A DNA stretch of 64,000 nt from Nitrospirota bacterium (GCA_963701855.1 CAVPBK010000006.1:960001-1024000), one strand, 5' to 3'; counted from the first letter of the stretch, positions 1-64,000 are shown. Numbers and translations: made by a program. The notes: generated by a model from the sequence alone, not told the origin.

Positions 1-288
1 GCCCAGCAGGCCGAGCGACTGAAACCGGATGGCCCAGGGGATCATAAAAATGACCTCGATATCGAAAATGACAAAGAGCATAGCGATGATGTAGTACCGA
101 ATCGGAAACTGGATGCGTGCATCGGAAAACAGCGGGCTTCCGCTTTCATAGGGGGCCTGCTTGGCTCGATAAGGACGACTCGGCCTGATGAACGAGCCGA
201 CGAGCAGCGAGCCGCCGATGGCGACAACGGCGATGCCGATAAACACCAAGATCGGCAGATAATTCAGTGGAACCGATTCGCCACCCAT
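1..288 (-). CDS. nuoA: NADH-quinone oxidoreductase subunit A (partial, runs off the left edge)
   Basis: Hand translation from ATG at 288 gives MGGESVPLNYLPILVFIGIAVV...KQAPYESG...IRYYIIAMLFVIFDIEVIFMIPWA. PYESG and FVIFDIE are NuoA motifs. CAGGA RBS upstream. Not in the ORF track. Confidence 0.93.
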   Translation of the reverse strand, partial: MGGESVPLNYLPILVFIGIAVVAIGGSLLVGSFIRPSRPYRAKQAPYESGSPLFSDARIQFPIRYYIIAMLFVIFDIEVIFMIPWAIRFQSLGLLG

Positions 289-328
289 AGATTCCTGTTA
301 ACCGTCAAAAGTTAATGGTCACTAGTCA

Positions 329-1549
329 TTAGAAGGAACCAATGGTCGCAGGATTGACCAATGACTGTTGGCTAGCGACCTTGTTTGCCGCCAGCGCCGA
401 GCCGAAGAAGGGTTTGAATTTCAAGCCGTCCAGTTCCGGACGACTGATGCCCTTGTGTTGAACGAGTACCTTGAACGTGCTGCCCATGCCGTCCGGCTTC
501 AAGAGTTGAATCGCGGCGTAAAACTCCCGGCTCTCCGGCTCCAACTCCCCGATCATCTCTTCAGCGCCGAGCCCCATCAGAAAACTCATTTGGTTCGTGA
601 ACCCAGTTACGTGAAGTCCATGCGTCTCACCGACGGCGGCTAGGTTTGAAAAGTCTACATGAGCGGTCATATCCTGCTCGCCGACGCGAATGAATGGATC
701 CTCGTTCGTCCGTTGTTGGAAATAGCAGAGGAACGTGCCGTCCTTCCGCTCAGGCCCATAGAGATCCTGCGCCGTATGGCCATAATCAATCGTCAAAACA
801 AATCCACAATCCATCCGCTGAGCAACCTGCTCCATCCAGTTCAGAGCTTGGAGATTCACCTCAGTTCGGTAGCCTTCCAGCCACGTCGCATTCAGGTGCT
901 CCAGATATTGAGCGAGTGCATCCGTTGACAGAGGCTTGAGACAGTCCTCAAAACATCCGTCGCGATAATCTACATAGAGTTCTTCGGTTCGTCCGGCATT
1001 GACTTGAATTCGGTGCACCGGAAAGGCATCGATTAGTTCGTTGCTCAAGAACAGACCGGTCACGCTCTCCGGCGCCAGCCCATCGAGGCCTTCCACCCAA
1101 GTGACGAGACCGGGCTTGCTGAGCCAGGGAGCCAGATTCTGCTCCTGTAAGCTCCGCATGGCAGGGCTCCGTTCGATCAGGACATAGCGGACACGCGATG
1201 CGAAGTCGTCCTGCCCGGCATAAATTTCCGCCAGGCAGTCTCGTGCTAAAAGTCCTTTGCCTGCACCCATTTCGACGATCGTGAAGGGAGTGGGGCGGCC
1301 CACTAATTCGTCCATTTGCCTGGCCTGTCCGGCAATTGCACGGCCGAGAATCGGGTCCACATCGGAGCTGGTGTAGAAATCGCCGGACCAGCCGATTCGT
1401 TCATGCTCCGCACTGTATGGTTGGCGCATGTAATAGCCGAATTGAGGGTGATAGAGCGCCAGTTCCATAAAGCGGACAAAGGGGATTGGCCCGTTTTGGA
1501 CGATCTCGGACGAAATGGCAGCGATAAGTTCAGGATGCCCGGTTGTCAC
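329..1549 (-). CDS. SAM-dependent methyltransferase, MidA/NDUFAF7 family
   Basis: GPIPFVRFMELALYHPQFGYY, GDFYTS, EMGAGKG, SNELIDAFP, IDYG and GEQDMTAHVDF motifs. Confidence 0.9.
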   Translation of the reverse strand: MTTGHPELIAAISSEIVQNGPIPFVRFMELALYHPQFGYYMRQPYSAEHERIGWSGDFYTSSDVDPILGRAIAGQARQMDELVGRPTPFTIVEMGAGKGLLARDCLAEIYAGQDDFASRVRYVLIERSPAMRSLQEQNLAPWLSKPGLVTWVEGLDGLAPESVTGLFLSNELIDAFPVHRIQVNAGRTEELYVDYRDGCFEDCLKPLSTDALAQYLEHLNATWLEGYRTEVNLQALNWMEQVAQRMDCGFVLTIDYGHTAQDLYGPERKDGTFLCYFQQRTNEDPFIRVGEQDMTAHVDFSNLAAVGETHGLHVTGFTNQMSFLMGLGAEEMIGELEPESREFYAAIQLLKPDGMGSTFKVLVQHKGISRPELDGLKFKPFFGSALAANKVASQQSLVNPATIGSF

Positions 1550-1817
1550 AAGCGACTCCTTATAATCCTATCGACAACACAGGAAAAATGACAGCACAAG
1601 CCGAGGAGACACCCCACCCCTCCCTCTTGAAGGGCAAAAGAGGGCAAACACGTATTGTAGAGTAGCCTTGAGTTTGCTGCTAAGTCAAGGCGAAGATACT
1701 GGAAACTCAGGCAAATCTCCCGATTCGAGGAGGAGGGGATGGTGCCCGATGATCTTCTGTGTTCGCGCAACGCGCGGCCTCAGAAGGATCGGGTGGGAGC
1801 AGCCAGATGCCCTTCTT

Positions 1818-1863
1818 GCTCGCAGAACGCGCACGATGAAACTGTACTCATTCGATGCGCGCA
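1818..1863 (+). repeat. Dispersed 46-bp intergenic repeat, copy 1
   Basis: 39/46 identical to 42430..42475 (gctcgcaga.cgcgca.gatgaaac...tcgatgcgcgca). Confidence 0.75.
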
Positions 1864-2218
1864 GTGGAAGATCAATCAGCCTCCATCCCTGAGGAAATAA
1901 CGAGCGAGCTTGGAAGGATCATTAGCTCTGCATGCGAGAGCCCGGCGATCCTGTCTGGAGTTTCTACCATGCCGCTCCATCCAAGCCGTGACCCTTCTTC
2001 CCCTTTTCTCTCTCCGGCTCGGCTGGATATGGACTGAGGCGTTCGACATAGCGTCTGCCCTATTTGAATAGGTGGTGACGGCCACGCACGACGGCATTGC
2101 GACCCTTCGGCACAGATTTAGAGTCCTGTGTGGTGAAGTGTAAAAGGCACAGTAGCAGTGGCGGCCCGTCGTATCATGGCGACGCCGAAGTTCCACGCCC
2201 TTCGTCAGCCGAGCCTCT

Positions 2219-4939
<2,721 letters not shown>

Positions 4940-5115
4940 GATATTGTCGCTCGGAGCGAACGCCGACCTCCCTAAAATTATTTGACGCAGTATACAACAT
5001 CTTTTCTCTGAATCCTATAACAAGGCAGGGGCTCAGACTCTCCATAGTTCATTCTTACTTGGCCTAAACCCTCAGCCTTCAGCCTTTTTCGGACTGCAGG
5101 TCTCAAATCGTCGTC

Positions 5116-5145
5116 TTGACAGGCCTCGTGGCGGTCCATTAAACT
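5116..5145 (+). promoter_or_regulatory. Putative sigma70 promoter for the metal-uptake cluster
   Basis: TTGACA-18 nt-TAAACT, 30 nt upstream of ATG 5175. Confidence 0.55.
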
Positions 5146-5174
5146 TCGATCAAGTCACACTGGGTCGTTTACCG

Positions 5175-5480
5175 ATGAACCAAGTCGCCCTCAAATTCCT
5201 GTCGATCGTTCTGGTGATCTGTGTCCTTTCCGTCGGCGGATTGGCTCAGGCGCAGTCGGTCGAACATGCCGGACACCATGCCCAGCATCAGGCTGCCACA
5301 CATGGCACCCTGCTCTGCTCTTGGATGTGTGCCGCCGGAACGATTCTCGATTCGGCGGTGGTCACGTTTCAGGCCGAACTCAGCCCTATTGCTTTCATCA
5401 CACTCCCCCATTCTGCACAGCCTTCCATTGTGGCATGCAGAACTTCACCCAGCCGCGCCCCTCCGTCTTTCTTTCTATAG
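5175..5480 (+). CDS. Exported leader peptide 1, His-rich/CxxxC with C-terminal RAPP (DUF2946/CutF/CruR-like)
   Basis: Signal peptide, HAGHHAQH, THGTLLCSWMC, ends PSRAPPSFFL. Two paralogs in the window. Confidence 0.85.
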   Translation: MNQVALKFLSIVLVICVLSVGGLAQAQSVEHAGHHAQHQAATHGTLLCSWMCAAGTILDSAVVTFQAELSPIAFITLPHSAQPSIVACRTSPSRAPPSFFL

Positions 5481-5602
5481 TTTTCGTCGATCATCGGCTC
5501 GCAACGAGAGCCGCATTCCGTCTCTCGTATGATCCACTGAGTGGGTTGTAAGGCAGCCGGATAGGGACGATTCTTAATAGAGAGAAAAGGAACAGCGTCA
5601 TA

Positions 5603-6718
5603 ATGGTACGTAAACGGTTCATACTCGGATTCATTCTCAGTCTTACACTCGTTGTCTTCTCGTGGCCCGGCGCCCAGACCGCACAGGCCTCGTGCGGATC
5701 CGTCACTTGCTTTGTCGTGATCGGGTCGGCGCAGCAAGTCTCGCCGGAAGGTCTCCTCACCGTGAATACGTTTTATAACTATACGAAGCAGTCCACCTTG
5801 CCGCCTGGGGGAAGTGGAATTATCCCGGGTGTTGACGTCGCGAATAGGAATATGATCCTCGACCATCACAAGGAGATTCGTACGATTACACAAATGGTGA
5901 CCTTGGATTTGAACTATGGCATCAGCGATCGGCTCGGCATCGAAGTCGCCATTCCCTACAAGATGCTCGAACATCACCACATTGATGGGCTCGGTGAGGA
6001 CAACGGCGGTGCCGGTGTGGCGACCAAATTCACCGATTCCGGCATTGGAGACATTTTTGTCAATCTGAAGTACAACGCGTTGCCGACGCTGACGAGTATG
6101 GTCGTCACCGGATTTGGCGTCTATCTGCCCACCGGTGAAAATAAAGCCGCAGACCCCAACGGCGGGGTCTTTGAACCGACGGCCCAGCTGGGACGAGGGC
6201 AGGTCGGCCTCCAGGGATCACTGTACGGGACCTATGAGCTCATTCCTCACCGGTTAAACCAGTTCGCCACCGCCAGTTATCGCCACACGTTCCAAAACAA
6301 CTGGGGGTATCAATTCGGCGATCAGTACGACTTGAGTACGGGCGCCAATCTCGTTGCGGCTCCGTGGCTCGTGCTGAACGCGCAGCTCAATTACCGGTAT
6401 ATGGTGCATGACTCCTGTAAATGCTCGCTGTCTCAGTCGCTAGTTCCAGGCGACCTAGGCTTCCCGGGCGAAGCAGCCCTCGTTGACGGTACCATCAAGA
6501 CTCGACCGGTGCCCACCACCGGGTCAACCTTTTTAGCCTTTACGCCCGGATTTTCCCTGAATATGGGAACATTATTGCCGGAGCAAAAGTGGGCCGACAC
6601 GTTGCAGGCCTATTTCTTTGCCCAGATTCCGGTGCAGGCGGACTTCAACGGGAACCTGCAGCAGAGCACAAGTTTCATGGCCGGGCTCACGAAGTATTTT
6701 AATTTCACCAAGTCCTGA
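5603..6718 (+). CDS. Outer-membrane beta-barrel 'transporter' family protein with N-terminal Cys motif
   Basis: Signal ending AQA then SCGSVTC, HHH patch, GIGD and LPTG motifs, amphipathic strands, aromatic C-terminus (KYFNF). Confidence 0.7.
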   Translation: MVRKRFILGFILSLTLVVFSWPGAQTAQASCGSVTCFVVIGSAQQVSPEGLLTVNTFYNYTKQSTLPPGGSGIIPGVDVANRNMILDHHKEIRTITQMVTLDLNYGISDRLGIEVAIPYKMLEHHHIDGLGEDNGGAGVATKFTDSGIGDIFVNLKYNALPTLTSMVVTGFGVYLPTGENKAADPNGGVFEPTAQLGRGQVGLQGSLYGTYELIPHRLNQFATASYRHTFQNNWGYQFGDQYDLSTGANLVAAPWLVLNAQLNYRYMVHDSCKCSLSQSLVPGDLGFPGEAALVDGTIKTRPVPTTGSTFLAFTPGFSLNMGTLLPEQKWADTLQAYFFAQIPVQADFNGNLQQSTSFMAGLTKYFNFTKS

Positions 6719-6749
6719 CCGTCAGGACGCGGGCCGAGGAGGAGGATCT

Positions 6750-7304
6750 ATGAGCAAGCGTACGGTATTGGCACTCGGGATAGTGATGGGGCTGACATTC
6801 GTTAGTCTCTGGCTCCCGACGATCTCGGTCTGGAGCATGGGCTCGCGAGTCCCGACGGTCGGAATGCAAGCTGAGGATTTTCGCTTGCCCGATCTGGCAG
6901 GCAAGGAACAGAGCCTCAGCCAGTATCGCGGCAAGATCGTGCTCCTAAACTTCTGGGCTACCTGGTGCAAACCCTGCACAACAGAAATGCCGGCCATGCA
7001 AACCATTTATGACAAGCTGCGAGACAAAGGCTTCGTGGTCCTCGCCGTCAACGAGTTAGAGGACGACGCCAAAGTGCGCGAGCACATCAAGCAGTATGGC
7101 CATACATTCCCGGTCCTGATGGATCACGACAACAAAGTCGCCAACCAGTTCGGCGTGTTCGGATTGCCCGTGAGCGTCTTCATCGACCAAGAGGGCCGAG
7201 TCCAGGAATATATCAAGGGCGGGCTGCTCACCGAACAGAAGATCGAGGAAACCGTCGCACGGATTCAGAAACAGGAGCCGGTAAAGGCAGCGGCTCTTCG
7301 ATAA
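6750..7304 (+). CDS. TlpA/ResA-like periplasmic thiol-disulfide reductase
   Basis: LNFWATWCKPC and GLPVS (cis-Pro). GGAGG RBS supports the start at 6750. Confidence 0.9.
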   Translation: MSKRTVLALGIVMGLTFVSLWLPTISVWSMGSRVPTVGMQAEDFRLPDLAGKEQSLSQYRGKIVLLNFWATWCKPCTTEMPAMQTIYDKLRDKGFVVLAVNELEDDAKVREHIKQYGHTFPVLMDHDNKVANQFGVFGLPVSVFIDQEGRVQEYIKGGLLTEQKIEETVARIQKQEPVKAAALR

Positions 7305-7310
7305 AGACTT

Positions 7311-7610
7311 ATGAACCCTAGGACTCGACAATTTGTAATCGGAGGGTTCGCGCTCTGGCTTGTGGCGCTCAGCGGAATTGTGTACCCGCAGCTCACCACC
7401 CACATGGGGCAACATGAGCATCACAACGCAACGACTCACGCCACCGCACTCTGTTCATGGCTCTGCATCGCGGCCGACGCGGTCGAGGGCACTTCAGTGT
7501 CCTTCATTCCCGTTGAACTAGTAGACTCTATCGAACAGGAGTCCCTCAGACCACAGATCAGTGCTCTCATTAGTTTTCAGCCACCAGCACGTGCCCCGCC
7601 CTTCGCATAA
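7311..7610 (+). CDS. Exported leader peptide 2 (RAPP type)
   Basis: TM/signal, HMGQHEHH, THATALCSWLC, ends PARAPPFA. Confidence 0.85.
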   Translation: MNPRTRQFVIGGFALWLVALSGIVYPQLTTHMGQHEHHNATTHATALCSWLCIAADAVEGTSVSFIPVELVDSIEQESLRPQISALISFQPPARAPPFA

Positions 7611-7785
7611 TTCCTCCTCCTTTCCAATCTTCAGAGCTTGTCAGTGATAGCGCTCACAACTTCTTTCCCCTGACAGAGGTTGCGGTCGGTCATCGATCTG
7701 ACTTGGGGGAAGGGAAGCAGCTTGACTGAAATCGCGCCTGCATGTCGCATCTTTGAAATAGAATCAGACTGAGGAGAATGAATCG

Positions 7786-7920
7786 ATGAGACACAGTCGG
7801 TCTTCGACTCGATGGTTAGGGACATCTTTCCTGACGTTCTTTTCCCTTGGTCAGTTGAAGGAAGAGACAAGGACTGAGCCTAAAGCCGAGCATACATTCA
7901 CACCGGTGGTGCTCAAGTGA
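7786..7920 (+). pseudogene. 44-aa ORF, probable internal-deletion remnant of an exported protein
   Basis: GAGGAG RBS. MRHSRSSTRWLGTSFLTFFSLGQLKEETRTEPKAEHTFTPVVLK*. Stop overlaps the tonB GTG start (GTGA). Confidence 0.45.
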
Positions 7921-8813
7921 CACTCAATACGGATTGGCGGTATCGCGTACAAGGATGGGTGGTGTCCGCGGCTTTTCACGGCCTTGCGCTCACCGTGGCC
8001 CTTGGGCTCATGGCTCAGGTCAAACCGGCAGTGCCGAAAGAGGTGTTTACGTGGGACGTCGCCTTGGTCGAACCAGAACGGATTCCAGAAACACGTCAGG
8101 CTGAATTCACGCCAACCCAGGAACCTGCAAAACCAACTCCGCGTCCGTCAACTCCCACCCCCAGACAGCCCCAAATGGTCACCCGGGAAGTGCGGCCACG
8201 CGAGGTAACACCGATTGTGCAGCGCGAAATCCGCCAGGTGGTCGAGACGAGTCAGCCGACTCAACAGATGGTGGCGGTGCACACGAGTACCGAGGCAGTC
8301 ACGCCGGTCCAGGAACAGCCTCCAGCAGAGGTTCAGCAGACCACGCAGGCTGTGGTTGAGTCGATAGCCCCTGTCGTTCAGCATGAAGGAGTGACTGCTG
8401 AACCGGCGATTAGCTCAGCGCCGGAGACTGCTGCTGCGAGCGACGCCAAACCGACTGAATCTGTCGCACAGGAGTCCGCACCACAAGTAGCAATGGCAAC
8501 CCGTCCGACTCCCGTGGTCAAAGTCGATCATGGCTGGTTGGCCGAATCGCTGAGGCGGAGACTGGCTGAGATCAAACGCTATCCAAGCACCGCGCGCCTC
8601 AATGGCTGGGAAGGGAAGGTCGTGCTGCGCGCAGTCATTCGAGCCGATGGCCATTTGTCAGAGGTAAAGGTGCATCGCAGTTCCGGCTATGAGTCACTCG
8701 ATAATGCGGCCATAGAAGCCATCCGCTTGGTCTGTCCGCTCCATATGCATCAACCACTCGGTACGCCCGAAGTAGCGGTGTATGTGCCGATGGTCTATAG
8801 CCTCGGAAGTTAG
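7917..8813 (+). CDS. tonB: Energy transducer TonB
   Basis: N-terminal TM with SAAFH, Pro/Gln-rich linker, TonB C-terminal domain YP..AR..GWEGKV and SSGYESLDNAA. Confidence 0.9.
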   Translation: MTLNTDWRYRVQGWVVSAAFHGLALTVALGLMAQVKPAVPKEVFTWDVALVEPERIPETRQAEFTPTQEPAKPTPRPSTPTPRQPQMVTREVRPREVTPIVQREIRQVVETSQPTQQMVAVHTSTEAVTPVQEQPPAEVQQTTQAVVESIAPVVQHEGVTAEPAISSAPETAAASDAKPTESVAQESAPQVAMATRPTPVVKVDHGWLAESLRRRLAEIKRYPSTARLNGWEGKVVLRAVIRADGHLSEVKVHRSSGYESLDNAAIEAIRLVCPLHMHQPLGTPEVAVYVPMVYSLGS

Positions 8814-8833
8814 CCGATAGGAATTGATGTCCT

Positions 8834-9181
8834 ATGTCTCTGCTGTCAGGCCAAGGATTGAAGATGGTCAAGCTGGCGTTGGGCCTTCTAGGCATGGTGA
8901 CTATGCCAATCTGGGCTGAGGAGAAGCAGGATGTGATGAGCGAATCGGCACGAGCGGCGCGTATCCAGCAACTGCAGCGGGATCGCGCGAAGGTCGAACG
9001 GAAATTGCGTCAACTCCGTTCGCACCCGGAAGGCACAGCTCGATTATCCGCTCCCAGAACCGAACTCTCGGACCAACCGACGAGAAGTCTGAAGGAATCG
9101 CTCGAATCCTTGCCAGGAGTGAGTGCGCGGCAAAGTTTCAGTGGGCGCGATGTACCCTTATCCATTCGTGGCTTGAAGTGA
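8834..9181 (+). CDS. Small exported protein homologous to the N-terminus/start of the plug of the downstream TonB-dependent receptor
   Basis: DQPTRSLKESLESLPGVSARQSFSGRDVPLSIRG aligns with the receptor segment SQPTRTMKESMESLPGVVLRQANGPRDFSIMIRG. Signal plus coiled coil. Start may be 8864. Confidence 0.7.
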   Translation: MSLLSGQGLKMVKLALGLLGMVTMPIWAEEKQDVMSESARAARIQQLQRDRAKVERKLRQLRSHPEGTARLSAPRTELSDQPTRSLKESLESLPGVSARQSFSGRDVPLSIRGLK

Positions 9182-9189
9182 GGTGCCCT

Positions 9190-10476
9190 ATGGTCGAACG
9201 GAAACTCAGAATTAGGCGATTAGTATGGATGGTCGGAATTGGGATCAGTACCGTCTCGCTCGCGTCAATGGCGCTGGCTGAGCCGGATCAGGCATGGCGA
9301 TTCGGCCCGAAACTGACGACTGATCACAAGGTTCGGGCCATGGTAGGTCCTTCTGTCAGAATCGACGACGAAGGTCGTATCGCACTTGCCTGGGTTGAAG
9401 AGGACAAGGACACTCGCACGGTGTTCTATGCCGGAACTAAGAGGCCGGAAGGACCGATTGGCGCTCAGGTGAAAGTGAATCAGACGAATGAGGCGCCCTA
9501 TATGCGACAGGAAGCACCAGCGCTAGCGGTGGTTGGAGACGACGTGTTTCTAACATGGGCATTAACCCATCCCAAACTGACCACGGACAAGCCGTTTTCG
9601 AACGAATTGAGGCTAAGCCGGTCCATCGACGGCGGCAAAACATTTCTGCCCTCCATCCTGGTGAATGATGACGAGCAGGTCATCGGCCACAGTTTTGACT
9701 CGATCCACGTCGCTCCTGACGGCGAGGTGCACATGTCCTGGATTGACGGGCGGGAAGGCCGGAGGGAACCCGACATATTCGTGACCCGTTCGAAGGATCA
9801 CGGTCGCACCGTCGCGAAGAACCTCAAAGTGGACGAGAATGCCTGTGTCTGTTGCCGGACCGCTCTCACTACTGGGCTTGACGGGACGCTCTTTCTGGCC
9901 TGGCGCAAGGTGCTCCCTGGCGATCTACGCGAAACGGTGGTCGCGCGTTCCACAGACGGGGGGGGCACGTTTTCTTCGCCGGTAATCGTGGGGCACGATA
10001 AGTGGGTGTTCCCCGGCTGTCCGCATCGACCTGCCTCAATCGGAACGGATCGCCTGGGGCGTCTCTATGTCGTTTGGTATACGGAAGGCGAAGATGACAC
10101 GCCGGCGATCTATGTCGCCTACTCAGATGATCGTGCAAGCTCGTTCTCCTCCAAACACAAATTGAATCTGTCCAAGGGAACCTTTCCCGACCACCCACAA
10201 ATGGCCGTTGATCCTGAGGGCCGGCTTGTCATCGCCTGGGAAGAACAATCGCCGGTTCGCCGCGAAGTCGTCGTGAGTGTCTCACTCGATCGTGGACAGA
10301 CATTTAGTCCGCCGCAGAAATTGAATGACAAGAAAGGCCAGACCCCGGCCGTCTCGATAAATTCGAAGGGGCTCGCTGCCTTGGCTTGGATGGAACACGC
10401 GATGCCGGCTCATCGCATGGTGGTCCAGACCATTCAACTCCCCCCCATAAACGTCCTCGCGAGGCAAGAGCCATAA
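9190..10476 (+). CDS. Exported sialidase-fold (Asp-box/BNR) beta-propeller with CVCC and GCPH motifs
   Basis: Asp boxes SIDGGKTF, SKDHGRT, STDGGGTF and SLDRGQTF. Signal peptide. GAGGTG RBS before ATG 9190. Confidence 0.8.
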   Translation: MVERKLRIRRLVWMVGIGISTVSLASMALAEPDQAWRFGPKLTTDHKVRAMVGPSVRIDDEGRIALAWVEEDKDTRTVFYAGTKRPEGPIGAQVKVNQTNEAPYMRQEAPALAVVGDDVFLTWALTHPKLTTDKPFSNELRLSRSIDGGKTFLPSILVNDDEQVIGHSFDSIHVAPDGEVHMSWIDGREGRREPDIFVTRSKDHGRTVAKNLKVDENACVCCRTALTTGLDGTLFLAWRKVLPGDLRETVVARSTDGGGTFSSPVIVGHDKWVFPGCPHRPASIGTDRLGRLYVVWYTEGEDDTPAIYVAYSDDRASSFSSKHKLNLSKGTFPDHPQMAVDPEGRLVIAWEEQSPVRREVVVSVSLDRGQTFSPPQKLNDKKGQTPAVSINSKGLAALAWMEHAMPAHRMVVQTIQLPPINVLARQEP

Positions 10477-10477
10477 C

Positions 10478-11026
10478 GTGGATGTGTTGGTGAAACGAGT
10501 TGTGATTGCAGCAATGCTCTCTCTCATGAGCATCGGGTCGCCTGGTCCCACACTTGCCGGCGATCCCTTTGTCGCGCTCAAAATGAGCCGGCTGCCGGCC
10601 GGCAGCATGGCGGCGCCCTTTGAACTTACGACGCTGGACGGCACTATCGTGAAGTCGAACGAGTTCGCTGGGAAGGTCGTGCTGGTGAATTTTTGGGCCA
10701 CATGGTGCGGGCCCTGCAAAGAGGAAATGCCGTCACTGGCGCATTTACAGAAGCAGTTAGACCCAACACAATTTGCCCTCCTGACCGTCACGACGGACCT
10801 GCAGCGCCATGGTATCACACACTTTCTGGCTCAGTTGGGAGTCAGTCTGCCGGTGCTCTTCGATGAAAATCAGGAAGTATCTCGGTCCTTTATGGTGCGC
10901 GGCCTCCCGACTACGATCGTGATTGCACGGGATGGCACGTTGGTCGGGCGAGCGGTCGGGCCTCGCGCCTGGGATAGTCCAGAGGCAGAGGCGGCGATGC
11001 GGCAGGTGATGGAGCACGGGAGATGA
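10478..11026 (+). CDS. TlpA-like thiol-disulfide reductase, second copy
   Basis: VNFWATWCGPC, GLPTT, and G.R.WDSPE tail. Confidence 0.9.
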   Translation: MDVLVKRVVIAAMLSLMSIGSPGPTLAGDPFVALKMSRLPAGSMAAPFELTTLDGTIVKSNEFAGKVVLVNFWATWCGPCKEEMPSLAHLQKQLDPTQFALLTVTTDLQRHGITHFLAQLGVSLPVLFDENQEVSRSFMVRGLPTTIVIARDGTLVGRAVGPRAWDSPEAEAAMRQVMEHGR

Positions 11027-11331
11027 GAAAGTGTTTCGTCCCACTGGCTCTGGGCATCGCGATGCTGTACCTGACGCTATCGGTCACTGCCATGGCCTGC
11101 CTCTTGGCACACAAGAGCCAGCCACGCTCAGCCCATCATCACACGGGCGGAATGACGCATTCTTCTCTGTGCGCCTGGGCCTGCCATGCCAACCCAACCG
11201 TTGACCTTCCGGTAACCACCCTGCAGACGCAGCCCGTTCCACTCGTGTCAATGCTGCTGTTGGTTGACTCTTCCGTCTCGTCGTTCCTCTCCCAGCAATC
11301 GACCCGATCCCGCGCGCCTCCCCAATCGTAG
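11023..11331 (+). CDS. Exported leader peptide 3 (RAPP type)
   Basis: Signal, AHHH, THSSLCAWAC, ends RSRAPPQS. ATGA overlap with the upstream tlpA. Confidence 0.85.
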   Translation: MRKCFVPLALGIAMLYLTLSVTAMACLLAHKSQPRSAHHHTGGMTHSSLCAWACHANPTVDLPVTTLQTQPVPLVSMLLLVDSSVSSFLSQQSTRSRAPPQS

Positions 11332-11457
11332 CTTCGCATCCACTTCAACGCAACATTCATCAACCGTCTCTCTGTGTGGGCAGCGCTATGAACTTTGTAG
11401 CCTGTCACCGGCTTGAAGGCGGTGTGTCGTGTCTATTTTCCAAGAAGGAGCATGGCT

Positions 11458-13812
11458 ATGGTGTCGTTCAAGATATTTACGCAAATCATTGTGGCAATCA
11501 CAGCACTCGAAGGCATTGCCGCTATGGATTTCGTCGCGCTGGCACAAGACTCCGCCCCGGCAGAAGCCGGGCAACAAAGTCCACGGGAACAACAACTGCG
11601 TGAACAGCTAAAAGGAATCTTGCAAGAGCTGGAGGATCTCCAGAAGAGTCATGAAAGTACGTTGCCTCCGGCCGAACGGCCCAAGACAGTGACCGAGAAA
11701 GTTGCGCCAGATCAATCGGAAGGTGCGGGAGCAATTCCAGAATATGAGTTGTCCAATCTCAGCATCGTCAGCAAACGCGTTTCCAAGCGACCGGAGGGTG
11801 TTGCGTTGTCCGCAACCATTCCAGCCGAAACGGATTCTCAGCCGACGAGAACGATGAAGGAGTCGATGGAATCGCTCCCCGGCGTGGTTTTGCGCCAAGC
11901 GAATGGACCGCGCGACTTCAGCATCATGATTCGTGGCCAAGGCGCCAAGACGACCTTCGCCATTCGGGACATTAAAATATATGAAGATGGATTTATCCAG
12001 ACGCAATCAGATGGCCTCTCACGACTTGACATTCAGGATCCCTGGTTCATGCGCAGCGTCGAGGTGACTCGCGGCGCGTCGTCCTCCTTGTACGACAACT
12101 ATGCGCTCGGCGGAATGGTGCAGTTCAGGACTAGACGAGGGAGCGACATCAATGGAGTGGAAACCTTCTTGTCCGGCGGGTCCTTCGGGTACCAAAAGTA
12201 CGGTCTCGCCGTCGGGCAAGAAACGGACAAAGTTGACATCGCGATGTTTGCGAGCCAGGTCATGGAAGACGGCTTTATCCAGAACAGTAATTACAATACC
12301 CAGACGCTCAACTTCAATTTTCGCTTCAAGGTGGATGACAAGCAGAATTTCTACTTCAAGGCGATCTCCAACTGGCTGAATACGAAAGTGCCGACCAGAC
12401 TTACCCAATCGCAGTTTATCACCAACGAACGGCAGGCAGGCGGAGCGCAAACGACATGTACGCCCGGCACCTACAACCCCGGTTGTGCCAACGCGCTCTT
12501 GCTCAATCAAAGCCGCGTCGATCATCGCACCATCTTGGGGGGTATGTACGAGCGGCAGCTCAATGCGAATACCGTTCTGACGATTGAGGCCGACTATGAC
12601 GTCAAAGATATCCAGCAAACATTTTCGCAGATCTCGGAGAATACAAATCCCAACTATAAGACCTATAGCGATTTGCGACACGATGGCCAACTTGGAGAGA
12701 TGCCGCTCAAGAGCTATGTCGGCTTCTTTGTGAATGAGATGGACCAGAAAGCCAACCAGTTTCAAAATCTTGCAGACGGTTTTGGAACGAAAGGAACCTT
12801 GCTTCAGAACTCCCGTGGATCGATTTTCAACATTGGCGCCCGCTTCCGCGAAGAACTGGAGTTCGTGCCGACTTGGACCCTGGCGGCGGGGCTTGGGTTC
12901 GAACAGTCCCGCGTCAGCACGCAGGCGACTAACTATAATAATGCTGGCGCGGTGGCCTCTCGTGCCAATGCGAGTCTTGATTACTCAAACTGGGCCCCGG
13001 AAATGTCGCTCACCTGGAAACCAGCGGAAGCCTATCGACATTGGACTCGGGCCTCGACGGGGTACGGTATCCCACAAATGAGCCAGCTCTTGCGCGATCC
13101 TATCACCGGGCTTCCCGGAACCAACTTTAATCTGAAACCGCAGAAGAACCTCAACATAGAAATCGGCACGGAGTCCAAGCTCCACAAGACCCTCACCGTC
13201 CAACTTGTCGGGTTCTTGACCTTCTTCAAAGACGAGATTATCACGCAGACGGTATCAGGGAATAACACGGCTTCCATCAATGCAGACTCCTCCAAGTACA
13301 TGGGCATTGAAGCCTCCTATGATTGGCGACCGATGACAGGCCTGCGACTCTCCGGTGCCTATACACACATTGATGCCAGATACGTTAATTTCAGCGACAA
13401 AAGTTCGGTGGGTGGAGTGCCAACGGTGTTTGTGCGTGACGGGAGGCAAGTCCCCAACGTTCCGACCGATGTGGTAAATTCCAAAGTTGCTTATGACCAT
13501 GCGCCCACCGGGTGGGGCGGCTGGCTCGAAGGCAGTTATTATAATAGCTATTTCCTAAACAACAGCAACACGTTCAGCATTCCATCCTATGTGGTCGCGA
13601 ATGTGAATGTGCACAAGAGTTTCGAGCTGGAAAACTCCTGGTTCCGATTCGCTAAGTTGTATCTGGAGGTGGACAACATCGCGGATAAGAAATACGCCGC
13701 ATCCGGCGCAGTGATCGGAGGTGAAACTGCCGCCACTGCTTCGGGCAATCAGGCTTTTTTCGCTGGCTATGGCCGGGCCATCTATGGCGGGGTGACGCTG
13801 GGGCTGTTCTAG
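11458..13812 (+). CDS. TonB-dependent outer-membrane receptor
   Basis: Plug motifs (LPGV, IRG, VEVTRGASSSLY, ALGGMV), DNIADKKY, GRAIYGGVTLGLF C-terminus. AGGAG RBS favours ATG 11458. Confidence 0.93.
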   Translation: MVSFKIFTQIIVAITALEGIAAMDFVALAQDSAPAEAGQQSPREQQLREQLKGILQELEDLQKSHESTLPPAERPKTVTEKVAPDQSEGAGAIPEYELSNLSIVSKRVSKRPEGVALSATIPAETDSQPTRTMKESMESLPGVVLRQANGPRDFSIMIRGQGAKTTFAIRDIKIYEDGFIQTQSDGLSRLDIQDPWFMRSVEVTRGASSSLYDNYALGGMVQFRTRRGSDINGVETFLSGGSFGYQKYGLAVGQETDKVDIAMFASQVMEDGFIQNSNYNTQTLNFNFRFKVDDKQNFYFKAISNWLNTKVPTRLTQSQFITNERQAGGAQTTCTPGTYNPGCANALLLNQSRVDHRTILGGMYERQLNANTVLTIEADYDVKDIQQTFSQISENTNPNYKTYSDLRHDGQLGEMPLKSYVGFFVNEMDQKANQFQNLADGFGTKGTLLQNSRGSIFNIGARFREELEFVPTWTLAAGLGFEQSRVSTQATNYNNAGAVASRANASLDYSNWAPEMSLTWKPAEAYRHWTRASTGYGIPQMSQLLRDPITGLPGTNFNLKPQKNLNIEIGTESKLHKTLTVQLVGFLTFFKDEIITQTVSGNNTASINADSSKYMGIEASYDWRPMTGLRLSGAYTHIDARYVNFSDKSSVGGVPTVFVRDGRQVPNVPTDVVNSKVAYDHAPTGWGGWLEGSYYNSYFLNNSNTFSIPSYVVANVNVHKSFELENSWFRFAKLYLEVDNIADKKYAASGAVIGGETAATASGNQAFFAGYGRAIYGGVTLGLF

Positions 13813-13846
13813 CTTCTCGGGATATGTGGATCAGTCCTAGTCTGAG

Positions 13847-13873
13847 ATGAGGGCGTCCTTGAGACGCCCTCAT
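13847..13873 (+). terminator. Hairpin after the receptor gene (terminator or stabiliser)
   Basis: ATGAGGGCGTC-cttga-GACGCCCTCAT, 11-bp perfect stem, weak U-tract. Confidence 0.45.
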
Positions 13874-13932
13874 TCAACGGGTGCCCTCGAACAACACAAT
13901 AAGTCCAACGACAACACAAAGCGAGGTACATC

Positions 13933-14112
13933 ATGGACAAACAACTGCTCAAAATCAATGAAGCGGCGGTGGCCTTAAATGTAAGCCGCTGGACAGTCTA
14001 TCGGTGGGTCGAAGAAGGGAGGTTGAGCGCCACAAAAATCGGCAAGCAGAGCTTGCGCGTGATCGGGAACTCGGTCGACAAGCTGATCTCCGAAAATAGG
14101 ACTGATCACTGA
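13933..14112 (+). CDS. Excisionase-like helix-turn-helix protein (59 aa)
   Basis: MDKQLLKINEAAVALNVSRWTVYRWVEEGRLSATKIGKQSLRV...*. GAGGT RBS. Below the ORF-track cutoff. Confidence 0.85.
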   Translation: MDKQLLKINEAAVALNVSRWTVYRWVEEGRLSATKIGKQSLRVIGNSVDKLISENRTDH

Positions 14113-14180
14113 GCGTCCGCTACGTGTGTGCGGGGGATAATATCTGATGCAGGTGCTGGAGGAAGGATTACGGTGTATTG

Positions 14181-14607
14181 ATGGATGGACTCAAGGAACT
14201 CGTCGAGTACGGCGTCATCGGGCTTTTGCTAGGGCTGAGTTTCTGGGCCATCGGGGTGGCGAGTGGAGCGTTGGCTGTTCTATCGGCAGGTGGATATCAG
14301 GCAGTTTCCCACGCTGGATCTGTGCGAGATGACGTTGACCAAGCGGCTAGTGGTGATCGGTACCGTGGCGGCCAATGCGCCCTATATCGGACTGCTCGGA
14401 ACAGTGCTCGGCATTATGCTCACGTTCCATGCGATGGGCACATCCGGCGCATTGGCGGTGGCATCGATCATGATCGGCTTGAGCCTTGCGCTCAAGGCCA
14501 CCGCGGCGGGGCTACTGGTCGCCATTCCTTGCGTGGTCATGAACAACGTGCTCCGGCGTCGGGTGAGCGAACTGCTCGCGCAGTACAAGGCACAGCATGG
14601 ATCGTGA
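14181..14607 (+). pseudogene. exbB: ExbB (MotA/TolQ/ExbB family), +1 frameshift
   Basis: MDGLKELVEYGVIGLL...AIGVA continues as VERWLFY...APYIGLLGTVLGIM...ALKATAAGLLVAIP after an extra A at ~14262. Confidence 0.85.
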
Positions 14608-14816
14608 GCTGAATCAAATCAATGTTATCCCGCTGGTCTATGTCATTGTTGGTGCTCCTGGTCATCGTGTTGACCACCGCCACCTTCATTACGGCGGGCC
14701 ATGGCCATGCCGTGGTGACAATTGACGTAGGGAAGGTCAAAGCTGATCAACTGGTCGGAGCGGTGAATGGGGTCAAAGGTGACGTCTGGCATTGTACCGG
14801 ACGTGCGATGAAGTAG
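14597..14816 (+). pseudogene. exbD: ExbD 5' fragment (frameshifted) fused to an unrelated C-terminal fragment
   Basis: MDRELNQINVIPLV[Y]V, then frameshift to LLVLLVIVLTTATFITAGH, then a switch at the tandem GGCCAT to an HMA-like tail. Confidence 0.75.
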
Positions 14817-14969
14817 GTGCGGTGCGAAGGGGATCAACGCAAAAGGCGGTCGACGATGAGCAAATGGACTGTGGTGTTGTGAAGGTGCAGGGAAATGGGT
14901 GAAAATCCGACAGCGACTGCACCGCCTGAGCCAAAAGATGGCGAATGCACATGGCAGAATAGGTGAATC

Positions 14970-15218
14970 GTGGAGCCGGTGTTACTCCGCATCCAGGAAA
15001 CGGCGAAGTTGTTAAAGGTCAGCAACTGGACGATCTACCGATGAATCGAGGAAGGCCGTTTGCGAGCTACCAAGATTGGCCAGGGCAGTTTGCGGGTGTT
15101 TCGATCATCGGTGGACGGGCTTATCGCGGGGGCTCAGATCGATCACCGAAAGGCTCAGCGTGGTTCGCCCAGCACCGTGACTCCCGTGCGGGTCACGGGC
15201 CCTGAAAAGAAAAAGTAA
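14970..15218 (+). pseudogene. Second excisionase-like HTH gene with a nonsense codon
   Basis: VEPVLLRIQETAKLLKVSNWTIYR*IEEGRLRATKIGQGSLRV. TGA at 15042 replaces the Trp present in the 13933 paralog. Confidence 0.8.
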
Positions 15219-15415
15219 AAAGCCGTAGAAAACGGGTCCGGTAGTTGCCCCCTCTCTTCCGGACCTGCCTGGGGACTCGGAGCCAACCTCCCTCCAAGTC
15301 CCCGGCCCTTCGGGAGAGGAATTGAAAGTCGTCATGAAAAATGAGAGTTGTAAATATTTGCCGCTGATGTATGATCCTGTCAGATGACACGTTCACCATC
15401 ACACAAGGAGGAGTT

Positions 15416-15715
15416 ATGAGCCGAGTGAAAGCCGTCGTTATGGCAGTCGCTGTCTGTGGTCTTATCGCAGGAGGCATGACGAGTCCAGTATTCGCGGGTG
15501 AAAATGGGCATGTCAAGGAAGTAATCAAGCATGCCAAGGAAGGCATTGCGCACGAGAAAGAAGCCATCACGCATCTGGAAGAAGCCATAAAGGGAAGCGA
15601 GAATGCCCACGCGAAGGAAGCGCTCGAACATGCGAAGGAATCGCTGAAGCATGCGGAGGAATCGCTGGCTCATGCCGAGCAAGCCTCGCAGAAACCGAAA
15701 GGCAAAAAGAAGTAG
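15416..15715 (+). CDS. Small periplasmic metal-binding protein, SmbP-like
   Basis: Signal peptide, then His at 7-residue spacing (HVKEVIKHAKEGIAHEKEAITH...HAKEALEHAKESLKHAEESLAH). AGGAGG RBS. Confidence 0.85.
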   Translation: MSRVKAVVMAVAVCGLIAGGMTSPVFAGENGHVKEVIKHAKEGIAHEKEAITHLEEAIKGSENAHAKEALEHAKESLKHAEESLAHAEQASQKPKGKKK

Positions 15716-15928
15716 CTTACGGAATCTCGCCAGCTTGCATCGACTCAGTTCCAGGTAGTTTCTTTCTTAGACTCACCGCGCGGCGTGTCTTATCAAGCGC
15801 CGCGCAATGAGTGCCTTACCCCTCGTTGCTCATGAACATTTCTGCTGTAATTGCTGATATCTGGCTGAAGCGAGACGGGCGGGAAAAGCGCGACTTGAAG
15901 CACGAATACTTCGGCCTTCAGACTGCCT

Positions 15929-16666
15929 TCACCGATTCCGCTGCAACAATGGCTCAAGCGTTGGAAAGACCTTCTCGACGATGATGCGATAGCCTTCTCC
16001 CGTCGGATGAATGCCGTCGGCCTGGTTGAGCGAGGATGAGCCTGCCACCCCATCGAGAAAAAATGAAATCAGTGTCAGGCGGTATTGCTTGGCTAAAGCC
16101 TGGTAGAGCGATTCAAACCCTGTCGTATAGTCCTGTCCATAATTCGGAGGGAGTTTCATTCCCGCTAACACAACGATGACTGAGGCCTGTTGGAGTTGTT
16201 GAATAATCCGTTCGAGGTTGGCTTTCGTCTCCTGCAGACTCAGGCCTCGGAGCCCATCGTTCCCGCCGAGTTCAAGAATGACGATTGCCGGCTTGTTCTT
16301 CAGAGCCCAGGAGACCCTTCTGGCTCCGCCAGCCGTCGTCTCACCGCTGACTCCCGCATTCACGACTCGATAGGCATAGCCTGCTGCGTCCAACTTCCGT
16401 TGTAGATGCGCGGGATATGATTGATCCGGCGCCACGCCTAAGCCTGCAGTCAGGCTGTTGCCGAAGGCAACGATGCTGGGCCGTTCGGCAGAAATAGGCC
16501 TTGGTCCCACACCCTCGCCCGCGGGGCTCGACGACGGGGATTGGGTAGCGGGCGCACTGCTGCGGTCATATCCACAGAGGAAGATCAACGAGAGACAGAA
16601 GCAGGAAAATAGTTTTGTGAGAATCCATGGGCAGCGCATCGTCATCCAGTATAATATACCCTTCAC
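15929..16666 (-). CDS. tesA: Arylesterase/acyl-CoA thioesterase I (SGNH/GDSL)
   Basis: GNSLTAG, NAGVSGETT, ELGGNDGLRG and DGIHP; divergent from ybbA-ybbP. Confidence 0.88.
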   Translation of the reverse strand: MKGILYWMTMRCPWILTKLFSCFCLSLIFLCGYDRSSAPATQSPSSSPAGEGVGPRPISAERPSIVAFGNSLTAGLGVAPDQSYPAHLQRKLDAAGYAYRVVNAGVSGETTAGGARRVSWALKNKPAIVILELGGNDGLRGLSLQETKANLERIIQQLQQASVIVVLAGMKLPPNYGQDYTTGFESLYQALAKQYRLTLISFFLDGVAGSSSLNQADGIHPTGEGYRIIVEKVFPTLEPLLQRNR

Positions 16667-16698
16667 CTAGACAATAAGGCGGAAACCAGAAAGACAAT

Positions 16699-17403
16699 AT
16701 GATCGCCCTCTCTCACCTCACGATGCGCTTGGCCGGCGGCGGTCATCAGATCACGATCCTCGACGATGTCACGCTCGAGATTCCCGATAAACAGCGCGTG
16801 GCCATCGTCGGCCCCTCCGGAAGCGGTAAGTCCACCTTGCTGGGCCTCATTGCGGGATTGGATCGGCCCACGTCCGGCTCCATCATCTTGAATGGCGTAG
16901 AGATCTCGGCCATGCGCGAGAGCGCCTTGGCGCGTTATCGTCGCGATCACATCGGCTATATCTTTCAATCCTTCCATCTCATTCCCACCCTCACAGCCCT
17001 GGAAAACGTCCTGGTGCCGCTGGAGTTGGCGAGGGTGAGCACGGCGCAGGATCGTGCAACGGAGCTGTTGCACACCGTCGGCCTGGGAGAACGGTTGCAT
17101 CATTATCCGGTCCAACTGTCGGGAGGCGAACAGCAGCGGGTGGCGGTGGCCAGAGCCTTCGCCTGTCACCCACCGATTCTGTTGGCCGACGAGCCGACCG
17201 GCAACCTGGATTCGATCACAGGCCAGCATGTGATGCAGCTGCTCCATGCGCTCCATCGCGATTTTGGCACAACCTTAGTCCTCGTCACACATGATCGAAC
17301 CATGGCATCTTCAATGGAGCGCGTAATTGCGTTGCGTGACGGCCGCATCGAATCCGACACCCTCACCGACCCAGACCATCGGACCGCAGAGTCATCCCAG
17401 TGA
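16699..17403 (+). CDS. ybbA: ABC transporter ATP-binding protein (YbbA-like)
   Basis: GPSGSGKST, LSGGEQQRV and ADEPTGNLD. Confidence 0.88.
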   Translation: MIALSHLTMRLAGGGHQITILDDVTLEIPDKQRVAIVGPSGSGKSTLLGLIAGLDRPTSGSIILNGVEISAMRESALARYRRDHIGYIFQSFHLIPTLTALENVLVPLELARVSTAQDRATELLHTVGLGERLHHYPVQLSGGEQQRVAVARAFACHPPILLADEPTGNLDSITGQHVMQLLHALHRDFGTTLVLVTHDRTMASSMERVIALRDGRIESDTLTDPDHRTAESSQ

Positions 17404-20066
17404 ATCATTTCATCTTCAGGATGGCCTGGCGTGAAACCAGGGGTGCCTGGCGGCACTTTCTCTATTTCTTCGCCTGTATCGCGATCGGCGTGGGAGCCTT
17501 GGTCGGGGTGTCGCTCTTTGGCGCGAATATGGAGCAAGCTGTCACGAGAGAAGCGCGGGGATTGTTAGGCGGCGATCTTGAAATTCGCCTCACTCGCTCC
17601 CTGAGTTTCCCAGGACAGGCGGTGCTGAACTCGCTGAGCGAACGAGATATAGTTTTCACCCATGTGAGCGAGCTTGTCGCGATGGCCGCGCGCGCGGATC
17701 CCGGGTCCTTTATGACCCAATCGACCCAGATCATTGAATTGAAAGCGGTGGAATCGGCCTATCCTCTATACGGGGTGATCCGGCTCGACCCAGCCCAATC
17801 GCTTGATGTCCTGCTCCATCCGGATAAAAATCGCTGCGGCGGGCAATCCTGTTTTGGCGCGGTGGTGCAAGAGTCGCTGCTGATTCGGATGGGCCTCTCG
17901 GTCGGGGATCGTTTGAAGATCGGTCAAGCGATGTTTCTGATCACAGGAATCGTCAGAACCGAGCCGGATCGAATGGCCAATGCCTTCACCTTGGGTCCAC
18001 GGGTGATGGTTGCGCAGGAAGGATTACGGGCGGCGGAACTGATTAAGCCAGGAAGCCGGGTACGGGAACGGTATCTGCTGAAGATCGCCGCCGATATTCC
18101 GCTGGAGCCGCTACGCACCGAGCTGCGAGATCGGCTGGAGGCAGAGTCGGCGCGCGTATCCAGCTATCGCACGTCCCAGTCGCAGTTGAGGCAATTTCTC
18201 GAACAACTCTCCCGCTATCTCGGGCTGATCGGCCTCACCGCGCTGTTCATCGGCGGGCTGGGTGTCGGGACCTCGATTCATGCGTTCTTACGGGACAAGT
18301 TGCGGACGATCGCCATTTTGAAAGCAGTCGGCGCTGATTCTGCCACGGTCGTCTCAACTTATGTGGTGCAAGCGATCTTCTTGGGGTGTATTGGAAGCCT
18401 CGCCGGCATCTTGTTGGGAATTGCGCTTCAACGAGGACTGCCTCCCCTTGCGGCTGCTCTCTTTGCGTCAGACATTCTCGATCAGTTAGGCGTTTCCTCG
18501 GAATTGTCATGGTACTCGGTTTGGCCTTTGCTGAAAGGGGCAGCGCTGGGACTGTTGTCGACGCTGCTGTTTACCCTATGGCCACTGTTGAAGATTCGAG
18601 AGGTTCATCCAGGTGCGATCTTTCGGCGCGATGCAGAACAGGCGACGGTCGAGCAGGGAACTCCTCGGTCACGATGGTGGGTGAAATGGGGACTGACTGA
18701 TCCCTGGAATGTCGGCACGGCAGGAGGGATCATCCTCGGGCTCTGCGCTCTCTCGGTGTGGCAAGCCGGGTCATGGTCGATCGGCTTCTTGTTTATCGGG
18801 GCGATGTCCCTCGCCATCACGGTCCTCTTTGTCTGTGCGCGGGTGTTCCTGCGAGGGTTGACCTGGGTGCCGCTGCCTCGCGTCTTGAGCCTTCGATATG
18901 CCCTGGGTAATGTCGTACGGCCAGGGAGCCAGGCGACGGGGATCATGGTCGCCATCGGCATCGGCGTGATGGCTATTGTCACAGTGTCGCTGGTGGAACA
19001 GGCGTTGCTCCGACAAATACAGGAGAATCGGCCTGCGGATGCCCCGACCTTTTTCTTTATCGACATCCAGCCCGATCAAGCGAAGAAGTTTGTGTCGTTG
19101 GTCGATCGACAGACCGGCCAAGCACGTCCTGAGCTCATGCCGCTGGTGCGTTCACGGCTCCATGCGGTCAATGGACATGTCGTCACGGCAGAAGAAGGAA
19201 TGGAGAAGGACGACAAACGTACAGAAGGAAAAGAGGCGCGGGGCAAACAGTGGTATTTCACCAGAGAGTATGTCCTGACCTTTCTCGATCAGCTACCGAA
19301 AGACAATACGTTGGTCAAAGGAGAATGGTGGAAGCCTGGACAAGTCTTCTCGACTCCACAAGTTTCAGTGGAGGAAGATGCCGCCATGCATTTAGGTCTC
19401 GCGGTCGGCTCGACCGTGGAGTTCGATATTCAGGGAGCCACGGTGTCGGCGGAAGTGAGTAGTATTCGCAAAGTCGAGTGGGGAAATTTCTCGACGAATT
19501 TCTACATGATCTTGTCCCCGGGCTCGATAGAAGGGGCGCCCTTTACCTATGTGGCCACGGTACGGGTCTCGCCACAAGAAGAGCTGCCATTGCAGCAGGC
19601 AGTCGTCGCCTCATTTCCAAACATCAGCGCCATTCATATCGGCGACGTGCTCGAGGGGTTCGCGCGCGTGCTCGATCGTCTTTCGCTGGCGATCAGGGCC
19701 GTGGCCTTATTCTGTGTTGTGGCCGGAGGGCTGGTCATGGCGGCGGCACTCGCAGCGACACGCTACCGGCGTCTCTACGAGTCGGTCATTCTGAAATCGC
19801 TCGGCGCGACTCGTAGCTTGATTGCGCGCGCCTTTGCCATGGAGTATGTCCTGCTGGGCGCCGTCGCCGGGTTGATCGGACTGACCCTCGGGACTGTCTT
19901 GTCATGGATTCTAGTGCGATACGTGTTTGACCTTCCCTGGACCATACATCCACAGGTGCTTGGTATCGGCCTCCTTCTCACGATGTTGCTGACGCTGATC
20001 GTGGGGTTTGCCAGTACTTACCGAATTCTCGGCCAGCGGCCACTGGCTGTGCTCCGGCATGAATAG
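17400..20066 (+). CDS. ybbP: ABC transporter permease (YbbP/FtsX-like)
   Basis: MAWRETRG, LLGGDL, FFFIDIQPDQ; two FtsX-like TM blocks. Confidence 0.88.
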   Translation: MNHFIFRMAWRETRGAWRHFLYFFACIAIGVGALVGVSLFGANMEQAVTREARGLLGGDLEIRLTRSLSFPGQAVLNSLSERDIVFTHVSELVAMAARADPGSFMTQSTQIIELKAVESAYPLYGVIRLDPAQSLDVLLHPDKNRCGGQSCFGAVVQESLLIRMGLSVGDRLKIGQAMFLITGIVRTEPDRMANAFTLGPRVMVAQEGLRAAELIKPGSRVRERYLLKIAADIPLEPLRTELRDRLEAESARVSSYRTSQSQLRQFLEQLSRYLGLIGLTALFIGGLGVGTSIHAFLRDKLRTIAILKAVGADSATVVSTYVVQAIFLGCIGSLAGILLGIALQRGLPPLAAALFASDILDQLGVSSELSWYSVWPLLKGAALGLLSTLLFTLWPLLKIREVHPGAIFRRDAEQATVEQGTPRSRWWVKWGLTDPWNVGTAGGIILGLCALSVWQAGSWSIGFLFIGAMSLAITVLFVCARVFLRGLTWVPLPRVLSLRYALGNVVRPGSQATGIMVAIGIGVMAIVTVSLVEQALLRQIQENRPADAPTFFFIDIQPDQAKKFVSLVDRQTGQARPELMPLVRSRLHAVNGHVVTAEEGMEKDDKRTEGKEARGKQWYFTREYVLTFLDQLPKDNTLVKGEWWKPGQVFSTPQVSVEEDAAMHLGLAVGSTVEFDIQGATVSAEVSSIRKVEWGNFSTNFYMILSPGSIEGAPFTYVATVRVSPQEELPLQQAVVASFPNISAIHIGDVLEGFARVLDRLSLAIRAVALFCVVAGGLVMAAALAATRYRRLYESVILKSLGATRSLIARAFAMEYVLLGAVAGLIGLTLGTVLSWILVRYVFDLPWTIHPQVLGIGLLLTMLLTLIVGFASTYRILGQRPLAVLRHE

Positions 20067-20075
20067 GATGCCATC

Positions 20076-20140
20076 AGCAAGATGCTGACAAAGCCGCTTT
20101 TCTCACCTTCCCACCCCTGATTGCGCCAAGACGCACCGAT
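20076..20140 (+). repeat. Degenerate copy of the left end of the 38183 MITE
   Basis: gatgctgacaaagccgcttttctcacc...cccctg...gcgccaagacgcacc resembles gatactgaaaaagtcactcttctcacc...cccctgcgcgccgagacgtgcc. Confidence 0.55.
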
Positions 20141-20470
20141 TACATCGCAAAAGGCCCTCGCCCGGGCTATTGGCACGTCTCGGGAAATCGATTGCGAAGC
20201 AATCGGAGGGTAGGGTGGATGAGAATGTCGCGCACAGTGGAAAACAACCGGTCTGGTTGCTGAGAGGACTGAAAGGAGTAAAGAACCCCTCTCTTATGAG
20301 CAGCGCATCCTGGCAGGTCTTCGTGAATCAACTTTGAGTGGCAACGACAGCCTGCTCAATACATAGCATGATGTAGCGATATCTCCTCCAAGACGACAAG
20401 CCATCCTTCGGGGGCTTGAGGCGAATGAGCCACAGTCATAGCAGCTTCTCTCTACTCTGAATATCTCTTT

Positions 20471-23215
20471 TCACGACCATTTACCGGAAAGGCGGAGGTA
20501 CTGACGCAGCACAATTCCGTCTCGTTCCCACACATTTACACCAATCCGTAGCTGTTCTAAATACTGTTCCAATGTTTTCCCACCGAGATCGATTTTGCGT
20601 GTGGCGAAAAAGTCCCGCACGTCTCGTTCGAGTTCAGGTGTGGCGAGGCTGACGATCCCACCGCACATACGGCGTAGTCCTTGCTTGGGAAACAATTGGT
20701 CCATCTTCTCCCAGTTCGTTTTCAGAAAATCCCAGGCCAACTCTCTGCCATACACATTGCTCAGGATGGCACTGACGAGAAACGGCGCGTCCTGTGTGCG
20801 GATTTTCCCGCTGAGGGTGCGGCTGAGGGTGCGTTCGAGCAATGCCTTGGGTTGGAACGATGCGAGCGAGAAGAGATAGCGCCGTTCTTCTTGCGGGGTA
20901 GCGGCGGTGCGGAACTGCTCGTCAAATTCCTCGTACCTAGTCGCGTCACCCGTGTGCGCGAGGATCGCGACGAGCGAGGGCACGATATTGGGGTCAACGG
21001 CTGCCGGGTCATTGCGGTATGTCCGATACAGCTCAACTGCACGTCGTTGGATGGCCGGATCGTTGCCGAGTTTACCCTGTGCGCCAATCAGTTCACCCCG
21101 AAGTTGTTTCGTCAGCTCGCTCTCGCCGTTTTTTGGCTCCCAACCCAAGTCTGCTACGGCCGAACCGACCCGACCGCGTACGAACGCTTCGAACGCCGGA
21201 CGATCCTCCACGGTGATGATCCGGTTCAGGAAGGAAAAGGAGTCGAGTAATAGGGCCCAGACATTCCTGTCCCGATCCTCGGTGAAGCGGGTTGTCAGGT
21301 CGAGATAGTCCGTGAGGGGCATGAGGCCTGCGACGGTGATGGCCCAGGCGTCGTTGATAAGGTTAAACCGTTCGATGGCGGCGAGTCGGTCGATGCCGTT
21401 CAGTATCCGGTCGAGCAGATCCGGCGCATAGCGTACACGGTAGAAGCCATGGCCTCCCTCGTTGATCAGTATTGACTCCCAATCGTGAGGAAGCGGGATT
21501 GTCGTCTTCTTCTCCGTCAGCAACATGCGTGATGTACCGGCCTTGCCGCCTGCAATGACTCGCATCTGGAGCGGAATCTGCCATGTCTGGTCATGTGATG
21601 GACCGGACTGCTCGTCGCTCAAGTAACTGAACCGTTGTTGAGTGATTGTAAGTTCGGATGACGGACTCAAGTTGGCGGTTACGAGTGGGAACCCTGGTTG
21701 GAAAATCCAGCCGTCCATGAGTTCGGGCACCGGCTGTTTGGCGATCTTCCCCAGCGAAACCCAGAGATCGTTCGTGTCCGCGTTCCCATAAGCATGTGCG
21801 CGCAAGTAGTCGCGGACTCCGTCGCGGAAGACCGTCGGTCCGATGTGCTGCTCTAACATCCGGAGCACCGATGCGCCTTTTTCATAGGTTAGGACGTCGA
21901 ACATCGCGTCGGCATCCTTGGGAGCCTGCACCGGATATTCAATCGGTCTAGTGCTATGCAGTCCGTCTACGGAAAAGGCCGCAGCACGCGAGACGCCAAA
22001 ACTATCCCATCGTTTCCATTCCGGTTTCCAGGCGTCGACGGCCAGCATTTCCATGAAGGTGGCGAAGGCTTCGTTCAGCCAGAGCCCGTTCCACCAAGAC
22101 ATGGTCACTAAATCGCCGAACCACATGTGCGCATTTTCATGCGCGACCACATCGGCCACGCGCTCCAGTTCTCCATGCGTGGCGCTCTGCCGATCGACCA
22201 GCAAGGCCGTTTCACGGTAGGTAATGGCGCCCAGATTTTCCATGGCCCCTGAGGCAAAGTCTGGAATGGCGAGCAGATCGAGCTTGTCGCCTGGGTAGGG
22301 AATCCCATAATAGCGTTCAAAAAATGAAAGTGACGCCGCTGCAATGTCTTGACCAAATTTGGCCAGATGTTTTTTCCCAGGTATGGCCCACAAGCGAAGC
22401 GGGGTTTTGCCGATCATCACCGGTTCAGTCGGTTCGATCTGGCCCACAATGAATGCGACCAGGTAGGTGGACATCTTCATCGTATCGGCGAAACGGACCA
22501 CCTTTTTCCCGCTAACCAGCGTTTCAGCTGCGATCGCGCTGTTGGAGACCGCAATGAGCATTGGATCGACAACCAGCGTCGTGGCAAAGACGGCCTTGAA
22601 GTCCGGTTCATCCCAGCAGGGGAACGCCCGGCGGGCATCGGTGGCTTCGAACTGTGTCGCAGCCATATTGTGAACCGTTCCACGCTCGTCTTTGTAGGTG
22701 CTCCGGTAGAAACCGCGGAGCTTGTCGTTGAGCGTCCCGCAAAATGTCATCGCCAGCTTCCAAGTGCCAGGCGAGAGAGGATTGGTGAATATGAGATGGC
22801 AACGCTGGAGTGCTGCATCCAACGTAATCGTGGCCTGTCTTGCTGGGCCTGAATCTCCCTCAATCTTTGCCGAGATGATGTCGAGTTCAATGGCGTTGAG
22901 GACGATTTCAGAGGTTGGCTGGTGTACCTTGAGGGTGACGACTTCTTGTCCAGTAAAGCTTGAGGCAGGCAGGTCCGGTTCCAATCGTAAATCATAGCGA
23001 ATCGGGACCACATGCCTTGGAAGCCGATATGGATCGAGTGTGCCTGGAGAAAATGCCTGGTTCATATTTTCACCATTCGGTCGTTTGACAGCCGCTTGCA
23101 TGAAGGAACTGTTGAGGCACGAGCTGAGGAATGATGTAAGTGGAATGGTAAGGAGAAATAAGACATGCTTAATAAGCGCCTGTAGGGTCTGTCGCCTGCT
23201 GATGGGATTAGTCAT
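20471..23215 (-). CDS. M1 family aminopeptidase (PepN/puromycin-sensitive type)
   Basis: TQFEATDARRAFPCWDEP, GAMEN, HENAH-x18-E and YEKG. Confidence 0.95.
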   Translation of the reverse strand: MTNPISRRQTLQALIKHVLFLLTIPLTSFLSSCLNSSFMQAAVKRPNGENMNQAFSPGTLDPYRLPRHVVPIRYDLRLEPDLPASSFTGQEVVTLKVHQPTSEIVLNAIELDIISAKIEGDSGPARQATITLDAALQRCHLIFTNPLSPGTWKLAMTFCGTLNDKLRGFYRSTYKDERGTVHNMAATQFEATDARRAFPCWDEPDFKAVFATTLVVDPMLIAVSNSAIAAETLVSGKKVVRFADTMKMSTYLVAFIVGQIEPTEPVMIGKTPLRLWAIPGKKHLAKFGQDIAAASLSFFERYYGIPYPGDKLDLLAIPDFASGAMENLGAITYRETALLVDRQSATHGELERVADVVAHENAHMWFGDLVTMSWWNGLWLNEAFATFMEMLAVDAWKPEWKRWDSFGVSRAAAFSVDGLHSTRPIEYPVQAPKDADAMFDVLTYEKGASVLRMLEQHIGPTVFRDGVRDYLRAHAYGNADTNDLWVSLGKIAKQPVPELMDGWIFQPGFPLVTANLSPSSELTITQQRFSYLSDEQSGPSHDQTWQIPLQMRVIAGGKAGTSRMLLTEKKTTIPLPHDWESILINEGGHGFYRVRYAPDLLDRILNGIDRLAAIERFNLINDAWAITVAGLMPLTDYLDLTTRFTEDRDRNVWALLLDSFSFLNRIITVEDRPAFEAFVRGRVGSAVADLGWEPKNGESELTKQLRGELIGAQGKLGNDPAIQRRAVELYRTYRNDPAAVDPNIVPSLVAILAHTGDATRYEEFDEQFRTAATPQEERRYLFSLASFQPKALLERTLSRTLSGKIRTQDAPFLVSAILSNVYGRELAWDFLKTNWEKMDQLFPKQGLRRMCGGIVSLATPELERDVRDFFATRKIDLGGKTLEQYLEQLRIGVNVWERDGIVLRQYLRLSGKWS

Positions 23216-23913
23216 GCCCTCGTCGCAGGGTACGACTCAACCCCGTTGGCGGTGCCTACGATGAGCAGGTCTGTTCGTCCGACAAAGAGGCCTGTCTCGA
23301 CGACTCCGGGAATCAGGTTCAAGGCAATCTCAAGTTCTCGTGGGTTGTCGATCCGTGGAAGATGGACATCCAGTATCACATGGCCTGCTTCCGTGTTGAA
23401 GGGTGATCCGTTCCGTTCCCTGAGCACCACGCGACTCTGCGTGAGGGCCTCAATTTTTCGCGCCGTACTTCCCCAGCCGAAAGGGATCACCTCGATGGGG
23501 AGCGGGAATGATCCCCCCAATGCGGGAACTCGTTTGGTATGGTCGACCAAGACGATGAACTGCTTGGCCGAAGCCGCGACAATCTTTTCCTTCAGGAGCG
23601 CGCCGCCTCCGCCCTTGATGAGATTGAAGCCTGGATCAACCTGATCTGCCCCGTCGATCGCGACATCGATCACCCAGGCATTATCGGCATCGATGAGGGT
23701 AATTCCTTGTTGCACTGCGAGCGTGGCCGTTTCCTTCGACGTGGACACTCCGCGAAGCCTCATTCCCGCACGGACTTTTTCCCCCAGCGCGATGATCATG
23801 TGCTTGGCCGTCGAGCCGGTTCCGAGGCCCACAACCATCCCATCACGGACAAATTTAACGGCTGTTAACGCCGCGGCCTTCTTCAGACTGTCGAGGTCCT
23901 GGTTGCTTATCAT
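23212..23913 (-). CDS. rpiA: Ribose-5-phosphate isomerase A
   Basis: GLGTGST, DGADQVD, KGGGGALLKEK and PGVVETGLF. Confidence 0.97.
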   Translation of the reverse strand: MISNQDLDSLKKAAALTAVKFVRDGMVVGLGTGSTAKHMIIALGEKVRAGMRLRGVSTSKETATLAVQQGITLIDADNAWVIDVAIDGADQVDPGFNLIKGGGGALLKEKIVAASAKQFIVLVDHTKRVPALGGSFPLPIEVIPFGWGSTARKIEALTQSRVVLRERNGSPFNTEAGHVILDVHLPRIDNPRELEIALNLIPGVVETGLFVGRTDLLIVGTANGVESYPATRA

Positions 23914-24983
23914 GGTATGGGGGGCTGGGAGAGGGACGCGGCTATAGATGCGGCGCCAAGTAAGGCGGTCTGCTGATTAAGTACCACTTTCACCGGGATC
24001 GAACTCATCAAGCGAGTATAGCGACCTTTGTTGGTGAAGGCCTTCATGAATGTTCCGTCTTTCAGTTTGGCCAACAACTTCGGTGCGATGCCGCCGCCCA
24101 CATACACGCCGTTGAGTGCCATGGCCTTCAGGGCAAGATTACCGGCTTCGGCTCCATAGATGGAAGCGAACAAGTCGAGCGCCTGCTTGGCGATGTCTGC
24201 CTGTCCCTTGAGCCCAGCTTCTGCGATCACCGCAGCAGGGTTGCCGGCTTTGATTTGCTCCGAGAGCCATGTGGGCTCATTCTTCTTACTGTCCCGGACA
24301 TAGTCATAGATAGCATGCAGACCGGGGCCGGACAATACCCGCTCGTAACTCACATGCAGGTAGTTACCCCGCAGATAGCGTAGCAGTTCAATTTCGTTGT
24401 CATTGTTCGGTGCGAAGTCCGCATGCCCCCCTTCCGACGGCATCGGCTGATAGCGCGAACCATTCCAGAAGAGGATGGATTCGCCCAGTCCGGTTCCCGC
24501 TGCGATCAGGGCGAGCGCCTGGTTGTGCGGTGGAGGAGTTCCGGCGTTGAGGATTTCGACTTCGTCCGATCGGAGCAACAGAATCCCGTGGGCCATGGCT
24601 TCGAGATCGTTGAGCAGCTTCACTCTCGGTATGCCGAAATGTTTTGCCAGGGTTGCGCCATCAATCACCCATGGGAGATTGGTCGTATGGCAACGGTTCT
24701 GAATCACGGGACCGGCGACACCGAAACAGGCCGCGTCGATTGTCAGTGGTTTTTCCGCTTGGCGCTCCGGTTTCAGCTCGGCATCGTCCCCCTCCTCGAT
24801 TGCGAATTCGTCTATGGAGATTGGGGGCTTCGGTGGGACGAGAAATTCCGCGAGCATGTCCTCGAGCGAGGTGTAATCGGCGCTGTGGAATGTCTCCAAT
24901 CGGACGGGATCGACGCGATGCTTCCTCCAATCGAACAGGGCCAAGTGAGTTTTGGTGCCTCCGATATCTCCAGCAACGATCAT
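23910..24983 (-). CDS. glk: Glucokinase
   Basis: GDIGGTKT, GVAGPV, LNDLEA, GTGLG, SEGGH and GGIAPK. Start trimmed to MIVAGD with GAGGA RBS. Confidence 0.95.
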   Translation of the reverse strand: MIVAGDIGGTKTHLALFDWRKHRVDPVRLETFHSADYTSLEDMLAEFLVPPKPPISIDEFAIEEGDDAELKPERQAEKPLTIDAACFGVAGPVIQNRCHTTNLPWVIDGATLAKHFGIPRVKLLNDLEAMAHGILLLRSDEVEILNAGTPPPHNQALALIAAGTGLGESILFWNGSRYQPMPSEGGHADFAPNNDNEIELLRYLRGNYLHVSYERVLSGPGLHAIYDYVRDSKKNEPTWLSEQIKAGNPAAVIAEAGLKGQADIAKQALDLFASIYGAEAGNLALKAMALNGVYVGGGIAPKLLAKLKDGTFMKAFTNKGRYTRLMSSIPVKVVLNQQTALLGAASIAASLSQPPIP

Positions 24984-25008
24984 CACGTCCTCTTGCGCCC
25001 GCACGTTG

Positions 25009-25720
25009 TTAATGTTTCGGATGCTCGGTTGCTGCAGCTCGGTCGAGGAACCAGTTGAGTCGGCCCTCCTCTGGCTCGACCAGCGCAGCCGAAAGTTGTC
25101 GTTCCGCCTCGGTCTTTGGATCGAGGATGGCTTTGCCGGCTCCCGCGACAAGAAACAATATCATAATCGCCCAGTTGATCACACCTAGAGTCATGGTCAG
25201 TCTGTTGGGTGGTTCTTTCGAAGATTGGGTTGCCGCAATCAGGCGTTGATGATCCCGTAAGATCGGTGTTCCGGGAAAGAGAGAGGCCGTGTGCCCGTAT
25301 TCGCCAGCCCCAAGAGGATGAGTTCAAGGGATGGCTGGGAGGATGATAAGGTCTTCGCGCAAGACGCAGCCGCTGTTCGTACTCAGAGACTGCTGCTTGT
25401 GGGTCACTGGGTTCCCCTACCATACGATAGACCTGCGAGGGCATAATATTTAGAGCAGCGATCAGGGTTTTATCGGCCAAGGCGTAGTTACTCCGAGTAT
25501 CATTCAGAGGGACGCAGAGTTCATCGCTGAACAATGGTGGCCTGGGACCAATCGAAGCAATCGGCGAAGGTGGGAGAGGCCAGCGTTCTGTAGAGGGTTT
25601 CCGGCGTCGTGCCGCCTGAGAGGGCAATGAGGAATCAACCATTCGCGCGAACGATCTCGTTGCCACCTCCAGTACAAACGCAGCTGCAGCTTCAGCCACT
25701 GTATGCCTGTCGCTCTAGAG
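25009..25720 (-). pseudogene. pgl: 6-phosphogluconolactonase, multiply disrupted
   Basis: Fragments in different frames: G*FLIALSGGTTPETLY, SDELCVP..DTRSNY, LGAGEYGHTASLFP and TLGVIN..ILFLVAGAGKA...WFLDRAAA. Confidence 0.85.
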
Positions 25721-25733
25721 GCGGGTGCCCCGC

Positions 25734-26882
25734 TCAGGTTTCTTCCTTTCGGTCATCGAACGTCGCTAAGGTCAGCGCCACCGAGTTCTGTTCATGTAGC
25801 GCGCCGACGATGGTGACCGGCGTCCCCTTCGCGACTCGGTCATAGAGAGGGGCCATTAGTGAATTGTCGAGCATGACGCACCCCAATGTTTGGGCCATCA
25901 GTTCGTTCTCAACCCCATGGATTTCGATTTGCCCCCCGATGGCTCTCGATGCTGGAATCTGCCCCGTCTTCTGCCCGAGTTGGTAGCGTCGCCGATCATC
26001 TTTGTTGGGATAGTCGAGAACCAAGGTCTGGTAAGATTGGGTCTGCCCCTGTCTACCCTTGCTGCTGATTCGATATCGGCCTTCCGGGGTGGCTCCGTCT
26101 TCCTGGTATTGCTTCTCCCGAATACCATTGAGCCCGAGACGGACAGGGTATGACAATACTTTTTGTCCGTTTTTGTAGAGAGTCAATACTCGATCTGCCT
26201 TGTTAATGACAATCGCCGAGGTTCGGTGGGTACGTGACCAGGTAATGGTATGCTTGGCCATCTCTTGCCACCGGCTGATTCGATCTCGATCAGCGTACCG
26301 CCCCAATTCGCTGTTCAACCAGGCCGCTTGCGTCGCCAGACTCTGCGTAGCTCGGTCTAATGCGTCGAGAGATCGATCGTACTGACCCTGTTCATAGAGC
26401 GAATGGGCTTGCTTCATAGATAGTTCGATTTCATCGAACCTCTGTCTCGGCAGGAGGCGACTATCGATGGCATTGACTTGCAGGGTCATCACCCGGAATC
26501 GATTCTCGACCCGGACGATCTTATCTTCGGCTGAGCGACGGAGCGATTCACGTTCCTTCGTGAGGCGGGCAACTGTGAGGGATCCTTCTGCTTGAAGCCG
26601 GCGAAGGGCGACTTCCAAGTCGTTGGGTTCCCACGGCCAACGGACCAGATCCTCATCGGCCTGGACACGAACTTTTAGGGCCATCCACTGGTGGGCGAAC
26701 TTGGTATAGTCGGTGGGCGAAAATTCAGCCGCCCGTAATTTCATCAGGTCTCGATCAGTATTTTCAATCGCTTCGACCACGTCTTGAGGCACGGCCTCCT
26801 CACAGCCGGAGACGGAGCCTACGAGTGCCACGGCTCCCCAGCCCAAGAGCATCCATGTTAGTCGTGGACAATGACTGGACAT
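25734..26882 (-). CDS. L,D-transpeptidase (YkuD domain) lipoprotein with helical N-terminus
   Basis: Lipobox-like VSGC, TPEGRY, LDYPN, IEIHG...TLGCVML and GTPVTI. Confidence 0.85.
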   Translation of the reverse strand: MSSHCPRLTWMLLGWGAVALVGSVSGCEEAVPQDVVEAIENTDRDLMKLRAAEFSPTDYTKFAHQWMALKVRVQADEDLVRWPWEPNDLEVALRRLQAEGSLTVARLTKERESLRRSAEDKIVRVENRFRVMTLQVNAIDSRLLPRQRFDEIELSMKQAHSLYEQGQYDRSLDALDRATQSLATQAAWLNSELGRYADRDRISRWQEMAKHTITWSRTHRTSAIVINKADRVLTLYKNGQKVLSYPVRLGLNGIREKQYQEDGATPEGRYRISSKGRQGQTQSYQTLVLDYPNKDDRRRYQLGQKTGQIPASRAIGGQIEIHGVENELMAQTLGCVMLDNSLMAPLYDRVAKGTPVTIVGALHEQNSVALTLATFDDRKEET

Positions 26883-26946
26883 ACAGCAAATCTACCGTAC
26901 TTCTTCTTGGATGCAGAGTGTTTTCCTTTTCCAATCTTTGCAATGC

Positions 26947-26962
26947 GCAAGGGTAATGCCAA
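26947..26962 (-). promoter_or_regulatory. Putative sigma54 promoter (L,D-transpeptidase)
   Basis: TTGGCATTACCCTTGC, GG-N10-GC. Confidence 0.55.
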
Positions 26963-27204
26963 GGATATCATGGAAAGGGCTAAGAATAAGCGACGCTGTT
27001 ACGACCGTATAAAGATTATGAGAGTACGAGAGGTTCACGAGATCTTGGGGCAGTCTAGTCTGTCAGCAACAAAAACGCCTCGATGCAAGGGGTTATCAAT
27101 GGACTATGACTGATTTCTCCTGGGGTTTAGCAGGCCAGGAATAACGATGTCGGCCTGCCTGAAATCCAATGATCCGCCTGTCTGGGACAAGCCCGGCCTG
27201 TCTG

Positions 27205-27272
27205 ATTCATCTGGTTTGTTTAGTTCGTCTAGTTGGTCTTGTTTAACCAAGTAAACGAAACAAACCAAATAA
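27205..27272. repeat. Imperfect palindrome of ~9-bp units (tctggtttg / aaaccaaat type)
   Basis: T/G-rich units followed by complementary A/C-rich units; same style as 30031..30097. Confidence 0.55.
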
Positions 27273-27321
27273 CAGTTTTCCTATGGGCAAGGAGACCGTT
27301 CCAAGATGAATAGCACGAAGT

Positions 27322-27350
27322 TTGACAGGGTATCAGCCCGTCCCTATAAT
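27322..27350 (+). promoter_or_regulatory. Consensus sigma70 promoter of rpmH
   Basis: TTGACA-17 nt-TATAAT, perfect consensus. Confidence 0.9.
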
Positions 27351-27392
27351 GCCCAGGTCACTTGTGAGTCTTCTTAGGCAAGGAGCGATCGT

Positions 27393-27530
27393 ATGTCGTT
27401 TACATCTCAGCAGCCGTCGAACCTCAAGAGAAAACGTGAACATGGATTCCGTAAGCGGATGAGCACGAAGAACGGTCGGAAGGTCTTGGCTCGTCGCCGC
27501 GCCAAGGGACGAGCTCGCTTAACAGTATAG
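27393..27530 (+). CDS. rpmH: 50S ribosomal protein L34
   Basis: [54 protein letters not shown]. Confidence 0.97.
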
Positions 27531-27694
27531 ATTGAGCGACGCTGACTAGGGCTGCACGAAGGAATCTTTGCCCTCCGTTATGTGCCCCGGACAAGGTAGT
27601 TCCCATCACAGGGTGCCAGTGTGTGGTCATGGCCGAGTCCGTAGATCCGGGCTCGAAGAGGAAGTCCTGTGCAAGCTAGCCTTCTCCCAGGATA

Positions 27695-28057
27695 ATGACG
27701 ATGCCGCAGGGTGGAGGTGACAGGGATCTGTTCCTGAAACGTAGCCGCGACATCGAGTATGCCAAGCAGCATGGCCATCGTATCTCGACCGCCCTCTTTA
27801 ATGTAGTAATTTGCCGGACTGACATGAATGGCAGCCGGATCGGTATTGTGGTGGGAAAACGATTCGGTGGAGCCGTCAGCCGAAATCGGGTAAAGCGTCT
27901 GTTTCGGGAGCTCACGCGTCAACTACGCGGTCAATTGCTCCCTGGACATGCCCTGGTTGTCTTCCCCAAACGGGATTCGATTTCGCAACCCTTTGCTGTC
28001 TTGAAAGAGGTGTGGTTATCGATGCTTCAGCGCCAACGGCTGCTTCGTGCTATATGA
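27695..28057 (+). CDS. rnpA: Ribonuclease P protein component
   Basis: RIGIVVGKRFGGAVSRNRVKRLFRE (RNR motif); synteny with rpmH and yidC. Confidence 0.92.
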   Translation: MTMPQGGGDRDLFLKRSRDIEYAKQHGHRISTALFNVVICRTDMNGSRIGIVVGKRFGGAVSRNRVKRLFRELTRQLRGQLLPGHALVVFPKRDSISQPFAVLKEVWLSMLQRQRLLRAI

Positions 28058-28063
28058 GGACTA

Positions 28064-28271
28064 GTGTGTGCCAGAGGCGTCTGACTATGCTTGCCGGTTA
28101 CCCTATTGGATCTCGTCCCTCCTTAGGCCAACCTGTCATTCTGAAGCGACCTGCTCTGAGTATACGAGGGCCGCGATCAGTCGGTAGAGGGAGCCGGGTG
28201 GAAGCAAGCGTGTGCTCTGCCGTCTGTTGAAAAATTACCCGTTTCTGCCCGAGGGAATGGATTCTCTGTGA
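28064..28271 (+). pseudogene. yidD: Membrane insertion efficiency factor YidD, decayed
   Basis: YWISSLLRPTCHSEATCSEYTRAAISR*...CRLLKNYPFLPEGMDSL* resembles YidD (CRFxPTCSxY, RLLKCHP..PGGxD); lies between rnpA and yidC. Confidence 0.75.
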
Positions 28272-28315
28272 AGCGGTAGGGGCACAATTGTTCACTTCGT
28301 GGTAGCGGTTTATTT

Positions 28316-30016
28316 ATGGACAAACGCGTTATAGCATTTCTCGTTCTGTCGTTAGCGATCATACTAGGATTTGACTTGGTTCTCAGGCAGATGGGGTGGC
28401 TTCCTGAGCCACCTCCTGCTCAGGATGGCTCTGCCCAGGCCCCCTCTTCCCCGGTGCAAGAGCCAACTTCCTCCCTCCAGACAGGCAAGGACAGTGCTTC
28501 AACCGGTTCGAGTGTCCCAATCCAATCAGGCACAAAGTCTGGCGCTCCTGCGTCGGGTATTTCTCTGCCAGCATCGGAACAGACGGTGACGTTTGAGACA
28601 GATCTAGTTCGGGTCGAGTTGTCGAATCGTGGCGGGGTGATTCGAAGTTGGGAGCTGAAGCGATACCATACGGGGCCTCCTGAAGCAAAGCCAGTACAAC
28701 TTGTCTATCAAGGGGGAAAGTTCAAAGGCCCACTCTCGATTACAGTCGCGAATGCCGACATCGACAAGACGATTCGAGAAGGACTCTACAATATTGAAAA
28801 AGACTTTACGAAGCTCGATGCCGCTCATCCTGTCGGGCATGTCACGATGCGGTTCCACGATGCAGCAACCCATCTCGACGTGGAGAAACGGCTGACATTT
28901 CATCATGATAGTTATTTGGTGGATATGTCGTTCGCCGTCGAGGGAGTGACCGAGTCCTTTGATGTCGGGTTAGGGACGAATTTCGGTATCGTGGAGTGGG
29001 GCGATGGATTCATCGGTCTGATTGGATCAGCCTCGCAGGTCGATAATAAAATAGAAAAAGAGACCCCGGAGAAAGAACTTGAGCGAAAGGGGTCGGTTCA
29101 GTGGGTCGCCTTGCAGGATAAGTATTTTCTATCGGTGTTACTGCCGAAAGAAGGTGCTGCCGCTCTCGCCAAGACGGAAGACCCGAAAATTGTCTCGGCC
29201 GGGGTACGGATGGCCGCGTCAGGGGCAGCCTCCTCGGTTGCGCTTCAGCTGTATGCAGGCCCGAAGGAATACGACACGCTCCGCTCCTTGGGCGCAGGCC
29301 TGGAAGATATGATCGATTTCGGATGGTTCATCTATGGCAGTTGGACTATCGTGAAATCGGTGGCCAAGCCGATCTTTTACGTGCTGCGATTCATCCATGA
29401 CTATGTCGGTAACTATGGGATCACCATCATTCTGCTGACAGTGGCGATCAAAGTGTTATTTGTGCCGTTGCAATACAAAAGCTACAAATCGATGAAAATG
29501 ATGCGAGTGATCCAACCAAAGATCAAAGAAGTCCAAGAGAAATATAAGGGTGACCGCGATCGCCTGAACAAGGAGTTAATGAAGCTGTATCGGGAGCAAA
29601 AAGTGAATCCACTGGGCGGGTTTCTCCCAATGTTCTTGCAGATGCCGGTCTTCATTGCCCTATTCAATGTCCTCTACATGTCGATCGACTTGCGCCAAGC
29701 CCCTTTCATGCTCTGGGTTTCCGATTTATCGTTGCAGGACCCCTATTATGTGCTGCCGGTGATCATGGGAGTGACCATGTTTATTCAACAGAAGATCACC
29801 CCCACTACGATGGATCCGGCACAGGCGAAGATCATGTTGGTGCTCCCGATAGGCATGACATTCTTGTTCGTCAATTTTCCCGCGGGCTTGGTGCTGTATT
29901 GGCTGACGAACAATACCCTGACCATCACTCAACAATTGGTCACGGATCGTTTTCTCTTGACCGACAAGGCCCTGCTCGCGGCAGGGGCTGAACAGAGCGG
30001 CAGCACGAGCGCATAG
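28316..30016 (+). CDS. yidC: Membrane protein insertase YidC
   Basis: LYAGPK, IDFGW, GNYGITII, NPLGG.LP..LQMP and PAGLVLYW. Confidence 0.97.
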   Translation: MDKRVIAFLVLSLAIILGFDLVLRQMGWLPEPPPAQDGSAQAPSSPVQEPTSSLQTGKDSASTGSSVPIQSGTKSGAPASGISLPASEQTVTFETDLVRVELSNRGGVIRSWELKRYHTGPPEAKPVQLVYQGGKFKGPLSITVANADIDKTIREGLYNIEKDFTKLDAAHPVGHVTMRFHDAATHLDVEKRLTFHHDSYLVDMSFAVEGVTESFDVGLGTNFGIVEWGDGFIGLIGSASQVDNKIEKETPEKELERKGSVQWVALQDKYFLSVLLPKEGAAALAKTEDPKIVSAGVRMAASGAASSVALQLYAGPKEYDTLRSLGAGLEDMIDFGWFIYGSWTIVKSVAKPIFYVLRFIHDYVGNYGITIILLTVAIKVLFVPLQYKSYKSMKMMRVIQPKIKEVQEKYKGDRDRLNKELMKLYREQKVNPLGGFLPMFLQMPVFIALFNVLYMSIDLRQAPFMLWVSDLSLQDPYYVLPVIMGVTMFIQQKITPTTMDPAQAKIMLVLPIGMTFLFVNFPAGLVLYWLTNNTLTITQQLVTDRFLLTDKALLAAGAEQSGSTSA

Positions 30017-30030
30017 GCGTCCCCCGACTG

Positions 30031-30125
30031 GTCTATCTCGTTTGTTTGGTTGAACCAGACAGACCAAGTAGACCAGATAAACCAAATGAACAAGACAGGC
30101 CGGCGGACTTTTTCTGCATCCTGCT
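30031..30125. repeat. 9-bp unit repeat (agaccagat type) plus a MITE-like right end (tttttctgcatcctg)
   Basis: accagacag accaagtag accagataa accaaatga tandem units; terminal motif matches the right end of the 38183 element. Confidence 0.6.
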
Positions 30126-30140
30126 AGTGAAAGAGACGTC

Positions 30141-31568
30141 ATGCATGGAGGACTCGAAGACACGATCTGTGCTATTGCCACCCCCATAGGGGAGGGCGGC
30201 ATTGGAATTGTTCGCCTGAGTGGCCCTCAATCGCTTGTCGTCGCTTCCAGAGTTGTTCGCTTACGTTCTGGCCGTCCCCTCTCATCCGTTTCTTCACACA
30301 CGCTGTATCTTGCCGATCTTGTACTTCCTGCATTGAGCGGACAAAAAGATAACGGACCCGGTCTTGATCGGCCGTCCGTATCGGCCCTGCTCGATGAAGC
30401 GCTTGTGGTCTTCATGAAGGCTCCGCGGTCGTTTACGGCAGAGAACGTGATAGAGATTCAGTCTCATGGCGGGGCGTTGGTGCTCGGGATGGTTTGCAAA
30501 GTCTGTGTTGATTCCGGTGCACGGATGGCAGAACCCGGGGAGTTTACGAAACGGGCCTTTCTCAACGGACGGCTTGATCTCTCCCAGGCGGAAGCGGTGC
30601 TCGATACGATCAGGGCCACATCATCCGCTGGATTAAATATCGCACAACGCCAGCTAAGGGGCGATCTCGCTCGTGAGGTGGAGCAGGCTCGGGCCTCTCT
30701 CCTGACCGTGTTGGCCCAGATAGAGGCGGGAATCGATTTTGTGGACGAAGGTATTTCCTTTCTTCAACGCGATGAACTGGTGCGTATTGTGAGGGAGACA
30801 TGTGCGGTGGTTCAAAAGCTGGAAGCGACAGCGCAGGAGGGTCGGATCTTGCGCGAAGGAGCGCGCGTCGTCATCCTTGGCCGCCCGAATGTCGGAAAGT
30901 CCAGTTTGTTGAACCGTCTCCTGAGGGAAGAGCGTGCGATTGTGACGGCCATTCCTGGGACGACGAGGGATGTAATCGAGGAGTCCATCGATCTTAACGG
31001 GGTGTTGATTCATTTAGTTGATACGGCAGGAGTGCGGGAAACGGACGATATTGTCGAGCAGGAAGGAATCAAGCGGACGCGTATCGCACAGGGTGAGGCA
31101 GACTTCTTGCTCGTGGTAGTGGATGGAAGTGTGCCCCTCACGAGCGATGATCGGGAGCTCTTGAGTGCGGTCAAGGATTGCAAGCATGTGGTGGTGCTGA
31201 ACAAGGCCGATTTGGCCGATGAGGTCGCGTCGGATGCTGCACTTTCGGACCATTCTATATACAATATTTCTGCAAAAACAGGCTTAGGGATTGAGCGGGT
31301 GAAATCCGCTCTTCGCGCTCAGCTATTGCCCGGAGGCTTTGAGGCGACAGAGAGCGTCACGGTCACGAACGTGCGACACCGTGATGCGTTGCGACGGGCC
31401 GCTGAATCCTTGGGTCATGCGCTTGAGTCCGTGCGGCACGGGATGGCTGGGGAGCTTGTCTCGATCGATGTTCGCGCCGCCGCCGACGCACTCGGTGAGA
31501 TTACCGGCACCATTACGACGGACGAGATCCTTGGTCGGATCTTTTCAGAATTCTGTATCGGCAAGTAG
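30141..31568 (+). CDS. mnmE: tRNA modification GTPase MnmE
   Basis: DTICAIATP, GEFTKRAFLNGRLDLSQAEAV, GRPNVGKSS, DTAG, NKAD and FCIGK. Confidence 0.98.
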   Translation: MHGGLEDTICAIATPIGEGGIGIVRLSGPQSLVVASRVVRLRSGRPLSSVSSHTLYLADLVLPALSGQKDNGPGLDRPSVSALLDEALVVFMKAPRSFTAENVIEIQSHGGALVLGMVCKVCVDSGARMAEPGEFTKRAFLNGRLDLSQAEAVLDTIRATSSAGLNIAQRQLRGDLAREVEQARASLLTVLAQIEAGIDFVDEGISFLQRDELVRIVRETCAVVQKLEATAQEGRILREGARVVILGRPNVGKSSLLNRLLREERAIVTAIPGTTRDVIEESIDLNGVLIHLVDTAGVRETDDIVEQEGIKRTRIAQGEADFLLVVVDGSVPLTSDDRELLSAVKDCKHVVVLNKADLADEVASDAALSDHSIYNISAKTGLGIERVKSALRAQLLPGGFEATESVTVTNVRHRDALRRAAESLGHALESVRHGMAGELVSIDVRAAADALGEITGTITTDEILGRIFSEFCIGK

Positions 31569-31580
31569 GAAAGGTGGGCC

Positions 31581-33479
31581 GTGGGACAGACGGTCGACGT
31601 CATTGTGGTGGGCGGAGGTCATGCCGGTTGTGAAGCCGCTTTGGCCGCCGCACGCATGGGTGCGCGAACCTTGCTGTTCACGATGGATCGCGACCGAATC
31701 GCGCAGATGTCGTGTAACCCGGCGATCGGGGGAATTGCTAAAGGACATCTAGTAAAAGAAATCGATGCGCTGGGTGGGGAGATGGCGCGGAACACTGATC
31801 AAGCCGGCATCCAGTTCCGCTTTATCAACACGAGTAAAGGCCCGGCGGTGCGAGCCCTCCGTGTCCAATGCGACAAGAAGCTGTATCGAGACGCCATGCA
31901 ACGAACGTTGGGCCTGCAAGCAGGGCTGATGATCGGCGAAGGGACAGTCGATCGCTTGCTGACGCATGCCGGCGCTATTTCAGGCGTGGTGACGGACCGC
32001 GGCGATCACATACTGGCGAAGGCTGTAATTTTAACATCAGGCACATTCCTTAAGGGACTTATCCATATTGGCTTGAATCATTTTCCTGCGGGACGAGCCG
32101 GAGAGGCGTCCGCCGAGCACCTATCCGATTGTATGCGCGATCTGGGGTTCGAAGTGGGCCGGCTCAAAACCGGCACACCTCCTCGCTTGGATGGAACGAC
32201 TATCGATTTTTCCGTGATGATGCCGCAGCCTGGCGATGATCCACCGCCGCCATTTTCGTATCGGACCTGCCGAATTGAGAACCGGCAACTCCCCTGTCAT
32301 TTGACCCATACCAACCACGCGACGCACGAGTTGATCCAGCGCAATCTGGATCGGTCGCCGCTCTACAGTGGGATAATTGAGTCAGTGGGGCCGCGGTATT
32401 GTCCGTCGATCGAAGATAAAGTCGTACGCTTTGCGGATAAAGAACGGCATCAAATCTTTATCGAGCCTGAAGGGTTAGATAGTCGAGAATTTTATCCCAA
32501 CGGGATATCCACCAGCCTGCCAGTTGATGTACAGGCCGCGATGCTAAAGACGATTCCCGGGTTGGAACAAGCCAACATGCTCAAACCTGGGTACGCGATT
32601 GAGTACGATTATTTTCCCCCGCGGCAATTGCATCCGACTCTAGAGACCAAGCTTCTTGACGGTCTATACCATGCGGGACAGATCAATGGGACATCTGGAT
32701 ATGAAGAAGCCGCCGCGCAGGGTCTGATGGCTGGGATCAATGCAGTGCTGAGGCTTCGAGGCAAGTTGCCATTAGTACTCGATCGATCGCAGGCTTATAT
32801 TGGTGTTTTAATTGATGACCTCATTACAAAAGACGCTCGTGAACCCTACCGCATGTTTACATCGAGGGCAGAATACCGCCTATTATTACGTCATGGAAAT
32901 GCCGATCTTCGGCTAACTGATGTTGGGCGGCAGGTTGGATTGATTTGCGATGAAATCTATGAAAAGTTTAAGTTTAAACAGAAAGCAATTGAATCTGAGC
33001 TCGTGCGCCTCGAAGAGATTCGACCAAAACTCACGGAAGCTGTTCGTGAACGCCTAATTAAGATTCAGATTGAGGAAGTCTCGGGGCCTTGCACCGTAGC
33101 TCAACTTTTGCGGCGTCAAGGGACGAGCTATAAAGCTCTATTGGATGCACTTGGGGTTAGCGCATTGCAAGACATTGAAACTGCAGATGAAGTAGAGATT
33201 CAAGTCAAATACGCAGGTTATATCAAGCGCCAACTTCAACAGATAGGCCGATTCAAAAAACTTGAAACGAAGCCCATTCCAGTAGCTTTCAGTTATGATG
33301 GGACTCTTGGTTTTTCGCGAGAAGTCTGTGAAAAATTAAAAAAGGTTCGCCCTGCGTCTATTGGCCAGGCATCGAGAATTTCAGGCGTCACACCAGCAGC
33401 CATTTCGCTTCTCCTTGTAGCGCTCGAAAAGTACAAGGACGAATCAAGCCGTGATAACCTTCAACAAGTTTCATCCTAG
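31581..33479 (+). CDS. mnmG: tRNA uridine modification enzyme MnmG (GidA)
   Basis: [30 protein letters not shown] and [16 protein letters not shown]. Confidence 0.99.
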
Positions 33480-33545
33480 ACAAGCAAGCGCAGAAACTTC
33501 CTTTCCGTTCAGGAATGTCTTGACCTCATCTGCTGATTCACGTAA

Positions 33546-34226
33546 TTGTTCCACGTGGAACATGAATCAGAATTGCGGGAATTCATGGTTAGCTCTGCAA
33601 GTGAACTTGGGCTAACAATCGGAGAAATCCATGTGGAGCAGTTCATGCGCTATCTTACTCATCTCATTGAGTGGAATAAGGCGATTAATCTCACAGCGAT
33701 CATTAATCCCAAGGAAATCATCATCAAACACTTCGTTGACTCACTCGGTGCGCTTATCGCGACAAGCTTTCCGAAAAATGGCGTAGTCCTCGATGTAGGG
33801 TCTGGGGGAGGGTTTCCTGGTATCCCTCTTAAAATAGTAAGATCTGACATGCGCCTGATCCTAGTAGAGCCAGTTCAGAAAAAATGCTCCTTCCTTAACT
33901 CAGTAATCGGCCTGTTAAAACTTCATGATGTATCTACTTTTGATGGCACCATCGAACAATATGCCAAATGGCCGCTCCGCCATGTCATTGATACGGTTGT
34001 GGTAAGGGCCTTGAAATATGAAGAAATAAGGAAATACATTCGTGAATTGTTGATTTCAAATGGAAAAATAGTCTTGTATCGAACAGGGGCCATCAAAAAA
34101 CAAGAAATTGGAGAAGAGTTTCAAATTGTAAACGAAACAGCCATTACCCTCCCGCAGGGGTATGGCAAGAGGATTTTCTCGGTGATTGAGAGAAGAAATT
34201 TTAAAAATAATCAATTGCAAATGTGA
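33546..34226 (+). CDS. rsmG: 16S rRNA m7G527 methyltransferase (start uncertain)
   Basis: WNKAINLTAI, HFVDSL and LDVGSGGGFPGIPL. Confidence 0.93.
   Translation: MFHVEHESELREFMVSSASELGLTIGEIHVEQFMRYLTHLIEWNKAINLTAIINPKEIIIKHFVDSLGALIATSFPKNGVVLDVGSGGGFPGIPLKIVRSDMRLILVEPVQKKCSFLNSVIGLLKLHDVSTFDGTIEQYAKWPLRHVIDTVVVRALKYEEIRKYIRELLISNGKIVLYRTGAIKKQEIGEEFQIVNETAITLPQGYGKRIFSVIERRNFKNNQLQM
33547..33562. promoter_or_regulatory. parS: parS centromere site 1
   Basis: Perfect palindrome TGTTCCACGTGGAACA. Confidence 0.92.
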
Positions 34227-34227
34227 A

Positions 34228-34243
34228 TGTTCCACGTGGAACA
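34228..34243. promoter_or_regulatory. parS: parS centromere site 2
   Basis: Identical palindrome TGTTCCACGTGGAACA, 42 nt upstream of parA. Confidence 0.92.
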
Positions 34244-34285
34244 TTGTTAATGAACGCGTGAATGAATGATTAATTCAACCTTTAT

Positions 34286-35062
34286 ATGGCAAAGATTGTA
34301 GCGATTGCAAATCAGAAGGGTGGTGTGGGAAAGACTACAACCGCCGTGAATCTTTCCGCTGGTGTCGCACTCCTTGGTAAGCGCGTCTTGCTTGTGGATA
34401 TTGATCCGCAAGGAAACGCCACGAGCGGATTAGGAGTTGACCCCCGTTCCTTACAGACTACCGTATATAACTGCCTAATTAATTATGTGAAATTTCATGA
34501 CGCTGTGCAAGTCACAGAAGTGAACGGTTTGTCGCTTTTGCCGGCAAATGCTGATTTGTCTGGGGCAGAAATCGAGCTAGTGAACGTTGAAGAGCGGGAA
34601 AAATTGCTTCGGAATTTCTTGCGAGATGTTGATCAGTTATTCGACGTGATTTTTCTCGACTGTCCTCCTACCTTGGGGATTCTGACGGTGAATGCACTCG
34701 TTGCAGCTCGCAGCGTTTTAGTCCCGGTTCAATGTGAATACTATGCCATGGAAGGGTTAAGTCGGTTGGTTGGAAACATCGATCGAGTTCGTCAGTCATT
34801 TAATCCCGAGCTCCAATTGGAAGGGATCGTCTTGACAATGTTCGACGCACGGAATACGTTGGCACGTCAAGTTGCAGAGCAAGTTCGCGAGCATTTCAAA
34901 GAGGTCGTCTACAGCACCGTAATCCCCCGCAATGTCACACTGGCGGAGGCTCCAAGTTACGGACGTCCGGCCATGTTATATAACGTCGCATCAGCAGGAT
35001 CTCAGGCCTATTTGTCCTTAGCCAAGGAGTTTGTGAGCCATGGAGAAAAAAGCGCTCGGTAG
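34286..35062 (+). CDS. parA: Chromosome partitioning ATPase ParA/Soj
   Basis: NQKGGVGKTTT, DIDPQGNATSG, DCPP and LAEAPSYG. Confidence 0.97.
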   Translation: MAKIVAIANQKGGVGKTTTAVNLSAGVALLGKRVLLVDIDPQGNATSGLGVDPRSLQTTVYNCLINYVKFHDAVQVTEVNGLSLLPANADLSGAEIELVNVEEREKLLRNFLRDVDQLFDVIFLDCPPTLGILTVNALVAARSVLVPVQCEYYAMEGLSRLVGNIDRVRQSFNPELQLEGIVLTMFDARNTLARQVAEQVREHFKEVVYSTVIPRNVTLAEAPSYGRPAMLYNVASAGSQAYLSLAKEFVSHGEKSAR

Positions 35063-35888
35063 AGGACTCGACGCATTGCTGCCTGCAATCAAACCCGTGC
35101 CGATGCCGGAGCTGCCTGAAGTCCAACTTCTGCGGGTCGATGCCATCGTGCCGAATCGGTATCAGCCGAGACAAACATTCTCTCCTCATGAGCTGGCAGA
35201 ACTTACAGCCTCATTGAAGCAAAATGGATTGCTGCAGCCAATATTAGTTCGCCGCAAAGGCGACGGAATCTACGAACTCATCTCCGGTGAACGGCGTTGG
35301 CGCGCGTCAAAAGAGGCGGGACTGGAAACGATTCAAGCCGTCATTCGTAATTGCGGAGACGAAGAGTCTGTCGTCCTGGCACTGATAGAAAATCTTCAAC
35401 GCGAAGATCTTAATCCAATGGAAATGGCTAGGGCCTATCATCGGATGATGAACGAATTTGGACTCACTCAGGACATAATTGCGCGACGAGTTGACTGCGA
35501 TCGGTCGTCGATTGCCAATATTGTACGTCTTATCAATCTTCCTCTAGAGATCCAACAGCTCATTGAAACCGATAAAATCTCTATGGGACATGCAAAAGTA
35601 ATTCTCGGTCTTCCTGACCAGAATAACCAGCTTAGAGTCGCCCAGCTGGTGGTCTCAAAAGCCTTATCGGTGAGAGAGACGGAAAAACTCTTAGAATCAT
35701 CACCAGCCGCAAAGAGGCGAGGGGCAAAGGAATTACGACGAACACCATGGTCTGATGTTGAAGAACGATTGCAAAAACGATTCGGCACCAAAGTCGTGAT
35801 CCAAAAAGGAAGACGGGGAGGAAAAATCGTCATTCATTTTTTTTCTTCGCCCGAACTCGATGGAATTCTCGAGACGCTTCTTAACTAA
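35040..35888 (+). CDS. parB: Chromosome partitioning protein ParB/Spo0J
   Basis: LGRGLDALL, QPR, GERRWRA and ENLQREDL. Confidence 0.97.
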   Translation: MEKKALGRGLDALLPAIKPVPMPELPEVQLLRVDAIVPNRYQPRQTFSPHELAELTASLKQNGLLQPILVRRKGDGIYELISGERRWRASKEAGLETIQAVIRNCGDEESVVLALIENLQREDLNPMEMARAYHRMMNEFGLTQDIIARRVDCDRSSIANIVRLINLPLEIQQLIETDKISMGHAKVILGLPDQNNQLRVAQLVVSKALSVRETEKLLESSPAAKRRGAKELRRTPWSDVEERLQKRFGTKVVIQKGRRGGKIVIHFFSSPELDGILETLLN

Positions 35889-36046
35889 TCCGGACCATAC
35901 CCCTGTCTCCCAGACATCATAAGAGGTGGAGGTATACTTGTTGCTTCTACGTATTCGTAACCATGCTCCTTCTGATCGATTACTTTCCATAACCGCATCA
36001 CAACTGCGATGAAATAGTGGAATTGCCGACTCAAGGAGACACATTC

Positions 36047-36541
36047 ATGTGGGGGCAGGAAAAAAAAGAAGAGATGAACTCACCCGAGCAGGGAGGCGAA
36101 AAGGTGACCATAGTCGCTGCCAGCTCAATTGCCGACGGGGCCGGAGATATTAACGCCTTTGTGGGAAAGGGCGTTGAGTTCAAAGGCACGATCTCCTATA
36201 GTGGAACGGTAAGAATCGATGGATATCTCGACGGAGAAATTCATACTGATGGCATGCTAATCGTCGGTGAAGATGCTATCATCCAGGCAAAAATCACCGC
36301 TGGGACGATTGTGTCTAAAGGAAAGATCACCGGGGAAGTCGTTGCAAAAGAGTGCATCAAGCTCCGAGCCCCGGCCGTCATGAATGGGAACGTCAAGTCG
36401 CCGGTCCTTTCAATGGAAGATGGGGTTCTGTTCAATGGTGCACTTGAAATGGCTCACGGCGTGCGTGAGCTCCCTCGAGACACCTCTCTACATCCCGTCG
36501 GATTGATCATGCCCCCTGGCATTAAACGAGCCAATGGTTAG
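36047..36541 (+). CDS. Bactofilin (polymer-forming cytoskeletal protein) 1
   Basis: VGKGVEFKGTI...VRIDG...G.I beta-helix repeats and EDGVLFNG. AAGGAG RBS. Confidence 0.88.
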   Translation: MWGQEKKEEMNSPEQGGEKVTIVAASSIADGAGDINAFVGKGVEFKGTISYSGTVRIDGYLDGEIHTDGMLIVGEDAIIQAKITAGTIVSKGKITGEVVAKECIKLRAPAVMNGNVKSPVLSMEDGVLFNGALEMAHGVRELPRDTSLHPVGLIMPPGIKRANG

Positions 36542-36616
36542 GGGAAAATATTAACATTTAGGTATTTATCCTGCACATTGTTGATGCGGGAGGATATTTT
36601 TAGGGGGGGGGCGACC

Positions 36617-37042
36617 ATGTGGGCAACGAAAGACCGGGGCCATCAAGCCGAACAGAGCAGCGATAATATTACGCTCCTGGGGAAGGGTGTGGACTTCAAG
36701 GGCGTCGTGAGTTTTGATGGCACCGTCCGGATTGATGGACACGTTGATGGCGAGATATATATAACCGGAACGTTAATTGTTGGAGAGCACGCCGTGATCG
36801 AGGGCATCGTGTCAGCTGGTGTGCTTATGAATAGCGGCAAGATCAATGGTACCATCACTGCCATTGAAAAGATTCATATTCTTAAGCCCGGAGTTCTTGT
36901 CGGCGATATCCGAACCCCAGTCATTGCGATCGAAGAAGGCTCTCGCTTCCATGGCATGTGTGACATGGGTGCGCATCATTGGAGCGGCGAACGCGCCCTC
37001 TCGGTCAACGTGGCTCCAAGCCTTGTTGCATCCGCCCATTAG
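36617..37042 (+). CDS. Bactofilin 2
   Basis: LGKGVDFKGVV...VRIDG and IEEGSRFHG; paralog of the upstream gene. Confidence 0.88.
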   Translation: MWATKDRGHQAEQSSDNITLLGKGVDFKGVVSFDGTVRIDGHVDGEIYITGTLIVGEHAVIEGIVSAGVLMNSGKINGTITAIEKIHILKPGVLVGDIRTPVIAIEEGSRFHGMCDMGAHHWSGERALSVNVAPSLVASAH

Positions 37043-37098
37043 CTGCAGGGAACAACCCTCTAGCCCTTTTCCTGTCTCCTCAGTACAATAGCGACTAT

Positions 37099-38181
37099 AT
37101 GGTTCGCCCTACAGTTCTCCTTGGCATGAGCGGTGGAGTGGATAGCTCTGTCGCCGCAGCGCTCCTGGTTCGCCAGGGTTACGACGTTCATGGCGTCACG
37201 CTTCAGGTCTGGGAGCATGAAGACGAAACAGTCGCGGTCTCTAAGCGCTGGGAAGAACGTGGCTGCTGTAAAGTCGGTATTGCTCGGTACGTCGCGCAGA
37301 CTTTGAGAATTCCGCATGAGGTGATCGACACCAGAGAGACCTTTCGTGCCGGCGTGATCGACGATTTTGTTGCCGGCTACCTCGAAGGCACAACGCCCAA
37401 CCCCTGTGTCCGATGCAATGAGCGCGTCAAACTTCGGAGTCTCTTAGAGCTTGCCGATGCACGGAGGGTCGATTTTGTCGCCACTGGCCACTATGCTCGC
37501 CTCGGGGAATCCGATGGGCTGCCGACTCTCCAGCGAGCAGCCGATTCCAAGAAAGATCAAAGCTATTTCCTTTATCGGCTTCGTCAGTCATGGCTCAGTC
37601 GCCTTATTTTTCCTGTGGGTGGCATGCAGAAGACGGACGTCTGGATGGAAGCAGAGACCTTGGGCCTTCCCACAGATGAATTGAAGGAAAGCCAAGAAAT
37701 CTGTTTCGTGAGCCACGGCGATTATCGAACCTTTATCGAGAAGGAAGCGCCTGCAGCCAAGAAGCCAGGGGCCTTTGTGGACGATGAAGGACGATATTTA
37801 GGTAACCATGATGGGGTTGCCTTTTATACGCCAGGCCAACGACGAGGCCTCGGCATATCGGCTGGCCGCAGACTCTATGTTCAACAAGTACAGCCTGCGA
37901 CCAATACTGTCGTCCTTGGAGCAGAAGAATCTCTGCGTCGCGGTCAATGCGATGTCGCGGATCTAAATCTCTTTGATTCCTCGCTGCTTAGTGGATCAAC
38001 GGACGTCGAGGTTAAAGTCCGGCATGCAACACCTGCCACGCCTGCGACCGTCCAATCTCGCTCAGACGGTACTCTCCATATTGTCTTTGGTGAGCCACAA
38101 CGCGCATTAAGCCCGGGACAATCGGCCGTTTTCTATCGAAACGACCGCGTGCTGGGCGGCGGCATCATCCAATCACTCTAA
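37099..38181 (+). CDS. mnmA: tRNA 2-thiouridylase MnmA
   Basis: MSGGVDSS, PNPCVRCN, ATGHYA, KDQSYFL, ESQEICF and PGQSAVFY. Confidence 0.97.
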   Translation: MVRPTVLLGMSGGVDSSVAAALLVRQGYDVHGVTLQVWEHEDETVAVSKRWEERGCCKVGIARYVAQTLRIPHEVIDTRETFRAGVIDDFVAGYLEGTTPNPCVRCNERVKLRSLLELADARRVDFVATGHYARLGESDGLPTLQRAADSKKDQSYFLYRLRQSWLSRLIFPVGGMQKTDVWMEAETLGLPTDELKESQEICFVSHGDYRTFIEKEAPAAKKPGAFVDDEGRYLGNHDGVAFYTPGQRRGLGISAGRRLYVQQVQPATNTVVLGAEESLRRGQCDVADLNLFDSSLLSGSTDVEVKVRHATPATPATVQSRSDGTLHIVFGEPQRALSPGQSAVFYRNDRVLGGGIIQSL

Positions 38182-38182
38182 C

Positions 38183-38303
38183 AGGATACTGAAAAAGTCA
38201 CTCTTCTCACCCGCTCGGCCCCTGCGCGCCGAGACGTGCCTTTTCCCATGCGGCATTCCCACTTCGCTCAGAGGCCTTGCTGGACGACATTTTTGAGCAT
38301 CCT
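38183..38303. mobile_element. MITE-like element (~120 bp)
   Basis: Terminal inverted repeats AGGATACTGAAAAA and TTTTTGAGCATCCT (12/14 match); no coding capacity. Confidence 0.65.
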
Positions 38304-38417
38304 ACGCGATATTTTTCTATTACTTTTTATTACCTTCAACGTGTGGACCATTAAGTTTCTACCGTACCACTATAGTTTGTTCAGACTCCTAGTTTCGTCA
38401 TCATCCACACCGTCATA

Positions 38418-38447
38418 TTGACAGCCCTCCTCCGCCAATGCTAGCTT
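38418..38447 (+). promoter_or_regulatory. Putative sigma70 promoter of the atp operon
   Basis: TTGACA-18 nt-TAGCTT, with extended -10 TG. Confidence 0.55.
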
Positions 38448-38519
38448 GTCGCGCCGCTTTTCGTGCGAGCCACGAAGGCTTCTATCTTTGTCAAAATAAA
38501 GAGTGAACGGACCTCTATA

Positions 38520-39059
38520 GTGATTAAGAAAGCAGTGGCGCGACGTTATGCACAGGCATTATTCGAGCTACTCGACCAAACCACCATTGAACAAACCCGC
38601 GTGGCCTTAACGGGGTTGGGTCAAGCGATCAAGGATTCGGTCGCATTGCGCCATGTTGTGGCCTCACCGGTTTTTGGCGTCGAAGACAAAATTGCCGTCC
38701 TTGCAGAACTCGGTTCACGTTTGGGGTGCCCCCCAGTCGGAAAAACATTTCTCGAACAGTTAGTGAAGAAAAATCGCGTCGGCTTTCTCCCTGAAATCGC
38801 CGAGGCCTTCGCGAAACTTGCCGACGCGTCGAAAGGCACCCAGCAAGTCACCGTATTCTCCGCGATTGCCATACCTCAGGACGAACAAGGTCAAATCAGC
38901 AATCGCTTGCGCACAATACTCAAGCGCCAAGTCGATGTCACCTTTCACACGGATGCCCGCTATCTCGCCGGCATGCAGATCCGTCTCGGCAACACCGTGG
39001 TCGATAGCACCGTGCTGGGGCGGCTACAAGCAATGCGGAGTTTGTTGACTAAGGAGTAG
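38520..39059 (+). CDS. atpH: F1 ATP synthase subunit delta
   Basis: [23 protein letters not shown]; directly upstream of atpA. Confidence 0.92.
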
Positions 39060-39061
39060 CT

Positions 39062-40579
39062 ATGCAGATCAAGGCAGAAGAAATCAGTTCGATTATCAAA
39101 GAGAAAATCAAAGGCTTCGACAAACAAGTCGATGTCAAGGAAACGGGTTCGGTCATTCAGGTTGGAGACGGCATTGCCAAAGTCTATGGTCTTGACGGCG
39201 CAATGGCCGGCGAAATGCTCGAATTCCCCGGCGGTCTCTACGGGATCGCGCTGAATCTTGAAGAAGACAATGTCGGCGCCGTACTCATGGGCGATGATGT
39301 CGGAGTCAAGGAAGGCGATCCGGTCAAGCGCACGGGACGTATTGCGGAGATTCCGGTCGGCGAAGCATTGCTCGGTCGTGTGGTGAACGCGATTGGGCAA
39401 CCTATCGATGGAAAGGGCCCGATCAAATCGTCGCTCTCGTCCCGCATAGAAGTCACTGCACCAGGGGTGAATACACGTCAGTCGGTGCGCGAACCCCTGC
39501 AAACGGGTATCAAGGCCATCGACGCCATGATTCCCATTGGCCGCGGGCAGCGTGAGTTGATTATCGGCGACCGGCAGACCGGCAAAACCGCCATTGCCGT
39601 CGATACGATTATCAACCAAAAGGGCCTCAACGTCTTTTGTATCTATGTCGCCATCGGCCAGAAACGGTCAACCGTGGCACGAGTCGTCAAAACTCTCGAA
39701 GAGACCCACGCGATGGATTACAGCATCGTGGTGGCGGCCACCGCGAGCGATGCGGCTCCCATGCAGTACCTTGCGCCTTTCTCCGGTGCAGCCATCGGCG
39801 AGTACTTCCGGGATAACGGCAAACATGCGTTGATCGTTTATGACGATCTCTCCAAGCACGCCGTGGCCTATCGTCAGTTATCGTTGTTGCTACGTCGCCC
39901 TCCAGGCCGCGAAGCTTATCCGGGCGACGTGTTCTATCTGCACTCCCGGTTGTTGGAGCGTGCAGCCAAACTCAGCGACAAACTCGGCGGTGGAAGCCTC
40001 ACGGCACTGCCGATCATTGAAACACAAGCCGGTGACGTGTCCGCCTACATTCCGACCAACGTCATTTCGATCACCGACGGGCAGATCTATCTTGCCAGTG
40101 ATCTGTTCTACTCCGGTATTCGTCCCGCGATTAACGTGGGTCTGTCGGTCTCCCGCGTCGGGGGTTCGGCCCAGATCAAAACCATGAAGCAAGTGGCTGG
40201 CACCCTTCGGCTCGACCTCGCGCAGTACCGAGAAATGGCCGCGTTCTCCCAATTCGGCAGCGAGCTCGACAAATCGACACAGAGGCAGCTTGCGCGCGGC
40301 GTTCGAATGGTGGAGTTGCTTAAGCAGGGGCAATACAAACCGATGCCGGTCGCCGATCAAGTGCTGTCGATATACGCAGGTGTCAACGGATACCTGGATG
40401 ATGTACCCGTCGATTCAGTGCTCCAGTTCGAATCCGATCTGCTGCACTACGTCCAGCAGAACCATCCCGAGTTAAAAAAGGAAATCGCGAGCATCGGGAA
40501 AATCGACGACGCGGTCGCCGGAAGAATGAAAGAGATTATCACGACCTTTAAACAAAAGATGGGGTTCGGCGCCAAGTAG
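39062..40579 (+). CDS. atpA: F1 ATP synthase subunit alpha
   Basis: GDRQTGKT and [23 protein letters not shown]. Confidence 0.99.
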
Positions 40580-40643
40580 CCATCAACGCGGCGACGGTGG
40601 CCTTCGGCTTAGAGTTGAAGACCAATTACCGAACGAAGCAACA

Positions 40644-40881
40644 ATGCCGCGTCTTTAATCGCTACGCCTTGAAATTGCTCGTTTAAGAATAGACAAAATA
40701 TTACCAAGGCCCTGAAGATGGCGGCGGCGGAATATGGCGCCCGGATGGGGCCGGTGGACGGCGCGACGAGGAACGCAGGACAACTGATCAAGAAAGTGAC
40801 CTGCTTTACAACAAGACCCGTCAGACCGCCATTACCAAAGAATTGATGGACATCGTCGGCGGTGCAGAGACGCTACGGTAG
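40644..40881 (+). pseudogene. atpG: F1 ATP synthase subunit gamma, remnant with large internal deletion and frameshifts
   Basis: SFKNRQNITKALKMAAA is fused directly to EYGARMGPVDGATRNAGQLIKKV, then frameshift to LLYNKTRQTAITKELMDIVGGAETLR*. Only 238 nt remain. Confidence 0.92.
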
Positions 40882-40906
40882 ATTGGAAGTTTTGAGCGCT
40901 GAGTAA

Positions 40907-42418
<1,512 letters not shown>

Positions 42419-42429
42419 GCAGCGCGGGT

Positions 42430-42475
42430 GCTCGCAGACCGCGCATGATGAAACAATGCTCGGTCGATGCGCGCA
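42430..42475 (+). repeat. Dispersed 46-bp intergenic repeat, copy 2
   Basis: 39/46 identical to 1818..1863. Confidence 0.75.
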
Positions 42476-42526
42476 CGTCAGAGCATCCGGCCTGTTTACA
42501 CCTTTTGATGAGCACGTAGGAGAGAT

Positions 42527-42949
42527 ATGGCAGGAAAGATATTATTAGAAGTGGTGACGCCGGAGAAGTTGCTCTTGAGCCAGCAGGTGGATGAGGTCAT
42601 CGCACCAGGCTCAGAGGGTGAGTTCGGCGTGTTGCCGGGACACTGTCATTTCCTTTCTACATTACGCATCGGTGAGCTTCGCTATCGCATTGGCGACCAG
42701 ACCAACCACATGGCGGTCCTCTGGGGCTATGCGGAGGTCACACCAACCAAAGTGACGATCATGGCCGAGATCGCCGAGAAGGCCGAAGATATCGATGTGG
42801 GCCGCGCCCAAGCCGCCGTTGAGAAGGCCGAACAGCGCCTGAAGGCCGGCGGCCTGCCGTCCGAACTCAAAGAAGCTGAAATCAGTCTAGAAAAAGCCCG
42901 CCTCCGCAAGAAGATCGTCAACCGCGCCGGCAAAAACGGCCACGCCTGA
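42527..42949 (+). CDS. atpC: F1 ATP synthase subunit epsilon
   Basis: LEVVTPE, GEFGVLPGH, and AEDIDVGRA helical C-terminus. Confidence 0.97.
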   Translation: MAGKILLEVVTPEKLLLSQQVDEVIAPGSEGEFGVLPGHCHFLSTLRIGELRYRIGDQTNHMAVLWGYAEVTPTKVTIMAEIAEKAEDIDVGRAQAAVEKAEQRLKAGGLPSELKEAEISLEKARLRKKIVNRAGKNGHA

Positions 42950-43071
42950 TTTTCAAAGCTTTCCACATCTCCACATACACCATGACTGGTCCTTGGTATG
43001 ACCAAGAGGGAAGACCGGTTCTTGGGGCATGCGGAATGATGGAAAACGATCACTCTTGGTAATCCATCGTC

Positions 43072-44212
43072 TAGTGTAGTGTATCAGTAATATCTTTACA
43101 GTGCTGGTCGGGTCTGGTAGCATCCACGGTATGTGGACTCCCCCCGACGCGTTGCGTATGACGGTCGAACAGAAACAGACGTTGGGCGCGTGGATTCGGG
43201 CGAAGGCCACCCCCCAGAGGATCGTCCTGCGGTCGCGGATTTGCCTGCTGGCGGCCGAGGGGATTGCCACTACCGCCATTGCCCAGCGCTTGGAAACCTC
43301 GCGTCCGACCGTGCGGCTGTGGCGGAATCGGTTCACCGAGGCGGGACCTTCGGGTCTGTCCGAGGATGCCCCGCATGGTCCCAGTGCCCAACGCTTGTCG
43401 CCCCGGAAAGTCTGGGCCATCGTGGAGGCCACCCTGCAGACCACGCCGCCCGACGCGACCCACTGGAGCACGCGGACGATGGCGAACGCGCAGGGGGTCA
43501 GCCATGTCAGCGTGGCGCGAATCTGGGACGCGCACGGCTTGAAACCGCACCGGAGCAAAACCTTCAAGTTGTCGACCGACCAGCGGTTTGTCGAGACGTT
43601 GACGGACGTGCTCGGCGTCTACCTCAACCCTCCGGACAAGGCGCTGGTGCTCTGCGTGGATGAAAAATCGCAGGTGCAGGCGTTGGACCGGACGCAACCG
43701 GGCTTGCCGATGAAGAAGGGGCGCTGCGGCACCATGACGCACGACTACAAGCGCCACGGGACCACCTGTCTGTTCGCGGCGCTCAATGTGCTGGACGGCA
43801 CCGTGATCGGCACCTGTTACCCGCGGCACCGCCACGAGGAGTTTCTGAAGTTCCTGCGCACCATTGACCGAGACACGCCGCATGGGGTGGCCCTCCACTT
43901 GATCCTGGACAACTACGGGACACACAACCACCCCCAGGTGAAGACGTGGCTGGAGAAGCATCCACGATTCCACCTGCACGTTACCCCAACGAGTGCCTCG
44001 TGGCTGAATCTGGTCGAACGATGGTTCGGGGAGATCACGCGGAAGCGCATCCGACGCGGCGTCTTCAAGAGCGTGCCGGAACTGGTCGCAGCCATCGACG
44101 AGTTCACTCGACTCACGAACAAGAACCCCAAGCCGTTCGTGTGGACCAAAACAGTCAAAGACATTCTGACGAAGATCAAGCATTGTAAAGCCGTTATTGA
44201 GACAGAACACTA
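43072..44212 (+). mobile_element. IS630-family insertion sequence
   Basis: TA at both ends. Imperfect IRs TAGTGTAGTGTATCAGTAA and (revcomp) TAGTGTTCTGTCTCAATAA. Confidence 0.9.
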
Positions 44213-44213
44213 G
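43131..44213 (+). CDS. IS630 transposase
   Basis: THWSTR HTH, CVDEKS, HDYKRHGTT, LDNYGTH, SWLNLVERWF and PKPFVWT. Confidence 0.95.
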   Translation: MWTPPDALRMTVEQKQTLGAWIRAKATPQRIVLRSRICLLAAEGIATTAIAQRLETSRPTVRLWRNRFTEAGPSGLSEDAPHGPSAQRLSPRKVWAIVEATLQTTPPDATHWSTRTMANAQGVSHVSVARIWDAHGLKPHRSKTFKLSTDQRFVETLTDVLGVYLNPPDKALVLCVDEKSQVQALDRTQPGLPMKKGRCGTMTHDYKRHGTTCLFAALNVLDGTVIGTCYPRHRHEEFLKFLRTIDRDTPHGVALHLILDNYGTHNHPQVKTWLEKHPRFHLHVTPTSASWLNLVERWFGEITRKRIRRGVFKSVPELVAAIDEFTRLTNKNPKPFVWTKTVKDILTKIKHCKAVIETEH

Positions 44214-44392
44214 GAGCCTGTCCGACATTGCCTTCGTGACGAGGCGAAGAAGGCACAACCAGATAAAAGGCGAGATTGGAAGAACCGGAGCATATTCGAT
44301 GGAATAGGTTAAGGAGCCTTCATGGCCGAGCACGACGCAGCCGGTCGCGGATCGTTCATCGCAATAGAACGGTCAATGTCGGAGAGGCTCCT
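44212..44392. mobile_element. MITE (181 bp)
   Basis: 19-bp terminal inverted repeats AGGAGCCTGTCCGACATTG and CAATGTCGGAGAGGCTCCT (18/19). Confidence 0.8.
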
Positions 44393-44394
44393 CG

Positions 44395-45090
44395 TTAGAA
44401 GAAGACCGATTGCCAGAGTGAAGAAATCCAATTCTTGAAGAAGGTCAACCAGTCCTCTTCGACTGGTTCGGACGGCTGGCCTCTCCGCGGTGGTATCGGG
44501 TTCGCTACGGGCTGATTGACTGATGCTGCCGTTGGCGTCACGGTCGCCTTGGGAGCAGGCTCGTTCGGAACAGAAGTTTGTGCTGAGGGAATAAGTGTTG
44601 TGTTAACCGGTTGGTTGGTCGCTACGGCCAAAGGGGGGGTTGGTGGTGCATTGCGTTCATCTACCGGGCGCAACTGTGACGTATAGTTGTCAACGGTTGA
44701 TTGCAGAGCGGCCCGCTGTTTGGTTGCACGTTTGAACCCGTCCCGCAAGCTCTTCTGTTCATCGGCCAGGTGCTTGATCGTTCGATTGAGGCTGCTCAAT
44801 CGTTTTTGCGATGCCGTACGCTCGGCTTTCATCTCCTTCGTGGTTTGATCGAGCGCCATCGAGGCGACCACCACTTGATTAGCGAGGTCTTTCTTGCGTT
44901 GTTGGAGGTTGTTGACCAGTTGGTCGAGCCCCTGCGTTTCGGCTCTGGCGCTCTGGAGATCGGATTTCGTCGCATCAAGATCGGCGGTGGCTGTCTCGTA
45001 GGTCCTCTGCGTGACACAAGCGCCGGTCGTGAGAGTGGCGAGACACAACATAGCGATGGCTGCGGTGTGAATGTTCTTGTTACGTTTCAT
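44395..45090 (-). CDS. Coiled-coil lipoprotein with Pro-rich tail
   Basis: Signal with TGAC lipobox, heptad region, amphipathic Trp-rich C-terminus. GAGGA RBS. Confidence 0.7.
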   Translation of the reverse strand: MKRNKNIHTAAIAMLCLATLTTGACVTQRTYETATADLDATKSDLQSARAETQGLDQLVNNLQQRKKDLANQVVVASMALDQTTKEMKAERTASQKRLSSLNRTIKHLADEQKSLRDGFKRATKQRAALQSTVDNYTSQLRPVDERNAPPTPPLAVATNQPVNTTLIPSAQTSVPNEPAPKATVTPTAASVNQPVANPIPPRRGQPSEPVEEDWLTFFKNWISSLWQSVFF

Positions 45091-45242
45091 GGTGTCGTCC
45101 TCATCGTAATCGCTCAGCAGGCCGCCCCTCTGTAACTCCGACATCTCGTAGCTTGAAGAATCCCTTTACACGTTAATTAGATACGGCACAAATGGGACGC
45201 GCTAGTTTCACGAATATTCAGTAGCGTATTTTTTGCGATTGT

Positions 45243-45257
45243 GCAAGCAATGTGCCG
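45243..45257 (-). promoter_or_regulatory. Putative sigma54 promoter (coiled-coil lipoprotein)
   Basis: CGGCACATTGCTTGC. Confidence 0.5.
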
Positions 45258-45469
45258 ATTTCTGCACGAAGAACACCGTGGGTAATTTCACTGCGAGGGG
45301 CAAGACACATTTCGACATGCCTGGGTTGAGCGGGAGAAGAATTGGTGGGAACTCAACCTAACCTTCCGATTGCAATTGATTCTTGCGCTGCAGTAGCGTT
45401 GCCTATGGAGCCATCTGATGCCGAATTCAATTGTTGCCGGGGTGGTCCATTCCATGTATAAGGCACCCC

Positions 45470-46440
45470 ATGAACATACACCAGTGGCATTTCAGAATCG
45501 GCTGCCTCCTCGCCGGCGGGCTGCTTGTGCTGCTCAATTTAGCGGCATGTAGCAGTCCCCCGCTTGTGGCGTGTCCCATCCAGACAGAACTCACCTGGTT
45601 TGTCTGGTTGGATACGTATCAGGAGTTCGAAAAATCCCAGAAACTGCAGTACGATCATCCGGCTGAATGGAACGAGCGTGAGCTTGCGACGATTCTTTCC
45701 CGACTGTTGGTTCAGCCGGAGATGGGATTGCCCGACTCCAAACGTCCTCCTATTCCTGTCTTTACCGCCGAGGAAATTTCGCGTATGACGCCGACCCTGC
45801 GCACGGCATTTCAGCAGGCGCGGGGGTCAGAGTGGATGACGTTTGCGTTCTTGTATCCCACGGGCACAAACCTGAGGTCACATCAGGAACCTTCTTCATC
45901 GCGAACCGGCGGTTGCACGTGGCCATCGCTAATGAACGAGAAGTCATCAACCAATTTTCCACGGATATTGAGCTTGTCCGGAAAAACCCCATGCGATCCA
46001 TACGGGGAGTCCATGGACATCTGACGTTTGATCCGGCCCGGTTTATTGTGGAGACCGCCTCCAATTGGTCAGGAGGCTCAAATAACTCGGCCAGTGAGCG
46101 CGTGTTGGACTATCGAGAGATTCACACGATGCCCACGCCGTTCTTCTCTTCTGTGGCAGCCGTCCCGATGGCTGTGGCCTCGACTGGCTCCGGCGCGGGC
46201 CAGGCGTTGTGCGAAGGTTCTACAATCGGTCCTGCCTCTTTGAATGGCGGTACAGCGACGGAGCGCGACCTTGAACGAGAAAACCGAGACCTGAATGCGC
46301 AGGTGCGTCAGCTTGAGATACAGATCGAGGCCGTAACTCAACGTCTCAATGAACAGGAGCTCGTCTTACTCCAGCTTAGGAAGGACATTAATGCTGTTCG
46401 GTCGACGAAAACCAGAAAAGACTCGCGTCCTTCTCCATAA
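45470..46440 (+). pseudogene. Lipoprotein with coiled-coil tail, split by a frameshift at ~45873
   Basis: LAAC lipobox. ...FLYPTGTNL continues as EVTSGTFF... in the overlapping frame. Confidence 0.6.
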
Positions 46441-46451
46441 GCGACGCCATC

Positions 46452-47444
46452 TTGTTGTTGTCCGAGGCTGCTCCTGCCGTGGTCACTGAGTTCGTCGTCA
46501 CATCCGGCGAGGCGCCGAAACGGCTGGATATCTTTCTGGTCAATCGTGAGCCAAAACTATCGCGGTCGGCCTTGCAACGGTTGATTGGGCAAGGACGTGT
46601 GCGAATCAACGGTCAGGTTGTTAAGCCCAGTCAAAAGATCAAGCCTGGCGACACCATCGCCTTCGACATTCCAAAAGCAGAGCCACTAGAACTCAAAGGC
46701 GAATCGATTCCACTTGATATTCTCTATGAGGACGACGTGTTGCTGCTTCTCAATAAACCGGCCGGCTTGGTGGTTCATCCTGCGCCGGGTCATTGGGCCG
46801 GGACGTTGGTCAATGCCCTCCTCTATCATTTTCAGACCTCCGGTGGCACCGTGTCGACGATTGGCGGGAAAGAACGGCCTGGACTGGTCCATCGGCTGGA
46901 CAAGGATACCTCCGGCGTAATGGTGATTGCCAAAACAGACGAAGCCCATCGTGCTCTTTCGGCTCAATTCAAACATCACACGATCACGCGGGTGTACGAG
47001 GCTCTGATCTCAGGCATGCCGAAAAAATGTCATGGGTTGATCGAGCTGGCGATTGGCCGTGACAAGAAGGAGCGGAAAAAATTCTCCGCCCATACTGCGA
47101 GACCGAAGGAGTCTGTGACAGAATACAAGGTCGACCGTCGATTCGGGAAACTGGCCGCTCATGTGCTCTTGTACCCACGCACAGGCCGGACGCACCAGCT
47201 TCGTGTCCATCTGACGTCGCTGGGCCATCCGATTCTGGGAGATCAGACCTATGGCGGGAAGAAGGTCTGCACCGTTGAGACTGTCGAGATCCCCCGCGTG
47301 ATGTTGCATGCAAGAACCCTGGGCTTCCACCACCCTTCGACCGGAGAGTTTCATGAGTATACAAAGCCTTTCCCGTCCGATATGGAGCAGGTGGTTCAGG
47401 CCCTCGCCGGTCTCACGCCTCCTCAAGGCACCAGAAAATCTTGA
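46452..47444 (+). CDS. rluD: RluA/RluD family 23S rRNA pseudouridine synthase
   Basis: S4 domain, NKPAGLVVHP, HRLDKDTSG and TGRTHQLRVH. Confidence 0.93.
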   Translation: MLLSEAAPAVVTEFVVTSGEAPKRLDIFLVNREPKLSRSALQRLIGQGRVRINGQVVKPSQKIKPGDTIAFDIPKAEPLELKGESIPLDILYEDDVLLLLNKPAGLVVHPAPGHWAGTLVNALLYHFQTSGGTVSTIGGKERPGLVHRLDKDTSGVMVIAKTDEAHRALSAQFKHHTITRVYEALISGMPKKCHGLIELAIGRDKKERKKFSAHTARPKESVTEYKVDRRFGKLAAHVLLYPRTGRTHQLRVHLTSLGHPILGDQTYGGKKVCTVETVEIPRVMLHARTLGFHHPSTGEFHEYTKPFPSDMEQVVQALAGLTPPQGTRKS

Positions 47445-47492
47445 TAGGCCTGTCAGCTTGGCGTAAACAATGCCGCCTCGAAGGATAAGTTC

Positions 47493-47915
47493 ATGCAGAC
47501 CACCGATGTACTGGACGTGATGGGCGGATTGATTGCTCAGTTGAAGGTCTATGCGGCAAAATTGCCGCCGATCGTTCACCTGTCGGCAGTGCCGACCGGC
47601 GTGAAGCCCAAGTTTGAGGCAATCGAAGAGTATGAAGAGATCGTCTCCAGGTTCCGGAGCCAAAGCGCCGGGACTCCCTATAGAGGTCTGAACGAATTAT
47701 TTGTGGAATCGTTGGAAGCCTTCGAAGTCGGCCGATTGCTCGGCTCTGTCCATCCGCTCCTCTCGGTACTCGATCATCTGGAACGAATGCAGCGGGATAA
47801 AGAGGTCAAAATCGGACGGATCGACCAGGAGCGCACAGGCGAGTATCGGTCCACACTGAATAAAATTCTACCTGGCAACAAGCCGGAGTTGGACGGCGCC
47901 GGACGGGGAATGTGA
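47493..47915 (+). CDS. Hypothetical protein
   Basis: 140-aa ORF with AAGGA RBS and normal composition. Confidence 0.7.
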   Translation: MQTTDVLDVMGGLIAQLKVYAAKLPPIVHLSAVPTGVKPKFEAIEEYEEIVSRFRSQSAGTPYRGLNELFVESLEAFEVGRLLGSVHPLLSVLDHLERMQRDKEVKIGRIDQERTGEYRSTLNKILPGNKPELDGAGRGM

Positions 47916-47973
47916 CTAGAGTGCTGCGTTGGGCCTCAACTCAAAGCTTTCAACTCAGGACTCTACGAAGCGG

Positions 47974-48153
47974 TCAATGCCCCATTTTAGGGCCGGCAGC
48001 CGTGTCTCCCTGCGATACAAGCGCGAAGCGAACGGTTGACCCACAATGAGGGCACTTGGCTCGAATGGTCGACTCATCCAGGAGTTCATATTGGTTCTCT
48101 GTGAGCCACATGAGTTGAGAGCACTTGGGGCAGCTACGGACTTGCGTTGCCAT
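47974..48153 (-). CDS. Small zinc-ribbon protein (59 aa)
   Basis: CPKC...CPHC motifs. GAGGA RBS. Confidence 0.75.
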   Translation of the reverse strand: MATQVRSCPKCSQLMWLTENQYELLDESTIRAKCPHCGSTVRFALVSQGDTAAGPKMGH

Positions 48154-48215
48154 GATGTTCCTCGTACACTCCGCGTGATCTTGGTTGTTGTCACTGGGAG
48201 ATAATCTAGTACAAG

Positions 48216-48647
48216 ATGACCCCAACCCTCAAGCCCGCCATCACCTTCACTGAAAAGAAGCATATCGACCCAGTCAAGCTCGTCCGCCTTTACCAGCAAG
48301 CGCCTTGGGCCAAAGGACGAACGCTTGAGGATGCACGCGAGATGCTGCGCCACACCGATATGGCCGTGACTGCGTGGGATGGGGATCTGCTGATCGGATT
48401 TGGCCGAGTATTAACGGACTATGTCTATCGAGCGACCATCTGGGATGTCATCGTCGATAAGGCATACCAGCGTCAAGGCATCGGCGCAGATATCGTCCAG
48501 CGCATCCTGAACCAGCCCCGCCTCAAGAAAGTCGAACTCTTCTGGCTCTGCACACGCATGCCGGGTTTTTACGAAAAACTTGGTTTTAGCTCAAAGGAGC
48601 AGACTGGGATGGTGTGGAGCCGATCAAAGCAAGGCCGGCAGGAATAG
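48216..48647 (+). CDS. GNAT family N-acetyltransferase
   Basis: V...YQRQGIG and FYEKLGF. Confidence 0.92.
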   Translation: MTPTLKPAITFTEKKHIDPVKLVRLYQQAPWAKGRTLEDAREMLRHTDMAVTAWDGDLLIGFGRVLTDYVYRATIWDVIVDKAYQRQGIGADIVQRILNQPRLKKVELFWLCTRMPGFYEKLGFSSKEQTGMVWSRSKQGRQE

Positions 48648-48760
48648 ATCGCTTTCTCCGAGCCTGATATCGTTTATCCCTGTCCATCTATCGTATCTGA
48701 CGTAGAACCCCCGCAACCCGAGGGATCCGCGTGACTCAAGCTGTCTCGAGTATTCAGAAA

Positions 48761-49402
48761 TTAAAAGAAAAGCTTGGCGCCGAAGAGGAAGCCGAAAGAA
48801 GAGGCGTTCCAGTCGTTATCCCGTGAACCATTCACCGTGGCGTGGCCGTCGTTACGTTTGTAGGCCATTTCCGTGTTCAGCGCAAACTGCTTGGTGAGCA
48901 TATAGTCGGCGCCCCAGCCGAGTCTCCACGCAAATGTGTTGCTAGGGCTAATTTGGGTGCCGGTATTCTCTCCAAAGCTATTCACGTTTACGCCGAAACT
49001 CATATTTGCATAGGGTATGACTGGGCCAAACTTGACCGGACGGACTTCCACTGTCGGAAGCACAGATATGGTGTCTTGATGGCCTAAGTCCCGGTCGGGC
49101 TGTTCTTGATTCACGGTATGGCGCTCCCACTCTAACATCATCCCGACCAAGAGCCACTTGTTGAGACTATACATGCCTTGGAAATTAACCAAGGAGCCCA
49201 CCTCGGTTGAGGTATTAGCAGTCAACGATTGGGTCAAGGGGGCAAATCCTGCGCGCATGCCGAGGACCCATTTCCCTTCCTCAATACCGCCGAAGCTCTG
49301 TTTGCCATCTTCCGCCAAGACCAGCTGAGCAGGAGACAGGATCGAGACAACACTCACTATCATAAACCCAATCATACAAGCCCGTAACGCTACGAATCGC
49401 AT
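48761..49402 (-). CDS. Eight-stranded outer-membrane beta-barrel (OmpW/OmpA-barrel-like)
   Basis: Signal peptide, PYA..G and GADY motifs, C-terminal GAKLFF. Confidence 0.8.
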   Translation of the reverse strand: MRFVALRACMIGFMIVSVVSILSPAQLVLAEDGKQSFGGIEEGKWVLGMRAGFAPLTQSLTANTSTEVGSLVNFQGMYSLNKWLLVGMMLEWERHTVNQEQPDRDLGHQDTISVLPTVEVRPVKFGPVIPYANMSFGVNVNSFGENTGTQISPSNTFAWRLGWGADYMLTKQFALNTEMAYKRNDGHATVNGSRDNDWNASSFGFLFGAKLFF

Positions 49403-49458
49403 GAAACTCCTCCTCTGATATATTTGAGTGAAAATATCGTGATGACTTGCCCCTCAGC

Positions 49459-49473
49459 GCAAATTCTATGCCT
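49459..49473 (-). promoter_or_regulatory. Putative sigma54 promoter (beta-barrel gene)
   Basis: AGGCATAGAATTTGC. Confidence 0.45.
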
Positions 49474-49648
49474 CATGACACCGAGGCTAGTAGGTGCATC
49501 TTCCTCTGCAATAATCTAACTATTTGGCAACTTCTGCATCGACCCAGAGAATCGCCCTTGCCGTCAGATATCTTGCAAGTCATCAACTGACTCGTGAATG
49601 ACACAGTGGCTGTACGCATAGCCCTACAGTCAGGTTAAAATGAGATAT

Positions 49649-50473
49649 CTAGTGAGCACGCGCGGTACGTTTCATTCTTTTTGGAGAGAGCAGCACCGAG
49701 ATGAAGAAGACGGTTGTGGCGAGAAGGACGATTGCGGGTCCGGAAGGCACATCCCAGGTTGCAGAGATTACTACTCCGGTTACGGCCGTAGTCACGCCGA
49801 TAATGGTGGAATATAGGGTGAGTGTCCTGAGGCTGGAGGTGAGTTGATATGCTGTTGAGGCAGGAATCAGAATCATGGCAAACACGAGAATAGCGCCGAC
49901 AGTTTTCAAAGAGACCACGACCGTGAGAGCGACAAGAGTCAACAGGAGAAAGAACATACGTCGCGCTGGGACGCCGGAGGCCTCGGCCATCTCTTGATCG
50001 AACGCGATAAAGTATAGTTCTTTCGAAAACAACAAAATGAGACCGAGCACCAGGATGCTCAACCCTCCAATGATGCGCAGCTCTTCACTCGTGACCGACA
50101 GGACACTCCCAAATAGATAGCCGTACACCTCCGCATTGTAACTTTTCATGAGGCCGATGAAGAGAATGGCCAGCGCCATCGTTGTGGTGTAGAGAATGCC
50201 GATCGAGACGTCCAGTTTCATCCGGCCTTTTTCTTCGACCCAGCCCGTTATCCACACCGTGGCAAGACCAAAGAGGATCGCCAGCCCCAGCGGAGGCCAG
50301 CCCATGAGGTAGCCTAGCGCCACACCGGCAAACGCCGCATGCGACGTGCCTGCCCCGACAAATGCCAACCCTCGCAGCACGACGAAGACACCGATGACAG
50401 AACAGAGCCCCCCCACCATCGCCGCCGCAAGGAGAGAACGCTGCATGAAGTCATAGGTGAATAGTTCAAGCAT
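49649..50473 (-). CDS. Zn/Mn ABC transporter permease (ZnuB/MntB family)
   Basis: FMQRSLL, SHAAFAG, YLFGSVL and PSGPAIV. Confidence 0.92.
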   Translation of the reverse strand: MLELFTYDFMQRSLLAAAMVGGLCSVIGVFVVLRGLAFVGAGTSHAAFAGVALGYLMGWPPLGLAILFGLATVWITGWVEEKGRMKLDVSIGILYTTTMALAILFIGLMKSYNAEVYGYLFGSVLSVTSEELRIIGGLSILVLGLILLFSKELYFIAFDQEMAEASGVPARRMFFLLLTLVALTVVVSLKTVGAILVFAMILIPASTAYQLTSSLRTLTLYSTIIGVTTAVTGVVISATWDVPSGPAIVLLATTVFFISVLLSPKRMKRTARAH

Positions 50474-50485
50474 TGCACTGTGTAG

Positions 50486-51319
50486 TCAGTGATGGTGGTG
50501 GTAATCCTCAACGATAACAAGATCTTTCTCGGTAATTACCAGATCTTTCCCATAGACCTCGCTGAGGATTTCAGGTTTGAGGACATCAGCGGGAGGCCCT
50601 GCGGCGTAGAGGCGGGTCTTGAGAAGCACGAGCCGGTCCACCCGAGAACGGATCATACTAATGTCATGGGTGATCAAGAGTACGGTGAGTCCAAGTTCGT
50701 CGTGCAGGTGCTCGACCAGCTCTATCACATTATGCTGAGCGGTAATGTCTAGTCCTGTGGTCGGTTCGTCAAGCAGGAGAACTTTGGGCTGTTGGGCTAA
50801 CGCCCTCGCGATGAACACACGCTGCTGCTGGCCGCCGGAGAGATGGCCCAGAGCCGTGTCCTTGTGCCTCTCCATTCCGACATAGGTGAGAGATTCGATT
50901 GCGATCTTCTGATCTTTCGGTCCTGGGCGCTTAAACAAACCCAATGCCCCATATCGGCCCATCAGCACCGTTTCAAGCACCGTGACCGGAAAGTTACGAT
51001 CCACAACACCCTTTTGCGGGAGGTATCCGATCTTCGCCCGGTGGTGGCACCGCAATTCATCACAGGCACAATCGAAAATATGGAGACAGCCCTCGACGGG
51101 AGCCATGAGACCCAGTACGGCTCGGCAGAGTGTGGTTTTCCCCGATCCGTTGGGGCCGATGACACCGATAAACTCGCCAGCGTTGATGGATAGGGAAATG
51201 TCCTTGAGCGCGATGACGCCGGGAAATCCGAACGACGCGTGGTCAAACCGAATGATAGGCTCAAGGGAGTCTGGCACGAAACCCGGCGCTCCTTCCGGCG
51301 CTGAGGAGATGGCCCACAA
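50486..51319 (-). CDS. Zn/Mn ABC transporter ATPase (ZnuC family)
   Basis: [24 protein letters not shown], and His tail. Confidence 0.92.
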
Positions 51320-51324
51320 AGCCG

Positions 51325-52278
51325 CTATGGGGACTCTAGGGCATTCGCTAATTGGAGCACATTATAGCGAAGCATGTCGATGTAGGTCTCGGTCCCTGGT
51401 AGGCCACCTGGTAATGTGGTCAAGACGACGATTCGTGCTTTGGTTTCCTTGGCGAGTAGCTCGGGAATTTTTTGACTGAGCTGGATCTCCGATACGATGA
51501 CCTTGATCTTGTCTTTTTTGATCTTGCCGATTAGGGATTGCAGCTGAAGTGCTGATGGCTCTGTGCCGGACTGCATCTGAATGGTCGCGGCCACGTCGAA
51601 GCCAAAGCGCCTTGCCATGTAGGGCCAGGCTGGATGGTGAGCAATGAAGCGACGATCCGGCAACTGTTTGACCCGATCAGAGAGTTCATTCCGCAGTCGG
51701 TCTAATTGCTGAAGATAGACGGCTTGACGGTTTCGGAAGTCTGTTGCATGGGCGGGATCGGCTGCGATCAGAGCTTCGGTAATATGACGCAGCATGATGG
51801 CGACGTTTTCCGGATCCAGCCAGATATGGGGGTTTCCGCTTGACCCCGTCGGCTCTCCCCCCTGATGTGTCCCATCCCGACGCGCTGCATGGTCACGAAT
51901 CAGGGCGATTCCTTGAGATGTCGTGACAACGCGAAGCGACCGGCTTCCGGCATTCTTCACCAGCGAAGAGACCCATACTTCAAGACCGATCCCGACCTCA
52001 AACAACAGTCTGGCATTTCGCACTGCAACCAAGTCGCTCGGTCTCGGCGAATACGTGTGCTCATTTTCATAGCCGCTCAGCAAAGAGGTCACCCGTACGT
52101 GGGGTCCTCCGACTTGTTGAGCCAAATCTTTGAGAACAGGAATTGTGACGACGATATTGAGGGGCTCGTCAAGCGAAGCGGCAAGGGCTAGGGGTGCTGC
52201 GAACAAGCCGTCGCTGACGAAGAGAGCCCAGAGGAGGAGCGCGGATAGAAAACTTAACATGGGCGAGGACGGTAGCAT
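51325..52278 (-). CDS. Zn/Mn ABC substrate-binding protein (ZnuA/TroA family)
   Basis: EHTYSPRP, NPHIWLDP, HHPAW and EPS. Confidence 0.9.
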   Translation of the reverse strand: MLPSSPMLSFLSALLLWALFVSDGLFAAPLALAASLDEPLNIVVTIPVLKDLAQQVGGPHVRVTSLLSGYENEHTYSPRPSDLVAVRNARLLFEVGIGLEVWVSSLVKNAGSRSLRVVTTSQGIALIRDHAARRDGTHQGGEPTGSSGNPHIWLDPENVAIMLRHITEALIAADPAHATDFRNRQAVYLQQLDRLRNELSDRVKQLPDRRFIAHHPAWPYMARRFGFDVAATIQMQSGTEPSALQLQSLIGKIKKDKIKVIVSEIQLSQKIPELLAKETKARIVVLTTLPGGLPGTETYIDMLRYNVLQLANALESP

Positions 52279-52421
52279 CGGGTTCTATCGTTGTCAACGC
52301 AACGATCTGCCCGTACGACTGGAGCTAGATGACAATGTTTCCCTGCTTGACCTCACTGGGTAGTTCCATTAGCGTAGCGGGTCTAAAGCACTTGCAGGGT
52401 AATCACCGGAGGAATCAACGG

Positions 52422-53600
52422 ATGCACGTCGTGGGACTCATGTCGGGAACATCCGGCGATGGGGTCGATGCAGCACTCGTGGACATTACTGGGCGAGGCC
52501 GCTCCCTGAAAGCCCGGACGCTGGCGGCACATACGCTAGCCTATCCACGTTCGTTACAACAGCGTATTCTCTCCGCGTCAGTTTCGGGAACGGTCGCGGA
52601 GGTATGTCACCTCAATGCGCTATTGGGCGAATGGTTTGCGAACGCGGCGCTGCACGTCATTCGACAAGCGAAATTTCAACCGAGCAATGTGGCATTGATC
52701 GGCTCACATGGCCAAACCCTGCATCATCTTCCACATGGCATCCATGCGCCAGGAGTCGGCGCCATTCGTTCCACCCTGCAGATCGCCGAGCCGGCAGTCA
52801 TTGCCGAACGAACGGGGATTACCACTGTGGCCAATTTCCGTTCGCGTGACATCGCCGCAGGCGGTCAAGGGGCTCCGTTGACGCCAACAGCACATGCGCT
52901 GCTCTTGAAGCATGCGCGGCGTGCACGGTTAGTGGTGAATCTCGGGGGCATCAGCAACGTGACGTATGTGCCGAAAGGTGGACACCTCAACAAGGTGCAG
53001 GCGTTCGATACGGGGCCGGCCAATATGGTCCTGGATAGTCTTATGGTACGCGTGACCGACGGGCGGTTGTTGATGGATCGTGAAGGAAAACTGGCCATGA
53101 AGGGGCAGGTCGACTCACGATTGTTGGGCAAGCTCCTCGCGCATCCCTTTCTATCCAAGCGGCCGCCCAAATCGACCGGACGTGAAGCATTCGGTCCTGA
53201 TCTCATCGAGGAGTTGATCACCCTCCAGCAACAACGCAACCTCTCGCTCGAAGATCTGTTGGCGACCTGCAGTATGTGGACGGCCAAGGCGGTGGGAACC
53301 TCGCGGCGGTGGATCAACGATGAGATTAATGAAGTCGTAGTGGGCGGGGGCGGCGTCCGTAACCGTGCAATCATGAACCATCTCGCAATAGTTTTCGCCC
53401 CTGTTCCGGTCACCACATTTGAGGCCCTAGGATGGGACAGTAAGGTGTTTGAAGCGGTGGCCTTCGCCCTCTTGGCCTATCAAACCGTGACCGGACAGTG
53501 GGGCAACATCCCTTCTGTGACGGGCGCGAACCATCCCGTGCTCCTTGGCACCATTGTCCCAAGCGGACCTCGCTGGCGTGAATCTCTTCCTGGTCGATAG
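52422..53600 (+). CDS. anmK: Anhydro-N-acetylmuramic acid kinase
   Basis: GLMSGTS.DGVD, GSHGQT, GGQGAPL, FDTGPAN and PKSTGRE. Confidence 0.96.
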   Translation: MHVVGLMSGTSGDGVDAALVDITGRGRSLKARTLAAHTLAYPRSLQQRILSASVSGTVAEVCHLNALLGEWFANAALHVIRQAKFQPSNVALIGSHGQTLHHLPHGIHAPGVGAIRSTLQIAEPAVIAERTGITTVANFRSRDIAAGGQGAPLTPTAHALLLKHARRARLVVNLGGISNVTYVPKGGHLNKVQAFDTGPANMVLDSLMVRVTDGRLLMDREGKLAMKGQVDSRLLGKLLAHPFLSKRPPKSTGREAFGPDLIEELITLQQQRNLSLEDLLATCSMWTAKAVGTSRRWINDEINEVVVGGGGVRNRAIMNHLAIVFAPVPVTTFEALGWDSKVFEAVAFALLAYQTVTGQWGNIPSVTGANHPVLLGTIVPSGPRWRESLPGR

Positions 53601-53607
53601 CAGCAAG

Positions 53608-54117
53608 ATGGAGAACGTATTCATAGGCCTTGCCATCGCGCTCTTGGCCCTCCTAGTTTGGCGACTGAGGCTCTCGCCAACCACTGGGCCGGTCAGAAAA
53701 GAGCCCTTTGCCCTTCCTCCAAACGTCACATTGCGTCCTCAACCTCTACTGACTGAAACTGATCTCTTGTTTTACAATCTCATACGGTTGGCCGTAGAAG
53801 ACCATTATCTTGTCTTTGCGAGGGTTCCGCTCTGGTCGGTTGTCAGCGTCGAGGCAGACGGAACGGCTCGGTCACAGGTGTTGAGACAGATCGCGTTGAA
53901 GCAACTCGATTTTGTGTTGGTCCACCCAGGAACGAAGGCTGCGGAGCAAGTGGTGTTGCTCGAGGAAGGGTTGCCCCCTCAGCCGCACGAGGTCACTCGG
54001 AGACGGGAGATCCAGTCTGTCCTACAGGCAGCCGGCATAACGTTGATCACTTTGAAGCCCCACACGTCCTATACAGTGCCTCAATTGGCTCAGCTGTTTG
54101 GCGTCGTCGATGAGTAA
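53608..54117 (+). CDS. DUF2726-like membrane-anchored protein
   Basis: N-terminal TM, PLLTETD..FY, VFARV, DFVLV and LQAAGI. Confidence 0.75.
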   Translation: MENVFIGLAIALLALLVWRLRLSPTTGPVRKEPFALPPNVTLRPQPLLTETDLLFYNLIRLAVEDHYLVFARVPLWSVVSVEADGTARSQVLRQIALKQLDFVLVHPGTKAAEQVVLLEEGLPPQPHEVTRRREIQSVLQAAGITLITLKPHTSYTVPQLAQLFGVVDE

Positions 54118-54168
54118 TGACGGCCCTGCGTATTGCCGACACATCCCCCGCCTGTCCTTGAAGTAGAA

Positions 54169-54681
54169 CTAGTCGGAAGGGCTGTTACCGGTCAGTTGGG
54201 AGGTTGGTTCCTCATTCCGCATCGGTGCCGCATCAAGGGCTTTCCGTGCCAACTCTGCTTCAGCGCTTTCAGGATAGTCATCGATCACTCGCTCGTACAT
54301 CATACGAGCTTTCTCGTGATCCTTCAGCCTGGTGTAGGTTTGTCCAATCTTCAAGTTAGAGGCGGCAAGCTTCGGACTGAGGGGGTAGTAGGAGACAACG
54401 TGGTAGAAGGATTTCAGAGCTTCCCTATAGCGCCCTAATCGGTACTGACATTCTCCCACCCAATATTGCGCATTAGCTGCCAGAGAGGACTGCCCGTGGA
54501 GTTCGAGGAAGAATCGAAAACCAGCCAAGGCTGCCTCGTAATCTCTGTGCTTGTACTCCTCCATCACTCGATCATAGAGGTGCCGAGACGAATCCTGCAT
54601 GTTGGAAGGGGCCGCGACGGCAAGATTGAGAGAAAACAATACCGCAATTATTCCCTGGAGCACGATCATTAGCGTCTTCAT
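54169..54681 (-). CDS. CpoB/YbgF-like periplasmic TPR protein
   Basis: Signal, LAANAQYWVGE, YPLSPK and YPESAEA. GGAGG RBS. Confidence 0.85.
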   Translation of the reverse strand: MKTLMIVLQGIIAVLFSLNLAVAAPSNMQDSSRHLYDRVMEEYKHRDYEAALAGFRFFLELHGQSSLAANAQYWVGECQYRLGRYREALKSFYHVVSYYPLSPKLAASNLKIGQTYTRLKDHEKARMMYERVIDDYPESAEAELARKALDAAPMRNEEPTSQLTGNSPSD

Positions 54682-54736
54682 CGTAATGCCTCCATACTGC
54701 TCAGCAAGGTCTCGGTACCCTTTCTCTCGTGATAAC

Positions 54737-54751
54737 GCAATCGCCGTGCCA
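54737..54751 (-). promoter_or_regulatory. Putative sigma54 promoter (TPR gene)
   Basis: TGGCACGGCGATTGC, near-perfect -24/-12 consensus. Confidence 0.7.
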
Positions 54752-55046
54752 CTGTGCTGCTGCACGGCATGGCTAAAACCAACGAGAATCCACGAGCTTG
54801 GCACCATTCGATGCTGGGAATTGCCAAGTTACCGCCCTCGCCTGCGCAACAGATTTGTACGATCTGTTCGAGAGTCTCCCTGCACGATAAAATAGAGCAT
54901 ACCATCAGAAAAGTGGCTTTGGTAAACGCTTTGCTGAGATATTGACTTGCGTGTTTGTGACCGAAATAATGCCGCTCGACCGCTTGAATCAGAACCTCTG
55001 CGGTAGCACGACGACGGTGAGAAGAGAAAAGACGCGGTAAAGGGAA

Positions 55047-55841
55047 TTGGAAATGATGATTGATCCTCCTGCAAATCCATTCGGCGGAAAGACCTTAATC
55101 GTCGACGCGAATGACTGCGACTCGTACCCGCGACCCAGTGCGGCTCTACTCGATGCAGGAGAATATGACCAGGTCTTTGTTTACCCAGGGATCTATGAGG
55201 ATAAAATTTTTATCACGGGGAGACCAATTCATTTAGTGGGAGCCGGTCGAGACGAGGTACAGATTTTTTCCCGTCGTGGGGGGCCACTCTATCTCCAGCA
55301 GATCCCAGGCGGTCGTATCGCCGGAATCACGTTTCGCTATGTTGGAAGCGATCAGAACTCCGCGATGAATCTGCTCGACTCCTCTTGTACTGTGACACAG
55401 TGCCGTGCCACGGAGGGCATTCTGTCTGGCGTGGTCATTTATGGCCCGCAATCGCGGCCAACATTTGTCGAGAATGAAGTCTGTGGCAACCGGGAATCGG
55501 GGATTTTTGTGTTTGCCGGCGCACAGCCGAGAATCGCCGATAATGTCTGTAGCGGCAACCATCATTTCGGTATTGCGGTGCGGGATCCTGGGAGCCATCC
55601 AGAACTCGTCAGAAACCGGTGTCGGGAGAATATGCTGAGCGGGATTCTTCTCTTTCATCACGCGGAAGCGCTCCTCGTCGACAATACGTGCAGCGAGAAT
55701 CAACACTGGGGTATGGTAATTACTCCTAACTGCCACCCTACTCCCGGTCTGGAGGCGCTCGACACCTCAAACATTCTTGCTCCCAATCCGCGCGGAACCT
55801 TGATCGTGACGGACGAGCCGCTAGGTGACATCGGCCGGTGA
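55047..55841 (+). CDS. Right-handed parallel beta-helix protein
   Basis: PGIYED start; repeated N....N..SGI units. Confidence 0.8.
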   Translation: MEMMIDPPANPFGGKTLIVDANDCDSYPRPSAALLDAGEYDQVFVYPGIYEDKIFITGRPIHLVGAGRDEVQIFSRRGGPLYLQQIPGGRIAGITFRYVGSDQNSAMNLLDSSCTVTQCRATEGILSGVVIYGPQSRPTFVENEVCGNRESGIFVFAGAQPRIADNVCSGNHHFGIAVRDPGSHPELVRNRCRENMLSGILLFHHAEALLVDNTCSENQHWGMVITPNCHPTPGLEALDTSNILAPNPRGTLIVTDEPLGDIGR

Positions 55842-55941
55842 TAAGCCTGAATATCAAGAACACCGGCGATTGGAGAATCAGTGCGTGGAAGACGGAAGGC
55901 GTCTCTGGTCTTTATTTCGCAACGGCGGTAGTGTCCGCTTG

Positions 55942-56865
55942 TTAGGGAAGGAGATTGGCTGAGTGAGTCCCAGAGGCTTCGTGCAGATGAAACGCGCTGC
56001 CGCCTTGTTGTTTCGCTCGATACATGGCAGTGTCGGCATGCTTCAGCAGCTCGTCGATAGGATGATCGTCGTGAGGATAGATCGTAATTCCAATGCTGAT
56101 GCCGACCGAGATGTGGTGACCCTTAAGCTCGAACGGCGCAGCAATGGACTCCGTAATGCGCTTTGCCACCACAATGATGTTCTGTTCGGAAGAGACCCCT
56201 TCTAGAATAATCGTAAACTCATCCCCACCCATACGGGCCACGGTATCGACCTCACGCACGCAGACTTTGAGCCTTTCGGTTACGGCCTTGAGTAGCTCAT
56301 CACCCATGTCGTGGCCGAAGGTGTCGTTCACCGTTTTGAATCGATCGAGATCGAGGAGCATGAGACCAATCGGTTGATGCATGCGCTTGCTTCGAGCCAT
56401 CGCTTGAACCAGGCGATCGCGAAAGAGGTTACGATTGACCAGCCCGGTCAAGTGATCATACTGTGCTAGGTAGGTCAGGTGTTCTTCAGCGCGTTTCCGC
56501 TCAATGGCATAGCGGATGGCCCGAGCTAATAGCTCGGGATGACCCTGACCTTTGACAAGGTAATCTTGCGCCCCCTGTTGCACAGCCTGAAGAGCCAGGC
56601 TTTGGTCGGTCACGCCGCTCAGGATGACAACGGGGACCGTCGGATTCATGGCATGGACCTGTCTGACAGTCGGAAGGCCGAATGTGTCCGGGAGAGAAAG
56701 ATCCAAGAGCACAGCATCAAACCGCTCACGGCTGAGAAACAGGAATCCCTCTGCCAGCGTTTTCGCCCGGGTAATCTGGAACTCCTCCATGCTCCATTCA
56801 GAAAGAAGATCCTGCGTGAGTTCGGCGTCAACGTCGTTGTCTTCGACGAGAAGCACTTTGATCAT
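55942..56865 (-). CDS. Response-regulator diguanylate cyclase (REC-GGDEF)
   Basis: LLVEDN, LLDLSLPD, DHLTGL, REVD I-site and GGDEF. Confidence 0.95.
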   Translation of the reverse strand: MIKVLLVEDNDVDAELTQDLLSEWSMEEFQITRAKTLAEGFLFLSRERFDAVLLDLSLPDTFGLPTVRQVHAMNPTVPVVILSGVTDQSLALQAVQQGAQDYLVKGQGHPELLARAIRYAIERKRAEEHLTYLAQYDHLTGLVNRNLFRDRLVQAMARSKRMHQPIGLMLLDLDRFKTVNDTFGHDMGDELLKAVTERLKVCVREVDTVARMGGDEFTIILEGVSSEQNIIVVAKRITESIAAPFELKGHHISVGISIGITIYPHDDHPIDELLKHADTAMYRAKQQGGSAFHLHEASGTHSANLLP

Positions 56866-57197
56866 CTGATACCCTCGCTCTCGCGTGAACCCTTGCGGCT
56901 AATTCCAGTTTCTATGTCTGGACCGGCTGCCTGTGACAATGCCCGCAACTATGAGAGGCTAAGTATAGCCAAGAGACGAGGGAGGATAAAGAAAATGCGA
57001 GAATACGGTAAGGAAAACGCGTGAAGCCCGAGGAAAAGCCCACGCCACGGACAAGCGTGACGGCAGAGGGCTCGCAATACCACTCTCACAAGTAAAGCCC
57101 ATGACCACCCCTTGTAAGCAATACACACCAATGAAATCGCTACGTAGGGTGGTCAAGAGAAGTCATGACGAACGATTTAGAATGCGGGCAACCTTGT

Positions 57198-57575
57198 TTA
57201 ACCTACATGGAGCGCTTCAGCTCGGCGACGAACCTCTTCGGCTTTTTGCGATTGTCCGAGGTTGTCGTAGAGTGAGGCGATGTTCGCATGCAAGTGCGAC
57301 AAGAGTTGTCCAAGCTGTGCTTCCTGTGCGATCACATTCGCTTCGAGAGCCAGCTTCTTTTCTTCGCTCCGGCGGAAGCGTTCCTCAAGCCTCTGTACAA
57401 GTTGGATCCAACCTTTGACTTTTCCGGAATCCAAGTCAGGGAGAGGCGGCAAGGCTTCAGCGCGATCGAGAGATTTTTCAGTTTGATTCATCCAATTGAT
57501 AAAAACGAGAAAATCACCAAGCGTAATTTTCAGTGCGGATGAGGCGCCTTCTTCTTCGATAACCAGATCTTCCAT
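57198..57575 (-). CDS. Hypothetical helical protein
   Basis: AAGGAG RBS; 125 aa with TPR-like end. Confidence 0.7.
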   Translation of the reverse strand: MEDLVIEEEGASSALKITLGDFLVFINWMNQTEKSLDRAEALPPLPDLDSGKVKGWIQLVQRLEERFRRSEEKKLALEANVIAQEAQLGQLLSHLHANIASLYDNLGQSQKAEEVRRRAEALHVG

Positions 57576-57915
57576 TACAACTCCTTGTAAGCGATTTATT
57601 TCGATAGTGGGTGGTAGGCGACGAAATATTTTTCTCTAAAATCCGTTGATATTTTTTGTTACCGAGCTCTGAAAAACGAGCACGGCAGCGAAATCAACGC
57701 GACTCACCCCCTTTCTACGTATGGCCGTTGGCAAGAAATAGGGAGAAAGTCCAAGAGCGGGCATCCCATAGGCTACATCCAGTAGTGTTGGTGGAGTAAT
57801 ACTGCGCCAGCAGTGGTGTTGTCAACAGCTCTCTTAAGGGGATTGATAAAAGGGAAATCTCTCTCTGGTCTTCGGCGTGCAGATGAAGTCAAAAAGAGCG
57901 GGAAGTGGGCGATGC

Positions 57916-58236
57916 CTAACCTTGCGGTGAGAGGGGAGGAACGTCCGGATAGATTCCGCGTGGGAGACGTTCAGGTCCGATTGTCCCTTCGCAGGCATAC
58001 CCTGGCTCGAAAGGCCAGAGGAGGGATCGACCCTGCCAAGAACCTCTCACCTGGATCGTGCTCATCGAAACTCCAAGTCGAACAGCCTCATCGCGCATTG
58101 TGGAGAGGCAGCCTTCGTAGGAATATGCGCGACGACCCAGTATGATCGGGTTACCCGTTTGGCTATGGAATACGGTATAGGGCTCAGCGCAGCCTGCCAG
58201 AAGCAGTATCATCATGAGTAATAGACCTTTGGTCAT
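57916..58236 (-). CDS. Small lipoprotein
   Basis: LAGC lipobox. Confidence 0.7.
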   Translation of the reverse strand: MTKGLLLMMILLLAGCAEPYTVFHSQTGNPIILGRRAYSYEGCLSTMRDEAVRLGVSMSTIQVRGSWQGRSLLWPFEPGYACEGTIGPERLPRGIYPDVPPLSPQG

Positions 58237-58269
58237 GCGTCTTCACCCTCGCTAGTGGTCTGACTATTA

Positions 58270-58626
58270 TCAGAAATGTGCCCCTTGCCAAGCGCTGGAT
58301 CGAGGTGATAGCGCGAGAGGAATCTCGTTTTTGACTAGCCGACCTAAGCGAACTTGGTCTTCACCGGGCATTTGAATAAACTCGACGCCAAACCGTCGTC
58401 CCTCGCACCAACGTACTTTGGCTAATCCGACTCGGAGTGGAGACGTATTGTCAGAGACGAGCATTCTCATCTCAATATAGGAGCCGGGCTGTACTTGTTT
58501 TCGGCTGTGGACGGCGCAACCAGGGACAGACACGTTGAGCACGGTTCCCTCCCCCACATAGGCCTCACCAGCAAACATCACAGGGAAGTGTGTGTGGATT
58601 CGTTCGCAGTACCGAAGCTTCGCCAT
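58270..58626 (-). CDS. PilZ domain protein
   Basis: RYCER (RxxxR), NVSVPG, VRW and FGVEF. AAGGAG RBS. Confidence 0.88.
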   Translation of the reverse strand: MAKLRYCERIHTHFPVMFAGEAYVGEGTVLNVSVPGCAVHSRKQVQPGSYIEMRMLVSDNTSPLRVGLAKVRWCEGRRFGVEFIQMPGEDQVRLGRLVKNEIPLALSPRSSAWQGAHF

Positions 58627-58894
58627 GGCTGTCGACTCCTTCTCGGTCAGACCATTAGGAGGGCACAGCGTACCACAGTCTCTTTCATCGTGCGAGAGAG
58701 CCCCTCTTTCGAGGAGTCTGGCATAAGAGAGATTGGGAACTCCCGCTGAGCTTCCGACGAACCGCAAAGTGCGGCAAGGAGAGCTAAAACACAGGACACC
58801 CCCACCCTAATCCCCCCTACGAAAGCAGGAATCATTGATGGGCACAAGTCGCTGGAATGATTACATTAATAATCAGTTTGTCCTTCATTCAAGA

Positions 58895-58909
58895 TGGCAT
58901 AGAACCTGC
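58895..58909 (+). promoter_or_regulatory. Putative sigma54 promoter (lytic transglycosylase)
   Basis: TGGCATAGAACCTGC. Confidence 0.5.
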
Positions 58910-59000
58910 GCTTACAGCGTCACGGTACAGGGTCACTCCCAAGACACATGAAAAATACGCCGCGGGGTTACGCAGGTTTCTGGACAGGGAGGAAACAAAG

Positions 59001-59717
59001 ATGAATAGGGTCGAGCATCACAGTAAATCTTATTATGCTGATTTGAGACACCGAACATTCAGCCACAGGGGCTCCGCCAAATTTACTGCCTGCGTAGTGT
59101 TGATACTGACGGCAACCTGGACGCCCTCCATTCTCTCCGATATGGAGGCCGATGGATTCGTCGGTCCCACGGGACTGGTAAACCAGGGGAATGTACCGAC
59201 AGATACGCCTGTCGCGGCAGTTCGCCATAAGACCCGACATCACAGTGGTGTGGCGAATCTAGAGCTTGAGCAAGCGGTCATCCGTGCATCTCAGCAGCAC
59301 CATGTTCAACCGGCCTTGCTTCTTGCGGTAATGAGGGCCGAGTCTTCCTTCAATCCGACCGTGATCTCGAAGGCGGGGGCGGTAGGACTCATGCAGCTGA
59401 TTCCGGAAACCGCTATCCGGCATGGCGTGCGTAATCTTTACGACACGAACGACAACGTCACCGGTGGGGCCAAGCACCTGCGTTACCTCCTGAATCGATT
59501 CCACGGGAACGTCCAGTTAGCCTTGGCTGCCTACAACGCGGGCGAACGCACGGTTGATCGATATGGACAGATCCCGCCCTACAAAGAAACACAGGATTAT
59601 GTAAAAAAAGTGCTCATATATTATCGTGGATACAAGAAGGACGGCTGGATCATGCCGGTTGTAATCGCTCAGTCTATTTATGTACGAAGACCGGCCGTAC
59701 TAATCGATCGCCTGTGA
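59001..59717 (+). CDS. Lytic transglycosylase (SLT domain)
   Basis: AESSFNP, GAVGLMQL, ALAAYNAG and ETQDYV. GGAGG RBS before 59001. Confidence 0.92.
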   Translation: MNRVEHHSKSYYADLRHRTFSHRGSAKFTACVVLILTATWTPSILSDMEADGFVGPTGLVNQGNVPTDTPVAAVRHKTRHHSGVANLELEQAVIRASQQHHVQPALLLAVMRAESSFNPTVISKAGAVGLMQLIPETAIRHGVRNLYDTNDNVTGGAKHLRYLLNRFHGNVQLALAAYNAGERTVDRYGQIPPYKETQDYVKKVLIYYRGYKKDGWIMPVVIAQSIYVRRPAVLIDRL

Positions 59718-59842
59718 TCTCGTGTGGCTCTTAGGAAGCATTGCTCAGAGTAGGGATCCGTCCGAAGAGACAAGACTCCAAGCGTCTGGGGGTCAAAAAG
59801 CAAGGCGAACCGTACAACCCAAGAGTTGAGGAAGTGAAGGCG

Positions 59843-60064
59843 TTAGACGGGTTTTTCAGCGACGTAGTCCAAGTACTTCCAGAGTTCTTTGGCGTCGTTT
59901 TCGGCGAATACCAGCGGGGTATTGTTAGCGGATCCTGCGAAATAGACCTTTAGCGACATCTCATCTTGCCAAATTTGTGCTTCGCAGTAGCTCACGCTAT
60001 CAAGGTTTAAGGCTTTCTTGCCAATACGAACGAAATGCATAATATCTCCATGCCCTTGCGCCAA
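59843..60064 (-). CDS. Small hypothetical protein
   Basis: GAGGAG upstream; protein-like composition. Start may be 60040. Confidence 0.6.
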   Translation of the reverse strand: MAQGHGDIMHFVRIGKKALNLDSVSYCEAQIWQDEMSLKVYFAGSANNTPLVFAENDAKELWKYLDYVAEKPV

Positions 60065-60212
60065 CTCCTCGCCGACTATATCACCGTATGGTTTCCCGTC
60101 AAATGTTTATGATATTTTCTATTACGCTCTCATAGGAAAATACGATTGGGAACTTGAAGATACTTGAGGGGATTCGAGTCGGGGGATTAGTTCGAAAGAA
60201 ACTCTTGGCTGC

Positions 60213-60240
60213 GGGGGAAGGATTTAGTCATTACTTAACC
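60213..60240 (+). repeat. 28-bp direct repeat copy 1 (att-like)
   Basis: GGGGGAAGGATTTAGTCATTACTTAACC; 26/28 identical to 62510..62537. Confidence 0.75.
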
Positions 60241-60688
60241 CCCTCCGATTCGCATCCGTCTGCAGTAGGTTCATACGGATATCCTCGCATTGGAAAGAGG
60301 CTAGTACGGTTGAGATCGGAGAGGGTAAATAAGTTTGGTTAAGGGGCAAGCGATCCAACCGTCGTTGGGCCCTCTAAATAGTGTGACTCCCACTCCCGTC
60401 TAGGTTTCTTCTCGGCTTAATTGACCTGACCCCCCAGCTATTAGGCCACCACGCCAGTTCGGCGGGCGCTGGATGATCGAAGAAGCCGTTTGAAACAGGT
60501 GGTCTGAAGCCTGGGCCGGAGTCTTGCGGGCAGGCATAGCGAGAGGTATGCTATTGACCAGCAGAAAAATCTACATGGAATTCCGGTTTCCTCACGCGTG
60601 ACATCCTTCGCGTCATAGAAGGATCTGGTTCTCAGTCAGTATGGAGATAGCTGAACCGGACCGGGTCCCAGTGAGAGAGGAGCGCATC

Positions 60689-61690
60689 ATGGCAAGACTC
60701 CTGTTGCTCGGAATGGCGACGGTCCTGGGACTGTGGCCAGGGGTTGGCCTGGGGGGAGATCTGACACCGCGCGAAATCTACGAGGGCAGCTCACCAGCCG
60801 TCGTGATGATCCTGGGGTACTCCCACAGCGGACAACAAGGCAGCGGCGGCACCGGCTCCATCATCCAACAGGATGGGCTCGTCTTGACGAACGCGCATGT
60901 TGTGATCGACGAGCACACAGGCAAGCCCTATCCCCGCTTGACCATCTACCTGAAGCCGGATCGTGTGACCGGCGACCGGAAGGTGGATTTGTCACGGAGC
61001 GGCAAAGCTCGTGTGGTGGCCTTTTCAGAGCCGTTGGACCTGGCGATGCTTAAGCTCGATGGGCTGCCTGGACCATTTCCGATTCTCGAACTGGACGACT
61101 CCGATCGGGCCGAGATCGGCGATCGCGTGGTGGCGATCGGGCATCCGGAACAGGGCGGACTCTGGACCTTGACCACTGGCACCATCAGTGCAGAATTCGA
61201 GAACTTTAACGCCACGAAGGGCAAGTCGGTGTTTCAGACAGAAACGGGACTGAACCGCGGCAACTCCGGGGGACCGTTACTGGATACCAACGGCCGCATG
61301 ATCGGAGTCAATACGGCAATCGCCCGCGTCGCGCCGGATGGGATGCCAATTACCAGTATCAGCTTCTCCTTGAAGTCCAACGTGGCCAAGCAGTGGTTGC
61401 GTGATCAGGGTGTTTCGGCCCGGGAAGCGCTGGCTCATTCCGACACCCCGGGGCTAGACAAATCCGCGGATCGTTCTCACCCTCGGCCTCGCGGGCAAAC
61501 GACCCCACTTGGGAATTCCCTGGCCGCTCCTACGATCGGCTCTTCCTCTCCTCCCCCTGAGGTCACGGAACAGACCGTGCCCTCCCCTCGACCCTACAAC
61601 CTGGACCGCCTCATTAGTGAACGGAACCGCGCCGAGGCGGACCTCGAGGATATGATCAAGGAAATGCGCGGCAAACTGGGCGGACGATGA
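60689..61690 (+). CDS. Exported trypsin-like serine protease (S1C-like, no PDZ)
   Basis: TNAHV, DLA and GNSGGP catalytic triad; signal peptide. Confidence 0.92.
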   Translation: MARLLLLGMATVLGLWPGVGLGGDLTPREIYEGSSPAVVMILGYSHSGQQGSGGTGSIIQQDGLVLTNAHVVIDEHTGKPYPRLTIYLKPDRVTGDRKVDLSRSGKARVVAFSEPLDLAMLKLDGLPGPFPILELDDSDRAEIGDRVVAIGHPEQGGLWTLTTGTISAEFENFNATKGKSVFQTETGLNRGNSGGPLLDTNGRMIGVNTAIARVAPDGMPITSISFSLKSNVAKQWLRDQGVSAREALAHSDTPGLDKSADRSHPRPRGQTTPLGNSLAAPTIGSSSPPPEVTEQTVPSPRPYNLDRLISERNRAEADLEDMIKEMRGKLGGR

Positions 61691-61863
61691 GGACATCGTC
61701 GGGCACCTGTCGATCAGCGAGGTATCCTCAAACTATTAAATTAAAGGGGAGACCCGCTTTCGGTTACAAGGCCACAGCACAAGGTAACTTTGCCAATAGA
61801 GATAAGGGTCTTGATCGAGACGCGCAGGCACTTTCTTCAAAGTGTTCGGCATGATGATTCCCT

Positions 61864-62367
61864 TTATTTCAGGTTCACCGCCTGATAATCAATGATGAAC
61901 CGTCCGACAGCCTCTGAGATTCTCGTGCGAATGTCGAGCACTCTAGGGGCGCTGAGCCAACTCGGATGTGCAGGGCCTTCCCATGTGGTCGCAAAGAATT
62001 CTGTGGGTGGATCCCGTGAGAGTTGAACAAGCTGTTTCAACGTCAGCCCGATCGCGTACGCGGTAAAATTCACTGAGGGACCCGTAATCGGATGGACGGC
62101 AACATAGAGATATGGAGCCCCGGGTGAATTCGCGATCTCAGAGATGGTTAGGACGCGCAGGCCTGCCTGTCGCAGTCGCCCTTCGATGTCGCGTGTGAGC
62201 TGCTCTCGGCTCAACCCTTCTCGTTCAACGTCGTCAGGGAGATACTCAACGAGCACCGAGATCTCTCCGAGTCCTCGCAGTGTCTCACGTTTGTCACCGG
62301 TAAAGGCGAATCCTATAATCGGCCAACACAATGTCAGGCCCAACAGAATAAGCACTCTCAGGCTCAT
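61864..62367 (-). CDS. Exported hypothetical protein
   Basis: Signal peptide. AGGAGG RBS. Confidence 0.75.
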   Translation of the reverse strand: MSLRVLILLGLTLCWPIIGFAFTGDKRETLRGLGEISVLVEYLPDDVEREGLSREQLTRDIEGRLRQAGLRVLTISEIANSPGAPYLYVAVHPITGPSVNFTAYAIGLTLKQLVQLSRDPPTEFFATTWEGPAHPSWLSAPRVLDIRTRISEAVGRFIIDYQAVNLK

Positions 62368-62509
62368 CGGCCCCCTCCTAGTCGGTGTTCTGCACGATAG
62401 CTGCCCGTCTATATAAAGACAAGAGCAAGGTTGCCGCTTGAAAGTTGGTTAGGGCGAGTTGGTTAGGAACGACGATCAAGCAGCAGGAGGGACTGACCAA
62501 GATGATCAT

Positions 62510-62537
62510 GGGGGAAGGAGTTAGTCATTATTTAACC
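62510..62537 (+). repeat. 28-bp direct repeat copy 2 (att-like)
   Basis: GGGGGAAGGAGTTAGTCATTATTTAACC. Confidence 0.75.
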
Positions 62538-63179
62538 ACGCCAACATTGAGGACTCCGCTGCAGTGAGGGCGCCCGCAACTTGCTTTATTGTGTCCGACG
62601 ATTCGCGTTCCACTGAGAGTGACGCAGGCTGACTCCAAGCGCGGCAACGCCAAGTAATAAGCCTGCCACTAACACTACTTCCTCTCTTGCCCACTCCCAC
62701 GGTGACACCGGCTGCGGATCGCTCCATAGTCTCTTACTCGCCTCTCGCTCTTCGATCTCTAACCCTTACAGCACCATATCCCCTGACGCATACTTCTGAT
62801 ACCAACAGCACCAGCGTTGCTTGACGGGTTCCTGATTCGGCTGTCCTCTCTTCTGTAGGGAACTAATGACGGCGTTACATGCGTGGTCCATAACGTGACT
62901 CTCACGGCTTGCTGGAACCGCTCGATAGTTGGAGTGCGCTCCTATGCCGATCCAGAGACTGCCACGTAGTCGTCGCCTCTCACGACAGCGCGCCAATCTT
63001 CCTTATGCATTGGTCGAACGACCAGTCCGTCAGCTCTTCACATTGCAATCCCGAATCGCTCTTGGCCTGGTGGGTTGAGAAATACTTTCTCTGTACATCC
63101 ACGTTCAAGCCAAAGGAGATTGAAACTTGCAAGGTTTCTTTTCCACTCTCCGGTATTCAAAAACTCTCTGACAACTCGG

Positions 63180-63345
63180 TTGCGTTGCCCTACGCGGCAT
63201 TACCCCTGGTTGCCTGTGGCAAGGGCGGAGGGGATGGTGGCGCTGGAACTCCGCCGGCCGCGACGCCAACAACCGGGACATTCGCCGATAGTCCGGTGAA
63301 CGGCCTGCACTACACAAGCCCTCCCTCGAACCCGGCCGGAGGCCC
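63180..63345 (+). pseudogene. N-terminal fragment of a surface lipoprotein
   Basis: LVACGKGGGDGG...TTGTFADSPVNGLHY, cut off where the IS110 fragment begins. Confidence 0.5.
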
Positions 63346-63700
63346 TACCACCAACCCCTCCTCGGCCAACAAACACCCAATCTGATTGATGGCGGCGGTC
63401 CGATGTTTCACGAAGCGCGACCGCGTCCGGTGCACGGCCTGCAGGTCAGCTTGTTCCACCGTCTTGATCGAGACAACTCGCATGGTGAGCCGACTCACTG
63501 CTTCGCAGATCGCTTCCGCCTCGCGCCCATCATGCTTGTTGGTCTTGACGTAGGGCTTGACATACTTCGGGTGCATCAGCTTGACGGTATGCCCGAGCAG
63601 TTCAACCGCTCGCCCCCAGTGCTGTGCACTCCCGCACGCCTTCATCCCAATCACGCAGGGCGGCAGACTCGCCACTGTGTGTAACAACTGATCGCGCCGG
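63345..63700 (-). mobile_element. IS110-family transposase fragment (pseudogene)
   Basis: LPPCVIGMKACGSAQHWGR, VKPYVKTNKHD..EAEAICEA and RTAAINQ; catalytic acidic residues altered, both ends missing. Confidence 0.85.
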
Positions 63701-63868
63701 TCAACAGCTAGGCATAGGCCGCCTACCTGTAATGCAAGAGAGTACGGCTGGAAACTCAGCCTAAAAGAGCATAGTATAATTTGGCAATTTTTCTCCCTAG
63801 TGTGTTAGGCAGCGCAACCGCATCTTGCGGGGTGCAACCAAGATAATAAACGCAGAGGGAAGGGATCA

Positions 63869-64000
63869 GTGACAAAAACAATTATTGTTGTTGGCGGCTC
63901 ATTTGCGGGAATCAAGGCCGCATGGGACCTTCGTCATCTTCTTGATGATACACATCGCATTCTGCTGCTTTCCGACCAGCCGCGCACCACCTTCCGGGCA
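63869..64000 (+). CDS. FAD-dependent oxidoreductase (SQR/NDH-2-like), partial
   Basis: MTKTIIVVGGSFAGIKAAWDLRHLL Rossmann start; runs off the right edge. Confidence 0.75.
   Translation, partial: MTKTIIVVGGSFAGIKAAWDLRHLLDDTHRILLLSDQPRTTFRA

Follow-up and report, generated by a model that had tools for sequence, protein, structure and literature searches.

Three small genes of a Nitrospirota bacterium, found within a 64,000-nucleotide stretch of DNA (the window), and a fourth copy elsewhere in the genome probably encode regulatory arrest leader peptides that act in cis, rather than proteins that are end products in themselves. On the sequences, the best reading of the family they represent is a Nitrospirales branch, or an analogue, of the metal-sensing arrest leaders CruR and CutF. 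A first-pass annotation of the window had proposed metal-sensing RAPP leaders of this kind, reused within one uptake cluster. Conservation of motifs and spacing, gene context, and a DUF2946-like distance from cysteine to arginine all argue for that proposal, in which arrest and metal sensing stay predictions.

Three paralogous, probably exported peptides

The three ORFs picked out by the first-pass annotation are present (Table 1), each with a signal or transmembrane segment and a histidine patch ahead of the C-x-W-x-C (CxWxC) motif. By inspection, all three N-termini show a basic n-region and then a 15-20-residue hydrophobic stretch. Pairwise BLASTP comparisons give E values of 3e-14, 2e-09 and 3e-06, so the peptides are true paralogues, as had been claimed, and their likeness is not due to chance. 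The linker from the last motif cysteine to RAPP also has the lengths reported earlier. RAPP was described as terminal, but four, two and two residues still follow it in leaders 1, 2 and 3. The fourth paralogue (G000:C5:305470-305754) lies upstream of another TonB-dependent receptor; its motif reads LCQWLQ and lacks the second cysteine.

Table 1. Features of the leader cluster, in window positions
Feature	Position	Strand	Details
Promoter-like site TTGACA-18-TAAACT, ~30 nt upstream of leader 1	5116..5145	+	10/12 matches; weak evidence
Leader peptide 1	5175..5480	+	101 aa; CxWxC C48-C52; 41-aa linker; RAPP from R94; tail SFFL
Leader 1 RAPP codons, predicted arrest point	5454..5465	+	sequence
Leader 1 tail codons, 5' arm of predicted long-range helix	5466..5477	+	RNAalifold, 34 orthologues
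Purine tract TAGAGAGAAAAGG, overlapping the barrel gene's AAGGA Shine-Dalgarno; 3' arm of predicted helix	5578..5590	+	RNAalifold
Outer-membrane beta-barrel, Phenol_MetA_deg (COG4313) family, FapF/COG4313-like fold	5603..6718	+	Pfam E 4.6e-06
TlpA/ResA-like periplasmic thiol:disulfide oxidoreductase 1	6747..7304	+	Pfam AhpC-TSA E 1.1e-31
Leader peptide 2	7311..7610	+	99 aa; CxWxC 48-52; 41-aa linker; RAPP at 94; tail FA
Leader 2 RAPP codons	7590-7601	+	sequence
44-codon ORF, GAGGAG Shine-Dalgarno, overlapping the tonB start	7786..7920	+	tblastn conservation
TonB	7917..8813	+	Pfam TonB_C E 5.9e-15; TIGR01352 above cut-off
Truncated TonB-dependent receptor remnant (N-terminal extension and plug start)	8834..9181	+	Pfam Plug E 4.8e-05
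BNR/beta-propeller protein	9178..10476	+	Pfam BNR_2 E 9.9e-09
TlpA-like thioredoxin 2	10478..11026	+	Pfam Redoxin E 2.3e-24
Leader peptide 3	11023..11331	+	102 aa; CxWxC 50-54; 42-aa linker; RAPP at 97; tail QS
Leader 3 RAPP codons	11311-11322	+	sequence
TonB-dependent receptor, start uncertain (11413, 11452 or 11458)	11458..13812	+	Pfam Plug and barrel

A conserved spacer between a cysteine motif and a predicted arrest motif

The leader family is unannotated and comprises 311 clusters (50% identity) at E<=1e-3. Leader 1 has 599 close homologues, none of them with a Pfam domain. Of 401 genomes sampled across the phylum, 130 contain the family, including every sampled genome of two families of the window's order, the Nitrospirales (75/75 and 40/40), with 1-9 matches per genome. 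Both motifs (C.W.. and R.PP) are present in 137 of the top 150 representatives, and the other 13 appear by eye to be truncated or frameshifted. The arrest motif in these 137 is RAPP (67), RGPP (64), RSPP (5) or RDPP (1), and the linker from the last cysteine to the arginine spans 41 residues in 117, 42 in 17 and 43 in one, with two regular-expression outliers. Homologues thus keep both the motif and its spacing (41-43 residues in 135/137), bearing out the earlier reading. A tail of 1-9 residues follows R.PP in 134.

Across 106 family sequences C48, W50, R94, P96 and P97 are invariant, and H31, H35, H38, H43 and C52 are at least 90% conserved. In a 17-sequence alignment the stretch between CAAGQ and SR[AG]PP contains no gaps, and the intervening sequence is unconserved. 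CxWxC, a form of CxxxC, is complete in 124 of the 137 motif-bearing representatives; the remaining 13 have the first cysteine alone. Because these 13 and the genome's fourth copy lack the second cysteine, a two-cysteine copper site cannot be universal in the family.

The four variants seen in the family, R[AGSD]PP, are exactly those of the arrest-motif set in the available portion of a published survey, where RAPP and RGPP are the strongest motifs, RSPP and RDPP are partly permissive, and motifs of this type are strongly avoided in bacterial proteomes (PMC12992588).

The same conservation bears on whether the peptides might instead be small exported metal-binding proteins, metallochaperones or buffers serving the barrel, the TlpA-like proteins or the receptor, with R[AG]PP in a structural or sorting role. 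The histidine and cysteine patch is the best conserved part, and an apparent export signal is present. Copper chaperones (Sco, PCuAC) also cooperate with TlpA-type reductases in other bacteria. However, a run of 41 residues, some 40% of the peptide, keeps its length but not its sequence, a pattern that suits a spacer better than a folded domain. For leader 1, AF2 predicts helices at residues 3-32 and 46-56, coil in the remainder and no globular fold (pTM 0.37). The sole C-terminal constraint, R-[AGSD]-P-P with 1-9 free residues behind it, corresponds to the arrest set in that part of the survey (PMC12992588), and behind each copy, after a long gap, comes a gene on the same strand. We hold a chaperone or buffer role to be distinctly unlikely.

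The leaders sit within an envelope gene cluster

Leader 1 is separated by 122 nt from the ATG of the barrel gene at 5603. Behind leader 2 the 44-codon ORF begins after 175 nt, and tonB, with its GTG at 7917, after 306 nt. Leader 3 is followed by ATGs at 11452 and 11458 after 120-126 nt, or by a TTG at 11413 after 81 nt; the ATG at 11458 has AAGGAG at good spacing. These lengths correct the single figure of more than 120 nt given earlier for every ORF. The promoter-like site upstream of leader 1 is weak evidence, because the region holds no more such sites (5) than shuffled sequences do (4.8).

The barrel was modelled by AF2 with a pLDDT of 71.5 and a pTM of 0.71, and its top Foldseek matches are FapF (5o67/5o65) and a COG4313 channel (4rl8), at E 2.5e-13 to 5e-11. 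Oxidoreductase 1 matches the NCBIfam models ResA and TlpA, both below their cut-offs. The "remnant" first placed directly behind leader 2 looks instead like a small gene, because four other loci also conserve the 44-codon ORF (tblastn matches: L097, 98%; L088, 53%; L120, 48%; L100, 41%). The true receptor remnant is the ORF at 8834-9181, which matches the 11458-13812 receptor across receptor residues 106-160 (45% identity over 55 aa, E 3e-13). The BNR-type gene recurs in related loci. The closest PDB sequences to the full-length receptor are PqqU/YncD (E 2e-38); no copper-specific family could be assigned to it, the nearest model being PqqU, far under its cut-off. The plasmid-borne relatives nearest to it follow DUF2946 genes or precede PepSY, and on Ralstonia and Bradyrhizobium plasmids an annotated DUF2946 gene precedes them. 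The window's cluster combines long gaps with a TonB, receptor and TlpA context, and none of its genes is copper-specific.

We surveyed the neighbours of 38 family ORFs from 20 loci in other genomes. In 18 cases the next gene on the same strand is homologous to the window's barrel gene; in five it encodes a TonB-dependent receptor or plug, in four a TlpA-like protein, in two TonB, in one a BNR protein, in two a ~500-aa protein of an unknown family and in one an HTH protein, and in five it is unclear. The first-pass description of the neighbours as envelope genes agrees with this survey, in which barrel, receptor, TlpA-like and TonB genes recur. Many leaders are also internal to their operons. 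Leaders 2 and 3 are not first genes, each lying directly behind a TlpA-like gene: oxidoreductase 1 stops 6 nt before leader 2, and the stop of thioredoxin 2 and the start of leader 3 share an ATGA. At least eight of the 38 likewise have the end of a TlpA-like gene no more than 37 nt upstream.

This linkage raises the question of whether the leaders arrest in response to envelope thiol-redox or Sec/translocation state rather than metal, with a C48-C52 disulfide or pulling by the translocon releasing the ribosome and with feedback on TlpA-like oxidoreductases and envelope proteins. In addition to the TlpA-like genes tightly linked upstream, and next downstream in 4/38, the window and nine of the 20 related loci have secA divergent from the leader locus. 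According to the available portion of PMC12992588, a thioredoxin gene in Streptomyces is preceded by a RAPP/RGPP leader with a cysteine pair. The CutF model, too, invokes disulfide formation (bioRxiv 10.1101/2025.02.05.636593). We nevertheless consider redox or Sec sensing unlikely. Four near-invariant histidines beside the cysteines point to metal, one subfamily lacks C52 entirely, and the genes found most often downstream encode import components rather than redox enzymes. Encoded on the other strand, secA is out of reach of control in cis.

Small cysteine- and histidine-rich peptides next to TonB-dependent uptake genes could also be precursors of a modified natural product, such as a chalkophore-like metal chelator imported by the receptor, and MbnPH-like genes do occur in some DUF2946 operons (PMC9426467). 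Among the neighbours scanned, however, there are no genes for modifying enzymes, proteases or exporters. The conserved motif sits mid-peptide after a Sec-type signal, not in a C-terminal core, and a precursor would have no role for the invariant RxPP tail or for a spacer conserved in length only. A natural-product origin is highly improbable.

A candidate RNA switch

For 34 orthologous leader 1 junctions, RNAalifold predicts pairing between alignment columns 18-23 and 142-147. The extended helix of 12 pairs, from the tail codons to the purine tract, is 90.1% paired. In a 36-pair structure at the same junction, 90.3% of cells are paired, compared to 44-51% with slid partners, and double changes occur in nine pairs, compared to 4.1 +/- 1.7 in shuffled alignments (4 of 500 shuffles reach nine).

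Nevertheless, a helix masking the Shine-Dalgarno sequence fails three controls. Over 174 junctions, duplexes between the RxPP/tail segment and the downstream region are energetically no more favourable than those of shuffled segments (median z 0.2); conservation at the synonymous sites of the tail codons is not unusual; and the RxPP/tail window is the best Shine-Dalgarno partner in just 25 of 148 junctions, where about 10% is expected. None of the three picks out the purine tract. Rho-dependent control would be the other option. The genome contains a Rho gene, and the three intergenic regions are not rut-like, that is, C-rich and G-poor (C/G 22/28, 24/25 and 26/25%). Shine-Dalgarno unmasking and Rho anti-termination are both candidate mechanisms at the RNA level.

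A model for metal-dependent arrest

Reading the family as arrest leaders, we propose that the N-terminal signal or transmembrane segment targets each nascent peptide to the membrane, where it would present a putative metal site made up of the His-rich patch and C-x-W-x-C. The ribosome would arrest at R-A/G-P-P, 45-46 residues past the invariant cysteine, with the proline codons in the P and A sites. Occupancy or folding of the metal site, just out of the exit tunnel, could then set how long the arrest persists. A persisting stalled ribosome would keep the downstream gene expressed, either by keeping unfolded an mRNA helix that would otherwise hide the ribosome-binding site of that gene, as for SecM and CutF, or by blocking Rho, as for CruR; release of the arrest would close the switch.

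The presumed target genes all serve import (they encode an outer-membrane channel, TonB and a TonB-dependent receptor), so a replete metal supply would likely end the arrest and shut them off, as it does with CruR. The metal sensed is most likely copper. The first-pass annotation also took the fixed linker for a ruler to the translocon; that role may be inferred at most, because CruR functions without its signal peptide (PMC9426467). An export signal is found in more than 95% of DUF2946 proteins.

Comparison with known systems

The closest counterpart is CruR (Bp2923 of Bordetella pertussis), the prototype of DUF2946 (PF11162), which is exported and, like the leaders, is a small peptide with a cysteine motif (PMC9426467). 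Profile searches place the leaders short of that family. Against a gathering score of 23.7 bits, PF11162 gives no match to leaders 1 and 2 and 12.3 bits for leader 3, and no protein in the whole genome scores above the cut-off. PF11162 is still the commonest Pfam match among the 106 family members (22 at E<=1), the best of which (E 0.001) lies under the cut-off by extrapolation, and in the Atlas it is present in 12 of the 30 nearest named clusters. Aligning the 106 sequences with a small set of seven plasmid DUF2946 proteins using hhalign gave a probability of 76.9% (E 2.1e-05) over 22 C-terminal columns only. Because only these last columns align, the likeness could stem from convergence as well as from common descent.

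The spacing agrees more closely. From the second cysteine of CxxC to the arginine, six of the seven proteobacterial plasmid proteins have 45-46 residues (the seventh lacks R.PP), and CruR has 45 from the last cysteine (PMC9426467). In the leader family the distance from the invariant first cysteine is 45 (41+4) or 46 residues in the window and 45-47 in 135/137. The comparison with DUF2946 thus holds for the cysteine-to-arginine distance and not at the PF11162 threshold.

Similar to the leaders, CruR carries RAPP 2-4 residues from its C-terminus, followed by a long gap and a TonB-dependent receptor. AhpC/TSA (TlpA-like) genes are common in CruR-type operons, and RGPP and RDPP variants occur in canonical DUF2946 proteins too. 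In toeprinting of CruR, the two proline codons of RAPP occupy the P and A sites at arrest, according to the available portion of PMC12992588. CruR differs in having CxxC, whereas the leaders have C-x-W-x-C preceded by a conserved H-x3-H-x2-H-x4-H patch, and in its length (145 aa, compared to ~100 aa). DUF2946 genes are reported to come first in their operons, whereas many family copies are operon-internal, behind a TlpA-like or other gene. The leader family also has several copies per locus, its commonest target is a FapF/COG4313-type barrel, and the window's intergenic regions lack a C-rich, G-poor composition.

CutF (cutFOG of Rhodobacter capsulatus) has CxxxC, its cysteines spaced as in CxWxC, together with a Sec signal and a proline-rich C-terminal stall site, as described in the available part of PMC9973294. 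There, a stalled ribosome opens a stem-loop that masks the downstream Shine-Dalgarno sequence, comparable to the helix predicted between leader 1 and the barrel gene. But CutF stalls at PPP, in an EF-P-sensitive manner, and not at the predicted R[AG]PP, and it controls a detoxifying multicopper oxidase that copper switches on, whereas the leader-family targets are import components. The CutF-like superfamily comprises 29 sequence clusters in the same part of that paper, and "Nitrospir" occurs nowhere in its main text or in three of its supplementary files.

ApdA, ApdP and SecM-related peptides, as far as the available descriptions go, are small localised proteins with R-A/G-P-P near the C-terminus and a same-strand gene downstream. 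The leader family has this arrangement in small, signal-bearing proteins. In contrast, these peptides sense Sec or YidC activity and have no metal site.

In the light of these systems, the novelty claimed in the earlier reading was overstated. The arrest mechanism is published, CxxxC is already found in CutF (PMC9973294), and RAPP/RGPP leaders upstream of TonB-related and copper-related genes have been surveyed in many Gram-negative phyla (PMC12992588), as far as the available portions of both papers extend; in that of the survey, Nitrospirota enter only a motif-depletion statistic and no Nitrospirales family is named. What is new is a lineage-specific Nitrospirales family and its repeated, partly operon-internal use.

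Results

Three paralogous candidate leaders in an envelope gene cluster

The three open reading frames that a first-pass annotation had singled out as arrest leaders (leaders 1, 2 and 3) are all present as it described them. They encode peptides of 101, 99 and 102 amino acids, respectively. In each, an N-terminus that is first basic and then hydrophobic precedes a His-rich patch, the motif TH-x3/4-LC[SA]WxC and RAPP. The linker from CxWxC to RAPP spans 41, 41 and 42 residues, and 4, 2 and 2 residues follow RAPP. Because pairwise BLASTP comparisons among them give E values of 3e-14, 2e-09 and 3e-06, they are paralogues. Leaders 2 and 3 lie directly behind a same-strand gene and therefore are not operon heads.

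Features of the leader cluster, in window coordinates
Feature	Position	Strand	Remarks
secA	2219-4939	-	divergent, upstream of leader 1; identity from reading the window sequence
Promoter-like site	5116-5145	+	
Leader 1	5175-5480	+	followed by a 122-nt gap
Beta-barrel	5603-6718	+	Pfam Phenol_MetA_deg
TlpA/ResA-like thioredoxin	6747-7304	+	followed by a 6-nt gap
Leader 2	7311-7610	+	followed by a 175-nt gap
44-codon ORF	7786-7920	+	overlaps tonB start; GAGGAG Shine-Dalgarno
TonB	7917-8813	+	
TonB-dependent receptor remnant, truncated	8834-9181	+	between tonB and BNR gene
BNR protein	9178-10476	+	
Second TlpA-like gene	10478-11026	+	stop overlaps leader 3 start
Leader 3	11023-11331	+	followed by an 81-126-nt gap
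TonB-dependent receptor	up to 13812	+	11458-13812 used for comparison with the remnant

The AlphaFold2 model of the barrel (pLDDT 71.5, pTM 0.71) finds its best Foldseek matches among FapF and COG4313 outer-membrane channels (E 2.5e-13 to 5e-11). By reading of its sequence, the barrel contains 8 Met and 8 His in 371 amino acids; the idea of a methionine-lined pore was set aside. For the receptor, the best PDB sequence matches are PqqU/YncD and an NCBIfam search returned nothing over the cut-offs; neither search identifies a CrtA-type copper receptor.

Several smaller features accompany these genes. The 44-codon ORF (MRHSRSSTRWLGTSF...) encodes a protein conserved in four other Nitrospira loci (98, 53, 48 and 41% identity); given its one hydrophobic stretch, it may be a small membrane protein that is translationally coupled to TonB. 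The truncated ORF behind tonB copies the receptor's N-terminal extension and plug start, with 45% identity to receptor residues 106-160, and by this sequence comparison is a receptor pseudogene remnant. An opposite-strand ORF of 904-939 amino acids occupies the position of secA in 9 of 20 related loci from other genomes (L048, L050-L057), so synteny with this ORF is conserved; it is called secA only in the window. No leader can control secA in cis. On the 3' side of the receptor lie a putative small HTH (excisionase-like) ORF (13933-14112, + strand) and a possible ExbB/MotA-type fragment (ORF 14263-14607, + strand). A terminator-like intrinsic hairpin at 7815-7835 was set aside, with 12 such sites in total compared to 7.9 +/- 3.5 in shuffles.

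The leaders belong to a large family with a fixed spacer

A word-indexed search with leader 1 returned 599 proteins; the 120 matches listed are all hypothetical or unnamed, and Pfam domains occur in none of these. Going by the names of close homologues, the source organism belongs to Nitrospira/Nitrospiraceae. When 1.84 billion cluster representatives were searched exhaustively with a profile, 311 clusters matched at E<=1e-3, 103 of them at E<=1e-10. We checked the homologues for a RAPP-type motif and its spacing, and found the C-x-W motif together with R-x-P-P in 137 of the best 150 of the 311 clusters. The remaining 13, each without one motif, resemble truncated or frameshifted fragments by eye.

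Among the 137, the arrest motif is RAPP in 67, RGPP in 64, RSPP in 5 and RDPP in 1, and the tail after PP is 1-9 residues long in 134. The second cysteine is kept in 124; the 13 representatives in which it is absent form a subfamily. In an alignment of 106 sequences with a mean column identity of 29%, C48, W50, R94, P96 and P97 are invariant, and conservation reaches at least 90% at H31, H35, H38, H43 and C52.

Counted from the fifth position of CxWxC, the arginine lies 41 residues away in 117 of the 137, 42 in 17 and 43 in 1, with 2 regex outliers. Moreover, the segment running from CAAGQ to SR[AG]PP in a 17-sequence alignment has zero gaps and no conserved residue in between. The linker is fixed in length and free in sequence, and the "ruler" proposed from the three window leaders therefore extends to the whole family.

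The family occurs throughout the sampled genomes of two Nitrospirales families

Matches occur in 130 of 401 genomes sampled across the window's phylum. These include all 75 genomes of the window's own family (its own genome left out), all 40 of a second family in the window's order, every sampled genome of two further families (2 of 2 and 3 of 3), and 3 of 64 in one distant family; most other families of the phylum gave no match among the sampled genomes. Each genome carries 1-9 copies, with frequent pairs approximately 1 kb or 2.1 kb apart in the places listed. Since no sampled genome of these two Nitrospirales families lacks a copy and several copies are usual, the distribution suggests that nascent-chain sensing is a standard control of outer-membrane uptake in Nitrospirales.

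We also scanned 185,579 species genomes for the motifs LC[SA]W[ML]CAAG and HAHHx[AK][ATQ][TM]H[AGS], taken from the 17-sequence subset. This yielded 273 relatives. Of the 80 kept, 77 are titled Nitrospira, Nitrospiraceae, Nitrospirae or Nitrospirota, N. moscoviensis and N. lenta among them, and the other 3 "uncultured bacterium." Such a scan is blind to very divergent relatives, so we do not claim absence elsewhere.

Twenty stretches of 12-17 kb from other genomes contain 38 family ORFs, with up to five per stretch. As the next gene on the same strand, 18 have a homologue of the window's barrel (9 by Pfam and 9 more by BLASTP, E 3e-146 to 5e-06), 5 a TonB-dependent receptor or plug, 4 a TlpA-like AhpC/TSA gene, 2 TonB, 2 a protein of about 500 amino acids without a known family, and 1 each a BNR gene and an HTH gene; the other 5 are unassigned because the crude gene caller took the opposite strand or the locus ended. 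On the upstream side, a TlpA-like gene on the same strand ends within 37 nt of 8 of the 38. In single-copy genomes of the second family, the order is leader, barrel and CarboxypepD_reg-like protein. The absence of modifying genes among the neighbours scanned speaks against a reading of the leaders as RiPP precursors.

A fourth copy hints at a second metal

A profile built from leaders 1-3 identified a fourth copy elsewhere in the window's own genome (G000:C5:305470-305754, E 6e-07; locus L004, 1423-1791), followed by another TonB-dependent receptor. Its sequence (...HELAAADHHDGHEHSDNDLCQWLQHH...SRAPPCK) has no second cysteine, and its ligand set (HELAAADHDGHEH...CQW.QHH) differs from the His patch and CxWxC seen in most paralogues; the subfamily of 13 among the 137 representatives has this form too. 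The N-terminal domain of the following receptor shows a weak match to NF058648, a NikL-type nickel/cobalt protein (E 1.2e-05). Together, the different ligands and the NikL-like domain hint that this copy responds to another metal.

For the leaders in general, we favor copper because of the analogy with CruR and CutF, the published copper-sensing arrest leaders, the TlpA/Sco-like neighbours and the relatives of the receptor. Comparing the receptor with PDB and NCBIfam revealed no copper-specific gene. We infer both the metal and the direction of control.

Geometry at the predicted arrest site and possible RNA mechanisms

An arrest like that of CruR would leave a nascent chain of 96 residues at that point, with the invariant cysteine 48 residues, and the His patch 53-65 residues, from the P-site residue. 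The ribosome exit tunnel usually holds 30-40 residues, so the candidate metal site would sit just outside it, where folding or ligand binding could pull on the arrest sequence. An AlphaFold2 model of leader 1 (pTM 0.37) contains a helix at 3-32, a short helix at 46-56 over the Cys motif and a coil for the spacer.

How a stall might control the next gene was examined at the RNA level. RNAalifold, run on 34 orthologues of the leader 1 junction, predicts that the tail codons (5466-5477) pair with a purine tract (5578-5590) that overlaps the barrel gene's AAGGA. An extended 36-pair structure has 90.3% of cells paired, compared to 44-51% for slid partners, and shows double changes at nine pairs, compared to 4.1 +/- 1.7 in shuffles (9 was reached in 4 of 500). 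Stalling on RAPP would place the ribosome over the 5' arm of this helix and free the Shine-Dalgarno sequence, as in SecM and CutF. As a family-wide rule, Shine-Dalgarno masking found no clear support from shuffles, synonymous sites or a sliding-window partner test. The duplex stability of the pyrimidine-rich segment is no better than that of shuffled copies (median z 0.2 over 174 junctions), synonymous sites in the tail show no unusual conservation, and the Shine-Dalgarno region finds its best partner in the RxPP/tail window in 25 of 148 junctions, compared to about 10% expected. We keep the masking helix as a prediction for the leader 1 junction only.

Rho anti-termination is possible, since rho is encoded in the genome. 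It has no compositional support, because the C-rich, G-poor composition we looked for is absent from the three gaps. Taken together, gap composition and the presence of rho argue neither for nor against the CruR route, and we give Shine-Dalgarno masking and Rho anti-termination roughly equal weight.

Discussion

Nitrospira, which include complete ammonia oxidisers, are the main nitrite oxidisers of soils, waters and treatment plants, and their respiratory and nitrogen enzymes require trace metals. No account of how Nitrospira control the import of metals is known to us. We read the leader family as an unannotated variant, spread across the lineage, of a regulator type that is already known, used here within operons and not solely at their heads. 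It also offers the arrest-peptide field a large natural data set of RAPP/RGPP alternation, with a spacer that is strictly fixed in length and free in sequence.

The arrangement in the window brings to mind a modular relay, in which cassettes of a TlpA-like reductase, a leader and an outer-membrane gene share one transcript and each stall gates the next module. We think this unlikely. Translation of each leader would be coupled to the preceding gene, and the adjacent TlpA would keep the cysteines of the nascent sensor reduced. Were it true, a single cluster would sense several metals in the envelope, or a metal together with thiol-redox state, and the channel/TonB/receptor ratio would be set post-transcriptionally. 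A relay of this kind is not known to have been described for CruR or CutF. From its sequence features, we file the family as one that would work like CruR and CutF.

The prototype of Pfam DUF2946 (PF11162) is the Bordetella pertussis protein CruR (Bp2923). It is described as an exported peptide of 145 amino acids in which 45 residues separate CXXC from RAPP, with RAPP three residues from the C-terminus and with a 162-nt gap and the receptor BfrG/CrtA downstream (PMC9426467). Without copper, a ribosome stall at RAPP prevents Rho-dependent termination; once CXXC senses copper, the stall is relieved. Control is lost when the spacer is lengthened by an insertion of five residues, and it does not require the signal peptide. 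The same account finds AhpC_TSA, Sco and PCuAC genes to be common in DUF2946 operons, with the DUF2946 gene reported first (PMC9426467). Rhodobacter CutF combines CxxxC with a Sec signal and stalls at PPP; with copper, it opens a stem-loop that masks the cutO Shine-Dalgarno sequence (PMC9973294; bioRxiv 10.1101/2025.02.05.636593); 5,334 CutF-like proteins were sorted into 29 clusters, mainly from Pseudomonadota and Bacteroidota (PMC9973294). In a 2025 study, arrest was strongest with RAPP and RGPP as cores, and RSPP and RDPP were partly permissive (PMC12992588). The same study found RAPP/RGPP-type motifs depleted from proteomes, small RAPP/RGPP proteins ahead of TonB-related and copper-related genes in many phyla, and an arrest of CruR with its two proline codons in the P and A sites (PMC12992588).

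Through these studies, the mechanism class, the CxxxC spacing and RAPP/RGPP alternation are already in print, and to that extent the earlier view of an undescribed variant and arrangement falls. It stands for the family and its operon-internal placement. We found no description of the family in the DUF2946/copper, RAPP-arrest or Nitrospira-copper/TonB literature, with File S1 of PMC9973294 and the figures of PMC12992588 outside that scope; "Nitrospir" is absent from the text and supplements of PMC9426467 and, File S1 aside, of PMC9973294. Nor did we find, in the portions of the literature compared, its universality and multiplicity in Nitrospirales, the TlpA-coupled placement inside operons, the barrel as main target or the coincidence of a 45-46 residue Cys-to-Arg distance with DUF2946.

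The first-pass annotation had likened the leaders to DUF2946-type peptides. Leaders 1-3 and all family members score below the PF11162 threshold (12.3 bits for P0003, the leader 3 protein, vs a cut-off of 23.7). At E<=1, PF11162 is by far the commonest weak match, in 22 of 106 members (best 0.001), and 12 of the 30 nearest named clusters in the Atlas carry it, which serves as a lead only. A tblastn search of plasmids with the receptor found distant relatives (24-30% identity). Those in Ralstonia and Bradyrhizobium are preceded by annotated DUF2946 genes, and one in Acetobacter is followed by a PepSY gene, the same order as cruR-crtA-bp2921. From a PF11162 scan of five plasmid records, we assembled seven DUF2946 members; in an hhalign comparison with this small set, only the last 22 columns of the family align (probability 76.9%, E 2.1e-05). 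The plasmid DUF2946 proteins likewise include RGPP and RDPP variants, and on one plasmid two DUF2946 copies lie 2.5 kb apart.

The Acetobacter plasmid NZ_CP011122.1 holds two candidate leaders worth noting. A "hypothetical protein" before a TonB-dependent receptor and a PepSY gene (L138, 3447-3836) ends in ...IRGPPTPKRTSLCPQGPPV, has no CxxC and looks from its sequence like another unannotated RGPP leader variant. A 182-amino acid DUF2946 member (L146, 1498-2043) has RAPP and RGPP 13 residues apart near its C-terminus and thus two potential arrest sites.

In 6 of the 7 plasmid DUF2946 proteins, 45-46 residues separate the second cysteine of CxxC from the arginine. In the Nitrospirales family, the same 45 or 46 residues are counted from the invariant first cysteine, the sole one kept in the CxWxQ subfamily. 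On sequence, the family may be a very divergent branch of DUF2946 or may have converged on it. The shared distance would represent a geometric rule that couples ligand binding at the tunnel exit to the peptidyl-transferase centre.
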